This document shows positions 1-64,000 of a stretch of 64,000 nucleotides of DNA, piece after piece. The notes beneath the pieces are model-generated. The model was given only the letters and a program-made list of their open reading frames with translations, made no database searches and was not told where the DNA came from. Each line of letters starts with the position of its first letter. Positions within the stretch are counted from its first letter, which is position 1. Origin of the DNA: a virus. Position numbers and translations under genes: made by a program. Location of the stretch: the IMG/VR virus record IMGVR_UViG_3300027734_002590, positions 1-64,000 of that record; one strand, 5' to 3'.

Positions 1-460
1 CCCATTTTAGCTGGCTAACTCTGTCCGAAAATACGATACCTTGCAAGTGATCGTATTCATGTAGGAAACATTTACATTCATACCCGCTGAATTCGCCCTC
101 GCATAAATTGCCATCGGAGTCTTGCCACTGTGCCTTAATTGCTGTGGGACGCTTTATATTAACATAAATTCCGGGAAAACTCAAGCATCCTTCGTCAAGA
201 TCTTTAAGTTCTTTAGTGTTTGCAACGATTTTTGGATTAAAAAATGCAGTAGAATTTTCCGGCATTTGGGGATGGCCCATAACAAACACGCTAGTTTCAA
301 TACCGCATTGATTGGCAGATAGACCTAATCCGCAATTTTTAATCATAGTATCTATCATGCGTTTTTCTAATTCTTTTGGATCCATGATAGGATTGACAAA
401 ATCAAATGGGGGCATTTGATTCCTTAGTATAGGATCGGGGAATTTTACAATTTCAAACAT
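1..460 (-). CDS. def: peptide deformylase (3' end runs off window)
   Basis: Manual translation MFEIVKFPDPIL... shows GLGLSANQ, EGCLS and HEYDHLQG, the three PDF motifs; absent from the ORF track because it is truncated. Confidence 0.92.
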   Translation of the reverse strand, partial: MFEIVKFPDPILRNQMPPFDFVNPIMDPKELEKRMIDTMIKNCGLGLSANQCGIETSVFVMGHPQMPENSTAFFNPKIVANTKELKDLDEGCLSFPGIYVNIKRPTAIKAQWQDSDGNLCEGEFSGYECKCFLHEYDHLQGIVFSDRVSQLKW

Positions 461-1268
461 TATATAATTTACTCAAGTGGTCTCGCTGACTAGTATTTAA
501 ATTAGGTACAGTCATCTTTATCTGCAACAATAATCGACCTCTTGATGCGGGATTGTTTATATTAGGCATCCCATGACCTGAAATATTAAGAATAGATTCA
601 GGTTGTGTTCCTGGAGGAATATTACCTGTTAAGTTTTTGCCGTCTATTGTAGATATTTCTATTTCTTTTCCTAGCATAGCATCTATGCAATCGATAGTGA
701 TATCTTTAATTAGATCGTCACCCTGTCTAGTAAATTCTGGATGGGGGAAAATTTCTATAGTTACTAAAACGTCTCCTGTCGGAACATGGGGCATACTATC
801 ATCCCCAACTCCGGAAAGTCGTAAAGTCATTCCGTTTTGTATACCTGCCGGTATTTTAACGTTTAATATTTTTTCCTGCCCATTTGCTTTGTAAAAATTT
901 ACCATTAGTTCTCGACCATAAAATGCGTCTTCGAGAGATATTCTAGTATGAAAATTTAAATCTCTATTACGAGGCCTCTGTGGCCTAAAAAGGTCTGAAA
1001 AGTTGCCGCCAAATTGGCCAAAGAATCCTTCAAACCCGGGCGGTACGTCAAATCCTCCGCCCATATGGCGACTTTGTTGTTTTGGTTGATCGTATTCAGC
1101 TTTACTATTAGGATCACCTAAAACACGATATGCTTCTTCTATTTCTTTAAATTTGTTTGTGTCACCACCTCGGTCAGGGTGGTGCTTCATCGCAAGGCTA
1201 CGATAAGCCTTTTTGATATCTTCTTGAGAAGCGTTTCTCGGTACACCTAATGTAGAATAATAGTCCAT
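453..1268 (-). CDS. dnaJ: DnaJ/CbpA-type co-chaperone (no zinc finger)
   Basis: MDYYSTLGV...HHPD J-domain, G/F-rich linker, C-terminal substrate domains; probable start ATG 1268. Confidence 0.9.
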   Translation of the reverse strand: MDYYSTLGVPRNASQEDIKKAYRSLAMKHHPDRGGDTNKFKEIEEAYRVLGDPNSKAEYDQPKQQSRHMGGGFDVPPGFEGFFGQFGGNFSDLFRPQRPRNRDLNFHTRISLEDAFYGRELMVNFYKANGQEKILNVKIPAGIQNGMTLRLSGVGDDSMPHVPTGDVLVTIEIFPHPEFTRQGDDLIKDITIDCIDAMLGKEIEISTIDGKNLTGNIPPGTQPESILNISGHGMPNINNPASRGRLLLQIKMTVPNLNTSQRDHLSKLYNV

Positions 1269-1293
1269 AAAAATAAGCAAGGTTATAGTGTTA

Positions 1294-1322
1294 ATTATAC
1301 ACTATAGTCCTTGCTTTGTCAA
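1294..1322 (-). promoter_or_regulatory. sigma70-type promoter for dnaJ-def, embedded in an inverted repeat
   Basis: TTGACA-17-TATAAT on minus strand. Confidence 0.75.
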
Positions 1323-1331
1323 AAAGTTGGA

Positions 1332-1556
1332 TTACTTTTTCTTACCGTCTGGGACCTTGTCGCCTTCTACTTTCTTATGTGTCTTAATTTTCTTACAGTC
1401 TTCGGCTTGCTTACCAGTTTTCTTATCCATTACAGCTTTACCTGCTTTGTCTACTTTTGGTGTGCAAACTTCTTTAACTACTGCTTCGGCATGTGATAGT
1501 TGTACACATACAACAGACCAAATTACAATGTTTAGTGCAATTAAAAACTTTTTCAT
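1332..1556 (-). CDS. small secreted Lys-rich protein
   Basis: Signal-peptide-like N-terminus ending SHA; two Cys. Confidence 0.65.
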   Translation of the reverse strand: MKKFLIALNIVIWSVVCVQLSHAEAVVKEVCTPKVDKAGKAVMDKKTGKQAEDCKKIKTHKKVEGDKVPDGKKK

Positions 1557-1567
1557 GTTATCTTCCT

Positions 1568-2125
1568 TTATAAAACTGGATCGTCAGTTGGGACAATCTT
1601 CTTACCACTTGCTGTTACGGCTGGAGTCGCTGTCGCTCCAAATCCTGGACTGCTACCAAAGCCGCTTGGTGCTGACGCTGGAGGTGCGCTTCCAAAGCCG
1701 CTTCCGCCGCCCAGGGGTTGTGCTCCGAAGGCAGGCGACATTGGTGCTGGAGAACCGAATCCCCCTGGTGTTGTACCAAATCCTGCTGATGGTGCGCTAG
1801 GTGCTGTAAAGTTACTTGATGGTGCTGATATTTGTGCTCCGCCATTGTTTGCTCCGTTTAATTTTTCTTGTGTTCTACCAAATGCCGCAATACCAAGTAC
1901 CGCACCCATTGCAATGTGGAATAGTCCAGCGCCTTGCAATGTTAATGGATTCCATTGTGTAATAGCTGTGTGAGTTACCGCTTGTAAAATACTCCATAGC
2001 ACTGGGAATACTACCATGTCCATTAGACATATTAGCATATACATCCAGCCCATCATTGGACGCCATTTGCTGTTCATCCAATCTTCTTTTTTCTTTTCGC
2101 TTTCGCTTTTTAATTCTTCGCTCAT
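1568..2125 (-). CDS. putative holin (3TM/GTA-holin-like) with low-complexity tail
   Basis: WRPMMGW motif, hydrophobic helices, FGRTQEK; lies in the lysis cluster. Confidence 0.65.
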   Translation of the reverse strand: MSEELKSESEKKKEDWMNSKWRPMMGWMYMLICLMDMVVFPVLWSILQAVTHTAITQWNPLTLQGAGLFHIAMGAVLGIAAFGRTQEKLNGANNGGAQISAPSSNFTAPSAPSAGFGTTPGGFGSPAPMSPAFGAQPLGGGSGFGSAPPASAPSGFGSSPGFGATATPAVTASGKKIVPTDDPVL

Positions 2126-2135
2126 ATAGTGTCCT

Positions 2136-2699
2136 TTAAAACCATAAGAATAAGCCGTTTAGGCTTAATAGTATTCCAACTCCTGCTACAGCAAAACTGC
2201 CCCAGAACATTGCCATGCTAACTGCAAGAATACTTGCTGATAGCACAACGATTGCTAACTGATATGCTGTACTTGCATAACCAATCCATGGACTAGATTT
2301 TTTAGCTTCTTCACGTAGAGCTTCCATAGCTCTTGCCTTTTCGGCAATTTCTTTCTTGTCAGAATCCATGCGTTCTTTTTCAGCCATGAACTCTGCTTTA
2401 ATTTTTGGATCACTAGTTGTCTTAGCCGCGATCTCGTAGCTAACGCCACGACCTGCTTTGGCTTGATACTGTGCCCATGTATTGTTAGCACCTAATGTAT
2501 TGTTTAATACTGTGCTACCTAACTTGCCGCCGTACCATGCGTTGACTGCTAACAACAGAGCAAAGATAGAGATAACCATACCTGCTTTGTCTTTTAATTT
2601 TGCTTCACGCTCTGAACGTGATCCTACCGGAGGCTTCGGTGCATCCGGATCTTTTGGTTGTTTGTTTACTAAATTTAATACTGAATCGATTAGTGCCAT
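2136..2699 (-). CDS. membrane protein (DUF4337-like)
   Basis: N- and C-terminal TM helices, WAQYQAK motif. Confidence 0.55.
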   Translation of the reverse strand: MALIDSVLNLVNKQPKDPDAPKPPVGSRSEREAKLKDKAGMVISIFALLLAVNAWYGGKLGSTVLNNTLGANNTWAQYQAKAGRGVSYEIAAKTTSDPKIKAEFMAEKERMDSDKKEIAEKARAMEALREEAKKSSPWIGYASTAYQLAIVVLSASILAVSMAMFWGSFAVAGVGILLSLNGLFLWF

Positions 2700-2724
2700 C
2701 GTTCGCTCCTTACTGTACTCTTAT

Positions 2725-2973
2725 TTAATACATTGATGCTAGATTTACCAGTGCGTTCATTGCTGTATTAATGTTCTCTTTTAGCTGTAAATCTTGTACG
2801 CTTTCGTTAATATTCTTCTCGTGATACAGATCATTGATCATTTCTGTATATTCCCCTGCGCTAATTTGCTGTTGTTCTAATGCTTGCTTTAATGCCATTG
2901 CACGATTAGCAAGATCTTGCATATTAGGATCACCTGTGTTAAAAATAGCTTCTAGTTGTTGTTCGATAGTCAT
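2725..2973 (-). CDS. hypothetical protein
   Basis: ORF coupled to upstream gene. Confidence 0.6.
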   Translation of the reverse strand: MTIEQQLEAIFNTGDPNMQDLANRAMALKQALEQQQISAGEYTEMINDLYHEKNINESVQDLQLKENINTAMNALVNLASMY

Positions 2974-3371
2974 CTTGGTTTCTTTCCTATAACATTTTGA
3001 ATGTTAACAGCATTACGCTCAATACTGCTAAACTTTGTAGTACAATACATTATACTAACTGGCTCTTTTCCGTGATATCGTTCGCTCAATCCCTTAACGA
3101 TTTCGGCTAATTCGCTGGCCATCTTAGTAGCTTCTTGATTACGTGGAATACTTTGTGTATAGTTTTTAAACTCAACAGCAGTACGCCAAACGCGATCAAC
3201 TTCTTCGATTACTTCTGGCTTGCCACATTTAGCCGCACCTAAGTTTGCTTCAGTTCTAATTTTATTAATCAGTAAGTATTCGTTATTATCAAATCGTGCC
3301 ATAAAGTATGCATCATACAATGCACACCCTTGCAACAAACTGATTACTGCAAGTATGATTAATTTTTTCAT
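2970..3371 (-). CDS. lipoprotein
   Basis: Lipobox LQGC after hydrophobic stretch. Confidence 0.7.
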   Translation of the reverse strand: MKKLIILAVISLLQGCALYDAYFMARFDNNEYLLINKIRTEANLGAAKCGKPEVIEEVDRVWRTAVEFKNYTQSIPRNQEATKMASELAEIVKGLSERYHGKEPVSIMYCTTKFSSIERNAVNIQNVIGKKPR

Positions 3372-3637
3372 TTGATTGTCTCAAATATTTTCTTTTGACT
3401 GTTATACCACTGAATCCAAGCATCTACTTTAATGCGGCATTCTTGGTATTGTCCGTAGTTATCAACTACTACTGATATAACTTCGCTAAGTTTTGTAGTA
3501 TTCGGATCAGTTTCTTTTAGATCAGGGCAAGCAACTTTTAAATCTTCAGGTACTTGTGGGAATGACATCGTTACTGGTACTGAGGTAACACATGCTGATA
3601 GTACCAAGACAGAAAGTAAAACTAATAAACGTTTCAT
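3368..3637 (-). CDS. putative o-spanin (Rz1-like lipoprotein)
   Basis: Lipobox LSAC, Pro-rich FPQVPEDL..CPDL, NYGQYQEC; adjacent to i-spanin and endolysin. Confidence 0.7.
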   Translation of the reverse strand: MKRLLVLLSVLVLSACVTSVPVTMSFPQVPEDLKVACPDLKETDPNTTKLSEVISVVVDNYGQYQECRIKVDAWIQWYNSQKKIFETIK

Positions 3638-4137
3638 TTCTTATCTCCCGGTAATACAGGTTCTAACGGTCCGATAGTAACTGTACCTTTACGTAGTTTG
3701 GCCGCATCATTTAAAATACTAATTGCTTCAGGAGCAACAGTACATTCTGCGTCAATGCGTTTTTCAATTTCTTTAATACGATCTTTATAAACTATTTGTA
3801 GCTCTTTAACTTTCTTTACACGATCAACGTAAACTTTCTTTATAACTACATTTGTTTCTTGTGACTTGGCTTCCGCAACAGCGACTTTAGCTTCTGCTTC
3901 TTTGACTTTATTACGCCAGGACATTTCAACGTCATAACCGCCACGTAACCAAACCCCTAATATTACTAAAGCAATGCCAACTGGTTTAATAAAACCAATA
4001 TAACGTCCGTACATAGGAATGAATTTGCCAAACCAACCAGCAAACATGCCTGTAATCCCTAGAGCAATGATAAACCAATAGACCCAGTTCAATATTGCAT
4101 CAGGTATGATGCTAAACATCCATTGTATCTGATTCAT
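3634..4137 (-). CDS. putative i-spanin (Rz-like)
   Basis: TM segments followed by coiled coil and C-terminal Cys; gene context. Confidence 0.65.
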   Translation of the reverse strand: MNQIQWMFSIIPDAILNWVYWFIIALGITGMFAGWFGKFIPMYGRYIGFIKPVGIALVILGVWLRGGYDVEMSWRNKVKEAEAKVAVAEAKSQETNVVIKKVYVDRVKKVKELQIVYKDRIKEIEKRIDAECTVAPEAISILNDAAKLRKGTVTIGPLEPVLPGDKK

Positions 4138-4138
4138 T

Positions 4139-4762
4139 TTAGCTTCCTAGTACTTGGATAGCGTGTTTATAATGTTTAATGCGATCTTCTAAGCCTAATG
4201 TGCCACCGTTAATACGTTTGGTTAATGTTAGCATGTCTCCCGAATCTGCAAACTGATTTAAATTGTTTGCTTCCCAGAACCATGCGGCACTTTGTACACA
4301 GCCTTCAAAAGTTGTTAAGTGTTCGCTTGCTTCGTCTAGACTAATTTCTAAACTTTGTGCGTAACGTGAGTAGTTGTCTTTGCCAGTTAACTGAATAAGT
4401 CCACGTCCACAAAACTTCCAACCATCGCCTGACTCTTCTGGACCGTTGCCCATACGATTAGCGTATGCTCTGTTAGCAATTTTTTCTTGCTGGTGTGCGT
4501 ACTGTGCGGCATTTCCTGCATTAAAGTAGCGTGGCCATACTTTACAAAGACTCTCTGCTTTGTAATTTAAGTTTTCTTTAATTGCACGATAGCCTCCAGA
4601 CTCGTGTGCTGTTTGAGCTAGGAAAGCCGCAACACGTTCTACGGTATGAATTTCGTAGTCGGGTAATATTTCGCTTAGTGCTTCAAACCAGTGATCAGCA
4701 TACGGTGGTTTTCCAACGCAAGATTCAAATTTTGCTTGAGTAAAATCAAATTCAAATGACAT
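4139..4762 (-). CDS. glycoside hydrolase family 19 endolysin
   Basis: AAFLAQTAHESG, GRGLIQLTGKDNY, SAAWFW, TKRINGG motifs. Confidence 0.93.
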   Translation of the reverse strand: MSFEFDFTQAKFESCVGKPPYADHWFEALSEILPDYEIHTVERVAAFLAQTAHESGGYRAIKENLNYKAESLCKVWPRYFNAGNAAQYAHQQEKIANRAYANRMGNGPEESGDGWKFCGRGLIQLTGKDNYSRYAQSLEISLDEASEHLTTFEGCVQSAAWFWEANNLNQFADSGDMLTLTKRINGGTLGLEDRIKHYKHAIQVLGS

Positions 4763-4765
4763 TTT

Positions 4766-5515
4766 TTATCCTTTATGTAGTTTTATAACAGCGGCCTTGT
4801 CGCCATTGCGGACTAAGAATTCACCGTTGATTTTATGTATTTCGTAATTGCCTAAAAATTTTGATAGGAATACTGTTTGTGAAGCACTCGCTTCGTCTAC
4901 TTGTATAGCACCCGGTAAATTATTTTTAATTTCAGAATAGCTACCTAAATATTTTAATTCCGCAGTTAGCGGTGGGCTACCATACGGCTTTCTAAAAGTT
5001 ACGTTAAGATTTTCATCAACAGAAATTTCAGCAGTTCCTTGATCAAAGAATTCTTTGACATCAGTAGTGCGTTGCTCGTTTAAGGTAGTATCGTATTCGT
5101 CAGGAGTTAACGGAATATTTTCAGTAATACTTTCTTCTGAAAAATCGTTACCGTCGATTTCTTTGTGAAAGCGGAAACGCCAATCATTAATATCTGTTAA
5201 AGCAGTAAGTCCTTCGATAATATTTTTTATTTGACCCGGTAACTTTTTGCTTCTTTCAATTTCAACAAATACGGAATATCTCCCATCACGTTCTTCTCCA
5301 GAACTGATATCGGCATCTAGAACAAACGGGTACCCTTTTTCAATAAACTCCATCATATCAATTGCTGGAAATTTATCCTTAACACGGAAACGTAGTACAG
5401 CAACATCACGGTCGTTGCCCATCTTACTTGTGAATTGATCTACTGTGAATATATTCTCTACACAGTTTACTAGATCACCTTTTTGGAGTCCTTCGAACAA
5501 TTTATTGTGGGACAT
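4766..5515 (-). CDS. conserved phage protein, unknown function
   Basis: Long ORF; probable start ATG 5515. Confidence 0.7.
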   Translation of the reverse strand: MSHNKLFEGLQKGDLVNCVENIFTVDQFTSKMGNDRDVAVLRFRVKDKFPAIDMMEFIEKGYPFVLDADISSGEERDGRYSVFVEIERSKKLPGQIKNIIEGLTALTDINDWRFRFHKEIDGNDFSEESITENIPLTPDEYDTTLNEQRTTDVKEFFDQGTAEISVDENLNVTFRKPYGSPPLTAELKYLGSYSEIKNNLPGAIQVDEASASQTVFLSKFLGNYEIHKINGEFLVRNGDKAAVIKLHKG

Positions 5516-6053
5516 TAGTTGGCTCCATAGTAGTTGCATCTGGTTGTTCAACTTGTGTTGTTGGGTCATCAACTTGAGATGTTAAATTGTCTGTTGTTTG
5601 TGTACGCATACTTTCTGCATACTTCATATTATCTTTAAGTTCTTTGCCTGTAAAGATGTCCTGCATTAATTTCTTAGGCATTACGATTTCTACGACCCAA
5701 ACTGGGTGAGGATCAATTTTGCCTTTCTTTGTGCCTGGGCGGAAGTCGCTCGGCTTATATACTTTACGTGGTACTAGGATACTCGATTTTTGATACTTGA
5801 TTTGACAGCCATAATCAAGCAGACGTTCCCCACCACTTGGATCAGGCATGTCTTCACGTGGCCACATAAATTTGCAACTAACAAAATAACGACTAACGTC
5901 TGGGCCTTTTAATAGTTCACCGTTTTCCCAATTGTCAAACACATATAAATCAAGTTCGTCGAGAACTCTTTCAAAATCTTTGAGTATTTTAAAAGCAGAA
6001 TCGTCGGCCGCGAGTGTTTGTATATTTTTAATAACGTCTACTATATCATGCAT
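5502..6053 (-). CDS. conserved phage protein, unknown function
   Basis: Long ORF with RBS. Confidence 0.7.
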   Translation of the reverse strand: MHDIVDVIKNIQTLAADDSAFKILKDFERVLDELDLYVFDNWENGELLKGPDVSRYFVSCKFMWPREDMPDPSGGERLLDYGCQIKYQKSSILVPRKVYKPSDFRPGTKKGKIDPHPVWVVEIVMPKKLMQDIFTGKELKDNMKYAESMRTQTTDNLTSQVDDPTTQVEQPDATTMEPTNVPQ

Positions 6054-6181
6054 ATAGGGTTCCTAGTAACTGATAATATTTAGTTCGATTTGCACTTAGA
6101 CAAAAAAAGCCCATTTGAGCACATTTTTTTATCAATGTCTTAAATATCTTTGCAGGTCTTCCTGAAACGGAGGAATTAGAT

Positions 6182-6937
6182 TTGTCAAGAAACAGCGCAA
6201 AAAGACGCAGTACTGCTCCTCAAAGCAATACCCGTCACGGCGAAAGCCAAAACACAATTGAAATAAACACTTATTTCAAGAAAAAACAGCAAGTTAATAT
6301 CATCCCGCGAAATAGATCGCAAGAGGCATATTTAGATTTGCTAAAAAATCCCAAGAAATTTATCACTTTCGCTATCGGTCCAGCCGGTACGGGTAAAACA
6401 ATGTTGGGTGTTCAGTGGGCCATTAAACAGTTAAAAGAGGGGGTGATTGATAGAATCGTAGTCACAAGGCCGGCTGTAAGCGTTGATGAGGAACACGGGT
6501 TTCTTCCTGGTACATTAAATCAAAAGATGGAACCATGGACTAGACCGATTATGGATGTTTTTCAAGAGTATTATCACACACGACAAATAGCAGAAATGCT
6601 AGAAGAAGGAGTAATTGAGATATCACCGCTGGCATATATGCGCGGTCGTACATTCAAGAACGCATACATCGTTGCAGATGAAATGCAGAATGCTACACCT
6701 AGCCAGATGAAGATGTTGCTAACACGTTTAGGTGAAGGCAGTCGAATGGTGGTAACAGGGGATTTGAATCAAGCAGACCGTCCTACGGAGAACGGATTGT
6801 TAGAATTTTGTCAATTATACGCCCAAGGAGGTGATTATCGTATGATTGCGATGGCAAGGTTTGAGACAAAAGACATCGAACGTCACCCTGTAGTCAAAGA
6901 AGTTTTATCTATATACAAGGAGTTAGATAACGAGTAA
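6182..6937 (+). CDS. phoH: PhoH-family ATPase
   Basis: GPAGTGKT, RPAV, GFLPG, PLAYMRGRT, DEMQN, TGDLNQ; strong GGAGG RBS before TTG start. Confidence 0.95.
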   Translation: MSRNSAKRRSTAPQSNTRHGESQNTIEINTYFKKKQQVNIIPRNRSQEAYLDLLKNPKKFITFAIGPAGTGKTMLGVQWAIKQLKEGVIDRIVVTRPAVSVDEEHGFLPGTLNQKMEPWTRPIMDVFQEYYHTRQIAEMLEEGVIEISPLAYMRGRTFKNAYIVADEMQNATPSQMKMLLTRLGEGSRMVVTGDLNQADRPTENGLLEFCQLYAQGGDYRMIAMARFETKDIERHPVVKEVLSIYKELDNE

Positions 6938-6957
6938 AGCATAACAATATTCAAGAG

Positions 6958-7010
6958 AAACCGCGTAAATCCATCAGACCTGCAAAATCCGGATTACGCG
7001 GTTTTTTATT
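6958..7010 (+). terminator. intrinsic terminator between convergent genes
   Basis: AAACCGCGTAA...TTACGCGGTTTTTT inverted repeat with T-tract. Confidence 0.7.
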
Positions 7011-7241
7011 TTAAGCTGACTTTATTAAATCTACTACTACTTCGCCACCCCATTTTGATAAGAACCATATCGCCTCGTAGGTATCTTCAAAGTGAATATC
7101 AAATGTTCCATCTTTGGATCTATCGTAGTTCGATGTAGCAAACCATACAGAATCTTCTTCATTGTACGGCCCAAATTTCTCCTCACACCAATCCATAACT
7201 TCTCGGCGGGTATCGTTCCCTATATGTGGATGAATAATCAT
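7011..7241 (-). CDS. small phage protein
   Basis: ORF coupled to upstream gene; WC..FG and F...W pattern recurs in other small ORFs here. Confidence 0.6.
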   Translation of the reverse strand: MIIHPHIGNDTRREVMDWCEEKFGPYNEEDSVWFATSNYDRSKDGTFDIHFEDTYEAIWFLSKWGGEVVVDLIKSA

Positions 7242-8167
7242 TGTAACCTCGCTAGTTTGGCTAATACTGCCGCTAGATTAATTTCAGCATCAGCAATCAG
7301 CGTATGATCACATAGCCCTTGCTTAATGATCAATAAAGCAGTATCCTTAGTCTCGTCATCCTTGCCAAACAAGTCTAAGTTATCGTACATCCAGCGATAG
7401 ATTTCCTCCATCTCTTCCGGACGAGCCGATCCACATAATAGTTTACGTGCGGCCTGTATTTTACCTGCCTTAAACAACTGTACCATTTCGATTTTATAGT
7501 CTGCCGTGCCTTCATCTCCCTGGCTAGGTAATCCTAACTTTCCATCGTGTACATTTTGCTGTACCATATTAATGCACTTACGCATATCTGGATATGTTGT
7601 TTTAACATAGGTATCCAATGTGTCTAGCGTAGAATCATTAAACTCAATGCCTTCTTCTGCTAAAATATATGCTACACGAGCAGTGAATTCTGTTTGATCG
7701 GTTTTCTCAACGTGAAAGCCCTGACAACGACTATGAATAGCAGGAATAATTCTATTCGGATAATTGCAAGTAAGAATGAACCTACTAGTGTTACTGTAGG
7801 TCTCCATAACTCCACGTAGGATCGCCTGTGCGTTAGGTGTGAGATAATCTGCTTCATCTAATAGTACTACTTTAAACGGACCAAAAGGAATCATTTGTAC
7901 AAAGTTAATAATCTTCTCTCGAACAGTATCAACGTTGTTGTCGCGACTTGCATTAATTTCTAAAATATCATAAGACTCTACGCCTAGCTCGTGACACAAT
8001 ACTTTAGCAAGTGTAGTTTTACCAATGCCTGCCGCACCACTAAACAACAAATGCGGAATTGATCCGTCTTTAACCCAAGATTCTACTTGTTTGCGTTGAT
8101 GATTATCTCGGAATACGTATTGATCGATACGTTGCGGACGATATTTTTCTACCCATAGTTCTTTCAT
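7238..8167 (-). CDS. sliding-clamp loader AAA+ subunit (RFC small / T4 gp44-like)
   Basis: WVEKYRP, GAAGIGKTT, EINAS, LDEAD, SRC motifs. Confidence 0.95.
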   Translation of the reverse strand: MKELWVEKYRPQRIDQYVFRDNHQRKQVESWVKDGSIPHLLFSGAAGIGKTTLAKVLCHELGVESYDILEINASRDNNVDTVREKIINFVQMIPFGPFKVVLLDEADYLTPNAQAILRGVMETYSNTSRFILTCNYPNRIIPAIHSRCQGFHVEKTDQTEFTARVAYILAEEGIEFNDSTLDTLDTYVKTTYPDMRKCINMVQQNVHDGKLGLPSQGDEGTADYKIEMVQLFKAGKIQAARKLLCGSARPEEMEEIYRWMYDNLDLFGKDDETKDTALLIIKQGLCDHTLIADAEINLAAVLAKLARLQ

Positions 8168-8338
8168 TCTTTGCCTTCTTCTTTTGGTTTATCTTCTTTC
8201 GAGTCATTTGTTGGCTCATCTGGAATCATTTTCTTTAAGTACGTCGGTACTCTCTTTCCAAAGATGCCTTCAAAGTTTGCATCTGCTTGTTCCAACGGAA
8301 TGTTTGTTGGTCTACGTCTACTTCCCTTGCCTGCCATA

Positions 8339-8542
8339 TTAGTGTTTATGACCGCAATCGCAGTCACCCTTTGTAAAAAAATTCTTGATTGCTTGTAGCA
8401 AATTGTAAAATCTAGCTTTGTAAAGACTACCATCGATCATAGCTGGCTGATGTGGGCACCGCCCTTGATACCAAGTACATGCTCGTACTGCATCTTCTGT
8501 TATTTCAATACCACATGAATTACATTTTTGCATTTTTCTCAT
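8339..8542 (-). CDS. small Cys-rich protein
   Basis: CxxC and further Cys/His residues. Confidence 0.5.
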   Translation of the reverse strand: MRKMQKCNSCGIEITEDAVRACTWYQGRCPHQPAMIDGSLYKARFYNLLQAIKNFFTKGDCDCGHKH

Positions 8543-8990
8543 TCTCCGCTTGGACTACACGTTTACGTAGACTGCTTGAACTAAAACTGTGATCTCGTCC
8601 GTTATAAATTATTCCAATTCCACGTTTATTACAAATTTCTTTGCCCGTAAAATCTTTGCCTTGATACTCTACACCTAATATTCTAACATCAATTGGCAAA
8701 GTAAGCAAGATATCTTCTAGATCTTTTTCTGTGTTATAAACAACGATCTCGTCAACATACCGAACTGCGCTCAATTGTATTTGTCGTTCTACAATACTTT
8801 GAATAGGTGCGTTCTTTTCCGGACGATCCCATTGAGCATTATTTTGCAATCCTGCGATAAGATAATCGCAATGATTTTTAACTTCGGATAGCATGGCAAT
8901 GTGCCCTGCGTGTAACATATCAAATTGACTAAAAGTTATGCCAATTCGTTTACCTTCTTCTTTTAGTTGTTTTATTTTATTGAATATCAT
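8520..8990 (-). CDS. cytidylyltransferase (TagD/RfaE-domain-II-like)
   Basis: FDMLHAGH (HxGH), SSSSLR motif. Confidence 0.88.
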   Translation of the reverse strand: MIFNKIKQLKEEGKRIGITFSQFDMLHAGHIAMLSEVKNHCDYLIAGLQNNAQWDRPEKNAPIQSIVERQIQLSAVRYVDEIVVYNTEKDLEDILLTLPIDVRILGVEYQGKDFTGKEICNKRGIGIIYNGRDHSFSSSSLRKRVVQAENEKNAKM

Positions 8991-8997
8991 ATCCCTT

Positions 8998-9026
8998 ATT
9001 ATACAGGGAAGAATAGGGCTAGTCAA
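8998..9026 (-). promoter_or_regulatory. sigma70-type promoter overlapping a terminator-like hairpin
   Basis: TTGACT-17-TATAAT; AATAGGGCT/AGCCCTATT inverted repeat. Confidence 0.7.
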
Positions 9027-9035
9027 GCCCTATTT

Positions 9036-9236
9036 TTATTTACGAGCGTTTATCCTGCTTTGAATAGTTTCAAAACTTGATCTAGAACGTTGATCTTGCC
9101 TTTCTAGGAAAGCAATCTTTTGATTTAAAATTTGTACCTGTTTTTCGAGATTGGTTACAGTTTCTTCTAGTTGAAGAACTTTTTCCTTATCGGTCTTGGG
9201 ATCAAATTTAAAATCTTGATGCTGATATTGTTTCAT
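9036..9236 (-). CDS. small coiled-coil protein
   Basis: Heptad-rich ORF. Confidence 0.55.
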   Translation of the reverse strand: MKQYQHQDFKFDPKTDKEKVLQLEETVTNLEKQVQILNQKIAFLERQDQRSRSSFETIQSRINARK

Positions 9237-9649
9237 TACGCCCCTGGAATATTAAAGTTGACATTTGAGCCAGCACCTACAGGTGTACGACGCTCAACAA
9301 CATCATCTGGTTTTTCATCAGCTGACATGATCATGGAGTCTAATTCAACCATACGTATTTCTACAATATTACCATCTGGTTCTTCATAATGAACAGTACG
9401 AGTCCATCGGCTGTGTTCGATAAGAATCCATTCTCCGACTTTTACGTCATGTTGGTCTGGACCAATCGCCCATACTCTAGCCCATCTTGGGCGAACACCT
9501 TCACTTTTACCGTTATCGCTTTTTAATACGATTCCGCTTTTAGTAATTTCTTCGCCGAACTCCATATCGGTTACAAACACTTTATCGTGTAAAGGGCGGA
9601 ATGTTCCGCTTATTTTTGTAACCGAACCTGATCTATCATAAAGTCCCAT
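9236..9649 (-). CDS. groES: GroES-like co-chaperonin
   Basis: RPLHDKVFV, TKSGIVL mobile loop, AIGP, VKVGE. Confidence 0.8.
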   Translation of the reverse strand: MGLYDRSGSVTKISGTFRPLHDKVFVTDMEFGEEITKSGIVLKSDNGKSEGVRPRWARVWAIGPDQHDVKVGEWILIEHSRWTRTVHYEEPDGNIVEIRMVELDSMIMSADEKPDDVVERRTPVGAGSNVNFNIPGA

Positions 9650-9844
9650 TTATTCCTCACTATCTTTACTATATTGGGCTACGATTTCTTCTCGTGTACG
9701 TACAACTTTACCACCCTGGCCTAACTCATCGCCGCGAGCGTTCATTCTTACATTACCCACTGCTGGTATAGTTTCATTTTTTTGTAGCAATGAATCCATA
9801 TCAACTTCTCGTCCCTGCATTGTTCTATAAACATTTCTTGTCAT
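9650..9844 (-). CDS. small conserved phage protein
   Basis: AVGNVRMNARGDELG motif; coupled ORF. Confidence 0.6.
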   Translation of the reverse strand: MTRNVYRTMQGREVDMDSLLQKNETIPAVGNVRMNARGDELGQGGKVVRTREEIVAQYSKDSEE

Positions 9845-10371
9845 TTTAATTCTCCTTTAAGGAATTCGTGTATGTCTAACCCATACTTGATACTATCAAC
9901 TCTGTGTACTCCTAACAGATACAAACAATAACTGGCCACAGAGCTACCTCGACCTACACCCCAAACAACGTTGTTAGAGCGCATTGTATCAACCAAGTAT
10001 TTAAGATATTTTAATAGGTTGATCATATTATGTTGGCGGAATAATACTAGTTCTTGATGTAGTCGATTTAAGTTTTGTTCTGGACACGAGTCCAATAACC
10101 ATTTCTCAATATCTAAAGTTTTATATTTGTCGGGCATAAACCAGTTATTTTGATTTTGTTTATCAAACTCGTCTATGTTTTCTATCGTTTGATTAAATTG
10201 TATTAACGATGGAAACGGGTCTGCGTTTTGATTTCGTGCTTGATTGAACTGGTTAACAGTCTTACTATCATCGAGATTAATTAAATCTAACGAAGTAATT
10301 TTACCAGAATACAGTCCATTAAAGACGTCCTGTTGATCTAGTATTATTTCGTTAAAGTCAGTTATTTTCAT
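9841..10371 (-). CDS. stand-alone fragment of DNA polymerase III alpha (DnaE)
   Basis: GVGRGSSVASYCLYLLGVHRVDSIKYGL matches the DnaE GPGRGSAAGSLVAY...DP motif. Confidence 0.8.
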   Translation of the reverse strand: MKITDFNEIILDQQDVFNGLYSGKITSLDLINLDDSKTVNQFNQARNQNADPFPSLIQFNQTIENIDEFDKQNQNNWFMPDKYKTLDIEKWLLDSCPEQNLNRLHQELVLFRQHNMINLLKYLKYLVDTMRSNNVVWGVGRGSSVASYCLYLLGVHRVDSIKYGLDIHEFLKGELK

Positions 10372-10377
10372 ATTGAC

Positions 10378-10406
10378 ATTATAGCATATTTTTAAGCTAC
10401 TGTCAA
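10378..10406 (-). promoter_or_regulatory. sigma70-type promoter
   Basis: TTGACA-17-TATAAT. Confidence 0.8.
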
Positions 10407-10643
10407 CTACCGAATTAGATCGTCGAGGTCTTTATTTTGTTTTTCGGCAAAAGATTTATGTTGATCAGCTTGCCTTTTTCTCATTTCTTCTTTGTAGCTT
10501 TCCAGAACAACTAAAATTTGTTGCCCAAGCATACCATTTCCGTTACGAGCAGATATCCAGTATTTCTTAGTTAACTCGTGTATCTTAGTGTCTAACTCAG
10601 TGTCTTTTAAATTGGACAAATCATTAAGCAACGGATTGAACAT
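10407..10643 (-). CDS. hypothetical protein
   Basis: ORF track. Confidence 0.6.
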   Translation of the reverse strand: MFNPLLNDLSNLKDTELDTKIHELTKKYWISARNGNGMLGQQILVVLESYKEEMRKRQADQHKSFAEKQNKDLDDLIR

Positions 10644-10644
10644 A

Positions 10645-11244
10645 TTAAGAAGCCTTAAATGGGCCTGCTATAAATCTAACGTGTAACGGGCCGGAATCAC
10701 CATTTATACTCGAAACTTCGTATAGCACAGGACTAGAAGTTGTTAATGCAATAGGATTAGTTACTCCAGCACCTGATTTAGTATCGAGTAAAATGCTAGT
10801 AGTTGTACTAGCTACTAAGGTCACTGCTACAGTAGTGGTAGTATCAGTATCTCTATATAGTTGTAGTTGTACTGCACCAAAGTTAGAAACAGGAAAGTTA
10901 ACAAAACTTAGATTAGTAGCAGAAGTAATTTTCCAAACTTGATAATTGCCGGAGGTAAAATCGACTGTTTGATTTCCACCAATTGCTCCGATATTATTAC
11001 GGTACGTTTTAATGCTAGAGGATTGTAATATAGCATTTTGAATAATGCCTGTATTTGAAAAATCGTTAGTACTATTTTTAACTACTCCGATTCCTTGTAT
11101 AACAGAAACTTCGTTGGCCAGCGCCTGCATACCATTCTTGATGTTAGAATAGTTATCGCGAAATCCCTGCGTATCATTATCTTGCCCTGCTACGGGAAAG
11201 GTAGTATTGACACTATTAATAAAAGTAGTTGATGTACTTGACAT
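10645..11244 (-). CDS. virion structural protein (tail/baseplate associated)
   Basis: FPVAGQDNDTQGFRDN N-terminus, Thr/Ser-rich; TATAAATA late-type box just upstream. Confidence 0.65.
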   Translation of the reverse strand: MSSTSTTFINSVNTTFPVAGQDNDTQGFRDNYSNIKNGMQALANEVSVIQGIGVVKNSTNDFSNTGIIQNAILQSSSIKTYRNNIGAIGGNQTVDFTSGNYQVWKITSATNLSFVNFPVSNFGAVQLQLYRDTDTTTTVAVTLVASTTTSILLDTKSGAGVTNPIALTTSSPVLYEVSSINGDSGPLHVRFIAGPFKAS

Positions 11245-11268
11245 GTTAAATCCTCATTTGTTCTATAT

Positions 11269-14013
11269 TTATAACGATAATTCGACTGAGTCTTCAGTTA
11301 AGAGATCCTGATCGTCTTCAGTACTGATGTAGAATCCAGTATCTGCGGCCCCAGTTCCGAATAGCAAATATCGAGTTCCGTCATAATCTAGTGGATTTTC
11401 GATAGCTAAACGATCAATATCAAAATCTATAAGTTTAAAATCAAAGCCCGATCGTTTAATGCTACTAATAATCTTGCTACTTTGATTAGGTAATGTATAA
11501 CATAAAATAGATGCTTTAACAAATCCTAAAGGAATTCCGGTATCCGTTTGTAGTGTTTGCATGAATTTTGGTCTATATTCATCATCTATACTTAACGGAT
11601 GCCCGACATCAATTTCGATCTCTTTAATTGAAAATTGTTCATTGATAATACTATCTGGGTAGTATGTTACTAGCTGACCATTAACTGTTTGAGTAAATGA
11701 TTGCGCAACGCTGATTTTATTTCCGATCATTTGATCGTCGACGATATCTAAGTAAACAACGTCATATACATGCTTGCCAGTGCTGTCAACAGCCACCGCA
11801 CTCTTTAATTCTCCGAAATAATATCTTCTACGTTTAAAATAGTATGTAAGTGCAGGAACGTATTTGTCTAAGTCTATTTTCTGAACTCCGTATTGAATGG
11901 TCATTTTAATAGAATGTTGTACACCAAAATTCGGATCATCGCTTCTAAAAATTAAATTCGGGTCAAAGATAGAGAAGTTTTCAATAAGGCTTCGATAATA
12001 TGTTCTTTGTTCTCTTTTAAGCAGTGGCCTTACAAAAATATTTGTGTAAGGAATAATAGTATTTTCAAGTATATCGATTGTAAAATCTTTGCTTACTGCT
12101 GAATATAGGTAACTGTCTCTAGCAGTTACATTGAATGTATATGTTCTGTCAAATGTAGTAGCACCAACATCAAAACTTGTTGTATTAAATCCAGTTGCCG
12201 CAATATCAAAGTTTGTTTGAATATTAGTAGGAATAACTCCGGTGATGTTTCCAGTTGGAGTTAGTGTCAGACCTGGAGGTAACTTACCTCCAGTTAAGTT
12301 ATAAGTTATGTCTAGATTGGCAGAAGTATGCTCGGCTAATATTGCTAGGTCGGATGTATGTCCGGGCTTTAATGTTCCTACGACTTTGTCAGTTAGGAAC
12401 TGTATTGTAGTTTCAATATCACCTTTTAATGTTAAATTAAAAATATGATTATTTGCAACTGTTTCGCCCGAGTCTTGATCTGTTTTTGTTATGCGAACTG
12501 TGAATCTATAATTTCTACTGTAAGCTGGCTGATATGGAATACGTCCGTACAATATACCTTGTTCAGTATCTAATTCAAGTCCGGGTGGATGTACGGCTAA
12601 ACTTCCAATAAACAAAGTAGTGATATCAGGGACACTAAGTTCTAGTTGGTAGTCTACATAACCTATAGCATTAACGCCAATATCTATAAATGAATTTGGA
12701 AGTTGATTACATACAAAATAATGATTAGAAGATAGTACCTTGTACATATCTCCGGGACTATTTGATAACGGGAGATCATTTGTACTATTAACTTCGCCTT
12801 TATATGTTGTAACTACTCCTAGCCCGAGTTTATATCCATTGTCTCCGTATTGTTCCACTGAGTTAATTCGATAAACAGTTGATCCTGCATTTTTTACGTA
12901 TGGATTTAATTGTAAACTCATACCTACTGCTGGAACACCGATAGTTTGTTGTGTAATTAAATATTGAGATCCTAATAAATTAGATACTGGCAAGCCAATA
13001 GTGTTTGTTTCAGAGTTTGACAAAAATCTAATTTCAGGATTTACTTTTATCAAATCCCAATCAAATGCAATAGGTCCAACGAATGGATACGGATCGTATG
13101 CATTTAGATCAATTACTTGATTGTTGTTTGCTCGAAGTGTGCCTAAATTACTTGGGTTAGGTAAAACACTATTGTCAACCTCTAGCCAAAGAGGAGGAAT
13201 TAGATATCCAATGTTGGATAGATAGTTAGTAGTGTCGTCTGTAATCTGCGAAGTGTCAGTTCTAAATGTATTCGGATCTTCGACACGTATTTGAAATTTT
13301 CGTCTAGATACTGAAATGCCGTCAGTTACAGTAACATAAAATTGATATATTTTAGTAATGCTAACTAATCGACCTTGTACTGTATTTCCAAATAGCAACG
13401 CATGGTCATAGGGATAGCCGTCATAAAATTCAGCGTCATACCCTCCAGTCTTACTGGCCAAGAAATCGATCGATAATTGATCATTTACATAACCGCTAAT
13501 TATACCAGTCGTAGGATTTAGTCTTAGGCCTGGCGGTAGCTGTCCATCATTTTCTGCAATGTAGTATGTTATCTTTTGATTCTTTGGAACTAATAGAGTT
13601 GTTGCCTGTAGTGTAAAATCTACTCGACTTCTATTAATACAATATGGTTCGAGATTTGGACCTACTTGTAAATATCCAGTTGGAGTAATCCATTCAGGAT
13701 CTACCGGCCCAGTAATATTAATATTAAATGTCCGGTCAATACTTCCATATTGGTTAGTTGCACGAATAACAAACTCAGTGGAAATATTTTGATTAACTGC
13801 AAACGGTGTACCGGAAATAGTTAATGTAGTAACATCTGTAAATGAGGTGCCGGTGTTAATTTGGAAACTATAATAACCGACGGTACTAATATCGCCAGCA
13901 ATTAAGTCAAAGTCTCTAGCACCTATACTACTTAAAGTAAATGTAACGTTCTTTCCTTGGGGGAAAGTTCCGACAGTTCCTTGCGGAGTTATCCACTTCG
14001 GTGCTAAAGTCAT
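11269..14013 (-). CDS. virion protein with putative Ig-like repeats (baseplate/tail)
   Basis: Repeated LPPGL.L...G.I.G motifs. Confidence 0.75.
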   Translation of the reverse strand: MTLAPKWITPQGTVGTFPQGKNVTFTLSSIGARDFDLIAGDISTVGYYSFQINTGTSFTDVTTLTISGTPFAVNQNISTEFVIRATNQYGSIDRTFNINITGPVDPEWITPTGYLQVGPNLEPYCINRSRVDFTLQATTLLVPKNQKITYYIAENDGQLPPGLRLNPTTGIISGYVNDQLSIDFLASKTGGYDAEFYDGYPYDHALLFGNTVQGRLVSITKIYQFYVTVTDGISVSRRKFQIRVEDPNTFRTDTSQITDDTTNYLSNIGYLIPPLWLEVDNSVLPNPSNLGTLRANNNQVIDLNAYDPYPFVGPIAFDWDLIKVNPEIRFLSNSETNTIGLPVSNLLGSQYLITQQTIGVPAVGMSLQLNPYVKNAGSTVYRINSVEQYGDNGYKLGLGVVTTYKGEVNSTNDLPLSNSPGDMYKVLSSNHYFVCNQLPNSFIDIGVNAIGYVDYQLELSVPDITTLFIGSLAVHPPGLELDTEQGILYGRIPYQPAYSRNYRFTVRITKTDQDSGETVANNHIFNLTLKGDIETTIQFLTDKVVGTLKPGHTSDLAILAEHTSANLDITYNLTGGKLPPGLTLTPTGNITGVIPTNIQTNFDIAATGFNTTSFDVGATTFDRTYTFNVTARDSYLYSAVSKDFTIDILENTIIPYTNIFVRPLLKREQRTYYRSLIENFSIFDPNLIFRSDDPNFGVQHSIKMTIQYGVQKIDLDKYVPALTYYFKRRRYYFGELKSAVAVDSTGKHVYDVVYLDIVDDQMIGNKISVAQSFTQTVNGQLVTYYPDSIINEQFSIKEIEIDVGHPLSIDDEYRPKFMQTLQTDTGIPLGFVKASILCYTLPNQSSKIISSIKRSGFDFKLIDFDIDRLAIENPLDYDGTRYLLFGTGAADTGFYISTEDDQDLLTEDSVELSL

Positions 14014-17000
14014 TACATGCGTCCTACAACAACTTCAATAACTCCAACTTCTGGACTATTGTAATCTTCTAATGCTTTACCTATAACAGTTCCCATCTTA
14101 GGATCGTTGTTTGCCATTGCTACTCCTGGAACATGGCTAGTTACCATTAAGTCGCCTTTCTTAACAATACCGACCACTTTACATGGTACGCGACCAGTTA
14201 GCGCCACATCGATACCTTCTAAGACGCTATTCATTAAGTGTGCTGGGTTAGTAGAAACAACACCTGCAACACGTCTATCGTTAGCTTCTGTGCTTGACGT
14301 AACTTCTTTAGCACCGCCGAACACTAGTACTGTACCAGGTTCGTAGACAATGTCGCTAGTATAACGTTCTGCCAAGTCAGCATATTGTGCCACAGTAGCA
14401 GTACCAGTCATAGTACCTGCACTAAAATTACCACTAGCGTCACGAGCAACAATAGTATTAGCGGTATTAGCATTCGTAGCATCGGAACCTAATGTGAATG
14501 TTCCTCCAGCAGTACCTGTTGCAGTAATATGGCCGCCATTTGATAATCCAACAACACCGTTATTAGTTAGTGTAACTGACCCGCCTAATCCAACGCTACC
14601 ACCTCCGCTCATTCCTGTTCCTGCGGAAACTGTTAAAGAACTGTTAACTAATGAAGAATTTGGAATAGTACTAGCATTAATAAAAGCACCGCTACCACCG
14701 ATACCAGTCTTAACATACAATGTATCCACGTACATAGTTCTGAAATATGTACTAGTAGTACCAATGTCGTAAGTATTGCTTGTACCTGCGTAATGATTTC
14801 GAGTAGTTACGTTAACCTGTGCGTCAAGAGCGGCTGTTTGTATTGTAACTCCGCCAGTAAATGTTACAGCACCTGTATAAGTTCCACCTGCTGTGTTACT
14901 TGTAACACCTAACCATGTACGAACAGTTGAGCTAGACAAATAAGTAGCGGCTACTGAGGTAGCTAAATCGGTTGCACCAAGCAAACCACCACCTGCGGCA
15001 GGCCATTGCATTTTACTTGGCGCAATGCCTGTAGTTGTATTAGTAGCAGTTAGTAGTGTAGCAAAGCCGTTAGCAGTACTAAACATTACTTGATCAAATA
15101 CCACTAGACCTAAACTTGATTGTGTAATACCTACAGAACTTGACGCAGTACCTGCCGCGCTCATTGCTAGTTTACTTTGAGCAATAGCGGCCGCATTATT
15201 AATATGGTGGTTAGTAATTGGATTTGCCGCACCTTGTCCACCAACTAATTTAATAGTTAATGAGTTTCCAGAGCGTGATAGTGTTACATCACTACCACCA
15301 CCATTTGCAGTTGATGTGTTTGTAATAGCCGCAGTATTGTTTGCAACGTTAACTACACTACGAGCCGAGTCATATAACGGAACAGATGTGTTACTGCTTG
15401 CCGTTAGTGCCCCACCAAACATTAAAATGTCTGTATCCGCTTGGCTTGTTAGCACAACATCACGTAATGCTTGGAATTGAGTCTTGCGGTCGACATATCG
15501 TTTAGTTGCAGACTGTCTTACAGGATCAAGAATAATAGTCGATGATACAGGTAAACTACCTGTAGCACCTGCAGATATTGTTATTGCTTGACTGTTGTTT
15601 ATGTCGGTAACAATAGTACCGCCAGCAAATGCAGAATTGTTTAACTGCATTCCTTTATAAATTCCTGCGCTACTTGCTAGTCGTACAACAGTATCACTTA
15701 CGCTAACTGTTCCAGTAGTTGTAACAGTAATTGTAACAGGGTCAGCACTTAACCGTAATGGACCGGCCATAATACCAGCACCCTGTCCACCGTCGTTGGT
15801 ATTTTCATCCATGCCGTCTAAACTAATTTTGCCGTCGACATATCCTTTTGTAGCACCGTCACTTGAACTTGTAGGAACAACAACGTTAATAATTTTGTTA
15901 GTACCCATGTCCAGCGAACCAGTCATTGCAAGAGCGCCGTTTAGTGACATCATGCCAGGACCAATTAGTCCAGCATCAACTGCACCAGTTTTATCAACAC
16001 CTAATCTGTGATCAATATAAGAAACAATAGCAGATTCGACCGGAACTTTACTTAGGCTCTTGGCCGCCATGGTATCGTCTTTAGAGAACTCGTCAACTTC
16101 GACGCCTTTCTTAAACGATAGTTTGCTAATGCCCGTTAAGCTAATTGGTGCGCTAATTGTAACTGTGCCGCGACCTTGGTCAACAGCAAAGTACTTACCG
16201 ACGCGGAAGTTACCGCTTTGGTCAGTAGTTACATAGTAAACTCGTCCCTTACCAATTTCTCTAACTTCCTGTGCCTGATTAGGTTGGATTGTTGGAGGTC
16301 CATATAAATCATTTGGTATTTTAGAAGTAGCGTAACCGCCAGTACCAATGTCGATCATATCATGCGCAGTCGCACGTAACGTTGAAATTTCTACAGTAAT
16401 TGAACCATTGGTATTTTTACTAACACCTGCATACAATGGATCAACAGTCATTTCTCTGGTTAATACAGAAGTTCCTGTATTGTATCCTTGTATTGAAATT
16501 TCCCCCCAGGAAAATCCTGTTTGTGTAGGAGTCTTGTATTCGGTAATTTTATATGTTTCACCTTCATAACCAAACACATAATTGTATACTGGCGAGCTTG
16601 AAAGGCCTGTAGTTATTCTAGCAGAGTCGGAATTGTTTAATGCAAGAACTTTAATAACATTAGTTCCGCTGGTACCACTTAATGTAACAGAGGCTTGTGC
16701 CAATGTCCCACCAGCAGATGCAATAGTTACTAATGGAGCAGTATCATATCCTACACCAGGATCAGTAATCTTAATACTACCAATTCCAGTAACACCGTCG
16801 TTCATTGCATAACCGGTTGCAGTTGTTCCGACAAATGTTAATGTGGCGCCCGCAGTAGACCAAATTTGAGTTTGGCTGGTCTGAATCGTTGTTCGGTCAT
16901 AGCTCACCCATGTAACATACTGATTAGCTAATGCACCACCACCAGTAACTACCATACCAGGATGAATCTGTCCGCTTGCACTTCCAACTAATACTGTCGA

Positions 17001-20000
17001 AACAGGGGCATCTATAGTTCCTTGAGCACCGTTAACAACCGCAGTCTTAGTTGGCGGAGTAGCAAATGTTACTCCATATTGTGTACTAGTTGAATTATAT
17101 CCAGTACCTGCTACATCAATAGTTGGACGACTGACACCTTGTCTGTAAAGGCCGCCTTGGCTATAAGGAGTTATTTGAACATAGTCATAAGACTGATCGC
17201 TTTCAGCTAATACATAGTCACTACCTAAATTTGTATATTCTAAAATTCTATAATTATAAGTGCTTTGTTCATTTAATGTCAGAACCGTACTTGGGCGGGT
17301 TAATGAAGATGCATTTAATCCGTACAGTCTCCATATATATTTTATTCTGATAATAATTGATGTGTTGTTTGCAACGGCCGCATATAAACCGCCGCCAGCA
17401 GTATCTAAACTTAAAGCATAAAAATTTCCAGATACTTGTCTTGCAGTTCTTAAGCTGTATGTTTTTCTAATACCATTATGATTAATTTCTATCTCACTAT
17501 TTGAGTACGGAGCATAACCTGCAATAGTAGATAGATTAACATAAAGATCTCCACCTGCTTTTTGGTTTGTATAAGGTGCCACGTTATAAACTGTAGCAAT
17601 TTGTGATAGATCATCTGGCATTGTTACAGGTAACGGAATTTCGTTAGGATTAGAACCTTCGGCAACAAGACCGTAGGTTCCGTATGCGCTCGAACCTGTA
17701 ATAGTTCTTAATATAGCACCGTTAAGCGCATAGTAAGAAGTGTAGCAGTAATAGGTAAACATCGAAACGTTTTCGATGAAGCCGCCATTGGTAGCAAAAA
17801 TACCATAACCTAAATCGTTCAACTGTGTAAAGTCGTTCGCCAACATAGAACGATTACCAGCAGTAATTAATTCAACTGTGCTCGGTAAGTTACCAATAAA
17901 CCCTTTAACAATATTTGAGCTAAACACTTGGCGCCCAAATGTAACAGTTGGAGTAGATACATATCCAGTTCCGCCTGATACTAGATTAATTGCAGTAATA
18001 GCACCATTGCCGTCTACGCTAACAATAGTTGCACTAGCAGTTAATCCAGCCCCGCCAGGTGCAGAAATATTAATTCTTGTGCCAGTAGTATATTTTTCGC
18101 CACCAGAGTTGATGGTCATTGACGTAATTTCGCCATTACCGCCGATTACAAAATTAAATGTTGCGCCACCTAAAGAAATTGTAGGTTGTGATTCATACCC
18201 CTTACCTGGGAATGTAACAACAATTGATGCAATGTTACCTTGTGCGTTAGTAGTTGCATAACCTCTCGCAGTTAAACTTCCTGCGGTACCTGGACCACTA
18301 AATGTAACAGGCAAGGTAGCAACGTTTGGAGTGAACTCATTTTGCGTGTTTCCGCTGTTAATTGAGACACCTGCAATACCGCCAGGATTATTTGGGTTTA
18401 ATACAAGTGTTCCTGTCTCAGCTACAGAATTGTATGAAAGCATATAATCTGCTTCGTACTTAATTCCGTTGACAATAAAAAATGTTGGGAATACTGGAAG
18501 TCTTCGAACTCCACTAACTGGTACATAAATTAAATTTCCGTCAGTATCAGATTGTGCTGTGGCCGACGTTGTAGTTAATGGCAAGTTACCTGTGAATCCA
18601 TCAACAAAGAAACCACCTGCAAAATGATGTCTTCCTTTACTTTGAGCAAATGACGAGCATGTTTGTGTATATGGTGATTTAGATTTGACTTGACCTTCTG
18701 GATCTAACACTTTCATAAATCCACCGTGGCCATTGGCGCCTAGGTAGCGTAACATAGTTGCATCGTTCATTAAGAAGATGTCTATCTCGCTGTTATATTT
18801 AGGAGGGTTAAAATCTGGATCTGCTAGCAAGATTCCCTGCATAGCAGTTACTAAGTCGGCAATCGTGCTTGAAGCTCCTGCTTCAGCTTCGACGGTACCG
18901 ATAACTTGGTCTACTGCACTATATGTTGTAGTTACTGTATTTTGTTGGAATAAATCTTGGGCAAGAATATTAATGTATCCAAACGCATCTGCTGTTTGTG
19001 AAAGTTCATTGTTAATAACTTCATTAACTCTTGCAGAATAATAAAAATCTGCCGCGTTGATCGATGAGTTAATGCCACCGTATTTTAAATCGTATGCTAA
19101 TGCATCTACAATAAGACCAACGTCTCTTGCACAAGTAGCTTGGTCATAAACAAATGATCCGCCGTAGACTGCATCAATATAGCCAACAACCTCTGCTTTA
19201 ATAAAATCTATGTTGTCTAAAAGAATTTTTGAAGCAAAGTCGTATCCACCTGCATTAGGACTTGCAAGATAGTTTACAGCCCTGCTAGGATCTCTTAGAT
19301 AATGATAACCAAAGTTAATAGGTGCATAAATGTTCCAGCTACCTGGGGAAATTTGATTGGTATTATTAATCCGTCTTGTGCCTAAATTATTTTCTGCAAG
19401 GTTAACCGTAAATGTAGGACCTTGTACGGAAGTAATTTCACCACGGCCGCCAGCACCAACAAACACCTTTTTAATCCACGAAGCGTTAGCGTTACCTGAG
19501 CCTAGGCTAAAAGTAACAACACCAGTAGTAGCATCGTTAGTAACACCATCAGGTGTTACAGTAGTATTAGTTGCGTAATTGGTTGTTTCGTCTAGTGAAA
19601 CAACAATCATTCCGTCTACCTGTGTATCTCTTCTAAACCAAATATCTGCCCATTTAGATGTAGAAATAGAATATCGAGTAGTTCCTCTAACATACGCCGG
19701 CTTAATAATTGTACGACGGAATTCATCTCCTTTGATAGAAATGTTGTCGCCGATACGGATCGGAAGCTGTTCGTCGTATTCACCTGATTCAACAAGAAGT
19801 GAAATTTCTAATTTATTGTATCGCTGGCCGTACCATAGTTCTTCGCCTTCTTCAAAGTATCCTGAGTAAACGTGCCAATTAGCACCGCTAATAATACTAG
19901 TGCCAATTAACGGAACATCCATCTTAACAGTAATTTCGTCATATACATTACCGTTAGGTGCATAGTACAATCCTACACTTTGAATAACACCCGATCCACC

Positions 20001-21428
20001 GCCGGCGCCTGAATCAATAACAAATTTATAACCTACCCAAAAGTCTGGAATTTCAATTAGATTAGGTTCGAACAATCTAAAAGTTACAGTTCCTGAAACT
20101 GCATCAGGTGTAATCGGTGATTCAAATGTATCAGCATAATCAACATATTGAATTTCATAATATTCAGTTACGTTACTAGATGCTTCTAAAGCCAAGTTTA
20201 AAATTTGACCAATAGCTGAGGAGTTTGTTCCTAACAAATATTGTCCAGGACGGATACTGCGTTCAATAAAACAGTCAGTTCCATTTCCGCCAATATATGT
20301 AACATCTATACGGAAGGCGTTAGGAATATTAGCCGACGGAAGAATGCTATTAATAACAACAGGGTCTGTATAATTGTTAGTTGTTATCTTGCGTTTGTAA
20401 ACACCTAGCTTAATTTGTGATGCTTTTGAATATTGTAGTGCGGCTTGTGCGGCACGGTTAATAGTTCTAAACGCCCACGCCAAACTACGACCGCGCTTAT
20501 ACGGAGGAATGTCATAGCGAGCATCATTACCGTTTAAACTTACATAAAAGTTTTGACGACTTGGAAAACCTTGATTGTCAACGTATCCTTTTGTAGCCGC
20601 CATGTTGGCAGGGTCATTTTCTGTCGGAGCTCTTGACAGATACAACGGGCCAGTCATTGCACCAAATGCAGGATTAATTTGTCCTGTCTCTGGGTCAACG
20701 GTGTCAATACCTTGTAAACTAATTTTTGTATCTACGTAATCTTTACGTGTTAGGTGACTTTCTCGCCATGCACCCAATGTTAGATCTAATGTTTTTGTTA
20801 CACCTGTAGTTGTGTAATCGTATGTTGTAATAACTTTTCCAACGTTAGTTGTAGTGTTAGTACCAGTTAGCACCATTCGAACGTTAGAGCGGAAAGTGCT
20901 TCCTTCTACAACTGTTGTAGTATTGTTTGCGCCAGTTTGCGGATTGGTGCTAGAAATGTACTCGTATTGAGCATCGCGATTAACAAAGTGATCAAAGATC
21001 CATTTCTTTGTTGTTAAGTCTTTGTCGTCAACTGGATTACCGAATATTGTTGCTCGATAATTTGCACCCTGTAGATTATTTGCTAAAATTGGTGTAGGGT
21101 CGTTGATTAAGTTTGTGATCGTGGCATTAATTTCGACTCTTTTATTGGGCTGATCGACGGTAATTTGAATACCGTTAGCACCAGTCAAGGTCATTTGTGT
21201 TACAGTTAGACCCGTAGCATCAGTTACAATGAACTTATTTGCAGTTAATACTTTCGGTCCGTCCGCTAATTTTGTGAATAACAGACCCGAACCAATACCC
21301 GCTACGTTAAAAATTGTTTCAAAATTTTGATTAACCTTGTCGAATGCTGTTCTGATAGCTTCGCCTGTTCCGTCGTTTGCTTGCGCACCAAGATTAATTA
21401 ACAGTCTATTTGATGATGTAGTTGCCAT
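14013..21428 (-). CDS. giant tail fibre / virion structural protein (2471 aa)
   Basis: NDGTGEAIRTAFDKVNQNF start, repeated ATKGYVD and G.GY...P.VT motifs, C-terminal YADLAERY...GVIEVVVGR. Confidence 0.8.
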   Translation of the reverse strand: MATTSSNRLLINLGAQANDGTGEAIRTAFDKVNQNFETIFNVAGIGSGLLFTKLADGPKVLTANKFIVTDATGLTVTQMTLTGANGIQITVDQPNKRVEINATITNLINDPTPILANNLQGANYRATIFGNPVDDKDLTTKKWIFDHFVNRDAQYEYISSTNPQTGANNTTTVVEGSTFRSNVRMVLTGTNTTTNVGKVITTYDYTTTGVTKTLDLTLGAWRESHLTRKDYVDTKISLQGIDTVDPETGQINPAFGAMTGPLYLSRAPTENDPANMAATKGYVDNQGFPSRQNFYVSLNGNDARYDIPPYKRGRSLAWAFRTINRAAQAALQYSKASQIKLGVYKRKITTNNYTDPVVINSILPSANIPNAFRIDVTYIGGNGTDCFIERSIRPGQYLLGTNSSAIGQILNLALEASSNVTEYYEIQYVDYADTFESPITPDAVSGTVTFRLFEPNLIEIPDFWVGYKFVIDSGAGGGSGVIQSVGLYYAPNGNVYDEITVKMDVPLIGTSIISGANWHVYSGYFEEGEELWYGQRYNKLEISLLVESGEYDEQLPIRIGDNISIKGDEFRRTIIKPAYVRGTTRYSISTSKWADIWFRRDTQVDGMIVVSLDETTNYATNTTVTPDGVTNDATTGVVTFSLGSGNANASWIKKVFVGAGGRGEITSVQGPTFTVNLAENNLGTRRINNTNQISPGSWNIYAPINFGYHYLRDPSRAVNYLASPNAGGYDFASKILLDNIDFIKAEVVGYIDAVYGGSFVYDQATCARDVGLIVDALAYDLKYGGINSSINAADFYYSARVNEVINNELSQTADAFGYINILAQDLFQQNTVTTTYSAVDQVIGTVEAEAGASSTIADLVTAMQGILLADPDFNPPKYNSEIDIFLMNDATMLRYLGANGHGGFMKVLDPEGQVKSKSPYTQTCSSFAQSKGRHHFAGGFFVDGFTGNLPLTTTSATAQSDTDGNLIYVPVSGVRRLPVFPTFFIVNGIKYEADYMLSYNSVAETGTLVLNPNNPGGIAGVSINSGNTQNEFTPNVATLPVTFSGPGTAGSLTARGYATTNAQGNIASIVVTFPGKGYESQPTISLGGATFNFVIGGNGEITSMTINSGGEKYTTGTRINISAPGGAGLTASATIVSVDGNGAITAINLVSGGTGYVSTPTVTFGRQVFSSNIVKGFIGNLPSTVELITAGNRSMLANDFTQLNDLGYGIFATNGGFIENVSMFTYYCYTSYYALNGAILRTITGSSAYGTYGLVAEGSNPNEIPLPVTMPDDLSQIATVYNVAPYTNQKAGGDLYVNLSTIAGYAPYSNSEIEINHNGIRKTYSLRTARQVSGNFYALSLDTAGGGLYAAVANNTSIIIRIKYIWRLYGLNASSLTRPSTVLTLNEQSTYNYRILEYTNLGSDYVLAESDQSYDYVQITPYSQGGLYRQGVSRPTIDVAGTGYNSTSTQYGVTFATPPTKTAVVNGAQGTIDAPVSTVLVGSASGQIHPGMVVTGGGALANQYVTWVSYDRTTIQTSQTQIWSTAGATLTFVGTTATGYAMNDGVTGIGSIKITDPGVGYDTAPLVTIASAGGTLAQASVTLSGTSGTNVIKVLALNNSDSARITTGLSSSPVYNYVFGYEGETYKITEYKTPTQTGFSWGEISIQGYNTGTSVLTREMTVDPLYAGVSKNTNGSITVEISTLRATAHDMIDIGTGGYATSKIPNDLYGPPTIQPNQAQEVREIGKGRVYYVTTDQSGNFRVGKYFAVDQGRGTVTISAPISLTGISKLSFKKGVEVDEFSKDDTMAAKSLSKVPVESAIVSYIDHRLGVDKTGAVDAGLIGPGMMSLNGALAMTGSLDMGTNKIINVVVPTSSSDGATKGYVDGKISLDGMDENTNDGGQGAGIMAGPLRLSADPVTITVTTTGTVSVSDTVVRLASSAGIYKGMQLNNSAFAGGTIVTDINNSQAITISAGATGSLPVSSTIILDPVRQSATKRYVDRKTQFQALRDVVLTSQADTDILMFGGALTASSNTSVPLYDSARSVVNVANNTAAITNTSTANGGGSDVTLSRSGNSLTIKLVGGQGAANPITNHHINNAAAIAQSKLAMSAAGTASSSVGITQSSLGLVVFDQVMFSTANGFATLLTATNTTTGIAPSKMQWPAAGGGLLGATDLATSVAATYLSSSTVRTWLGVTSNTAGGTYTGAVTFTGGVTIQTAALDAQVNVTTRNHYAGTSNTYDIGTTSTYFRTMYVDTLYVKTGIGGSGAFINASTIPNSSLVNSSLTVSAGTGMSGGGSVGLGGSVTLTNNGVVGLSNGGHITATGTAGGTFTLGSDATNANTANTIVARDASGNFSAGTMTGTATVAQYADLAERYTSDIVYEPGTVLVFGGAKEVTSSTEANDRRVAGVVSTNPAHLMNSVLEGIDVALTGRVPCKVVGIVKKGDLMVTSHVPGVAMANNDPKMGTVIGKALEDYNSPEVGVIEVVVGRM

Positions 21429-21506
21429 TTTTTCCCCTACGATATTATATTTATTGGGACATAAGCGGCCCCAATTCCGTCGTTTACCGTATTATAGGGT
21501 ATTTAG

Positions 21507-22337
21507 CTATTCTTGCGGATTGAATAACTGTACAACTTCTTCTCGAATCTCATCCTTTTTAATTAGATCAAAAATGGCTTCTTGGAAACCTTTTAATACT
21601 AATTCTTGACTATCCTGCGGTGCTAGCCCCTTGCTGGCTAGATAGAATGTTATATTACTATCTAGGCATTGTGTTTGACTGCCGTACTGGACCTTAGCAG
21701 TGACATTATCACTAATAACTTCAGGACGACTGTAACAGCGGCCTCCGTTGCCTGTAACAATATTAACACTTTCTAAACTTGTTTCTGCTATTTCTGCTTC
21801 GGGGCAGACCCTTACAATGCCCTGATACACAGTCTGACTATCCTCACCGGCATGAGCCCCAATTAACTGCGTACACAATGATTGGGCTCCTTGTTGGAAA
21901 ACCTTGGTAATAATTTCAGTATCGCCACCGTCTTCATTACTCATATAACCATAACTGGCTAAACTTCCACCATCTTCGATTTCAATTTGAAAGATGTGTT
22001 TATTAAATTTCCCACCTTTTGTAAAAATACCTAGTTGTAGGCTTGCACCTTCTCGTATTTTTACATCGTATAGAAAAACCTGCTGAAGTTTGGGGCTAGA
22101 TTCATTTAAAATAATAACATCAAGGTCGGCATGTTCTCTAACGTCAATTTTTAAATGTTTGGCTAGCATGCCTTTTTCTGTAGGGTTTAATCTAAGAACT
22201 ATGCTATCTGCTTGACCATCTTTTAATTCAACAGTATTTGCATCGCTAAGTTTAAATTGTTTGCCAAAATATTCATCTGGGCTAAACAGCCAATCAGGAT
22301 CGCCCTTTTCAGCTTGTAGAAAGCTTTGAATACCCAT
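21507..22337 (-). CDS. SufD/SufB-like beta-helix protein (divergent)
   Basis: TVYQGIVRV, SRPEVI, FYLASKGL...LVLKGF resemble the SufB/D C-terminus; coupled to sufC-like gene. Confidence 0.75.
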   Translation of the reverse strand: MGIQSFLQAEKGDPDWLFSPDEYFGKQFKLSDANTVELKDGQADSIVLRLNPTEKGMLAKHLKIDVREHADLDVIILNESSPKLQQVFLYDVKIREGASLQLGIFTKGGKFNKHIFQIEIEDGGSLASYGYMSNEDGGDTEIITKVFQQGAQSLCTQLIGAHAGEDSQTVYQGIVRVCPEAEIAETSLESVNIVTGNGGRCYSRPEVISDNVTAKVQYGSQTQCLDSNITFYLASKGLAPQDSQELVLKGFQEAIFDLIKKDEIREEVVQLFNPQE

Positions 22338-23043
22338 CTTCTTGGATCCTTTGTAATAGTTCTTTTCCACCGCTAAGTATTAGTTTGCCATCTACCATTA
22401 CGTGGACATGTGTAGGTTTAACTGCTTCCAATACTAATTTATCTTTTGAAAAGATAATTGTTGCCCTTCCGTCAACCTGTGCCATTTTAGCAACGTGTTC
22501 GATAATTATTTTTGTATCTTCTTCTTCTAATCGTTCGTCAAAATTATCGATTAGTGCCAAGCTAGGTTCTAACATTAATAACCAAAGGAATTCGTTTTTA
22601 ATTGCTTCTTGATAGGTCATTGAATCGCTGTTAGCGTCTTTATATCCGTGGATTTCTCCTAGTCCTAAACTTTGACATAGCTCACCGTAATATTCTTTAA
22701 GTGTTGTTATATCTCGAGTATCTTTTCTATACTTTAGGACTGCTTCGATAAGACTCCAGTTCGTTTGATTTGGAACTTCAATGAGCTCGCTGAATACACC
22801 AATGATTCCATTTTGACTACGTTGATGGATAGGTTGATTGTTGATTTTTTTATTTTTGTAATGTATACTGCCTTCTGTAATTTCTATATAAGGTAGTCCT
22901 ACTAGAGAATACATAAGTGCAGTTTTTCCTGCCTTCTCAGGACCAAGTATAACGTGTATTTCATTACGCTTAACTTCTAGATTAATATCATGAAGAACTA
23001 TTTGTTCTTGTGCTATTGCTGTTAGATTTTTTATTTTTAGCAT
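22309..23043 (-). CDS. SufC-like ABC ATPase (degenerate motifs)
   Basis: MLKIKNL, GPEKAGKT, KPTHVHVMVDGKLILSGGKEL...GY typical of SufC. Confidence 0.8.
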   Translation of the reverse strand: MLKIKNLTAIAQEQIVLHDINLEVKRNEIHVILGPEKAGKTALMYSLVGLPYIEITEGSIHYKNKKINNQPIHQRSQNGIIGVFSELIEVPNQTNWSLIEAVLKYRKDTRDITTLKEYYGELCQSLGLGEIHGYKDANSDSMTYQEAIKNEFLWLLMLEPSLALIDNFDERLEEEDTKIIIEHVAKMAQVDGRATIIFSKDKLVLEAVKPTHVHVMVDGKLILSGGKELLQRIQEDGYSKLSTS

Positions 23044-23061
23044 TTAATAATTATAACGTCT

Positions 23062-23619
23062 TTAGAATTTTAAATCAACTATACGTGCATTAATAATAGA
23101 CCAGTCAACAATCTTCCACTGATTTTCTAAATACTTTTTCTTATCAGCTTGATAATCCAATGCCCAAGCATGTTCCCACCAATCTATTAATACTACAATA
23201 TCGTCTTTGATTTCGTGATTAACAATAGTTTTAATCTTACCATCCTTGCTAAGATAGACCCAACCACTGCCTTGTATGCCCATAGCAGTTTTTTCAAAGT
23301 CCTCTTTGAATTTATCAAACGATTTAAAGTAATGTTCGATAAATGATAAACTTGAGTTATCTGGTTTGTTAGAACCTTTTGGCGGACAAAATTGACTAAA
23401 GTAGATTGAATGGAGATAAGCACCTGCTTCATTAAAGTTAGCATCACCTTCTCCTGCATTAAAGCGATCAACATAGGCTTTGTATAGTTTACCGTAATGG
23501 TAATCAATAGCCTGTTTGCTTAAACTGCGTCCTAGACCATCGCGAGCATAGGGCAAAGAAGCTTGTTTCAGTTCCTTTGGCGTACGACCTTCAGCAATAG
23601 TCTTTATAAAATTATACAT
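23062..23619 (-). CDS. sod: Fe/Mn superoxide dismutase
   Basis: LPY, HYGKLYKAYV, GSGWVYL, DWWEHAW. Confidence 0.9.
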   Translation of the reverse strand: MYNFIKTIAEGRTPKELKQASLPYARDGLGRSLSKQAIDYHYGKLYKAYVDRFNAGEGDANFNEAGAYLHSIYFSQFCPPKGSNKPDNSSLSFIEHYFKSFDKFKEDFEKTAMGIQGSGWVYLSKDGKIKTIVNHEIKDDIVVLIDWWEHAWALDYQADKKKYLENQWKIVDWSIINARIVDLKF

Positions 23620-23802
23620 GGTAAATATCCTGTCAAGCGGTCAATAGGGCATCCGAGGATCTGCAAGCTGAGAATTTTCCCTATTTCTTCTCTTAGCACA
23701 GCTAATGTAGCTTTACAGCAAATCGGCGCTCGACTCTTTTTTGGCTTCATGGTATTTATGAAATATTAAATAGCTGTACTTTTAAAAGGAAGGTAAATTA
23801 CC

Positions 23803-24087
23803 ATGGAAATTATTTTAGTTATTATTGCAGTCGTTCTTGGTGCAGTTGTATATTACAGCCGTAAACCAAAAGATTTAGTTGAAGCTGAACAGGCGCCCTA
23901 CAAAGTAGAAGCCGCTCCTACAGCACAGGCTGAAATTAATTCAGTAGCAGATCAAGCCACTCAGGCAGTTGTTGAAAGTATTGCTCCTGCAAAGACTGCT
24001 CGTAAGCCACGTGCTCCAAAAGCACCTGCCGCTAAAAAGCCAGCCGCTAAGAAAACTACTGCGGCTAAAAAGCCTAAAGCAAAGTAA
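23803..24087 (+). CDS. membrane-anchored protein with histone-like AAKKP tail
   Basis: N-terminal TM helix; Lys/Ala/Pro repeats. Confidence 0.7.
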   Translation: MEIILVIIAVVLGAVVYYSRKPKDLVEAEQAPYKVEAAPTAQAEINSVADQATQAVVESIAPAKTARKPRAPKAPAAKKPAAKKTTAAKKPKAK

Positions 24088-25108
24088 GCTCTCGAGCTTG
24101 CTCGGCTAGAGCAAAGCTGGCTAAGTTTTTAGCCTTAGATTCGCACATGATATCATGTGTTTCTAAAAAGCTCAGTGCCCATTCATTCACTGGTTTATTC
24201 CAGTAGAAGTTAGAATGTGCTCTGAGCTTTTGCTTTTTGTAACCCTCTAAAAGAAGTGCCGCATGGTCAGGTGCGGTACCTGCAGGATGTCCAACAAGTA
24301 CGTCTTCGCGACTAATGCTATAATGGCAAGTAGGGCGAACACCGCGCCAACTATCAACAACTCGCTTAACACGGTCGTCTCCAGGTAGGATGTATTCTCC
24401 CTCACGGATCCAGTGATGATGAATATCAAGCACAATAGGCACAATATCAGAAATGGTAAGACAATCATTTAACCCCCATGAGTTTTCTTCGTTTTCAATT
24501 GTAATACAGTTACGAGCTTCTGGCGAGAGCTTTTTATACGCTTGCCTAATACCATCAGGGCCTTCACGACCGCTAATGTGTACATTAATTTTTAAATCTT
24601 GGAAAGATTTGCCGTAGCCCATCCAACGAGCCATATCAGTATGATACTCAAATTCTTCTATTGAACGTTGGACAATCCCTGGATTAGAACTTGCCAAAAC
24701 TGTAAACTGGCCAGGATGGAAAGACAGGCGAACATTATTAGCCCGAGCAAGATCGCCCACTCTCTTAAAGTTGGTTTCGCAGTATGATATAACAGCAGGT
24801 TGGCGCCAATAATCACGGTAAGTATCGTGAGTATAAACAGGGAGAATGTCGCTACTAATCCGAACCATACGAAGATGAGGATCAAGTGTGCTAACACGTT
24901 CTACCAGTCGATAGACTGCCTCGATATTGCCTACCATTAGGTCCCATAACTTTTGCTCCGCGACATCCCTAGTTTGTCTATTTAACCAAGCAACTGTAGT
25001 CGTACCAGTGTTGTATTGTCTAGCAGTATCAGTTTGTTTGATACCGTTGATTTGACTAGGGCCGTCGATCCATTTGCAGGCAAAGCCTATGCGTTTAGTG
25101 TGTGTCAT
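24074..25108 (-). CDS. uvsE: UV damage endonuclease
   Basis: IGFAC, RISSD, SFHPGQF, IENEE, VLDIHHH, RAHS, MCESKAKN. Confidence 0.93.
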   Translation of the reverse strand: MTHTKRIGFACKWIDGPSQINGIKQTDTARQYNTGTTTVAWLNRQTRDVAEQKLWDLMVGNIEAVYRLVERVSTLDPHLRMVRISSDILPVYTHDTYRDYWRQPAVISYCETNFKRVGDLARANNVRLSFHPGQFTVLASSNPGIVQRSIEEFEYHTDMARWMGYGKSFQDLKINVHISGREGPDGIRQAYKKLSPEARNCITIENEENSWGLNDCLTISDIVPIVLDIHHHWIREGEYILPGDDRVKRVVDSWRGVRPTCHYSISREDVLVGHPAGTAPDHAALLLEGYKKQKLRAHSNFYWNKPVNEWALSFLETHDIMCESKAKNLASFALAEQARELTLL

Positions 25109-25138
25109 AATATATTATAACACACACTTTGGTAAAGA

Positions 25139-25669
25139 TCAACCTTCGTATGTTGCCGAATTAGCATTGTGTTCAAAAACTTCTACACTTTTGACACGTA
25201 CACTTGAGTTAATTGGATAACGCATATCCCCAGATGCTAATAGTTCTGCCATTTTGTCGTATGCCATTTTGGCAAACATTTCACAGCCTACACCGGGTAC
25301 TATGCGTAAATCGCATAATGCTCCTCGTTGATACGGTTCTAATGTATCAAAGCCTTGATCGCCATTTCCACTGCTTGGGATATTTCCTAAATTAGCCATC
25401 TGTTGAAAGAATGCCAAATGGGGGTCATCTTGTGCAATAACCAAGGTGTGATCGAACATATGATCAGCCCATGCTTTGAATTCTTTAAGTCCACCGAAAT
25501 CCATACACCAGTTTTTGTCATCTAGTGTGTCGCATTCAAAAATTAATTTAATGCCAATTGAATAACCGTGTAGTGTTGAACAGTGGCTATGCGTGGCACG
25601 CCATTGTCTAAAACAGCATGATAAGCCGCGGTCGTTACCGTAAGTTTTTGTTGAGTAAAATTTTGCCAT
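25139..25669 (-). CDS. queD: 6-carboxytetrahydropterin synthase (QueD/PTPS)
   Basis: CSTLHGYS, MDFG, FDH, EVFEH motifs. Confidence 0.85.
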   Translation of the reverse strand: MAKFYSTKTYGNDRGLSCCFRQWRATHSHCSTLHGYSIGIKLIFECDTLDDKNWCMDFGGLKEFKAWADHMFDHTLVIAQDDPHLAFFQQMANLGNIPSSGNGDQGFDTLEPYQRGALCDLRIVPGVGCEMFAKMAYDKMAELLASGDMRYPINSSVRVKSVEVFEHNANSATYEG

Positions 25670-25689
25670 CTCTAGTCTCCTTATGTATG

Positions 25690-25752
25690 AGCAAGTTTGA
25701 CGACATGCAGAGTTTATAAAGCGGGATGAATGACGTTGAAGACCGCTAACTG
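25690..25752 (-). promoter_or_regulatory. candidate cis-regulatory RNA in the queD leader
   Basis: AGCGG-18 nt loop-CCGCT hairpin followed by TTATAAA, between promoter (~25771-25799) and RBS. Confidence 0.4.
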
Positions 25753-25802
25753 AAGTTACAGTATAGTATACTATAACATCAGTACTTATCTAAAGTCAAC
25801 CT

Positions 25803-26114
25803 CTATTCGAGATTTTTTACGTCTTGTTTGATTTCTTGAATATCTTTGATAATTTCGTGAAGTATAATATATTCACTGGTTTTTGATTCAAGTATATGGC
25901 GCACAACCATCATGGTCCAATACCACCATACTACTAATAAAGTAGCGCCACCGCTAAGGATTAACCATATTAGGTGATTTTCCACTACCAAGTTCCAGCT
26001 GTAAATAATTCCAATAACGGCGGTCACGACGAAACTGCTAAGAGCTAACCAGCCCAACCGCTCGCGATTAAATGCCTGAAGTTTTTCTAAATGAGTTTTA
26101 AGCCTATAATCCAT
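25803..26114 (-). CDS. 2-TM membrane protein
   Basis: Two hydrophobic helices. Confidence 0.65.
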   Translation of the reverse strand: MDYRLKTHLEKLQAFNRERLGWLALSSFVVTAVIGIIYSWNLVVENHLIWLILSGGATLLVVWWYWTMMVVRHILESKTSEYIILHEIIKDIQEIKQDVKNLE

Positions 26115-26192
26115 AATGTTCTCCCTAAAATGAGCCTAAGTTGTGTAATAGGATCACTACTACACAATTACTTATTATGGGTTTTGGGAAAG

Positions 26193-27098
26193 TTAACTGG
26201 CGATTAAACCAAATGGTTTCCATTCGCCGGGGTTGCCGGAAGTAATGCAAATCCATCCGATATAGTCATTAGATTTAGGATTAGTATTCCATACCATGTC
26301 GCCCTTGGTATAATAACCAGAGGTTGGTATTGAATCCGCGGTGGCCATTAATTTATTGGCAAATTTAATGTTACCTGCAACTTCTAAATCTTCTTTAGGA
26401 GTTTTAACATTAACACCTACTTTACCGTAAATGCGGCTAACGGTATCGTGGTTAGTTTCGTGACCTACTGTAAAGTCACCGTTGTATTCTACGCTCACAC
26501 GAGTTTGGCTATCTGTAATGATATCCACAGAACGTGTTTGTATCGCACCAATTTTTGCACGACCATCTTCACCACCAGTAATAACAATTTCTACGTCATT
26601 TTTATTGTCGTAGACAGTGAGTATACCGGTACCTGCTTCTGTACCAATACTTAAACGTCCAGAAGTAGCATTGAAGAAAACTTGATCTGCTAGATTTACA
26701 TTGCCTACTACTGTAAGTGTTTTTAAGTTTCCTACAGTTTGAAGATTACTTTCTACTACACTTCCGCCTAATGTATGCTGGCTTAAAACTCTTGTTCCGT
26801 TAATATGGAAAGCACGGTCTGGTGCTAAGTCGATACTATCAGTAAACCAAAAACGACTTGGATCATCACGCCAAATTAGCTGACGATTGTACTCGTTGTT
26901 AGGCCATAGGAATCCGTGTCCTGAATTTGACCCGCTTTCAGTATTCTTTGAAAATTCAAAGTATGGAGCATCATAACGTGTATGTGCTACAAGTTCGTGT
27001 GTTACGACCTTGTTTACAGTTAAAACACCATAAACATTTAGGTCTGCTCTAGCAGTTAATTTGCCGTTTTCTAGGGTTAAGACGTTTTCAATAGACAT
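26193..27098 (-). CDS. virion/tail-fibre-related protein
   Basis: VGVNVKTP..DLEVAGNI and C-terminal KGDMVWN..P...GWIC...G.WKPFG motifs. Confidence 0.65.
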   Translation of the reverse strand: MSIENVLTLENGKLTARADLNVYGVLTVNKVVTHELVAHTRYDAPYFEFSKNTESGSNSGHGFLWPNNEYNRQLIWRDDPSRFWFTDSIDLAPDRAFHINGTRVLSQHTLGGSVVESNLQTVGNLKTLTVVGNVNLADQVFFNATSGRLSIGTEAGTGILTVYDNKNDVEIVITGGEDGRAKIGAIQTRSVDIITDSQTRVSVEYNGDFTVGHETNHDTVSRIYGKVGVNVKTPKEDLEVAGNIKFANKLMATADSIPTSGYYTKGDMVWNTNPKSNDYIGWICITSGNPGEWKPFGLIAS

Positions 27099-27166
27099 TC
27101 GCGTATTCCAATAGTAGATAATGCCCGCTTGGGCTATACCTACTATTTAGCGGAATACGTTATAGT

Positions 27167-27757
27167 TTATTCGTGCTTGCTTACGATCTGATCAACGAGA
27201 CCGTAATCGAACGCTTCTTCTGCACTCATAAAGGTATCTCGATCCATATCGCGCTCGAAATCTTCGTAAGTTTTACCCTTACTATTGTGTTTAACATACA
27301 ATTCTGTAAGGATCTGTTTCATTTTTGTGATTTCTTTATACTGGATCTCGATGTCGCTTTGCATACCTCGAGCCCCGCCACTTGGTTGGTGAATCATGTG
27401 ACGGGCATAGGGCAACATATAGCGTTTTCCGGCACTCCCTGCCTGAGCAAGAAAACTACCCATAGAACACGCTTGCCCCATAACGTAGGTAGCAATATCG
27501 CATTTTACAAACTGCATAACATCATAAATGCTCATTCCAGCAGTGATAACTCCGCCTGGACTATTAATATAAAAATTAATGTCTTTATCAGGATCTTCGC
27601 TTTCGAGAAAAAGCATTTGTGCTACAATTAAGTTAGCACTATTATCTTCTACAGGTCCATTTAAAAATACAATTCGTTCTTTTAGCAAACGACTATAAAT
27701 GTCATAGGCACGCTCACCCTGACTAGTCTTTTCAACAACCATTGGAACTAAATTCAT
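27167..27757 (-). CDS. clpP: Clp protease proteolytic subunit
   Basis: [34 protein letters not shown]. Confidence 0.97.
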
Positions 27758-28323
27758 TATTTGATTTCCTCTTGTTCTTCTAACCATTTGTGAGCATCTT
27801 CTTTTGTAAGGCGCCCAGCTTCTACTTCTTTAATTGCTTGACGCAATGCATCTTCAACAAACTCGTTAAAGGTCATGTCACGTTCGTGTGCCATTTTCAT
27901 GTATGTTAGTAATTCTTCATCTGTAAAATTAACTGGCATACTTACTCGAGTATCGTAATCTTCACCAGCCGCAATAGCCAAACACTTTTGAATAAAGTCG
28001 TCATCTACATCTAAATCAACATAGTCGACATCGTCCCATGCCATGTTCTTATCACCACCACGACGTTTGGCTTCTTTTTTCATTTTCTTACGGAAGTCTT
28101 CATTTACCATACGATAAGCACGTTGATGTAGATAGTCGTGAGCTTGTACTTCATAAACTACCTGTGTTTTAGTGTCGAACAAAATAGTAAAGCTATGGCC
28201 ATCGTGGTCGCCGTTCCAGCTGTCTAACTGATAAGCATCGTGTCCATAACATTGCCAACCGTAGTCACTACCTTCTGTAATGCGGTAGCCAACTAGTTCC
28301 ATCCATTCTTTCATTGTAATCAT
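27757..28323 (-). CDS. conserved phage protein, possible C-terminal ribbon-helix-helix
   Basis: [16 protein letters not shown]. Confidence 0.6.
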
Positions 28324-28487
28324 TTTTCTTCCTTACGTTTAATAGTCCAAGTGCCGTTTTTGTTATCGATCCATTCAATGACGTCGCCTTCTTTCCACCC
28401 TAGCTCTTCACAAGCTTCACTCAAGTCGATCATCAGTTCGCCGTTATCGTCCTCAACAATAGTTTTAATCCAATGGTATCTACTCAT
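28320..28487 (-). CDS. AbrB/MazE-like small DNA-binding protein
   Basis: Manual translation MSRYHWIKTIVEDDNGELMIDL...ELGWKEGDVIEW. Confidence 0.6.
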   Translation of the reverse strand: MSRYHWIKTIVEDDNGELMIDLSEACEELGWKEGDVIEWIDNKNGTWTIKRKEEK

Positions 28488-28495
28488 GCTAGTCC

Positions 28496-28894
28496 TTACT
28501 TTGTTCTTTCTGCTAACTCTTTATAACCTGCCCAACTTGGGTGAATTCCGTCTGCTTGCAAACGGGTCATTGGCAATACTGTGTCGCCATTTTCTGCCGC
28601 CACCTTACGAACCATTTCTTGGATGTCTGGTTTGATAGCGGGCAAAATCCAATAGACTCTATCAGCTTTGGTTAGCTCTCGAATAGTACGCAACTCTGAT
28701 AAGGTTTTAACATACTTGTGATCGTTTGATCCTAGACTGATGATAACATTCTTAGCAATGTAAGGGCTTTTGCCCACATTGGCGTTTAACCATTGGTAAC
28801 TGTTAATACCGCCTTTGGAATATGAAACACATTCCTGTCGCACTTGGGCTGTGCCTACTGCAATACTGTCACCCATAATTAAACAATCAAGCAT
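28496..28894 (-). CDS. SGNH/GDSL hydrolase
   Basis: GDSI, LGSND, DGIHP. Confidence 0.8.
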   Translation of the reverse strand: MLDCLIMGDSIAVGTAQVRQECVSYSKGGINSYQWLNANVGKSPYIAKNVIISLGSNDHKYVKTLSELRTIRELTKADRVYWILPAIKPDIQEMVRKVAAENGDTVLPMTRLQADGIHPSWAGYKELAERTK

Positions 28895-29292
28895 ACTTCC
28901 TCCTCTAGATAACGTTTTAATTCTTTGTCAGTTGGTTCTACTGAGTAGTTCTGCTTGAAGAATATTTCGTAGCTGTCACTACCGTACTTTCCAATACCGT
29001 ATAATTCTGTAGCATCATTGCCGTTCCACGTGAGATAGTCACGACTCATACCTACTAACCGCTTGTATCTAACATTGGTCATGCCTAACGGTGCTAATAT
29101 GCTTTTAACAAATTCTTCATCAGCCGCGATTAATGCGTGTGGGGTAGGGAACCAATAGAGGAATTCTGGTAGGGTATGCTTAACTGGTTTACGTCCAGTT
29201 TGATTAAGCATAATAACCCCAACCATGTGTTCCCAACTATTATCGATCTGTTGTTGGACCATTAGGTCATCACGCAACGGTTTAAACATCAT
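28879..29292 (-). CDS. HhH-GPD DNA glycosylase (MBD4-like catalytic domain)
   Basis: MLNQT, LYGIGKYGSDSYEIF, PTDKEL. Confidence 0.8.
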   Translation of the reverse strand: MMFKPLRDDLMVQQQIDNSWEHMVGVIMLNQTGRKPVKHTLPEFLYWFPTPHALIAADEEFVKSILAPLGMTNVRYKRLVGMSRDYLTWNGNDATELYGIGKYGSDSYEIFFKQNYSVEPTDKELKRYLEEEVCLIV

Positions 29293-32200
29293 TCTTTCCC
29301 AAGTCGTATTCTTTAACCATTTTGTAAAGGGGATCAAACGCTTCCCCTCTACGTTCTATAATGTCCGGACGACTATCTGCCAACATGCTCAAATAGTATT
29401 CATCTGGAAAATGCCGCAACACTCCTAGTGCCCTGCGTCGAATGTCTTTTGGAACTCGAGGAGTTTTCCTTGAATCAAGCAAATCTTCGCATAAGCTCTT
29501 AGCATACATTATAGCACGATAACGTTCATCGGGCAATGTCATTCTTCCTCCGGAGTATTATAATCTTGTCCGCCGTGTTCTGGACAAGCAGTTTTAACCC
29601 AACTACCACCAGTACTAGTACCCGGCTTGCCGCAAGTTTCACAAGTGATGCCTGACATTGATTCAGCCATGCTAACAAGTCCGCTGATATAGTCATCACC
29701 ACCTGAGTAGTAAAAACGTAGTGTACCAAACTTTTCCTTAACCTGATCCAAGGTTACTTGCGGGATAGGTTCTGGAATTTCTCGTATCGGATCTTCAATA
29801 AGTTCTTGCTTACGCTTTTCTTTAAATTCTAAACCTATTAGATCCTTATATTCTTCATCAAACAGAGTAGAGTCGCCGGCTTTGAGTTGTTCAGCCATCT
29901 TGCGAAATTTGATAGCGACTTCACGCTGACGTTCCTTCCAATCAATGTGATGTTGGATATTACCCATAAGCTGATTTAGGATTTGAAACCAACCATCACC
30001 ACATTCAAAGCCCCAACACATACAAGTTTCTTTCATGTCCTTGTTACGGTTGACCATCATCTTTGGGTATACCTTACATAGGTATTCATCAAGTTCTTTT
30101 TTCATAATTTTCCTAGTCGTATGCCACACCGGGCATCTGTTTCTTACCTTCCCAATGGTCACGAGTTACACACAACCCCTTATGCCTTACGTGTAACGGA
30201 TGATCTAAATTGGGTAGTTGTACTCTAACTGATTCACATGATTTCTTAGATTCAAATTTTACAGTTTCTTTGCCTATGAAATCTCCACCCGGGCTATACA
30301 TAGCAACAATTAAAATCCAAGAATATGTCATGTTTTTACATCCCCAGTTACAAGTTTACTTTGTTTAATAGTTCGCATTAGATTTTTATTGCGTTCTTTC
30401 TGTTCTGCGGCTTCACGTTTCTTTTCATCACCTAACTTTAACATCATGTCGTAGTTGCGAGCCCATTCTACACCGTGTAGCCAAGTTTCCAAACCTTCTA
30501 GGCTACCGATAAACAGTTCAGCATCACGTGAGTAAATTGGCAAGGCATCTGCATCTTTCGGAACAAGGCTAAGGCTTTGTTCTTGGCGTTCCCAATCACC
30601 GTGCTTGGGCTGTTTGAATTTGAATCCAAGTTTGTCAACTTTTTCTTCAATCCGTTTGATTCTTTGAATAGTGTTCCAGCCGCTCATTTTATTGTGTCCT
30701 CTGTTGTTATGAAATCATTGATGATTAAATTCAATGCTTCGATCCTGCGTATGTTGCCTGTTACATCTTCAGGGTGCAACCACACACCGTCTGGATTATC
30801 TTCAGTCTTGGGATTCTTCTTCCACTGTGCCAATTCTTTCTTGAGATAGGCACGATAGTCTTTTAAGTTAAGACTGGTAATACGATCAGCAGTTTCGCCG
30901 TCAATCCATTGATAGGGTTTATGCGTTGCTTTGCTCATAGTGTTCTTTCGTTAGTTCACACAACATTAAAAAGTGTTCGTAAGCCTTACGAACTGTTTCG
31001 TTTTTTAACAACTTTTCTGCTTCTACAGCCATAGCGTTAACCCCTTCTTCGGCAATCTCCCTAGCACTGGGTATTTCGATGTAGTATCGATCATTGCCAA
31101 ATGCCTTGGCTAAATTTTCCCAAGCCTTCTTTTGCTTTTCAGTAATGGGTTTATTATGCGGACGCATTTCACTAGCCTTTTGTATAGCTCTGCTCATAGC
31201 ATCTTCGGCAACACGACCTGCGGCAATCATAGGAGCGTAAGCAGGAGTAATGTTGAATCTGCGGCTAGACCCGCCTGGATACACTTGTACTAGGTGAGTG
31301 CCTTTTGAAAAGCTATCGCAAAATTCAGGACTGTAGGTACTGTGTGGTACATACCTGCGACCTTTTTTAACATAAAAAATTGTTTCACTCACTTTTGTTC
31401 CATTCTTTGTTTACGACACATTTCTCTCATTGCTGTGGTAAAATCTGGACTGATTTCCGCTATACTACAATTATACACTCTTTCAGATCCTTCTGCAAGG
31501 GTATTTCCAAGATAAATTAAACTAGACATTGCCAAGAATAAAAACATCAAAGACACTACCATAATCACATGTATTTTCAAATCACTTTTGGTCATAAATT
31601 TCCCATCCGTCTTTTTCGTAATTCCAATGTCTAGTATCGTAAATTTGGAACTCTACAGCATATCCGAATAAGCCGATTGTTAAAAGAAAGCCAGCATGGT
31701 CGCCTTTGAAGGTTAAGTGGGTCTCAACATCAACTAGATAATGTGTACGATATCCGTTGAATTCCCAAGCCTTGTGTTTTGGTAACAGGCCGTTTTTGAA
31801 CCAAATGATACTCCACCGATCACTCCATGGATTGTTAATTGTAAAATTAAAGTTAATCATTCTTCAACTCCTAGATAAAAAGGCACTATGCCATATTTGC
31901 CAATGCTTTCAGGATAGTGATAAAATATACCAATGGCGGGAACAACACCACCCCATGGTTCTTGTCCTGGATATTGTAGCTCAAGATAAAACGGAAACAA
32001 TGGAAAGAGTTTGTCTGCGTCCTTTTCGTCATCACGAGGCATTTCAAAGTTGCCGGGACCAAAGATGAATCTATATCGCTTGCTAATATATCCGTATGGT
32101 GTCATTCTTCAACTCCGAAAAATTGTTTGATACCCTTGCTGGCATCGTTCACTGCCAACGCATATCCATAGTCTCGATCATGCCAATATTTCTGTTCTTC

Positions 32201-32768
32201 GTGTAGGCATTCTTTCTGCTCGTCCACAATAGTGATACATTCCCGCACAATCAACTCGGCGAACTTTTCTATATCAAAGTTGTGATCGTGCATGAACCTT
32301 TTTGACTCATACACCTGATGCCATGCCCCGCATTCAAGTGCAAGTTTTTCAATTTGGGAGTTCATGTTGTACCTTCACTAATGGTCCTCTTACTTCACGG
32401 GACGGATGTGGTCTAGGAAAACCAGTCAAGTTAATGTACAATGCTATCATCATACAGATGATGACTATTGCATCAACTTTAGATTTCATTCTTCGTGCTT
32501 TCTGATTAAAATAGAAATGGTCGAAATAATAAGCACAGCACCTGCTATCCAGCAAAGTCCTTTTACTATTTCAATTATCACTATCATCCTCTAGATTGAT
32601 ATCAGCATCGCCTGCCTTAGTAGCCGGCGGTCTGCCTGCCTTTTTAGCACCCCATGGGCTTGTAGGAACAGCACCTTCAACACGACCGCTTTCACGATAT
32701 GCGGCGTACTGTATCTTTCCGCCGTTGGCCAGGAACTCTGCCACAGCCTTATTATGTTCTTCGCTCAT
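29282..32768 (-). other. run of ~11 small coupled early genes of unknown function
   Basis: Abutting ORFs 29282-29542, 29539-30105 (QVKEKFGTLRFY motif), 30113-30331, 30328-30687, 30684-30938, 30919-31392, 31389-31595, 31582-31860, 31857-32105, 32102-32365, 32571-32768. Confidence 0.7.
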
Positions 32769-33973
32769 TTAAACACCTTTAAAATCATTGTCTCTGCATT
32801 AAGGCGGCCGTTAAGATTAACTTCGGTTGCCTTAATGTTCTTAAACCAAGTTTCGACTCGCTTGTTAGTATTTTGCTCTTTGAACTCACGCAGTTGGAGT
32901 TCGGGTTTACGTAAAGTTTTCTGCGTAGACTTGTCTGTAAAGTTAGTAATAGTCGTACCCTTAACAGCAAGACCAGCACTACTAAGTGAAGTATAAATGC
33001 CAATCTTACGAGTCTTAGTGTTATAGACAACAGCACCTTGAGCTCCAACAATCTGCGCAGGAGGCACTGACGTTACACCCAATTTATCATCAGTTGCTTT
33101 AAACTTGAGCTTCTTAACCAAGTCCTCTGCGGGCTTAACTTTCTTAGCACGGGGAGCCTTGTTCAACTTAGCTTCGCCTACAATTTGATCACAGGCACTC
33201 ATGATACCTAACAAGAAATCATGCAATTTCTTAATGTTCTTTTTGCTAACGTGTTCATATGCTTCTGCCAACTGTTCATCACAGTCTTTAGTTTGCACTT
33301 CTTCAATCTCTGCAAGCATACGTTCATAAAAACTTTTAACCATACGTGAATGGGCGGGCTTAACACCTTTGCCACGTAACAGGCTAATTGTTTTAAATGC
33401 TTTTGGGTCAAATGCATCTGGATCCATGATCCATTCGTCGATAGCATAGTCCAATTCTTCGCACATCTGTCCAGCCGCATCACGCAGACGCTCTTGGATA
33501 GTTGGAACATAAACAACGGGCTTTGCGGCCACTACTGCTTTTACGTCGTCCTCGTCCTCGTCGTCTTTGCCTTCGTTGATAATCTTAGCAATAGAATCTT
33601 TAAGCCACGCTACGGTGTCACGACCTTCATTCCAGTCTGCACGTTGTCCTGGCATGCCTTTGAGCAAACTGGCCGCAATAGCACCCACTGTAGGTGAGCA
33701 ACGATTATCTTTGGTTTTCTTAAAACTTTGGATTTGTGCTTTGGTGTAATCATTACGAGCCATCCAATCGATAACCTTTGGCTTTAGTTCCTTACCAGAA
33801 CTTTCCAAACGATACCAAGTCATTGCATCACGGAACGCTTTGGCAAACTCGTCACCATTCATGGTTTCGACACCGTCCCATTTTGGACTGTGATCCTTTT
33901 TAGCGTTTGTGCGATGTGCAGTAACCTGTGCTTTGGTTACACGGGTCTTTTTTACTGGTGCTTTTGTTACCAT
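32765..33973 (-). CDS. conserved Lys-rich phage protein, unknown function
   Basis: 402-aa ORF, GGAG RBS, own promoter. Confidence 0.75.
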   Translation of the reverse strand: MVTKAPVKKTRVTKAQVTAHRTNAKKDHSPKWDGVETMNGDEFAKAFRDAMTWYRLESSGKELKPKVIDWMARNDYTKAQIQSFKKTKDNRCSPTVGAIAASLLKGMPGQRADWNEGRDTVAWLKDSIAKIINEGKDDEDEDDVKAVVAAKPVVYVPTIQERLRDAAGQMCEELDYAIDEWIMDPDAFDPKAFKTISLLRGKGVKPAHSRMVKSFYERMLAEIEEVQTKDCDEQLAEAYEHVSKKNIKKLHDFLLGIMSACDQIVGEAKLNKAPRAKKVKPAEDLVKKLKFKATDDKLGVTSVPPAQIVGAQGAVVYNTKTRKIGIYTSLSSAGLAVKGTTITNFTDKSTQKTLRKPELQLREFKEQNTNKRVETWFKNIKATEVNLNGRLNAETMILKVFK

Positions 33974-34004
33974 TTACCACTCCTTAGTGTTTCAATATGT
34001 ATAT

Positions 34005-34033
34005 ATTGTACAGTCTTTATTTGGTTTTGTCAA
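34005..34033 (-). promoter_or_regulatory. sigma70-type promoter
   Basis: TTGACA-17-TACAAT. Confidence 0.75.
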
Positions 34034-34049
34034 TACCTTTTTTACCAAA

Positions 34050-34571
34050 TTATACAGATTTTTTGATTGACTGTAGGTATTCCAAAAATTGAATTTGTGT
34101 TTCGGCGCTCATATCGTTGAATTGATCCGCCGCTACTGCCCAACGCTCTTCATCTGTGTTTATGTTGCTTTTGCTAGTGTTCAACCTATGACAACGAATC
34201 CGCATATTTTCCGGAATGTTTTCGCCACCTTGCTCTTTTGGAATAATATGATCAAGATGTGGAAAATGCAACACCGCATCTGTTATGTTGTTTTTTCCAC
34301 GACCCCAATCATAATAGTACTCATTTATCCCGTCAGGAGACCATTTTACAGATTCCTGAAGATTATGTTCGATAAACCAATCTGCTTGTTCTTTCGTCCA
34401 TTTATATTTTGATTTGTAGTAACCATAAATTTCTAATTTGAACAACAGATAGGGGTCATCGTAGTTGTCGCAAAAATAATTATAAAGCTCTTGATTAAAA
34501 TAGGTGCCCTCTTCTTGTCCAGAAAAGAGCTCCCTACTTAAAATTGCCTTATTGATTTCCTCGCGGGTCAT
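34050..34571 (-). CDS. HNH-family nuclease
   Basis: LDHIIPKEQGG...N...C..LNTSK. Confidence 0.8.
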   Translation of the reverse strand: MTREEINKAILSRELFSGQEEGTYFNQELYNYFCDNYDDPYLLFKLEIYGYYKSKYKWTKEQADWFIEHNLQESVKWSPDGINEYYYDWGRGKNNITDAVLHFPHLDHIIPKEQGGENIPENMRIRCHRLNTSKSNINTDEERWAVAADQFNDMSAETQIQFLEYLQSIKKSV

Positions 34572-35797
34572 GCTACCTTCAATGGTTTGCGTTTTGGAGG
34601 AGCCTTAAAGTCACCTAGGGTTTTTTCAATGTCTTCACCGCGATAATTGATTGGTGCCCAATTCTTTTCTGGATAACTTATCTTACAAAGTTTACCTATA
34701 CCTGCCGCTATTTTCCGAGGCTCTGGACATTCTAAGAAATGAGCGCCACGACCGCTTTCTAGATAATCTGTAAAAGCGGCTTTGATGTCAAGGTGCATTC
34801 CTGTTTTTTTAGGATCAGTGTACTTGTACAATAACGATTCCTGTATCGCCCAATCAAGTTCCATTGGATCGGTAAATGTACCGTTGTTTTCTTGTTCTTT
34901 CAAGAATTCAAAAACACCCCAACAATTACCAGTAGCTAGCGCCGCCTTAGGAAATACATTACAAATAATAGCAACACCTCGCTCATAAATGTCTTCGCCG
35001 TAGTGGCCGTAGTATGTTATCATATTACCGACGCCTGTACATTCCTTTGCTCCAACGTCTTTAGCAGGGACCTTCTCAATAAAGCGACTGCCGTATCGTG
35101 CATGGATATCAAAGATAGCTTCGCATCTAATATCAGAGTCAATTAAGTCTGTACGGTTTTCTGCTTTACGAACCTGATTACGTCTTACTTGAATGCGGAA
35201 CTCGTCAAACGGACTAGCTGATAATGTATGCAAGTTATCAGTGGCATACAAGTCTACGTCAACACTTTCTAATTCACTTTCTTGTCCTTCAAACGGAATC
35301 TCTGTAATGCCGATAATAATACAGGCAACAGTCCTATGTTGTGCATTATTAACATTAATTGTTCCGTCTTTAAGATATCTTGCTAGACCCATTAATACAT
35401 GATCTGGATTAAACGGAAATAAAATATCAGCTAACAAGTGTTGAAGTTTAATACCACGCTGAACAGAATTATTTTTGTAGAGTTTACTTACATGAAAATA
35501 ATGTGATGCATGACGACGCATTGCTCGATTTTGAATAGTTGTACACCAATCCAAGTCAACACCATTAAGTGCTTTCGACCGCTCAAGGATTAATAGGATC
35601 TTATTAACAATTTGATAAAAACTAGGACGAGGACCTAGATCGTCGGTAGAAACATATTCCGGAACCTGTGCAATAATTGCCTCAATTTCCTGTGTCGTAA
35701 ATTTGGAGATGTGTTTCCTTGAGCTTGTTGGGCCAAAAACTTTAATTAAGTCCTGTCCAAAATTAGCTCTAGGATCTGCGTGTTGATTAAATGCCAT
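34568..35797 (-). CDS. ParB/DGQHR-like domain protein
   Basis: VQR motif and INVNNAQHRT resembling (I/V)DGQHR. Confidence 0.5.
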   Translation of the reverse strand: MAFNQHADPRANFGQDLIKVFGPTSSRKHISKFTTQEIEAIIAQVPEYVSTDDLGPRPSFYQIVNKILLILERSKALNGVDLDWCTTIQNRAMRRHASHYFHVSKLYKNNSVQRGIKLQHLLADILFPFNPDHVLMGLARYLKDGTINVNNAQHRTVACIIIGITEIPFEGQESELESVDVDLYATDNLHTLSASPFDEFRIQVRRNQVRKAENRTDLIDSDIRCEAIFDIHARYGSRFIEKVPAKDVGAKECTGVGNMITYYGHYGEDIYERGVAIICNVFPKAALATGNCWGVFEFLKEQENNGTFTDPMELDWAIQESLLYKYTDPKKTGMHLDIKAAFTDYLESGRGAHFLECPEPRKIAAGIGKLCKISYPEKNWAPINYRGEDIEKTLGDFKAPPKRKPLKVA

Positions 35798-35832
35798 ACA
35801 AAATACCTTTCTGTGTGTTAATGTATGTATAT

Positions 35833-35861
35833 ATTATACAACCATTAAGTGGTTTTGTCAA
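35833..35861 (-). promoter_or_regulatory. sigma70-type promoter
   Basis: TTGACA-17-TATAAT. Confidence 0.8.
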
Positions 35862-38800
35862 GAGTCATCTTCAGGCCACTCTGAAGGAATCCAACCAATT
35901 TTTTGGAAGTCTGCTCGAATTTCTTCAGTAACTGTGGCTTCTGGAACATACTTAGTACGGTTTTGCCATTCTTCAAATGACTCGCTATCTTTGTCCCAAT
36001 CTCCAGCAAGTCCGCCCATGCCACTACAGTACCAATCTACGTAGTCACCTTTTTGTAGCATATCTGCCACAATGCCGCCAGCTGAACGCCACGAGCACGA
36101 CCAGTGCTCATCTTTTAGAATTGGAAAGGTATCTAACTTTTGCCAGCGCATATTACACATAGCGGCATAGATGTTTTGGGCATAGTCATCTCGAGTGCGA
36201 GCTTTTTCCAAAATCCAATCAGTAGTACGCAGATCGTACTCTAAATCATTGTCTGGACGATTCTCGTATTCTGATTCTTCTGCCCAACTTTCGTACATTT
36301 GAATAATAGAAGCGTCGGGCTCTTTTCCCTCTTTCTTACACCGTTCAATGTATCCGTTTTTTTGAAAAGTGTGCCGTTCAGGGCTTTTGGAAATTTTCGA
36401 CATCCTGTACTGCTTTCTTTAAAGTTTCAGCATAGTTAAGGGCTTGTTGCTTGGTCATAATAATATTGGCTTCGTATTCCACGTGACCTTTGGTAAGCAA
36501 GATCCAAATAGTTTGCCAACGATTGAGACTCCACCATTTAGATTTTTGTGTTGTATATGTTGTAACAGTAACACGATGATCGTCTGCTTCAACCCAAACA
36601 TTATGATCGTGATTAGCGTCCTGACATTCGCATACTACTTGATAGGCAATAGCATCACCCCAGTTGTTGCGTTTCAGGATGCCTTCTGCTGGAACCTGTG
36701 ATTTCATTGTAGTGTTTCGCCAGGTGCTAATTTTTTAACTTTATGTCTAGTATCAGAAATACTATCAACCATTGAATCAAAATCATCTTCTGATAAAATA
36801 GTTTTATAAATTATTAATGCGTGAGCAGTAAGAATTCCTGCAATCTCAATAGGATTAGAACCAGATGCCATCAGTTCAGAATGCATTTCCCAATACTTGT
36901 GATAAAGTTTTTCTAATTGATCATCCATCATTGTAATTTCCTTGGGGTTATTTCTTTTTCATATGCACGAGTTAAAATTTCAATTTCCTCTTCGCTTAAA
37001 TCATCTAGGTCGAGAGGTCTTGATTTTTCTTGGGCTTCACCACTTTGGACCATTCGAGTAATTTCCTCGACTAAGCTGTCGAGCTCTTCTTGAGTTCCGT
37101 CAAAATTGTCAAAGCATCCCGGGGCAAATTCAATTTTAACTTCTTCCGGTACAGCGTTATCGGGTGTTTTACTACTTGTCATGATCTACTTTCAGTTTGT
37201 GTTGATATTCACGTTTAAGCCAATATTTGTATTTGTTCCAATACTCGTGTTGAAGCAAGGGATCTTCACCGTATATACGATGTTCTTCGCAGTTTTCCTG
37301 CCAAAGATCATGTACCCATTTTCTGAACGGCGTCCACTTTTTCATCTTCAACCCCTTTCCTGATTATACCATATTGATTATACAGCCAGTTGATAAAAAG
37401 TTCAACCTGAATTTCATTTGAAATGCCCATTTCTTGATAATAAACTTTGAGAGCAATTTCGATTCTCTCAAACATTTCCTGTTCAGTTAGTTTCATAATG
37501 CTTTTTACGTATTTCTAAATCTATACGATCTGCAATCTTCCACTCTGGAGCATTTAAAATACCTTTATCTTTTAGAATAAAAATGTGGTCTGGAAATCTA
37601 GATTTTAAATGATCTACAACATCTTCGAGTGTTTTACCCTGTCCGAGAAATTCTTTAGTGTCTGCATCATACCAATATTCAACTTCACCGACTGTTTCGA
37701 TTTCAACATTGTGGATTAACTCGTCGAGTCGTATTCTAAGATTGTCACGCATATCCTTAATTGTAGATATTTTTGCAAGGAATCTTATTACCTGAATCGA
37801 CCCATAAATTATAAATCCCCAGATGATAATATCAATCATTTCTTACTCCAATGAAAAGGACACCGTTTCTTTTTTGGCAACCATGTTTTATTTTTGATCC
37901 AATCATGCGCCATTTCGTATAACTTATTTAATTTAACATTCTTTACATAGTTCTTTAATACTACCATTCCGTACATTGTTTTAAGCAATTCGTCATTCTG
38001 GTCGACTCGCTCGAGTTCGACTTTACGATCCTTTGGATCTATAAATCGTATATAAAATATAGGGTCTCCTCTTTTAAATACCAATGGTTGGCTAGGATCT
38101 AAGACTTCAAAGGTAAAGTCAACAGGTCGAACCCATCGATGAATATTATAAGTTCCCGGAATAACACGCAGATTTCGTAATGCCGGAGTATCGTGCATCA
38201 TCGCAGGAAGTGCTTCTAGTATTACATCTTCATCTGCTACAAAAACTAGTTTAGGTCCAAGAGTTACAATAGGTTTGTTTGGGTTGGCAAAGTCGTTGGG
38301 CCTTCGTATAACCCATTCTTTATAAAACTTTTGATCATATCCTGCCCCCTCAAGTGTAACAGTTTTGATATCAGTTTTGACTGTTATTGTAATATCGATA
38401 GGACTGCGTATAAGAAAAGTATTTTTAAAGTATCCAGTGATACCCGGACATGGTAATATGTCACTATTTGGCCTATCAGCCGCAATGCTTTTATATGCAG
38501 GCTCGGGCGGTTGTACTGCTAAATGTTGCCATTCTGAAAAGTAACCAAAACTTTCGCTAGGATTACCCTCATTATGGACAAAAGGAGTCCAACCAACTTT
38601 TAATATATCGTTCATGTCCAGAGGCTTCCGCGGATTTTGATAAGACGAATCATCATTTGTTCTTCTTCTTTTTCGTAGTCTGCCTCCATCTTACGAAGTT
38701 TCTTCATAGCAATATCACTAGCCTTTTTAAGTTCAGGAGTCTTATCTCCGCTAAAACTCAAACGGCCACCATTAGCTAAACGACTTGCTTCGCAATAAGC

Positions 38801-39448
38801 AGTCCATCCACTTGCGTCATATGGATCAGGACGATTACGATAGGTAACAGTCCACCAAGTGTAAAGCTCGATAATTTCCTTAGCGGCCTTTGCTTGATAA
38901 GTTGGCTCACCGAATCCTTTGCTACCTGGTTCGGCACCCATGTCTTCACCTACAGTAAGACCGCTAGCCCATTTTAAGTATTCCATGCCAGCTTCTGGGC
39001 AACGCCAAGTACGCCAACGTAGCCAACCGCTACGATACCAAGGCACGTTGAACTTGGTCTTAGCTTCATCACTCCAAATACAGTGATGCCATGCTTGTTC
39101 TATTTCAACGAAGTCCACAAGTTCGTTAAACATACATGGCAAAAACCTATTACCAACGTCATTCCAACTGCCAGGAGCGATATCACGAGGGTGAGCGGTA
39201 AGACGATGACTGTGACTAACCCAACGATTATTAATATAGTATCTAATATCATTGAGTTTATCAGGGATATAATACACAACTTTTTGAGCATAATCTAATC
39301 CTTCTTCAGCAATCCACCAACGGATAGGATGTGCGACTTTGGCTTTATCTTCCCAGTCGTTCCACTCTTCGCTAGTGCCGCACTTGAGCTTAGGTGTGCC
39401 ACGAAGCCAATCTGCAAACTTACTAATGGTCCAATAATGACTACGCAT
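35858..39448 (-). other. cluster of hypothetical phage genes
   Basis: Coupled ORFs 35858-36403, 36378-36707, 36704-36931, 36928-37182, 37308-37496, 37483-37839, 37836-38615, 38612-39448. Confidence 0.7.
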
Positions 39449-39461
39449 TTGTATTCCTTAA

Positions 39462-40157
39462 TTATTTTCTATCACCAAATAACTGCAACAAGTTAATGAA
39501 CAAGTTGATAAAGTCCATGTACAATGTTAGTGCTCCACGAACTTCTGCGGCGGGCGTAGTATCTACACTTAGTTCTTCACGGATCTGTTGCGTATCGTAT
39601 GCTGTTAATCCTAAGAAGATGATAATTGCTAACGCACTGATAACCATAGCCATGACACTTGATCCAATAAAGATATTGACAATGCTAGCAATTACAATAG
39701 CAACCAAGCCAATAAACATAAACTGCCCAAGGCTGTCTAGACTACGTTTGGTAAAATAGCCATAAAAGCTCATAGTACCAAATAGAATTGCCGCGCCCAT
39801 AAATGCTGATACAATACTCCCCATAGTGAACACAGCAAAGATTGTGGCAAAGCTCAAGCCCATAAGTGCCGCAAATCCGTGCAAACATAACTGTGCTACA
39901 CCTTTACTAGGATTGTTAGCCAATACTGCAGAAATACCAAATATTGCTAATAGCGGTGAAAAGATTACAATCCATTTTGTTACGCCTGTAAAAAAGAACT
40001 GCAATAATTCTGGGCTAGTACCAACAAAGTAACTAACCAACATTGATACGATGACAGCTAGACTCATGTGTCCATATACACGACCCATAGCTGAATTAAT
40101 TTCTCCGGCGGAACGATAGTTCATTACGCCATTATCCATATAATTAGAACCAAACAT
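39462..40157 (-). CDS. Bax inhibitor-1/YccA family membrane protein
   Basis: Seven TM helices; AYDTQ and ALTLYMDFINLF. Confidence 0.92.
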   Translation of the reverse strand: MFGSNYMDNGVMNYRSAGEINSAMGRVYGHMSLAVIVSMLVSYFVGTSPELLQFFFTGVTKWIVIFSPLLAIFGISAVLANNPSKGVAQLCLHGFAALMGLSFATIFAVFTMGSIVSAFMGAAILFGTMSFYGYFTKRSLDSLGQFMFIGLVAIVIASIVNIFIGSSVMAMVISALAIIIFLGLTAYDTQQIREELSVDTTPAAEVRGALTLYMDFINLFINLLQLFGDRK

Positions 40158-40158
40158 T

Positions 40159-40530
40159 TTATTCTCCTTTAATAAATGGTTTGAGATCGGGCGATACCCA
40201 GCCCACGGGTTTTAACACCTTACCATCTTCACGCTTACGCACCTTACCATCTTCACCAATCTTGGCAAAGTTCGTACTCATTACTTCTTTCCAAGCACCT
40301 TCGGCATCACTGCCCATACTATGAATTGCTCCAATGGTAACAACTAAAATGTCAATAAGAGCATCGAGTGTTTCTACTTGGTCGTGTGCTCGAATAGCAT
40401 CGGCAAGTTCATTAGCTTCTTCTTCAATCAATGTAACATACAAATTAAATTGATCTTCGTCAAACTTGCCACCGACTGTTTGATCGCAGGCTCGCATAAA
40501 TTTTTCTTGATCACGAAACGGGTTTGTCAT
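40159..40530 (-). CDS. MazG-like NTP pyrophosphatase
   Basis: LIEEEANEL, DALID, REDGKVLKP. Confidence 0.88.
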   Translation of the reverse strand: MTNPFRDQEKFMRACDQTVGGKFDEDQFNLYVTLIEEEANELADAIRAHDQVETLDALIDILVVTIGAIHSMGSDAEGAWKEVMSTNFAKIGEDGKVRKREDGKVLKPVGWVSPDLKPFIKGE

Positions 40531-41067
40531 TTACTTGTTCCTTATTATCAATAACATTTCTTTATATAGTCTAAAAGTATTTTCAGCATCATCTAATGCA
40601 TCATGCTTTTTTCCCTGAAACTTCAAATTATACTTAGTCATTACCTTGCTGAGGCCACCTTGAACGGGAAGCCCTTTAGCAATACATTCACTAACATAAA
40701 GTGTTTTTGCATCAATCCATCTGCGACCAAACGGCCAATCCATTCGATCCTCTACGGGTAGCTGATCAAAAATTTCCTGACTATCGCCGCCACCCCATGT
40801 TAATGGATTCATGAATGTTGAATGTCTTAGATGAAATTCTTTAAGTTGTAGATACGCTTCGGTTAGTGTTACGCCTTCTTTGTCAATAACTGATTGAGTG
40901 ATTCCAGTAAGGTCAATAATGAATTGGGATAGCGGTTCTTGGGGATTTACATAAACTTTTAAGCGGTGAGTGATATCACCAGTATTAGTGTCTCCAACAA
41001 CTGCGCCAATTTGGATTATTTTACCACTGGGTTGATTTAATTCTAAATCGATACAAGTTAGTTTCAT
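40531..41067 (-). CDS. DEDDh 3'-5' exonuclease
   Basis: IDLE, IIQIGAV, LTGIT, HDALDDA. Confidence 0.9.
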   Translation of the reverse strand: MKLTCIDLELNQPSGKIIQIGAVVGDTNTGDITHRLKVYVNPQEPLSQFIIDLTGITQSVIDKEGVTLTEAYLQLKEFHLRHSTFMNPLTWGGGDSQEIFDQLPVEDRMDWPFGRRWIDAKTLYVSECIAKGLPVQGGLSKVMTKYNLKFQGKKHDALDDAENTFRLYKEMLLIIRNK

Positions 41068-41073
41068 GCTGTT

Positions 41074-41102
41074 AGTATAGCATGTAATTTAGGTTTTGTC
41101 AA
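41074..41102 (-). promoter_or_regulatory. sigma70-type promoter
   Basis: TTGACA-17-TATACT. Confidence 0.75.
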
Positions 41103-42148
41103 GTTATTCTTTCAACAGGATTACCAAATTTTAGATAATATTCTGTAATATGCTTTTCTTGGAATGTAGCAGTTATCAAATACTTGTGACCCCAATTTAT
41201 AGGGTCAGCCATCCTATGCCACACTGGAGTTTCTATAGCACGTTCCATAACCCATTGTCCAATAGGACTTTGTTGCCAATTATACAATGGTTCGGCCGCA
41301 TACAAATCGGGGTCCTCGACATCTCCCATAATAAAGCTATGTACAACAATTTCTTTAGTAGTCACGACCACTTCATTAAGAACCATATACTCCCCGGGCT
41401 TTCTAGCTCGATGCCTGTGGGATACGATGTTCTGGAAATCCAATCGCCAATCATTCTCCGATCTTGCCAGCCTTGACAGGGGCACCCTTGCTTGGAAATC
41501 CATTCCGTGAGATCCGATTGCCATGTTTCTAACCTCTCATAATATCCGTCGTAATGCCTAGGCCAATATCCATGATCAGCGTAAAAGGCCTGCATTAAGT
41601 CGTTAAACACTCTAGTGCCGTGCTCCCCATCATGAAAATTTATACGTATTCTGCCCATCTTAATGCAAATATTGTTGCGTCTTGTTTGCGCTTGAACTCA
41701 AACGTATAAATGGCAAAACCGATATGATCCATCCACAAGTCCCAATGGTCGAGATCGATATGGTCACGGCACCATTCGCCTGCTTCGTAGCCAGCCCGTG
41801 CTCCTTTGATCTTAATCCTGATCGGGTTCTTGTTCACCGTCATTGTCAGGAGTTTCAGTTAGTCCAATTCCCGCTCTAGCTAAAAACTTTCTAGCCGCGG
41901 CGGGATTTTGTAAAGCTTCACGAATAGATCCTACATGCCCGTCTTTAGTCTGACTAATGTTGTGCCAAGTTCTAACTTCTAACAGCGGTTCTATCTCTGT
42001 TGGAACAGCAACAATGTAATGTTCATCTGCAAAGTTTTCAATCATGCAGGTATGAACTACCTTGCCTTTGACGCTGACATTAAAACGACTGTCGATACCG
42101 TATATCCATACTGTATCGCCGATGCTGTATTGTTTTTTTACTTTCATG
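41099..42148 (-). other. four small hypothetical genes
   Basis: ORFs 41099-41386 (DVEDPDLYAA), 41362-41658, 41640-41843, 41812-~42147. Confidence 0.6.
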
Positions 42149-42533
42149 CAAACACTAACCAAGCTAAACAAATATACACAATCTGATGTGACATTTGATC
42201 TAATCCTAAATGACTCCAAAAAGCAGGAGTTTGGATATCTCTATTACCGTAATTCATTTTTAGCCAATCAATATGATAATGAGTGGTAAAATCTAAAAAT
42301 GCAACAACTGCCGCAAATAATACATACGGCCATCCAGTTATGATTAACACAACTATGAAGGTGCCTAATCCGTGCTTAATGCTGTGCCAGGCACCCAGTT
42401 TATCACCGTAAATGCCTTTACTAGCAACTTCTTCAGTTGTTTGATTAACAAAGTCAATGTACCAATGCTTAATTTGAATTAGTACAAGGAACCAAAAAAG
42501 ACTACTCAGCATTAACCGTACCCTTGGCTTCAA
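42144..42533 (-). CDS. DUF3307-like membrane protein
   Basis: KHWYIDF, HSIKHG, HYHIDW, LDQMSH His-rich pattern. Confidence 0.7.
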   Translation of the reverse strand: MKPRVRLMLSSLFWFLVLIQIKHWYIDFVNQTTEEVASKGIYGDKLGAWHSIKHGLGTFIVVLIITGWPYVLFAAVVAFLDFTTHYHIDWLKMNYGNRDIQTPAFWSHLGLDQMSHQIVYICLAWLVFA

Positions 42534-42663
42534 GCATATCTTTAATAAACTTTAAAGCCTTTCGGTTAGTGTCGAAAATATATTCTTCGTCAAGGTCTGC
42601 GGTACGTAGTAATACGATTACACCGTTTTTAACTTTACGTAACTCAATTGCTTCAAAGTCCAT
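42502..42663 (-). CDS. small hypothetical protein
   Basis: Manual translation MDFEAIELRKVKNG..., 53 aa with RBS. Confidence 0.55.
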   Translation of the reverse strand: MDFEAIELRKVKNGVIVLLRTADLDEEYIFDTNRKALKFIKDMLEAKGTVNAE

Positions 42664-42672
42664 GGGATCCCC

Positions 42673-43416
42673 TTATTGTGGAACTGAAAGATTATAATTA
42701 AAATGGAAGATACCGATATGAGAAATTTCTTTACTCAATTCGTGATCACACCATACATCGAAACCTGCTTCTTTTGCTTTGTTGCAGAAGTAGATATCTT
42801 CACCAATTTCAAGATTAATTTCTGGAATGTAATCTTGTAGGTAATGTGGTTGCGGAATTTTTTCGTAAACAGAACGATGAACCATAACGCAACCATGTGG
42901 TAGGACATCTACCTTTTGCATTGCTGGACTGTTGTCTTCTGTTACTAATTCAGTGTACTTGCCAGCAGTACCCATCATACCAGTAAATCCTGGATTTGGA
43001 AAACGGCGTCTACGATAGTTAGCACCGACTAGTGCTACTTGACGCTTGAGCAATTTGATAGGTGCATCGATTGGAAACTTCATGTCTGAGTCAACCCACC
43101 ATGCATAATCAAAATCACTCTTAAGGAAGATGTCAGTTAGGTTGCGTCGAGCAATAGTAATAACACTACCAATGTTAAATGCACAATTAATTTTAATACC
43201 ATTAGCAACCATATTAGCCGCGGCCATTGCTAGGTGTTGTGCAAATTCTGCATTAACCATTTCCATTGCTGGAACAAGGATCATAACACTAGGGTTTTTC
43301 TTATCGCCCTGTTGGGCAGGTGCTGAAGATTGTTGTGGCGGACTAGCAGGTTTTGCTTGCTGTGCAGGTTGTTGCGGAACCTGCGGCTTAACATTAATGT
43401 TTAGTTTCTTTTTCAT
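42673..43416 (-). CDS. GT-A fold glycosyltransferase-like protein
   Basis: ARRN, WVDSD (DxD), GEDIYFC, HIG. Confidence 0.8.
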   Translation of the reverse strand: MKKKLNINVKPQVPQQPAQQAKPASPPQQSSAPAQQGDKKNPSVMILVPAMEMVNAEFAQHLAMAAANMVANGIKINCAFNIGSVITIARRNLTDIFLKSDFDYAWWVDSDMKFPIDAPIKLLKRQVALVGANYRRRRFPNPGFTGMMGTAGKYTELVTEDNSPAMQKVDVLPHGCVMVHRSVYEKIPQPHYLQDYIPEINLEIGEDIYFCNKAKEAGFDVWCDHELSKEISHIGIFHFNYNLSVPQ

Positions 43417-43544
43417 TCTTTACCTTTTTTTTTAATGATTGTTGGCTTAGTCTTTTTGACTGTGATTCACTCCACAGCGCAGGACCTGTACTATCTAATT
43501 TATCTGAAAAAATTTCCTCAAGAGGCAAGTGTGAGTGTTGTGTG

Positions 43545-43778
43545 CTAGTTGTCACTACTTAATCCCATAAAAATTAATTCACGTTCGTGAACATGAGCAA
43601 TAGGTTTGAGCCACCCGTGATTAATACATTCAGCAATAAGATTTCGATAATTTTCCGGGCATCGTTGAGTAATTTCAAAACCAGCTCGTTGGGCGGTGAC
43701 AAAATCATCCACAATGGTAAATCGTGGATCACCTGGTTTGATAGTGCGGATCTTACTTTGATGTATTTTAATACTCAT
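43545..43778 (-). CDS. small hypothetical protein
   Basis: ORF downstream of promoter 43785-43813 (TTGACT-17-TATAAT). Confidence 0.6.
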   Translation of the reverse strand: MSIKIHQSKIRTIKPGDPRFTIVDDFVTAQRAGFEITQRCPENYRNLIAECINHGWLKPIAHVHERELIFMGLSSDN

Positions 43779-43813
43779 GCTAATATTATAGCACCAGTAT
43801 TATTAAAAGTCAA

Positions 43814-44545
43814 TTATCGATGTATCCAATCTTTACATTGGTACGGTTTTGACACTTGAGTTCTGCTCAAGTAATAGATGGAACGCTTTTTGATACGTTT
43901 AATAATTCGATGATTTTGGTCCCAATTGAACGCTTTTAAGTAAGTACGCCACGTATCGTAATTGCGTCTTTTACCTTTTTGATCTTCGTTCAAATAGTTC
44001 ACAATACATCTCATATCTCCGTGGAACTTTTCGTCAAGCTCACAAGCCATATTAAATGCGTATGCGTCAATTTCATCGTTGTCGCCCAAGTACTCTTGCT
44101 CGTGACGCTGTTTAGTAGATTCAGCAGTTGAGCTATATCCCGGAAGAGCTTTAAAATTGCGCTTACGTGCCTGTCTCATATGGATTATTTCATGCAGTAG
44201 AACGTCTGCAATACGACTACACAAACGGTTAAACCGTCTGCCGGTATATGTTAATTTGGTATCTGCTAGGCTATAAGCAAAACAAAGCTCAATAGCCTTT
44301 TGCTTATTCATATCGTATTCTGTATGGTAAACGCCCCCTACCCATACAAATGTTGGATCTACCTGTAATTCTTGGCTTTTTCTAACTCTAACAGGCATCC
44401 ATTTTTTAATATGCTTTGTAATGATATTATGGAAATCACTGATGGTTAAAGTTTTGTTCACAAGATCATCACGCACCATGTAAACCATGTCTACAATAGT
44501 GTTTTTATCCCACTCACTCCAGTTATATGAAGAAACTTTGGACAT
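43814..44545 (-). CDS. HEXXH metallopeptidase-like protein
   Basis: LLHEIIH and EIDAYA. Confidence 0.6.
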   Translation of the reverse strand: MSKVSSYNWSEWDKNTIVDMVYMVRDDLVNKTLTISDFHNIITKHIKKWMPVRVRKSQELQVDPTFVWVGGVYHTEYDMNKQKAIELCFAYSLADTKLTYTGRRFNRLCSRIADVLLHEIIHMRQARKRNFKALPGYSSTAESTKQRHEQEYLGDNDEIDAYAFNMACELDEKFHGDMRCIVNYLNEDQKGKRRNYDTWRTYLKAFNWDQNHRIIKRIKKRSIYYLSRTQVSKPYQCKDWIHR

Positions 44546-44607
44546 TGTAGTCTCCGATTGCTTTGTATTTATTCAGCAATAGAAAAACACATTATATACC
44601 TACTTAA

Positions 44608-44766
44608 CTACCAATGTCGGATTACTCCCGCTATAATAAACAAATTGGTAATAATGTAAACTAGAACTATTGCTGTTCTAATTATAGCAACTAAATCGGC
44701 CTCTGTGTTAGTCCTTCCGGACTTCTCTCCAAGAGCTTTTGCCCATAACCGCCACTTCTTGCCCAT
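44608..44766 (-). CDS. small membrane protein
   Basis: Manual translation MGKKWRLWAKALGEK...AGVIRHW; contains ambiguous base r at 44637. Confidence 0.55.
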   Translation of the reverse strand: MGKKWRLWAKALGEKSGRTNTEADLVAIIRTAIVLVYIITNLFIIAGVIRHW

Positions 44767-44768
44767 GG

Positions 44769-45197
44769 TTAAACCTGATTTACTTCTACTCCGGATTTTT
44801 CCAGAAACGAGACACCGCTAGTATCCCGATAAGAGTTGCGATATAAAACGTGCCCAATACCACTTTGGTAGATAAGTTTGGCACAGTCCAAACATGGAGC
44901 ATGGGTAATAAACATAGTAGCACCCATACCAGATTCGTTAGACTTAGCCAGTTTCGCGATGGCGTTAGTTTCTGCATGTAATACCTCTGGCTTACTTTTA
45001 AGTGTTACAGTATCGTCGCTATGTTGAACAACATCTTCGCAGTTGTTATCCCATCCACTTGGCATACCGTTATAACCAATTGAAATGATGCGATCGTCTT
45101 TTACAACAATCGCACCAACGTGCAGTCTACGGGCATGGCTGAGTTGTGCAAATCTCTCAGCCGTGTCCATATAAGCTTCAATCAGCTTTTGTTTCAA
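44769..45197 (-). CDS. dCMP deaminase
   Basis: GYNG, HAETNA, PCLDC. Confidence 0.93.
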
Positions 45198-47122
45198 GTT
45201 GTTTCCTTGAACTCTGCATCAATGGTAGTACTTTCATCTCGATTTTCATCTCGACCGGGTTTGGCTCCTCGATCCATACTAGTTTCTTGTTTATTAGCTT
45301 CTTGAGCTTCAACCATTTTTTGCATGAATGTTTTATGCCATTCTTTTAGTTCGTCTTGAATTTTTTCGATTGATGCCTTATTGCTACCTTTGCAAACTTC
45401 TTTGGCACGTTCAATTGCTGATCTTGCATCGCCTTCTTCGTCGAGAGCAACACCCTTCTCGCCTAGTTCTTTGATTTGTTTTTCAATCATACCAGACAAT
45501 ACATCAGTTTCGTTACGTAAGTTGATAAGCTCAATTTGTTTCTTATCTTCTTCTGCATTGGCTTCAGCATCTTGTACCATTTTCTCGATCTCGTCATCGC
45601 TAAGACCTGAGCTAGCTTTGATTGTAATCTTTTTCTCTTTGCCTGTTTTCTTATCCTTAGCATTTACGTCAAGGATACCGTTGGCATCAATATCAAAAGA
45701 AACTTCAATCTGTGCCATACCTCGTGGTGCAGGATCGATACCTTCTAGATTAAATTCACCTAGTAATTTATTACCAGAAACTAAATCACGTTCACCCTGG
45801 TACACCTTAATAGTTACAGCTGGCTGGTTGTCCTCAGCAGTACTAAACGATTGGCTATGCTTAGTTGGAATAGTTGTATTCTTCTTAATCATTTTAGTCA
45901 TTACACCGCCTTGGGTTTCGATACCCAATGATAGTGGAGTAACGTCTAGTAGTAAAACGTCTGTACGTCCACCACTGAGTACTTGTCCCTGGATAGCGGC
46001 CCCAACGGCAACTGCCTCGTCTGGGTTAACATCTTTACGTGGTGCTTTACCAAATAGTTTTTCAACTTCTTCTTGCACCTTTGGCATGCGAGTCTGTCCG
46101 CCAACCAAAATTACTTCGTCAATATCTGAAGGACCAACATTTGCATCTTTCATAGCAGTCATGCATGGCTTTAGTGAACGCTGGATTAAATCATCTACTA
46201 AATTTTCTAACTTGGCACGAGTCAACTTAACGTTCAAGTGTTTAGGACCAGTTGCATCTGCGGTGATGTATGGCAGGTTAACATCTGTTTGTGCTGAACT
46301 TGAAAGTTCGATCTTAGCCTTTTCGGCGGCTTCTTTTAAACGCTGGAGTGCCAAAACATCTTTCTTAAGATCAACGCCGTTGTCTTTCTTAAATTCATCG
46401 ACTAGGTAATCCATAATGCGTTGGTCAAAGTCTTCACCACCTAAAAACGTATCGCCATTGGTGCTGAGAACTTCAATTTGTTTATCACCGTCGACTGAAG
46501 CAATTTCAATGATAGACACATCAAAAGTACCACCACCAAGGTCATACACAGCAATCTTACGATCTCTTTTATCATTTTTATCTACTCCATAAGCTAACGC
46601 GGCCGCAGTTGGCTCGTTAATAATACGTAGTACTTCTAGGCCTGCAATCTTGCCAGCATCTTTAGTTGCTTGACGCTGACTATCATTAAAGTAAGCTGGT
46701 ACAGTAATAACTGCCTGTGTTACTTCTTCGCCAAGATAGTCTTCAGCGGTCTTTTTCATCTTGCGCAGAATTTCAGCTGAAATTTGCGGTGGTGCTAATT
46801 TTTGTCCATTAGCCTCAACCCAAGCATCACCGTTCTCTGCTTGAATGATTGTGTAGGGCATCAGGTCAATATCTTTTTGAACTTCTTTTTCACTGAACTT
46901 GCGACCAATAAGGCGCTTAACAGCATAAAGAGTATTTTTCGGATTTGTTACTGCTTGACGTTTGGCTGTTGCGCCAACTAACACTTCATCGTTAGTGTAA
47001 GCAATAATTGAGGGGGTTGTTCTTGCGCCTTCGCTATTTTCTAAAACTTTAGAATTTGCACCATCAATAATGGCTACACAAGAGTTGGTTGTACCTAAAT
47101 CGATACCTATAATTTTTGACAT
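45194..47122 (-). CDS. dnaK: Hsp70 chaperone DnaK
   Basis: [24 protein letters not shown], full length. Confidence 0.98.
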
Positions 47123-47232
47123 ATTTTTCTCCTTTAATAAGCAAGTCTATCAACGACCCTTACGGCGCCATCGATAATATATTTATATTATACAATCTTG
47201 CAGTTTTTAATACAAGTATGTATCATATTTTT

Positions 47233-47307
47233 TGGCGGGCCCTGCAGGAATTGAACCCACATCGCATGGTTCGAAGCCACGTATTCTATCCATTGAACTA
47301 AGGGCCC
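47233..47307 (-). tRNA. tRNA-Arg(TCG)
   Basis: Cloverleaf, loop CTTCGAA, CCA encoded. Confidence 0.9.
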
Positions 47308-48155
47308 GTATAACCGTAAACAGTTATCATTTTTTGCAATTCCCAAATGTCGACATCTGGGTGAGCTAGCGGAATTCTCCATCGGCATTGATCCCAACAT
47401 GCATCGGTCCAGCCGTGACTAACTTTGTTGGCCTGTATCATAAATTCTCGCAAACGATCGAGTTCTCCCCAGGCCCAAAGGTGGTATGGAAATGTGTACA
47501 TGTTTCGATGATACACACTAAACTCGTTATCTATACTATCCAACCAACGAAGTGTTTCTTCTTTACTAAGGTATTCGGGGATCATACTATGACCGTGGAA
47601 TCCAAAACTAGGATGTTTTTTAACTGGTTCAGTTACTGAAAATTGTGCCGCAAGATCCACGGGCGGGTACTTAATGCCTTGACTTTCTAAATACGCACGA
47701 CTACTGAGACTAATAACTTGATCTTCCAACATACCTATATCGCCGTCATCGACTTGCGGGCAGTTAGGAGTAAGGTCTAGTAGTTTTTTACTGCGCAAAC
47801 TAAATCCGCCATTACCGATAGTCCACACATCATTTTTAAGCCAAGGCGCACCTATATAATCATATTGTAAAAATTCATCTGTCCAGTATTCAGAATTAAC
47901 TGGAAAGCCGTCGTACTGAACAAATAGAGCCCAACTGGTTGTAACATATTTGCCAACTTCTTGTAAACAGATGCGGGAATGTTCTATTCCATTAAATTTG
48001 TTTACCTTTACAAATGTATCACACGGATAAAAATCTTGATCGCTAAAGATTAGAATTTTGGCTTCGGGGAATATTTTTTTAGTGTAATCTAAGGCTATAG
48101 ATGTTGCATTGTAGTTAAGACTATCTATTGCAACAATCGTTAAATCTTTTAACAT
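47298..48155 (-). CDS. DUF5672-like glycosyltransferase-related protein
   Basis: QYDG, YDYIGAPW, GNGGFSLRSKK, FGFHG. Confidence 0.75.
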   Translation of the reverse strand: MLKDLTIVAIDSLNYNATSIALDYTKKIFPEAKILIFSDQDFYPCDTFVKVNKFNGIEHSRICLQEVGKYVTTSWALFVQYDGFPVNSEYWTDEFLQYDYIGAPWLKNDVWTIGNGGFSLRSKKLLDLTPNCPQVDDGDIGMLEDQVISLSSRAYLESQGIKYPPVDLAAQFSVTEPVKKHPSFGFHGHSMIPEYLSKEETLRWLDSIDNEFSVYHRNMYTFPYHLWAWGELDRLREFMIQANKVSHGWTDACWDQCRWRIPLAHPDVDIWELQKMITVYGYTGP

Positions 48156-48739
48156 CTTTCAATAACAAGTAAACCGTGATTGTTGTCATACTGTTCTTTA
48201 ATACGCCAGTTTGAATTCTGTTTTAAAAAATTACGAATTGCTTCCATAATTCCTGGCAAGGAGTCATCAAACTCTCCGCGTTCATCACCGCCGCGCTCTC
48301 CGTACTTTTCAGTATCATGAAATACAATATACTTTTTAACAAGGTTTCCGTTGTTCTTAAGTTCTTGTCCCACAGCGTTTCCGTTATGTAATGCATCAAT
48401 AAACAACATATCGCATTCGGGGATATAAAACTCCGGGTCAGTAGTATTTTGAATTGTTAAGGTCCAATCCCATTTTAAATTTTTTACTGTATTAATTAAC
48501 GGATCAAGTTCTGGATATTGTAAAATATCAAAGCTTCTCATCCACTTAGGTTCTGTAGATAAAAATGCCCAGGTGCTAGTTCCTGTAGCAACTCCAAACT
48601 CGCAAATGCTTTCGCACTCGCTTCCTAATCGTTGTAGTGTTGCTAAGTGTTCATTAATTTCGTACGGTGGAGCATTTTTAAGATACTCTACGTGTTGTTT
48701 TACTTCTTCAATTGTATTAAATGACATTGTTGTTCTCAC
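48149..48739 (-). CDS. class I SAM methyltransferase-like
   Basis: EFGV..G.ST, LFIDALH, VFHDT. Confidence 0.75.
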   Translation of the reverse strand: MRTTMSFNTIEEVKQHVEYLKNAPPYEINEHLATLQRLGSECESICEFGVATGTSTWAFLSTEPKWMRSFDILQYPELDPLINTVKNLKWDWTLTIQNTTDPEFYIPECDMLFIDALHNGNAVGQELKNNGNLVKKYIVFHDTEKYGERGGDERGEFDDSLPGIMEAIRNFLKQNSNWRIKEQYDNNHGLLVIERC

Positions 48740-49260
48740 TGTTTAATTCCGTCATCCTTGCCCCATGTAAACACTTGTTGAGGAGGAGTAAACAAAGTTT
48801 GATGACTTATTTTTCTTGCCACGTGCCATAGTAACGTACTATCGCTTTTCCATGTTTCGACAATTTCAAAACCGTTTAGTTTAAAAAAAGAAAGTATAGC
48901 ATCAGCATTAGTTACATGGATTCCGTGATTATTATAATTTTCTACAGGAGCATGGCCTATAAAATACCCACCGACTTTAACCATCCTTGCGGCATTACTA
49001 TATGCCTTGTGTGCATCCCAGACATGCTCGATTGTGCCTAAATTAAAAACAGTATCCCATTGTTGATCCATATGACTTAAATCATCTTGTAGGTCAACAT
49101 TATAATCACCGTTGTCTAGGTCGAGCGTTTTGTATTCAGTGGAACCAAATACTGTCTGGGCATCACCTATTTCACTATCTTGGCGCCCTAACATGAGCAT
49201 CTTGCCCTTGCAATATGGTCTTAATTTTGTATAAAATAAATGATGCTCTTTAATTAACAT
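48736..49260 (-). CDS. methyltransferase-like protein
   Basis: DTVFNLGTIEHV, VKVGG. Confidence 0.65.
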   Translation of the reverse strand: MLIKEHHLFYTKLRPYCKGKMLMLGRQDSEIGDAQTVFGSTEYKTLDLDNGDYNVDLQDDLSHMDQQWDTVFNLGTIEHVWDAHKAYSNAARMVKVGGYFIGHAPVENYNNHGIHVTNADAILSFFKLNGFEIVETWKSDSTLLWHVARKISHQTLFTPPQQVFTWGKDDGIKQ

Positions 49261-49281
49261 AATAACCTTAAATGAAAATGC

Positions 49282-49357
49282 TGGTGCCCCCACACGGACT
49301 CGAACCGCGGACCTACGGTTTACAAAACCGTTGCTCTACCAACTGAGCTATAAGGGC
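49282..49357 (-). tRNA. tRNA-Thr(TGT)
   Basis: Cloverleaf, loop TTTGTAA, CCA. Confidence 0.93.
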
Positions 49358-49380
49358 GCATCTTTACTTATTTCTAAATA

Positions 49381-49477
49381 TGGTACGGCTGGGAGGTTTC
49401 GAACCTCCAAAGGCGATGACTAAGTCGATGCCCCGTCCTGCTTAACGCAGAGGTCTGCCTATTCCACTTACAGCCGC
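49381..49477 (-). ncRNA. aberrant tRNA-like RNA (Leu-like body, non-canonical anticodon arm)
   Basis: GCGGCTG/CAGCCGT-ACCA acceptor, GGAGG-TTCGAAA-CCTCC T-arm, TCTGC-GTTAA-GCAGG arm, ~27-nt extra arm. Confidence 0.75.
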
Positions 49478-49484
49478 ATATATA

Positions 49485-49513
49485 ATTATACGTAATTCTA
49501 AAAATATAAGCAA
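49485..49513 (-). promoter_or_regulatory. promoter for the aberrant tRNA and tRNA-Thr
   Basis: TTGCTT-17-TATAAT, predicted +1 near 49478. Confidence 0.6.
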
Positions 49514-49540
49514 CCATTGACTAGACTATTAAATATTCAC

Positions 49541-50161
49541 ATGAAAACATTACACGAAATCAACAACGAACTAAAAGCTCTATACGGTGAAACCAGTTTA
49601 GATTTTACCGATAAGAGTGCAGATTCCGGGCATAGCTACTTGTCTTTTTATGAAAAATACTTCCAACCAAAACGAACTGACGAAATCCGTATGTTAGAAA
49701 TTGGCATCAGTATTGGCGGAAGTGCCTACTTGTGGGGGCAGTATTTTACTAATTTTGATTATTATAGTTTTGACATTGCTGGAGGTTATGCTGTATTAAG
49801 ACCTTTCCAAGCGGAAATTGAAGCTGACGAGCGTATTAGTTTGTATTGGGGGTGTAGTGCGTTTGATCCAGAACTGGCAAAGCAGTTTGGTGAAGAGACA
49901 ATGGACTTCATTATTGATGACGGTGACCACAGAGCAAATAGCCAGTGGCAAACGTTTCAAAACTATTGGCCTCGATTAGCCAAAGGTGGAGTCTATTTTG
50001 TTGAAGATGTTGTAAACACCGAAACAGCCAAAAACTTTATTCCCCATTTAGAGAACTATCTTAAAGGCCGAGGTGATCAGTTTGAGATTGATACCTATTA
50101 TGGTACACGTATCGCCGAAGGTAGACTTGACGATATTATTATTGCTATTACAAAAAATTAA
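49541..50161 (+). CDS. class I SAM methyltransferase
   Basis: LEIGI..GGS, IIDDGDH, GGVYFVED. Confidence 0.85.
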   Translation: MKTLHEINNELKALYGETSLDFTDKSADSGHSYLSFYEKYFQPKRTDEIRMLEIGISIGGSAYLWGQYFTNFDYYSFDIAGGYAVLRPFQAEIEADERISLYWGCSAFDPELAKQFGEETMDFIIDDGDHRANSQWQTFQNYWPRLAKGGVYFVEDVVNTETAKNFIPHLENYLKGRGDQFEIDTYYGTRIAEGRLDDIIIAITKN

Positions 50162-50760
50162 ATAACATCAAAGTTTATAATGCATCGGATGTCGCTAGTC
50201 GGCCCCGAGCTTGAATGATAGTATCTGCCATCAAATAAGACACATCGACCTTTCTTAGGACTAATGCGCTGTTTTACAGGCCATTGTACTCGAGAATAAT
50301 CACTTCCAATTGGGACGTCATTGAACGTCTTATCAAAAATAAATGTATCTCCGTCTGTGTCGTTGACGTAGTAAAGACACACTAGATGATCCTTGCCAAA
50401 GTCCACATGAACGTTATCGTACTCTTTACGTAGTTTATCTGCTAGTGGGATATGCATAAAACTACGGGCTTGTATAATCATTTTTGGAGTGACATTAATC
50501 TTAGCAAACGCTTCAAACATTAAAGGTAGCGTGAGATTATAAAGCGGACTTCGGATGCCACCAGAATCAACATCAAAAAAGATATGGCTTAACCCTGGGG
50601 TTAAGCCATTGATGTTTTTCATAGCCTTTGGGTCATTAACATCCAGCGCAATATCACGCTGGAAATGCCAAGGAGCATTTTGGTTAGTTAGTTCGTGTTC
50701 AATAAGGTCTTGATACCCTTTGCTGATCACATCGTCAATTACGTATATTTGATTTAGCAT
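50158..50760 (-). CDS. 2OG-Fe(II) oxygenase
   Basis: HVD, YYVNDTDGDT, PKKGRCVLFDG..YHS, R.IIN. Confidence 0.8.
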   Translation of the reverse strand: MLNQIYVIDDVISKGYQDLIEHELTNQNAPWHFQRDIALDVNDPKAMKNINGLTPGLSHIFFDVDSGGIRSPLYNLTLPLMFEAFAKINVTPKMIIQARSFMHIPLADKLRKEYDNVHVDFGKDHLVCLYYVNDTDGDTFIFDKTFNDVPIGSDYSRVQWPVKQRISPKKGRCVLFDGRYYHSSSGPTSDIRCIINFDVI

Positions 50761-50778
50761 AAGGGTATTTACGGACTG

Positions 50779-51357
50779 TTAGATTAGGCCTTCTTGATTT
50801 AGAACAATCTCAACTTCGGTTGGAAGTTCAATCTCAGTTCTAACATTCAACTCAAGAATCTCATCGTTGATTCTTTGTTTGGATTTTTTCAAATCCAATA
50901 CTTGAGCTTTGAAACCACTAATCTGTTCTTGTGTCAAGACACCTGTGCTAACGGTATCGCTATAGCCATAAAGGCTACGACGGCTGTTCTCGCCTTTTTC
51001 GGCTTTAAGTTTTTCAACTTTACCGTTGATAACCACCATGCTGTCTTGCACAGCATCTGCCTGTACAAGGGTAGCCAGTTGACCTAAACGCTTATCAATG
51101 TAAGCGGCCTTGGCCAGTCGATCGTTAATACCACTCATGGCATTAGCAGAGCCCACTAGGCTACGGATGTCATACAGACATGCTGTTAGACTTGCACGAC
51201 GATTGTCGCTATTGATTGTGTTGGCATTTGCTTTAGCCAATACTTCTGCTGTATCTTCAAACTCGTTAAGTTCTGCCTTAACAGTTACCTCAACAGCCTT
51301 GATTGCATCTTGGATGCCAGACTGGAGTGCGGATGCTTTACGTAGGGTTACTTTCAT
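50779..51357 (-). CDS. coiled-coil protein (weakly DIP1984-like)
   Basis: MKVTLRKASALQ...LN.RTEIEL; probable start ATG 51357. Confidence 0.6.
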   Translation of the reverse strand: MKVTLRKASALQSGIQDAIKAVEVTVKAELNEFEDTAEVLAKANANTINSDNRRASLTACLYDIRSLVGSANAMSGINDRLAKAAYIDKRLGQLATLVQADAVQDSMVVINGKVEKLKAEKGENSRRSLYGYSDTVSTGVLTQEQISGFKAQVLDLKKSKQRINDEILELNVRTEIELPTEVEIVLNQEGLI

Positions 51358-51390
51358 TTCTTTTCCTTTACAATTAACAAACAATAAAAA

Positions 51391-51630
51391 CGGTAAGATA
51401 AACAGCAAGCGAATAGCTGGACAATATGCAACTGTCAAGCGATCCAGCGATTAACCTTCACTTACAACTATCAACAAACAGAGAACCTAATATTGCCGGG
51501 TGACAATGGACAGAGCTTTCGCTGATTGGTCCCGGAGCACTAAGTTACGGAGGCTATCAAGCCAATTGTTCAGTAAAAGATTTCAAGTCTTTAACTGTTG
51601 TGCTACTCCTCATCTCCGTCTACCTTACCG
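51391..51630 (-). ncRNA. structured ~240-nt RNA/leader closed by a 15-bp stem
   Basis: CGGTAAGGTAGACGG pairs with CTGTTTATCTTACCG. Confidence 0.6.
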
Positions 51631-51666
51631 GAAAACCGAGCAAGCTCGATTTTCAAAACCTTATAG

Positions 51667-51990
51667 GTGCTCTCTGTGGCGCTTGAATCCGCGGTAGCCC
51701 AACTCTTCATGGCCGGTCCTTGTACATGGTCGACATTGACAAGTATTTCGGTGTTCCATTGTAGCTACTCAGAAAGCACGTATAAAGTGTCTAGCTACTC
51801 ACACCACATGAGCCCTAGACTGAGTTGTTACCCTGTCCACACGTTTTAGTCTTCTGGAAGGACTGTAGTTGTCCACCTAATGCGTTCCCGCCACTCCACC
51901 ACAGAGTACGGATGGTCATAGCACTACATACCCAGCACTCTTTATGGTGACTGCCCCACCCTCCTTCAGTAACGGGCAGGAGTGCCCGGG
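51667..51990 (-). ncRNA. tandem cluster of four small stem-closed RNAs
   Basis: GC-rich non-coding stretch with closing or internal stems at 51667-51779, 51787-51842, 51865-51927, 51931-51990. Confidence 0.5.
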
Positions 51991-51993
51991 TTA

Positions 51994-52878
51994 TTACAAG
52001 TATGTTCCGTCTTTTAAGAACTGAACATAATCTTCTATTCCTTCGCTAACTGTTCTACATAGTGTAACGTCAAAACCTGATTTTGTCAATGCCGTTGTGT
52101 CTGCTTTGGTATCTATTTGATACTGTTTGGACAAATCACTTGGCATATCGATGTAATCAAAATAAACTTCTTGGTCGACATGTTTTGCCAATTCTCTAGC
52201 AACACGTTCGAAACTCTCACTTCGGCCTGTGCCCAAATCGTAAGTACCCGGTTTAAAGTCTTCAATAAAATGCCAACAAGCACGACACACATCTTCAACA
52301 TAGATAAAATCTCTATAGTATTGATCGCTATCTTTAAAGATCTTGATGCTACCTGTTTCTTGTATTTGGTTATACCAATTTAGCATGGTAGATGCCATTC
52401 GACCTTTATGATATTCATTAGGACCATATACGTTAAAGAAACGTAGTACCGCTACAGAATTATCTAATTCGTTTTCGCTCATTTGTTTGCTAAACGCATA
52501 TTGGTTTAGCGGGCCGTTTCCGTTACCATACACAGCCGCAGAGCTTGCAAACACAAACGGAATCTGAACTCTCCGTGCAAAGTTAGCCCATTGGCGTGTG
52601 CTTAGTACATTGGTCTTGTAAACGCTTGCCCAGTCATTAGCCAACGTGTTACTGTTAGCACCTAGGTGAATGATACCTTGTATACTACCAGGACTAAATG
52701 CCTCTACTATTTCCATTTCGTTAGTAGATATGATCCCACAACTTTTACCAACTAGGTTCTTATATTGTTCTGGGTGTGGCATATCATCGACAGCAAGAAT
52801 GTCTGTAATCCCAATGCTGTTGAGATGGCCTACCATTGCGCTACCAATAAAACCACCTGCTCCTGTAACAACTATCAT
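51994..52878 (-). CDS. hldD: ADP-L-glycero-D-manno-heptose 6-epimerase
   Basis: MIVVTGAGGFIGS, ASSAAVYG, YAFSK, FNVYGPNEYHKGRMAS. Confidence 0.9.
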   Translation of the reverse strand: MIVVTGAGGFIGSAMVGHLNSIGITDILAVDDMPHPEQYKNLVGKSCGIISTNEMEIVEAFSPGSIQGIIHLGANSNTLANDWASVYKTNVLSTRQWANFARRVQIPFVFASSAAVYGNGNGPLNQYAFSKQMSENELDNSVAVLRFFNVYGPNEYHKGRMASTMLNWYNQIQETGSIKIFKDSDQYYRDFIYVEDVCRACWHFIEDFKPGTYDLGTGRSESFERVARELAKHVDQEVYFDYIDMPSDLSKQYQIDTKADTTALTKSGFDVTLCRTVSEGIEDYVQFLKDGTYL

Positions 52879-52922
52879 GCTATCTCCTGAATTTTTATAT
52901 AGTATAACATCTTTGTTTAAAT

Positions 52923-53558
52923 ATGTCTACTATGAAAACAGACAATATCGGTGTATTTCCACTCTTTGCTTGGCCATTAATGCGCCATACCTTAGAACAG
53001 GATCAATCAAATTCAGCTATAGATTATATTGCTAATAACGAAGAACTAAGATCAAATCAGGGTAATTTAATACATCCAAGTATTGAAATACTTGAGCGTC
53101 CAGAATTAGCTCTTCTAAAACAAGACATACTAGAACATGTTGACTTTTTTGCTAAACAAGTTTTATGCTATGTTGATGTCGAAGTTGAATTACTGCAAAG
53201 CTGGATTAACGTGACTCCACCTGGGATGATTCATCATGTCCATAGTCATCGAAACTCGATTATATCAGGTACTTACTATCCGTTTGGTACAGATAAAAGT
53301 CCTATTGTATTTCACAATCCCAACAACTTTCAATTCCAACCAAACACAGATGATTCTAATCAAAGTCCATTAGGAATGATCAGTAGAAACTGCATATTTG
53401 TTAATCCGGGCCCTGGCGAATTAATGCTGTGGCTAAGTCCTCTCAGCCACGAAGTGCGTGAAAACAAAAGCGATAAAGACCGACTTAGTCTTAGCTTTAA
53501 TGTGATGATTAGAGGGTTTGTTGGCCACAAAGAAAGTCTAAGCGGGGTCAGTCTTTAA
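52923..53558 (+). CDS. putative 2OG-Fe(II) oxygenase (TIGR02466-like)
   Basis: SWIN, HSH, SGTYY, HEV, RLSLSFN. Confidence 0.8.
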   Translation: MSTMKTDNIGVFPLFAWPLMRHTLEQDQSNSAIDYIANNEELRSNQGNLIHPSIEILERPELALLKQDILEHVDFFAKQVLCYVDVEVELLQSWINVTPPGMIHHVHSHRNSIISGTYYPFGTDKSPIVFHNPNNFQFQPNTDDSNQSPLGMISRNCIFVNPGPGELMLWLSPLSHEVRENKSDKDRLSLSFNVMIRGFVGHKESLSGVSL

Positions 53559-53990
53559 TACCTGATACTCGTAGTTAATACTTTCATCATTTTCGCGAAA
53601 AATCTCGGCGCCGTTCTTAAGATGGAATCTACGTGCCATTTCTGATTTAGGACTGAGTGTTACAAAACGTGTAACATTAGGGAATTGTTCTTTGATTTGG
53701 TCAACTGTTTGCATTAACAGTTCTTTGCCCGCACCCGGAGCATAACTCCAAATAGTATAAAATATAGCAGTTGTCGGAGCAAGTGCTTCTTGTGTTAGTT
53801 CTGCTACACTACTCGGAACTTGGTCGCATAGGCTTACGCACACCATAGCTTGGGGATCTTCTCCTTCGATCAGGCCACTAACAAAACGATTTGGACTTAC
53901 TCTAAAATCAACAGGAATTTCTGGACGTACAGGATCATCCTTAATGAATTCAAGTAACGGATCAGTAATGTCTGTAATAAATTTTAGCAT
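53538..53990 (-). CDS. GNAT-fold protein resembling malonyl-CoA decarboxylase C-domain
   Basis: AIFYTIWS, GAG, FVTLSP, ARRFHLKNGA. Confidence 0.6.
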   Translation of the reverse strand: MLKFITDITDPLLEFIKDDPVRPEIPVDFRVSPNRFVSGLIEGEDPQAMVCVSLCDQVPSSVAELTQEALAPTTAIFYTIWSYAPGAGKELLMQTVDQIKEQFPNVTRFVTLSPKSEMARRFHLKNGAEIFRENDESINYEYQVLKTDPA

Positions 53991-54188
53991 ATACATATTT
54001 ATATACCCACTTAAAAAAATTAAAGATTTCTCCAAAATTTTCTGATGATCCACTTTAACCAAAAATATTTTATTGGCCGAGATGGAATAAAGTCAAACAT
54101 GTTTGCATTCATGCCAACTTCTTTAGGCACGTTACCGTATGCCCGATTCAGTGTATCATTTGAATTACTCATACGGCTTCCTTAATTA

Positions 54189-54262
54189 TGGAGCGGGATG
54201 GGAGAATCGAACTCCCAACAACAGATTGGAAATCTGTAGTTTTACCATTAAACTAATCCCGC
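54189..54262 (-). tRNA. tRNA-Gly(TCC)
   Basis: Loop TTTCCAA, U73, CCA. Confidence 0.93.
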
Positions 54263-54267
54263 ATATT

Positions 54268-54354
54268 TGGTGCTCGAGGCCGGAATCGAACCGGCATGCC
54301 CTTTCGAGCGAGAGATTTTAAGTCTCTTGTGTCTACCTATTTCACCACCCGAGC
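54268..54354 (-). tRNA. tRNA-Leu(TAA)
   Basis: Loop CTTAAAA, long variable arm, CCA. Confidence 0.93.
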
Positions 54355-54378
54355 AAAATCTTTCTAGTCTATATTATA

Positions 54379-54840
54379 CTACACTCGCCATATTTCTGCA
54401 AACCCTTCGGCAGTATCAGGCATCTCAAAATGGTCCAACATACCTTGTACAACTTCCCAAGGAATAATTTTGCCTGGACGACTTGCTAATCTTCTATTTA
54501 ATTCTTCTATTGTCGGGGTACTAAAAACTACGGCAATATGATAATAGTCTGGGAGCATAGCAAACTTGCGAGCACGACTTTTAACAGTAGTGCTGGTCTG
54601 ATCCCAGACTATATCACGTCCTACTGTACGTGCTTCTATAACCTCGGCGGCCATTAGTTCAACGGCCTTAGGCATATATTCTGTAAACACTTCGGAATAG
54701 GTCTTGCCTTGTTGTTCAGCATATACTTCTACATGATGATCAGTGGACACATATTCCATACCCTCAATCCAATTTTGATTCCAGAACCAGGTACTTTTAC
54801 CCGAACCCGGCACTCCAATCAATTGATAGCATTTTGGCAT
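54379..54840 (-). CDS. P-loop polynucleotide-kinase-like protein (AAA_33)
   Basis: LIGVPGSGKSTW, VSTD, DQT....R, R...IP. Confidence 0.8.
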   Translation of the reverse strand: MPKCYQLIGVPGSGKSTWFWNQNWIEGMEYVSTDHHVEVYAEQQGKTYSEVFTEYMPKAVELMAAEVIEARTVGRDIVWDQTSTTVKSRARKFAMLPDYYHIAVVFSTPTIEELNRRLASRPGKIIPWEVVQGMLDHFEMPDTAEGFAEIWRV

Positions 54841-55430
54841 TACATCTCCACCTTTCCGTTACCGTTCTTAAATCCTACACTTCCGCCTTCTTCTTCGATG
54901 CGTTTAATAACATCTTCAAACAAGATAGGAGCAAAGTCTGGTGTTTGTTCTACACAAACACAGTGATAACGGGTATCTACTATGTCGGTGATCTTACCAC
55001 CAAACCCAGGTAACATAACACGATTAGCATGAGTGTGTCCGTGAATGTTAACTCCAAACCGACCCAAACTTTCTGGATGCAGTGGAATATGACTCAAGAT
55101 CATTCCGTTCATAACGTGATATGCACGTAACTCTCTAAAGTGTTCGCGATATTCGTCATCCCTAAAGATGTCGTGGTTACCACGGATCAACACTTTGTCA
55201 CCATTCAACCTACGCATGATACCTAAAGCCTTGCGGTTAATAACAACGTCACCTAAGTGGTAGACTTTGTCTGTTGGCTTGACTCTTTCGTTCCAAGCCT
55301 TGACCATAGCTTCGTCCATTTCTTCAGGACTATTCCACGGCCTTAACTTTGTTACACCGTCGTTGCGAGTAAAATTACATACGCCAACGTGTCCAAAGTG
55401 CGTGTCACTTACTAAAAAAACACTTGGCAT
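54840..55430 (-). CDS. calcineurin-like metallophosphoesterase
   Basis: SDTHFGH, HLGD, GNHD, HGHTH. Confidence 0.9.
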   Translation of the reverse strand: MPSVFLVSDTHFGHVGVCNFTRNDGVTKLRPWNSPEEMDEAMVKAWNERVKPTDKVYHLGDVVINRKALGIMRRLNGDKVLIRGNHDIFRDDEYREHFRELRAYHVMNGMILSHIPLHPESLGRFGVNIHGHTHANRVMLPGFGGKITDIVDTRYHCVCVEQTPDFAPILFEDVIKRIEEEGGSVGFKNGNGKVEM

Positions 55431-55440
55431 ATCTTTCTCC

Positions 55441-55917
55441 TTAGTTTAATCGAGCCTGGAAAAGTTCGCCCAAGGATGGCTCTGGCTCTTTAGCCACTGT
55501 TACTCCTGACACAAACAATTCTACAGACTCGCTGTAATAACCGTTACTTTCACCTAACCAGCGAACGTCCACATAGCCCTTGCGGGTAGCAAACTTATAG
55601 AAGGTATAAGTGTAGCTCTCATGGTACTCTGGCTCTGGGCCAACGTATCCAGATACTTCTTCTGCCATTAACAATGGCTCGCCTACCAAGTCCTGCAGGT
55701 CACCAACGATGTCGTTGATAGCCACAGACTCACAGCAGTCTTGCATATGAGCAAAGAGGAATCGCTCGCCTTCTGCGGTTACGAACAGCATCTCTCCATC
55801 ATTTACATCACCAGTAACCTTAACAAAGGTCTTGCCCTTCATTAGTTCCATACCCTTTTGTGTGTCTACTATGTTATTGTAATCCATCTCAATTTCCTCA
55901 ATTTCTTTGTTTCTCAT
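55441..55917 (-). CDS. conserved phage protein
   Basis: QDCCESV, GESNGYYSE motifs. Confidence 0.7.
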   Translation of the reverse strand: MRNKEIEEIEMDYNNIVDTQKGMELMKGKTFVKVTGDVNDGEMLFVTAEGERFLFAHMQDCCESVAINDIVGDLQDLVGEPLLMAEEVSGYVGPEPEYHESYTYTFYKFATRKGYVDVRWLGESNGYYSESVELFVSGVTVAKEPEPSLGELFQARLN

Positions 55918-55923
55918 GCTATA

Positions 55924-55952
55924 AGTATAGCACCGGTTTTACCATTTGTCAA
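55924..55952 (-). promoter_or_regulatory. sigma70-type promoter
   Basis: TTGACA-17-TATACT. Confidence 0.75.
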
Positions 55953-55990
55953 CAAACGATTTGTCCAAAATAGGTAAACTTTAGTATTAA

Positions 55991-56067
55991 TGGAGCATAG
56001 GGTGGGACTCAAACCCACGAATCAACGGATTTGCAATCCGCGCCATTAGTCGCTCTGGTACCTATGC
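55991..56067 (-). tRNA. tRNA-Cys(GCA)
   Basis: Loop TTGCAAA, U73, CCA. Confidence 0.9.
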
Positions 56068-56116
56068 ATATATAGCGGTAACACCGCCATTTTGATTTCT
56101 TTGTTGCTAAGTGTGT

Positions 56117-56145
56117 ATTATAGCAAGGTTTAGGGAAGTTGTCAA
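56117..56145 (-). promoter_or_regulatory. sigma70-type promoter
   Basis: TTGACA-17-TATAAT. Confidence 0.8.
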
Positions 56146-56152
56146 CTTACCA

Positions 56153-56710
56153 CTAATCGAGCAAATACGATAAATCTTTGTTAGGTTCCATTGTACAGGA
56201 AATTCTAACAGTTGAAGGATTATTAAAACGTATGATATTATGTGGGACCCCTACTCTAAACAATACTGGTCTAGTCAAATAAAATTGATCGACTTGAACA
56301 CACATAGTCTCATCAATTTTTTCGAATCTCATTCCGTTAGGTTGAACGCCAGGCATGGGTATACCAGAGCATTTATAGAACCTAGTTTCAGAATTTTCGC
56401 AATTAAATAATGGTATATTGATTCTACAAGGAACAACATTTTCATCAGTGTGTATTTGTCCTATTTCTCTACAGGTACTGAAAATTGCCAAGTTTTCAAT
56501 TTGAAAATCTAATCCAGTCGTCATATTATCTAGTTCAGCAGAAGCGTACTTTAATAAGTCTTCTTTATCGATTCGAAGAACCGGGTCATACGGATCGACC
56601 CTTGACATTTCAGGTCTTATTTGTGTAATGTAATGCCCTAGCTTTTCTGCAAATGGCTTCCAATCTAATTCTAAATATTTGAAATATTTCATGAATTTAT
56701 TTACACTCAT
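56153..56710 (-). CDS. cupin/2OG-oxygenase-like protein
   Basis: IHTD, RINIP, PHN, R.S. Confidence 0.55.
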   Translation of the reverse strand: MSVNKFMKYFKYLELDWKPFAEKLGHYITQIRPEMSRVDPYDPVLRIDKEDLLKYASAELDNMTTGLDFQIENLAIFSTCREIGQIHTDENVVPCRINIPLFNCENSETRFYKCSGIPMPGVQPNGMRFEKIDETMCVQVDQFYLTRPVLFRVGVPHNIIRFNNPSTVRISCTMEPNKDLSYLLD

Positions 56711-56713
56711 TAT

Positions 56714-56803
56714 TGGCGGAAGCGGTGAGATTCGAACTCACGGACCCTTTCGAGCCTTTAGTTTTCAAGACTAACGCATTAAGCCGGGCTCTGCCACGCT
56801 TCC
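56714..56803 (-). tRNA. tRNA-Ser(TGA)
   Basis: Loop CTTGAAA, long arm, G73. Confidence 0.93.
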
Positions 56804-56808
56804 TAAAT

Positions 56809-57291
56809 TTAAATGTCGCCCTCGTGTGTCTTATTGGGGGTTATTAATCCCCATTCATTCACCGTACCGTTAACATCGTATGATTTTTCTTGTTCATCGT
56901 AGGTCCATCCTAGCACCCGCATCATTTTATGTTTGACCAACAAGTTAGGTGCTCGGAAACGCTCGCAATCATTGAAGCCCATCATAACACCGACTTCGCA
57001 AACTGCACCACTGCGACAAATACCTGCGTGGCAATGTACAACAACGTTCATGCGATTTTCCTGGGCATGTTGTAACAGACGAACAAGCTGTTCTGCCTGC
57101 GCATCGGTAATGGCAAAATCGCTTTCTTCTTCAATGTCTAAGAATATAAATTGATGAACTTCTTTGAACTTGTGTTTTGGAGTTGGGAATGCCATGTCGT
57201 GATCCGAAATTTGGATCAGCATACTGTTCTCACCACATGCGTGATGCTTTCCTTTTGCTACATTTTCCAATGGAATATTTTCAATCCACAT
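56809..57291 (-). CDS. CX5R cysteine phosphatase (dual-specificity/PTP-like)
   Basis: VHCHAGICRS. Confidence 0.88.
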   Translation of the reverse strand: MWIENIPLENVAKGKHHACGENSMLIQISDHDMAFPTPKHKFKEVHQFIFLDIEEESDFAITDAQAEQLVRLLQHAQENRMNVVVHCHAGICRSGAVCEVGVMMGFNDCERFRAPNLLVKHKMMRVLGWTYDEQEKSYDVNGTVNEWGLITPNKTHEGDI

Positions 57292-57310
57292 GATACTCTC
57301 CTTAAAAATT

Positions 57311-57386
57311 TGGGGTGTCTTACGAGTATCGATCTCGTACTACCAGTTTCACAGACTAGGGTGCAGGCCACTACACTAAAGACACC
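57311..57386 (-). tRNA. tRNA-His(GTG)
   Basis: Loop CTGTGAA, G-1:C73. Confidence 0.9.
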
Positions 57387-57395
57387 ATTGTTGAA

Positions 57396-57534
57396 TTTGC
57401 TTACCGTTATTCAATGTCCAAGTCAAACACGGAGCCCGGCATGGAGCCAGGCCTGCTACGGGCTTCAGGTACATTAACAAGTGTCTTGGGCGACTCGCTA
57501 ATCACATATGGGTAACCGTACACACGTAAGCAAA
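57396..57534 (-). ncRNA. unidentified stem-closed RNA
   Basis: TTTGCTTAC/GTAAGCAAA ends; nested CCAAG/CTTGG, ACAC/GTGT, AGCCCG/CGGGCT. Confidence 0.6.
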
Positions 57535-57537
57535 ACT

Positions 57538-57711
57538 TTAAAAAGGTCGCCACTCTACACGACCGTGTTGGTCTATTTTGGCGACACTTTGTTGTCTCTT
57601 AATTTCTACAAAATCTTTTTTCACAGTAATCACTTCTCCGCCACGCTTGACAAGATCGGTGATCATTTGCTTTGCCAAAATATTAATAGGCTCAAAACGT
57701 TTTAGTTCCAT
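57538..57711 (-). CDS. small hypothetical protein
   Basis: GGAGA RBS, start ATG 57711. Confidence 0.65.
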   Translation of the reverse strand: MELKRFEPINILAKQMITDLVKRGGEVITVKKDFVEIKRQQSVAKIDQHGRVEWRPF

Positions 57712-57726
57712 GACATTCTCCTTTAA

Positions 57727-57801
57727 TGGTCCGGCCAGCAAGAATCGAACTCACATTCAAGAGGTAGAAGCTCTTTGTATTATCCATTATACTATGGCCG
57801 G
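57727..57801 (-). tRNA. tRNA-Arg(TCT)
   Basis: Loop CTTCTAC, CCA. Confidence 0.9.
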
Positions 57802-57807
57802 ATTGTT

Positions 57808-57887
57808 TGGTACCCCAGGCGGGAGTTGAACCCGCATTAAATTTCTCCTTTTGAGAGAGACGACTTTGCCAATTTGTCCACTGGGGC
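57808..57887 (-). tRNA. tRNA-Leu(CAA)
   Basis: Loop CTCAAAA; shortened variable arm. Confidence 0.88.
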
Positions 57888-57889
57888 AT

Positions 57890-57967
57890 TGGCGCGACTT
57901 AAGAGATTCGAACTCCTGACCCCCTGCTTCGTAGGCAAGTGCTCTGATCCAGCTGAGCTAAAGTCGC
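57890..57967 (-). tRNA. tRNA-Arg(ACG)
   Basis: Loop CTACGAA. Confidence 0.92.
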
Positions 57968-57973
57968 ATTGTA

Positions 57974-58049
57974 TGGTGGGTCGTGACAGTCTCGAACTGC
58001 CGACATTCTGCGTGTAAGGCAGACGCTCTACCAACTGAGCTAACGACCC
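57974..58049 (-). tRNA. tRNA-Val(TAC)
   Basis: Loop CTTACAC. Confidence 0.93.
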
Positions 58050-58099
58050 GAAAAGAAAAACTTCTAGCAGTATCTACGATACACCTAAAAGCCGTAATA

Positions 58100-58178
58100 T
58101 GGTCTCGGAAGTGGGATTCGAACTCACGATCTCCTGCTCCCAAAGCAGGCGCTTTAAACCGGACTAAGCTACACCGAG
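58100..58178 (-). tRNA. tRNA-Pro(TGG)
   Basis: Loop TTTGGGA. Confidence 0.92.
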
Positions 58179-58218
58179 AAATATTTTTTGGTAAATCTAG
58201 ATTATTTTAAATACTAAA

Positions 58219-59103
58219 ATGTATATAAAACTAATATATGATCTTGACCAATTTATAACAATAAGATTATTCGATAATACTGCTGTAACCAAATGGTTTA
58301 CAAAATTCTCTGAGATTGAGTATCGACAGCATTATATAAATTCAAACACGACTAAACTTTTTGTACGTTTAAAACATCCTAAACTTAAAGTTAACAACTG
58401 GAATATCATACTTTCTACAATTAAAGATCTAAAATCTTTAGGCTACGTGTTCCCTTTTGAACTTCCAAATAAGTTTACCAACGATCAAGAATTATTGAAT
58501 AATCTACACAGGTTTTTTACGTATAACATTATGTGGGATCAGTCTAATGAAGTTAATCCGTACGATACACAATTTCAAACTGATTTAAGTTTTGAACAAT
58601 GGCACGATTTGCTTGATAAAATTAATCATGCTGTACACTGGTTAGAAGTTATCACTACTAATCCGAATAAAAAAATATTAAACAAACTGCCTATGAAGTT
58701 CTTACATATACTACCAAAGCAAGGATCTCCTAAAACAGTATTAGGATTTGATCAAAATGATCAACTTCAAAACTTTACCTACTTTGACTATGACCAAAAA
58801 CCACTAGTACTTTTAAGTGGATCGATCACAGGCAAAAGTATACTTGAAAGTTTTTTGACTAACGATAATCCCACACTAAAAGATTGCACTGGAAGAACTA
58901 TATCACACGGAGGATTTGTAATAGATCTAAATAATTCAAGATCCAAAATATATCAAAGCACCGAGTTTAGATCTTGGTATAATAAATTTAGTTTAACATC
59001 TCCTCTACCTTTAGAATTTCCTATAGGTCATGTAATAAATCCGGAGAAACTATCTTTAGTCAAACTATTACGTTTAAGAAAAGTACTGTTTTTAAATATC
59101 TAA
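58219..59103 (+). CDS. hypothetical protein, AT-rich, opposite strand inside the tRNA array
   Basis: 294-aa ORF; LNNLHRFF and INHAVHWLE motifs. Confidence 0.7.
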   Translation: MYIKLIYDLDQFITIRLFDNTAVTKWFTKFSEIEYRQHYINSNTTKLFVRLKHPKLKVNNWNIILSTIKDLKSLGYVFPFELPNKFTNDQELLNNLHRFFTYNIMWDQSNEVNPYDTQFQTDLSFEQWHDLLDKINHAVHWLEVITTNPNKKILNKLPMKFLHILPKQGSPKTVLGFDQNDQLQNFTYFDYDQKPLVLLSGSITGKSILESFLTNDNPTLKDCTGRTISHGGFVIDLNNSRSKIYQSTEFRSWYNKFSLTSPLPLEFPIGHVINPEKLSLVKLLRLRKVLFLNI

Positions 59104-59104
59104 T

Positions 59105-59178
59105 TGGTTGCGGGAGGCGGAATCGAACCACCATCTGAAGCTTATGAGACTTCTGAATTACCGTTACTCTATCCCGCT
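59105..59178 (-). tRNA. tRNA-Met(CAT), initiator-like
   Basis: Loop CTCATAA; 1:72 mismatch. Confidence 0.85.
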
Positions 59179-59184
59179 ATTAAA

Positions 59185-59261
59185 TGGTGCCCCAGAGGAG
59201 ACTCGAACTCCTAAAATTTGGCTTCTAAGACCAACACGTATACCAATTCCGTCACCGGGGC
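59185..59261 (-). tRNA. tRNA-Leu(TAG)
   Basis: Loop CTTAGAA; short variable region. Confidence 0.9.
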
Positions 59262-59270
59262 ATAAACTTA

Positions 59271-59437
59271 CTATTAAAAAATAACATTACCCCTTACAGG
59301 ACGGAGCGGATTTCTGAGTGGAGTTCGATTTTCCTCATCAGCCATTGCCCACGGTTTTATCAGAGGAGTAAGATGGCCCTATTCCTCATGAGCCTATGCG
59401 TCCATAAGCGATACCCGTTAATGCTATTTTTTAATGG
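59271..59437 (-). ncRNA. unidentified stem-closed RNA
   Basis: ~19-bp terminal stem CCATTAAAAAATAGCATTA/TAATGTTATTTTTTAATAG. Confidence 0.6.
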
Positions 59438-59510
59438 TACTCGGTAGGGGAATCGAACCCCTCTTCCCGCCGTGAAAGGGCGGTGTCCTAGACCGATAGA
59501 CGAACCGAGC
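59435..59510 (-). tRNA. tRNA-Glu(TTC)
   Basis: Loop CTTTCAC. Confidence 0.93.
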
Positions 59511-59518
59511 AAAAACTT

Positions 59519-59547
59519 ATTATACAATAAGAATTTAATTTTGTCAA
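59519..59547 (-). promoter_or_regulatory. internal sigma70 promoter within tRNA array
   Basis: Perfect TTGACA-17-TATAAT. Confidence 0.85.
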
Positions 59548-59553
59548 CTATTT

Positions 59554-59627
59554 TGGCACGGGAACTAGGGCTCGAACCTAGAATGACAGAGTCAAAGTCT
59601 GTAGTGTTACCATTACACTATTCCCGA
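59554..59627 (-). tRNA. tRNA-Gln(TTG)
   Basis: Loop CTTTGAC. Confidence 0.9.
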
Positions 59628-59637
59628 ACAGATTGAA

Positions 59638-59860
59638 TTTGTAAGCCTACGCCGCTTTTATCGTAGATTTATTCAGGACTTACCGGCCGCCTAGCCTGAC
59701 CTCGAGCACGATGGATATCACTTGGGTACCTGTCCAGTTTAGTCGCCTCAATGGACCCCTGCAGTTCCCCGCAGGGTGGGTGTCGAACCCATCGCCTTCT
59801 ACTGTTTCGGTCCTTCGAAGAAACCTAGACAGCGTGACTGTACTTGCTGACACTTACAAA
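59638..59860 (-). ncRNA. unidentified ~220-nt structured RNA with a T-loop
   Basis: TTTGTAAG/CTTACAAA closing stem; internal TGGG-TTCGACA-CCCA. Confidence 0.65.
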
Positions 59861-59863
59861 ACT

Positions 59864-59939
59864 TGGTAGTAACGGTCGGACTCGAACCGACGATAAACAC
59901 CGTATGAAGGTGGTGCATTAGCCACTATGCTACGTTACC
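59864..59939 (-). tRNA. tRNA-Met(CAT) (elongator or Ile2 type)
   Basis: Loop TTCATAC. Confidence 0.88.
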
Positions 59940-59940
59940 A

Positions 59941-60030
59941 TATGTAAACACACTTCATGAGCATGAGCTCACTTGTCTCCTTGCCCTAACTCTTGTGTTA
60001 AGGATCCGAAGGATAGAGTGTGTTTACATA
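59941..60030 (-). ncRNA. unidentified multi-branched small RNA
   Basis: 15-bp closing stem TATGTAAACACACTC/AAGTGTGTTTACATA with internal hairpins. Confidence 0.55.
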
Positions 60031-60106
60031 TGGTAGGACCGCCCGGACTCGAACCGGGAATTGGCAGATTAAAAGTCTGCTGTGATAACCATTTCACTAC
60101 GATCCC
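60031..60106 (-). tRNA. tRNA-Lys(TTT)
   Basis: Loop CTTTTAA. Confidence 0.93.
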
Positions 60107-60169
60107 ATATACAGTACTAAGTTGATTTAATGTGCCAACCTTAGACCGTACATGGGATCTAAGGAGACA

Positions 60170-60190
60170 CTAACGTTTACTACGTTTCAT
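60170..60190 (-). CDS. 6-codon minigene MKRSKR
   Basis: AAGGAGA RBS 5 nt before ATG AAA CGT AGT AAA CGT TAG, followed by a hairpin. Confidence 0.5.
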   Translation of the reverse strand: MKRSKR

Positions 60191-60204
60191 GTCATTCTCC
60201 TTTG

Positions 60205-60432
60205 TTAAACTACTTTCTTAAGATACTCTGTACCTACCTTACCTTCTTGAATTTCAAGCAATGCAGTTACATTTGGATGCAAATGCTCAAACTTCAAACT
60301 TTCTTTGTTACGTCGACTAATCTCACGTGAACGAACCGCGGCCATCAATACTAAATCATATCGATTGCCACCTGCAAGCTCAACACATTTATCGGTGTCG
60401 ATTTCCGAACTACGACTGATACCTTTTTTCAT
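60205..60432 (-). CDS. rpoZ: RNA polymerase omega subunit homologue
   Basis: NRYDLVLMAAVRSREI and VTALLEIQEGKV match omega conserved regions. Confidence 0.82.
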   Translation of the reverse strand: MKKGISRSSEIDTDKCVELAGGNRYDLVLMAAVRSREISRRNKESLKFEHLHPNVTALLEIQEGKVGTEYLKKVV

Positions 60433-60451
60433 ATATTACCTTTTTAAAACT

Positions 60452-60527
60452 TGGTGCTACCTCCAGGGATCGAACCTGGTTCCTCGGTTCTTCAGACCGG
60501 TGCTATGACCACATCAGCTAAAGTAGC
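60452..60527 (-). tRNA. tRNA-Phe(GAA)
   Basis: Loop CTGAAGA. Confidence 0.9.
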
Positions 60528-60528
60528 A

Positions 60529-60604
60529 TGGCGTACCCTCAGGGCCTCGAACCCCGAACCTCTGGTTTTGGAGACCAGCACTCTGCCAATTGAGCTAAGG
60601 ATAC
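60529..60604 (-). tRNA. tRNA-Trp(CCA)
   Basis: Loop CTCCAAA. Confidence 0.92.
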
Positions 60605-60610
60605 ATAATT

Positions 60611-60700
60611 TGGTCCCCCAGTGTGGAATCGAACCACATCCTGGACCTTATCTAGATTAATCGCTTATAAAACGACCTGCTCTCCTTGAGCTACTGGGGG
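60611..60700 (-). tRNA. tRNA with TAT anticodon (Ile) and long extra arm
   Basis: GTCGT-TTTATAA-GCGAT arm, ~21-nt variable region, CCA. Confidence 0.75.
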
Positions 60701-60706
60701 AGCGTT

Positions 60707-60781
60707 TGGTATAGCGTACGGGGATCGAACCCGCCTAGTCACCTTGAAAGGGTGATGACCTCCCCAGAAGTCGAACGCTAT
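60707..60781 (-). tRNA. tRNA-Glu(TTC), second divergent copy
   Basis: Loop CTTTCAA. Confidence 0.88.
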
Positions 60782-60787
60782 ATAATT

Positions 60788-60861
60788 TGGAGCGGGATAG
60801 GAGAATCGAACTCCTGACTAAACCTTGGCAAGGTTTCGTTTGACCATTAAACTAATCCCGC
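60788..60861 (-). tRNA. tRNA-Gly(GCC)
   Basis: Loop TTGCCAA. Confidence 0.92.
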
Positions 60862-60866
60862 ATACT

Positions 60867-60941
60867 TGGTGGAGGATGGGAGGATCGAACTCCCACTTCA
60901 TGCTTGCAAAGCACATGTGCTCCCATTATCACTAATCCCCC
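60867..60941 (-). tRNA. tRNA-Ala(TGC)
   Basis: Loop TTTGCAA; G3:U70. Confidence 0.92.
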
Positions 60942-60948
60942 AATAAAC

Positions 60949-61025
60949 TGGCTCCCCGTCGTGGGCTCGAACCACGGACATCGACATTAACAGTGTCGCG
61001 CAACTACCAACTGTGCTAACGGGGA
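60949..61025 (-). tRNA. tRNA-Asn(GTT)
   Basis: Loop CTGTTAA. Confidence 0.92.
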
Positions 61026-61032
61026 ATAAACT

Positions 61033-61107
61033 TGGTGCCCCAGGAAGGAATCGAACCTCCACACCCTGATTACAAAACAGGACCTCTACCACTAAGGATA
61101 CAAGGGC
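61033..61107 (-). tRNA. tRNA-Thr(TGT), second copy
   Basis: Loop TTTGTAA. Confidence 0.88.
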
Positions 61108-61115
61108 GTAAAACT

Positions 61116-61190
61116 TGGTAGCCTATCTTGGGAACGATCCAAGGACCCCCGCCTTATCAAGACGGTGCTCTACCACTGAGCTAATAGGCT
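61116..61190 (-). tRNA. tRNA-Ile(GAT)
   Basis: Loop TTGATAA. Confidence 0.9.
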
Positions 61191-61195
61191 ATATA

Positions 61196-61283
61196 TGGCG
61201 GAGGATATAGGAATCGAACCTATCCACCCATTACTGAATGACAGTTTAGCAAACTGTTGCCTTAACCGCTCGGCCAATCCTCC
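61196..61283 (-). tRNA. tRNA-Ser(GCT)
   Basis: Loop TTGCTAA, long arm. Confidence 0.92.
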
Positions 61284-61289
61284 ATAACT

Positions 61290-61364
61290 TGGCGATCCTG
61301 CGGGGAATCGAACCCCGATATCCGACTAGACAGGCCGGTATAATAACCACTATATGACAGGACC
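61290..61364 (-). tRNA. tRNA-Asp(GTC)
   Basis: Loop CTGTCTA. Confidence 0.9.
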
Positions 61365-61369
61365 AAATT

Positions 61370-61458
61370 TGGTGGAGATGATAGGATTCGAACCTATTGC
61401 GTTTCTTAAGTACCGGATTTACAGTCCGGGGCCACTCCACCATCGTAGCCGCATCTCC
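61370..61458 (-). tRNA. tRNA-Tyr(GTA)
   Basis: Loop CTGTAAA, long arm. Confidence 0.9.
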
Positions 61459-61468
61459 AAATTTATTA

Positions 61469-61700
61469 ACACTCTCCGGCTATGCCTGTCCAGGGCCCGA
61501 ATGGACGTCCCTAAGGAGAGTGTGTATTAAAACATACTGATAACGCCTGCTATGCAGTACCAGACTATGGGTTTGGCCGTCCCTTTCAATATGCTTTAAT
61601 ACGCTGTAATTTTTCATCTCACAAAAGAGACTTCATCCTACAGGCCGCCCGTTTACTACTGTTTAGCGTGTGTAGCGAGGACCTCGTTTCCCCTACCACG
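61469..61700 (-). ncRNA. three abutting small structured RNAs
   Basis: Closing stems ACACTCTCC/GGAGAGTGT (61469-61523), GTATTAAAGCATATTGA/TCAGTATGTTTTAATAC (61524-61602), and two hairpins in 61603-61700. Confidence 0.55.
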
Positions 61701-61707
61701 TTGTACT

Positions 61708-61872
61708 TTAGTTTACACTAAACGTTGGACATTTGTTCAACGATTCACTGTAAATTTTAGCACGTTCAAACTTATTTTGAATAAGTTTTTGAAATTGTTC
61801 TTTAGTTAGAACACTTTCATAAGCCTGTTCAACAATTCGTTCATTCAATTTTTCGTAATCTATCTCTGTCAT
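61708..61872 (-). CDS. small hypothetical protein, first gene after the attenuator
   Basis: AAGGA RBS, start ATG 61872 (MTEIDYEKL). Confidence 0.55.
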   Translation of the reverse strand: MTEIDYEKLNERIVEQAYESVLTKEQFQKLIQNKFERAKIYSESLNKCPTFSVN

Positions 61873-61891
61873 TTTTTCCTTTTGTAAAAAC

Positions 61892-61921
61892 AAAAAACCC
61901 TGGGTTTTTAATCCAGGGTCC
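61892..61921 (-). terminator. intrinsic terminator (attenuator) at head of tRNA operon
   Basis: ACCCTGG-ATTAAAAAC-CCAGGGT then TTTTTG. Confidence 0.85.
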
Positions 61922-61948
61922 TTGAAGTTTTGAAATGTAATTAAGTTG

Positions 61949-62098
61949 TTACTTAACCATCCCAGCCCCCCGGACCCTTGTAATCTCTACTGGTAAACGA
62001 TCTGAATGTAGACTATTGATCGCTAACCAATAAGAGGGCATTACGCCGCCTTGTTTGGCTATCGTATTCAGTTGTCTAAAATTACAGGTTGCTTTCAT
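61949..62098 (-). CDS. 49-aa leader peptide containing all 20 amino acids
   Basis: MKATCNFRQLNTIAKQGGVMPSYWLAINSLHSDRLPVEITRVRGAGMVK; GGAAAC upstream; antiterminator strand AGGGTCC at 61972-61978. Confidence 0.75.
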   Translation of the reverse strand: MKATCNFRQLNTIAKQGGVMPSYWLAINSLHSDRLPVEITRVRGAGMVK

Positions 62099-62156
62099 TT
62101 CTGTTTCCAGTTCTCTTTCTTTAAAAATTACATCGTTATCTCTAACGTATGTGTAT

Positions 62157-62377
62157 ATTGTATGATCTTTTGCACTTGCTGTCAACCCCTACTTGCATCT
62201 TTTTTGTTGTATTTTTACAACGGTGATTTGCCTGTAGACAGTTTCTAGCGTATGTCTATATTATGTACTTATTTATCTCTCTTGTCAACCCCTATATAAT
62301 AGGCCGATTTTGAATCGTTGTAAATTTACAACAGTGATGTTATAATTTATATTAGCATCAAGAACGCGGCCTGTCAA
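62157..62377 (-). promoter_or_regulatory. three tandem sigma70-type promoters upstream of the leader
   Basis: TTGACA-17-TACAAT (62157-62185), TTGACA-17-CATAAT (62260-62288), TTGACA-17-TAATAT (62349-62377). Confidence 0.75.
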
Positions 62378-62415
62378 TCTGAGCCGCTGTAAATAATAAC
62401 AACAAAGGAACTTAT

Positions 62416-62961
62416 ATGCAAATCTACAGACTCGAATCAGATGCCTTTGTAGTCACGTTCAACCAATTCAAAGACAACCGAGGATGGTTTTCTGAAACAT
62501 GGTCAGACAAGTGGCTACCAGACCTAGGCATTCCATCTCCCTTCGTCCAACAGAACACAGTTTGGACAGAAAATAAAAATACCATTAGAGGATTACATGC
62601 ACAATCTGCACCAGCAGAGGTTGCAAAATTTATCCGAGTGATTAAAGGCAGTATCTTAGATGTGTTTGTCGATGCTCGTCAACAAAGTCCAACATTTGGT
62701 AAATGGTTTAGTTATGAACTGAACGAATCTACTCCACAGATACTTTACATTCCAACTGGTTTTTATCACGGGTATATGACTTTAACAGATGATGTTATTG
62801 TTCACTATCAACAAGATGCATTCTTTGAGCCTGCATATGAGCAAGGTTTGATATGGAATGACCCAACACTACAAATTGATTGGCAGTTAAACGGTGCAGT
62901 ACCCGTTGTTTCAACAAAAGATGCACAACAACAGACTTGGGATCAAGTCCACAAATTTTAA
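62416..62961 (+). CDS. rmlC: dTDP-4-dehydrorhamnose 3,5-epimerase
   Basis: DNRGWFSE, IRGLH, SPTFGKW, IPTGFYHG, WNDP. Confidence 0.92.
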   Translation: MQIYRLESDAFVVTFNQFKDNRGWFSETWSDKWLPDLGIPSPFVQQNTVWTENKNTIRGLHAQSAPAEVAKFIRVIKGSILDVFVDARQQSPTFGKWFSYELNESTPQILYIPTGFYHGYMTLTDDVIVHYQQDAFFEPAYEQGLIWNDPTLQIDWQLNGAVPVVSTKDAQQQTWDQVHKF

Positions 62962-62970
62962 GAGGCAAAA

Positions 62971-63639
62971 ATGGCAAGCAAAATAGCAATGACAGCAATT
63001 CACACTCATCACATTAAGCCGATGAGTGATATGACTTGGGAAGGCAACAAACTTCAATACGCTGAAAAATGGGGATATGATACGTATGTTCGCACAGAAA
63101 GCACAATGGAATGGCATCCAAGTTACGAAAAAATATTCTTTCAACTGCAATTATTAGAAGAGCATCCAGAACACGAATGGTTGTACTGGAGTGGTGCTGA
63201 CAGTATCATCACTAACTTTAACATTCCGTTAGAAACGTTTGTTGATGATGACTACCATATTATTATGGCTACTGACCGTTTGAATATTAATGCAGACAGT
63301 TATTTGATTAAGAATAGTCCAGAAGCTCGTGCATATTGGAAACACATTTGTGATCTAGCACCTCAATATAATGCTCATCCTAGTGGAACTTGGGAACAGC
63401 AGGCTCTTATTGATACTATTGCAGAATATAGACACTTGTGGAAATTTATGCCACAGCGTCATATGAACGCCTATCTATACAGAGAAGTTTATCCACAACA
63501 CTATATTACAGGCACACATGACTATCTCGGCTATGACGGACAGTGGCAACCGGGCGATTTCCTATTACATTGGCCCGGTACACCTATGCAATTACGTATG
63601 CAGATGATTCCTCATTTTATGCAAATGGTGGTTAGATGA
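62971..63639 (+). CDS. glycosyltransferase (GT34/GMA12-MNN10-like)
   Basis: YAEKWGY, ADSIITN, WEQQAL, PQRHMNAY, GDFLLHWPG. Confidence 0.8.
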   Translation: MASKIAMTAIHTHHIKPMSDMTWEGNKLQYAEKWGYDTYVRTESTMEWHPSYEKIFFQLQLLEEHPEHEWLYWSGADSIITNFNIPLETFVDDDYHIIMATDRLNINADSYLIKNSPEARAYWKHICDLAPQYNAHPSGTWEQQALIDTIAEYRHLWKFMPQRHMNAYLYREVYPQHYITGTHDYLGYDGQWQPGDFLLHWPGTPMQLRMQMIPHFMQMVVR

Positions 63640-64000
63640 AGGTATTTGTTACCGGGAGTGCCGGATTTATTGGTAGCAAACTAGTAACTTACTTTAAGTC
63701 TCAAGGACACGAGGTTGTACATCCTATACGTCAAGAACTTGATCTAGCTAACTTTCAACAAGTAGATAAGTTTTTTAATGAACAGAGTATAGATGCAGTA
63801 GTTCATTGTGCTGTTGCAGGCCGTACTAACATGGTCGGACAGGATAATGCCATCTCAGGTGAGATCGTTAACATGATCAGTAACTTGTATAGAAACAAGG
63901 GCAAGTTTAATCGATTGATTAACGTAGCTAGTGGATACGAGTTTGATCACTTTCGTCCAAATAATTTAGTTAGCGAAGCAACTATTGAATCGGTGTTGCC
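63636..64000 (+). CDS. NAD-dependent epimerase/dehydratase (3' end runs off window)
   Basis: MKVFVTGSAGFIGS...VVHCA. Confidence 0.85.
   Translation, partial: MKVFVTGSAGFIGSKLVTYFKSQGHEVVHPIRQELDLANFQQVDKFFNEQSIDAVVHCAVAGRTNMVGQDNAISGEIVNMISNLYRNKGKFNRLINVASGYEFDHFRPNNLVSEATIESVL

What the first reader, a model, noticed from the sequence alone, without database searches (positions are those of the whole stretch)
61892..62185. Candidate pan-codon attenuator: a leader peptide using all 20 amino acids gates the phage tRNA array
Seen (minus strand): promoter TTGACA-17-TACAAT, then a 49-codon ORF (62098-61949), then an intrinsic terminator (ACCCTGG/CCAGGGT + U-tract, 61921-61892), then the tRNA array. 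The ORF contains all 20 amino acids by codon 38 (single C, F, Y, W, H, D, E). By hand count it uses 39 different codons in 49 positions, including all 4 Ala codons, all 3 Ile codons and Arg AGA/CGT/AGG/CGG, which is unexpected in an AT-biased genome. Right after the set is complete, codons 40-43 carry AGGGTCC (61978-61972). This is exactly complementary to GGACCCT, the 5' arm of the terminator (extendable by GGGG/CTTC), so the two structures are mutually exclusive. Established: trp/his/thr-type attenuators couple ribosome stalling on leader codons to antitermination, but each senses one to a few amino acids; host anticodon nucleases (e.g. PrrC) deplete tRNAs during infection. Inference: this leader is a universal translation-health sensor. 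A stall at any starved or cleaved-tRNA codon would free the antiterminator and transcribe 15 tRNAs plus omega up to the internal promoter at 59547, and probably beyond. The window's tRNAs also cover all 20 amino acids. I know of no described phage system like this.
Basis: partly seen in the sequence, partly recalled or inferred. Interest (0 to 1): 0.95.

Follow-up and report, generated by a model that had tools for sequence, protein, structure and literature searches.

The report
All-amino-acid leader switch before phage tRNAs
A giant lake phage and over a hundred relatives put a ~48-codon test gene, which nearly always contains all 20 amino acids, inside a terminator/antiterminator RNA switch ahead of their tRNA genes, so they probably make more tRNA whenever ribosomes cannot read the test gene fast enough.

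Summary

The window is a fragment of an uncultured giant phage. I collected 52 distinct homologous loci and 154 distinct leader peptides.
- All loci have a consensus promoter, a 43-56 codon ORF, a ~65-nt antiterminator hairpin and an intrinsic terminator.
- The antiterminator 5' arm (GGGTCC) covaries with the terminator 5' arm in four complementary versions. It is kept in two reading frames.
- The ORF stop codon always lies inside the antiterminator. A ribosome that finishes the ORF should therefore free the terminator.
- 113 of 154 leaders hold all 20 amino acids and 41 hold 19, none fewer. Background is about 2%.
- His occurs exactly once in 139 leaders, at 11 different sites. Cys occupies 22 sites.
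- A tRNA array follows in 25 of 25 informative loci. Three full arrays cover all 20 amino acids.

Corrections: the property is pan-amino-acid, not clearly pan-codon. The antiterminator is much larger than 7 bp. A small ORF and an RNA element lie between the terminator and the tRNAs.

The closest known system is the whiB7 uORF attenuator. I found no published description for phage tRNA genes. This scan met the same family earlier in three other genomes. Nothing has been tested experimentally.

The parts
62157..62185 (-). Proximal sigma-70-type promoter TTGACA-17-TACAAT. The predicted start of the RNA is near 62150.
   Evidence: 11 of 12 consensus positions. A TTGAC[AT]-17-TAnnnT promoter is present in 55 of 55 distinct homologous upstream regions; its -10 element ends 45-64 nt before the ATG in 54 of them (10 nt in L015).
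62260..62377 (-). Two further tandem promoter-like sites (62288-62260 and 62377-62349) that would also feed the leader.
   Evidence: 11 of 12 and 10 of 12. Function is inferred.
62099..62150 (-). 5' untranslated region, with a small 5' hairpin and a purine/A-rich stretch before the ATG (a weak Shine-Dalgarno-like AGAGAA/GGAAA).
   Evidence: The stretch GAGAAAACAAA-ATG is nearly invariant in alignment A3.
61949..62098 (-). Leader ORF of 49 codons plus TAA. It contains all 20 amino acids.
   Evidence: The ORF is open in all homologues found. Of 154 distinct peptides, 113 hold 20 amino-acid types and 41 hold 19.
61985..62036 (-). Hairpin inside the ORF (codons 21-38). The conserved core is GGU..GCGAUY / GAUCGY..ACC at 62029-61992. 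It is a candidate RNA polymerase pause hairpin.
   Evidence: It is nearly invariant even at synonymous sites, and there are no compensatory changes, so the structure is neither supported nor refuted. The role is inferred.
61972..61978 (-). Region 2, the 5' arm of the antiterminator (AGGGUCC), inside codons 41-43.
   Evidence: It covaries with region 3 and is kept in two reading frames.
61915..61978 (-). Whole antiterminator hairpin. It consists of helix R2:R3 (7 bp), helix GGGG:CUUC (61969-61966 with 61927-61924), and an apical hairpin (61964-61931) whose 5' arm and loop hold the stop codon at 61951-61949.
   Evidence: -28.0 kcal/mol, z -5.5. The same architecture appears in every homologue at -22 to -32 kcal/mol.
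61915..61921 (-). Region 3 (GGACCCU). It is shared by the antiterminator and the terminator, so the two structures exclude each other.
61886..61923 (-). Intrinsic terminator: stem 61923-61913 with 61903-61893, a 9-nt loop, and the tract U6-G-U5.
   Evidence: -14.3 kcal/mol. The RNAalifold consensus has a covarying pair (UG 15, CG 12, UA 6).
61708..61872 (-). ORF2, 54 codons, with a strong ribosome-binding site (AAGGA) directly after the U-tract. It is the first gene behind the switch. Function is unknown.
   Evidence: There is no Pfam or PHROG family. Some relatives lack it.
59554..61458 (-). First block of the tRNA array: 15 tRNAs from Tyr to Gln. No strong promoter was found between it and the switch.
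   Evidence: The next consensus promoter is at 59547-59519.

Best explanation
This is a ribosome-mediated transcription attenuator at the head of the phage's tRNA gene array.

Proposed mechanism (inferred from the geometry):
1. Transcripts from a strong sigma-70-type promoter contain a ~48-codon leader ORF.
2. The last 3-10 codons and the stop codon of that ORF form the 5' half of a long, stable antiterminator hairpin.
3. On naked RNA, or when the ribosome lags, this hairpin forms and sequesters region 3. The weaker terminator cannot form, and RNA polymerase runs on into ORF2 and the tRNAs.
4. If a ribosome translates the whole leader in step with the polymerase, it melts and covers the 5' half of the hairpin. 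Region 3 then pairs with region 4, and transcription stops at the U-tract.

The leader is kept under selection to contain each of the 20 amino acids, most of the rare ones about once. A shortage of almost any charged tRNA should therefore slow the ribosome and raise tRNA transcription. This would be homeostatic, demand-driven control of a tRNA set that itself covers all 20 amino acids.

Shown here: the anatomy, the covariation, the conserved completeness and the synteny.
Inferred: translation of the ORF, the coupling kinetics and the direction of control.
For: Anatomy.

RNA switch:
- The R2:R3 helix plus its GGAG:CUUC extension forms standard pairs in 96.9% of cells. Six of 11 pairs show compensatory changes. 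None of 500 shuffles reaches this, and slid controls pair in 64% of cells at most.
- Among 52 distinct attenuators the arm pairs are TCC/GGA in 40, TTC/GAA in 7, TTCC/GGAA in 3, CTT/AAG in 1, and one G.U case. The flanking pair is A-U in 22, G-C in 19, G.U in 9, with 2 mismatches.
- The same region-3 base also covaries with region 4.
- The GGGTYC motif is conserved although it is read in two different frames.

Energetics:
- The antiterminator is -28.0 kcal/mol and the terminator is -14.3 kcal/mol. The whole-leader minimum-energy fold keeps the antiterminator.
- All 31 distinct sequences folded and the 23 further viral loci folded form the R2:R3 helix before region 4 is transcribed.

Geometry: the stop codon lies 8-27 nt after R2 and 17-31 nt before R3 in all 52.

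Completeness:
- Of 154 distinct leaders, 113 hold 20 amino-acid types and 41 hold 19. Background 49-residue windows reach 20 types in 2% of cases.
- The set is already complete in the 38-43 codons upstream of R2 in 24 of 31 leaders. Background 40-residue windows are complete in 0.6-1.1% of cases.
- Column shuffling gives a mean of 9.4 and a maximum of 17 complete leaders out of 31, against 25 observed.
- His occurs exactly once in 139 leaders, twice in 14 and never in 1, at 11 sites. Cys occupies 22 sites. Tyr is never absent.
- The peptide sequence itself is weakly constrained (pN/pS 0.69).

Target:
- A same-strand tRNA array starts 280-2200 nt downstream in 25 of 25 informative loci, with varying gene order.
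- The leader sits at the head of the array in 4 of 5 long records.
- Three full arrays hold 33-38 tRNAs covering all 20 amino acids, as does the window.

Precedent: the same logic, efficient uORF translation giving termination, and dependence on uORF composition have been shown experimentally for whiB7.
Against: - There are no expression or ribosome data.
- The ribosome-binding site is weak.
- Cys is missing from 33 of 154 leaders. One Cys-less leader (L068) still precedes an array with tRNA-Cys.
- Leader codons are not enriched for codons read by the phage tRNAs (86% against 85% genome-wide).
- In many leaders the only early Glu codon lies within about 3 codons of R2. A ribosome stalled there would partly cover R2.
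- Internal consensus promoters at 59547 and 56145 mean that only the first 15 tRNAs are clearly gated.
- Phage-specific promoters downstream of the terminator cannot be excluded.
- The intra-ORF hairpin has no covariation.
Confidence: 0.75

Rival explanations
1. The switch is a real attenuator, but it reads only global translation capacity, that is ribosome loading, host shut-off or ribosome-targeting stress. The full amino-acid set would have no sensing role.
For: The RNA switch and the stop-codon geometry would respond to any delay of the ribosome. Codon choice shows no match to the phage tRNA set. A Cys-less leader precedes an array with tRNA-Cys.
Against: It does not explain three observations: 154 diverged leaders never fall below 19 amino-acid types; His is kept at exactly one copy while moving among 11 sites; and completeness exceeds every column shuffle.
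Confidence: 0.12
2. The ORF is an ordinary small protein gene with its own terminator and a function in trans. The long hairpin would only stabilise the 3' end of its mRNA.
For: The ORF is conserved and was called as a hypothetical protein in many assemblies. A core motif (IAK...W.A...DRTP) is conserved.
Against: - pN/pS is 0.69 and codon periodicity is weak.
- C-terminal tails differ by frameshift while the nucleotide motif is kept.
- The hairpin competes with the terminator and covaries with it.
- No protein family matches.
- Core conservation extends to synonymous sites, which points to RNA-level constraint.
Confidence: 0.06
3. The ORF is not translated and the transcript is a structured non-coding RNA. 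It could be, for example, a protein- or metabolite-controlled terminator switch or a small RNA ending at the terminator.
For: The leader folds strongly (z -4.4). Much of the conservation is at the nucleotide level.
Against: - The ATG is invariant.
- The frame is open in every homologue in spite of indels and frameshifts.
- The stop codon is always inside the antiterminator.
- Conserved amino-acid completeness has no meaning for an untranslated RNA.
- No Rfam family matches.
Confidence: 0.04

Closest known systems
whiB7 / wblC uORF transcription attenuator of Actinobacteria (bioRxiv 10.1101/2023.06.02.543512, read)
   Same: A long, compositionally diverse uORF precedes an intrinsic terminator. 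Efficient uORF translation gives termination, and stalled translation gives an antiterminator and readthrough. It senses general translation stress and starvation for many amino acids. [quoted passage not shown] Removing Trp from the uORF removed the response to Trp starvation.
   Different: It is a bacterial element that controls a transcription factor for antibiotic resistance, not tRNA genes. Its uORF composition varies between species (the M. tuberculosis uORF lacks several amino acids) and is enriched for alanine. Here near-completeness is conserved in 154 variants, with rare residues relocating. There is no sequence homology.
Leader-peptide attenuators of enterobacterial amino-acid operons (trpL, hisL, leuL, thrL, pheL; own knowledge, and PMC1183508 listed)
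   Same: Promoter-proximal short ORF, mutually exclusive antiterminator and terminator hairpins, and control by ribosome position.
   Different: Those leaders carry runs of one to a few regulatory codons and control the matching biosynthetic operon. Here there are no runs: every amino acid is present about once to a few times, region 2 lies inside the ORF, and the target is a tRNA array.
Antibiotic-responsive ribosome-stalling attenuators (for example the tylosin-induced yxjB leader, PMC6851288 listed)
   Same: Ribosome stalling in a leader ORF switches a terminator off, so they act as translation-stress sensors.
   Different: They respond to drug-dependent stalling on specific nascent peptides and control resistance genes.
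T-box riboswitches (own knowledge)
   Same: They monitor the supply of charged tRNA and control genes of the translation apparatus by antitermination.
   Different: A T-box binds one specific uncharged tRNA directly and has no ORF. No T-box match appears in the Rfam scan.

Membership tests
Ribosome-mediated (leader-peptide) transcription attenuator | Promoter-proximal short ORF with a start codon and a ribosome-binding region | tested here: met
   The ATG is invariant, the ORF is 43-56 codons and open in all homologues, and an A/G-rich stretch is conserved before the ATG. The Shine-Dalgarno match is weak. Translation itself is not shown.
Ribosome-mediated (leader-peptide) transcription attenuator | Intrinsic terminator between the leader ORF and the regulated genes | tested here: met
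   A GC-rich stem plus U-tract at 61923-61886. It is conserved, with a covarying pair.
Ribosome-mediated (leader-peptide) transcription attenuator | An alternative antiterminator that shares bases with the terminator and is supported by covariation | tested here: met
   four complementary arm versions, and 0 of 500 shuffles reach the observed covariation.
Ribosome-mediated (leader-peptide) transcription attenuator | The ORF is placed so that ribosome position decides which structure forms | tested here: met
   The stop codon lies inside the antiterminator, 8-27 nt after R2 and 17-31 nt before R3, in 52 of 52 attenuators.
Ribosome-mediated (leader-peptide) transcription attenuator | Readthrough changes with translation of the leader | not testable with these tools
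   This needs reporter, Term-seq or in vitro assays.
Classical amino-acid operon attenuators (trp/his/leu type) | Clustered regulatory codons for the amino acid made by the operon | tested here: not met
   There are no codon runs. All 20 amino acids are present, seven of them only once in the window.
whiB7-type broad-sensing uORF attenuator | Homology to, or genomic linkage with, whiB7/wblC in Actinobacteria | tested here: not met
   The context is a phage, the downstream genes are ORF2 and tRNAs, and there are no protein family hits. It works like this family but is not a member.
T-box riboswitch | Specifier loop and T-box sequence recognised by the Rfam model | tested here: not met
   No T-box match at E up to 10 in 61400-62420.

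The most novel reading that the evidence does not exclude
The leader is a purpose-built universal sensor of charged-tRNA supply. Selection keeps one codon for every amino acid upstream of the antiterminator, replacing a lost residue elsewhere by gain before loss. The phage then raises its own full tRNA set whenever any single host tRNA is starved, degraded during host shut-off, or cut by a tRNA-targeting defence such as PARIS, retron effectors or anticodon nucleases (PMC10264068, PMC11464382 and PMC11555353, listed). This would be a sensor-actuator loop for counter-defence and the first attenuator known to control tRNA genes.
Probability: 0.5. Interest if true: 0.92.

Novelty: new variant of a known kind. 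Interest (0 to 1): 0.85.

Why it matters
How phages regulate their tRNA genes is largely unknown. Why they carry full tRNA sets is debated: codon compensation, replacement of degraded host tRNAs, or escape from tRNA-cleaving defences.

A conserved switch that couples tRNA transcription to the speed of translating a 20-amino-acid test gene would show that these phages measure translational need and respond to it. It would also be a natural, compact, host-independent reporter of the supply of every charged tRNA, which is useful for synthetic biology.

The evolutionary signal itself is unusual. Composition is conserved without sequence conservation: His is kept at exactly one copy while moving among 11 sites. 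This offers a way to find other sensing leaders.

Tried and rejected
- **Isolated phages:** blastn and tblastn found no relative of the leader or ORF2. The family is known only from uncultured freshwater material.
- **Rfam:** only sub-threshold chance hits.
- **Pfam and PHROGs:** nothing for the leader or ORF2.
- **Neighbouring epimerase-like gene as a synteny anchor:** no loci.
- **Pan-codon claim:** the number of distinct codons, given the peptide and genome codon usage, is only +1.6 sd on average, with P at or below 0.03 in 13 of 31 leaders. I keep 'pan-amino-acid' and drop 'pan-codon'.
- **Match of leader codons to phage anticodons:** 86% against 85% genome-wide, so no signal.
- **Idea that Cys-less leaders go with arrays lacking tRNA-Cys:** not supported by the one case I could examine, L068.
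- **Intra-ORF hairpin as a proven structure:** the pairs are invariant, so there is no covariation evidence either way.
- **The look-up of encoding contigs:** The giant contigs (375-387 kb) that carry Cys-less leaders could not be fetched.
- **A second profile scan of viral contigs:** added nothing new. An exact DNA-word scan did add loci.

Full report
**1. Source and observation**

The window is the first 64 kb of a 101,662-nt IMG/VR virus record. CheckV rates it 28% complete, so it is a fragment of a giant phage, with 39.8% G+C.

- promoter TTGACA-17-TACAAT at 62185-62157;
- a 49-codon ORF at 62098-61949;
- AGGGTCC at 61978-61972;
- a terminator with U-tract at 61921-61892.

The ORF holds all 20 amino acids by codon 38 and uses 39 distinct codons.

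Background values:
- In 49-codon windows of this genome's long ORFs, 1.9% are complete and none of 2084 reach 39 codons.
- In random sequence of the same composition, 0.04% show both properties.
- The genome has 141 short ORFs of similar length, so this single case is only marginal by itself.

ORF2 (61872-61708) has a strong ribosome-binding site and sits directly behind the terminator. About 240 nt of non-coding sequence lie before the first tRNA at 61458. Two further promoter-like sites lie upstream.

**2. Relatives**

No isolated phage carries the element. Other searches found many relatives:
- Scans of viral and metagenome contigs with the peptide, a peptide alignment and a conserved DNA word gave 11, 33 and 28 loci.
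- A profile search of 5.8 billion proteins gave 464 hits at E up to 0.01, on contigs up to 387 kb.
- After removing duplicates I worked with 52 distinct attenuator sequences and 154 distinct leader peptides.
- All 55 distinct upstream regions have a TTGAC[AT]-17-TAnnnT promoter; its -10 element ends 45-64 nt before the invariant ATG in 54 of them (10 nt in L015).

**3. The RNA switch**

I truncated the sequences before region 4 and ran RNAalifold. It predicts a 7-bp helix between GGGUCC (R2) and GGACCC (R3), extended by GGAG:CUUC.

Pair counts on that alignment:
- 96.9% of cells form standard pairs.
- 6 of 11 pairs show compensatory changes.
- 0 of 500 shuffles reach this.
- Slid controls pair in 64% of cells at most.

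Arm pairs among the 52 attenuators:

| R2 arm / R3 arm | count |
|---|---|
| TCC / GGA | 40 |
| TTC / GAA | 7 |
| TTCC / GGAA | 3 |
| CTT / AAG (L068, which also changes the extension helix to UUAG:CUAA) | 1 |
| G.U case | 1 |

The flanking pair is A-U in 22, G-C in 19 and G.U in 9, with 2 mismatches. The same R3 base also covaries with its terminator partner (UG 15, CG 12, UA 6).

The R2 motif is read as Gly-Ser/Phe in most leaders but as Arg-Val-Arg in the window and its near kin. It is therefore conserved as RNA, not as peptide.

Before region 4 exists, every sequence folds into one long hairpin of -22 to -32 kcal/mol. Its apical stem-loop contains the stop codon. In the window:
- the antiterminator is -28.0 kcal/mol (z -5.5);
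- the terminator is -14.3 kcal/mol;
- the fold of the entire leader keeps the antiterminator.

The stop codon lies 8-27 nt after R2 and 17-31 nt before R3 in all 52.

Inference: naked or slowly translated RNA reads through. A ribosome that reaches the stop codon in time melts and covers the 5' half of the hairpin and leaves R3 free to form the terminator. This is the logic reported for whiB7.

**4. The leader composition**

- Of 154 distinct leaders (43-56 residues), 113 contain all 20 amino-acid types and 41 contain 19. The missing residue is Cys in 33, Val in 6, His in 1 and Leu in 1. None has fewer than 19.
- Counting only codons that lie wholly upstream of R2 (38-43 codons), 24 of 31 leaders are already complete and 7 have 19. 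Background 40-residue windows are complete in 0.6-1.1% of cases.
- The conserved core supplies about 18 types, so the real test is whether the rest are kept. Shuffling residues within alignment columns gives a mean of 9.4 complete leaders out of 31, with a maximum of 17 in 5000 shuffles. The observed number is 25. The result is similar for subsets thinned to 60-80% identity.
- His is present exactly once in 139 leaders, twice in 14 and absent in 1. It occupies 11 sites relative to the invariant Trp. At the genome's His frequency (2.1%) I calculate that about 36% would lack it.
- Cys occupies 22 sites.
- Tyr is never absent. For example, where Tyr before the Trp is replaced by Cys, a Tyr appears before the Asp-Arg motif.
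- Two-copy intermediates far outnumber zero-copy ones for His (14 against 1). That fits gain before loss under selection against absence.
- Peptide sequence as such is weakly constrained (pN/pS 0.69). Several core codons are invariant even at third positions, which points to RNA-level constraint.

**5. Codons rather than amino acids?**

Given each peptide and this genome's codon usage, the number of distinct codons is higher than expected in 29 of 31 leaders. The excess is modest: mean z is +1.6 and the window's own z is 2.5. The GC-rich structured tail may contribute.

Under strict wobble rules, the window's 27 anticodons read 86% of leader codons against 85% of codons genome-wide.

I therefore accept 'pan-amino-acid' and not 'pan-codon'.

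**6. What is controlled**

- In 25 of 25 loci with enough downstream DNA, a same-strand tRNA array begins 280-2200 nt after the leader. The gene order differs between loci.
- In four of five long records the leader heads the array. In the fifth, two tRNAs precede it.
- Three full arrays hold 33-38 tRNAs for all 20 amino acids. The window holds 30 tRNAs for all 20.
- In the window the only promoter-like site between the terminator and the first tRNA is weak (9 of 12). Consensus promoters reappear at 59547 and 56145. The first 15 tRNAs are therefore the clearly gated set.
- One Cys-less leader (L068) still has tRNA-Cys 6.8 kb downstream. The leader's content does not simply mirror the array.

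**7. Comparison and novelty**

Full-text searches found no description of an attenuator before phage tRNA genes or of a leader kept complete for all amino acids.

A lead from an earlier report of this scan took me to the whiB7 uORF attenuator, and I read that paper. It senses many amino-acid starvations through a diverse uORF, and the composition of the uORF decides what is sensed. The concept therefore has an experimental precedent.

Four things are new here: the viral setting, the tRNA target, the closed feedback loop, and family-wide selection for completeness.

This scan has met the same family before in three other genomes, with concordant follow-ups. My results are independent of those in data but not in idea.

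Recent work on tRNA-cleaving defences and phage tRNAs makes an alarm role plausible, but it is untested.

**8. Limits**

- There is no evidence of expression, translation or termination.
- The host is unknown.
- The role of the invariant hairpin inside the ORF is open. It could be a pause site.
- The column-shuffle test ignores phylogeny, although the relocation counts do not depend on it.

**Verdict**

It is a new variant of a known kind of regulator. Confidence in the mechanism is 0.75 and interest is 0.85.

Noticed in passing
window 62206-62221 and 62317-62332: Perfect palindromes GTTGTA-N4-TACAAC, each followed by an A-run, lie just upstream of the -35 elements of two of the three tandem promoters. 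There are 3 matches in the window against 0.25 expected. A similar palindrome lies within 400 nt upstream of the leader in 36 of 55 relatives. It may be a regulator binding site.
   Followed up: partly
window 61708-61872 (minus): ORF2 (54 aa) has a strong AAGGA ribosome-binding site right after the terminator U-tract. It is conserved in many relatives but absent in others, and has no Pfam or PHROG family. It lacks several amino acids, so it is not a second sensing leader.
   Followed up: partly
window about 61670-61699 (minus); L016, L023, L025, L034, L013, L012 directly after the terminator: A conserved hairpin with a GAAACGAG-like loop (stem of the TAGGG...CCCTA type). In relatives that lack ORF2 it follows the terminator at once, preceded by AGACTTTCGAAA. 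It is an unknown RNA element between the switch and the tRNAs, with no Rfam match.
   Followed up: no
window 62129-62134 (minus): A minimal AUG-UAA start-stop pair in the 5' untranslated region of the window's leader. It is not conserved in the aligned relatives.
   Followed up: no
L051:1526-1594 (also L008:2839-2907): ARAGORN reports a tRNA-like gene with a four-base anticodon (ttga) inside the array of a related phage.
   Followed up: no
window 60611-60700; L049:8208-8299; L050:810-899; L051:5110-5201; L068:7434-7525: A 90-92-nt tRNA-Ile with anticodon UAU and a long extra arm recurs in all the related arrays I examined.
   Followed up: no
L002:3634-5100: In one relative a 488-aa ORF with a CxxxCxxC motif lies between ORF2 and the tRNAs, so it too is behind the switch. 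It might be a radical-SAM-type enzyme, but this was not tested.
   Followed up: no
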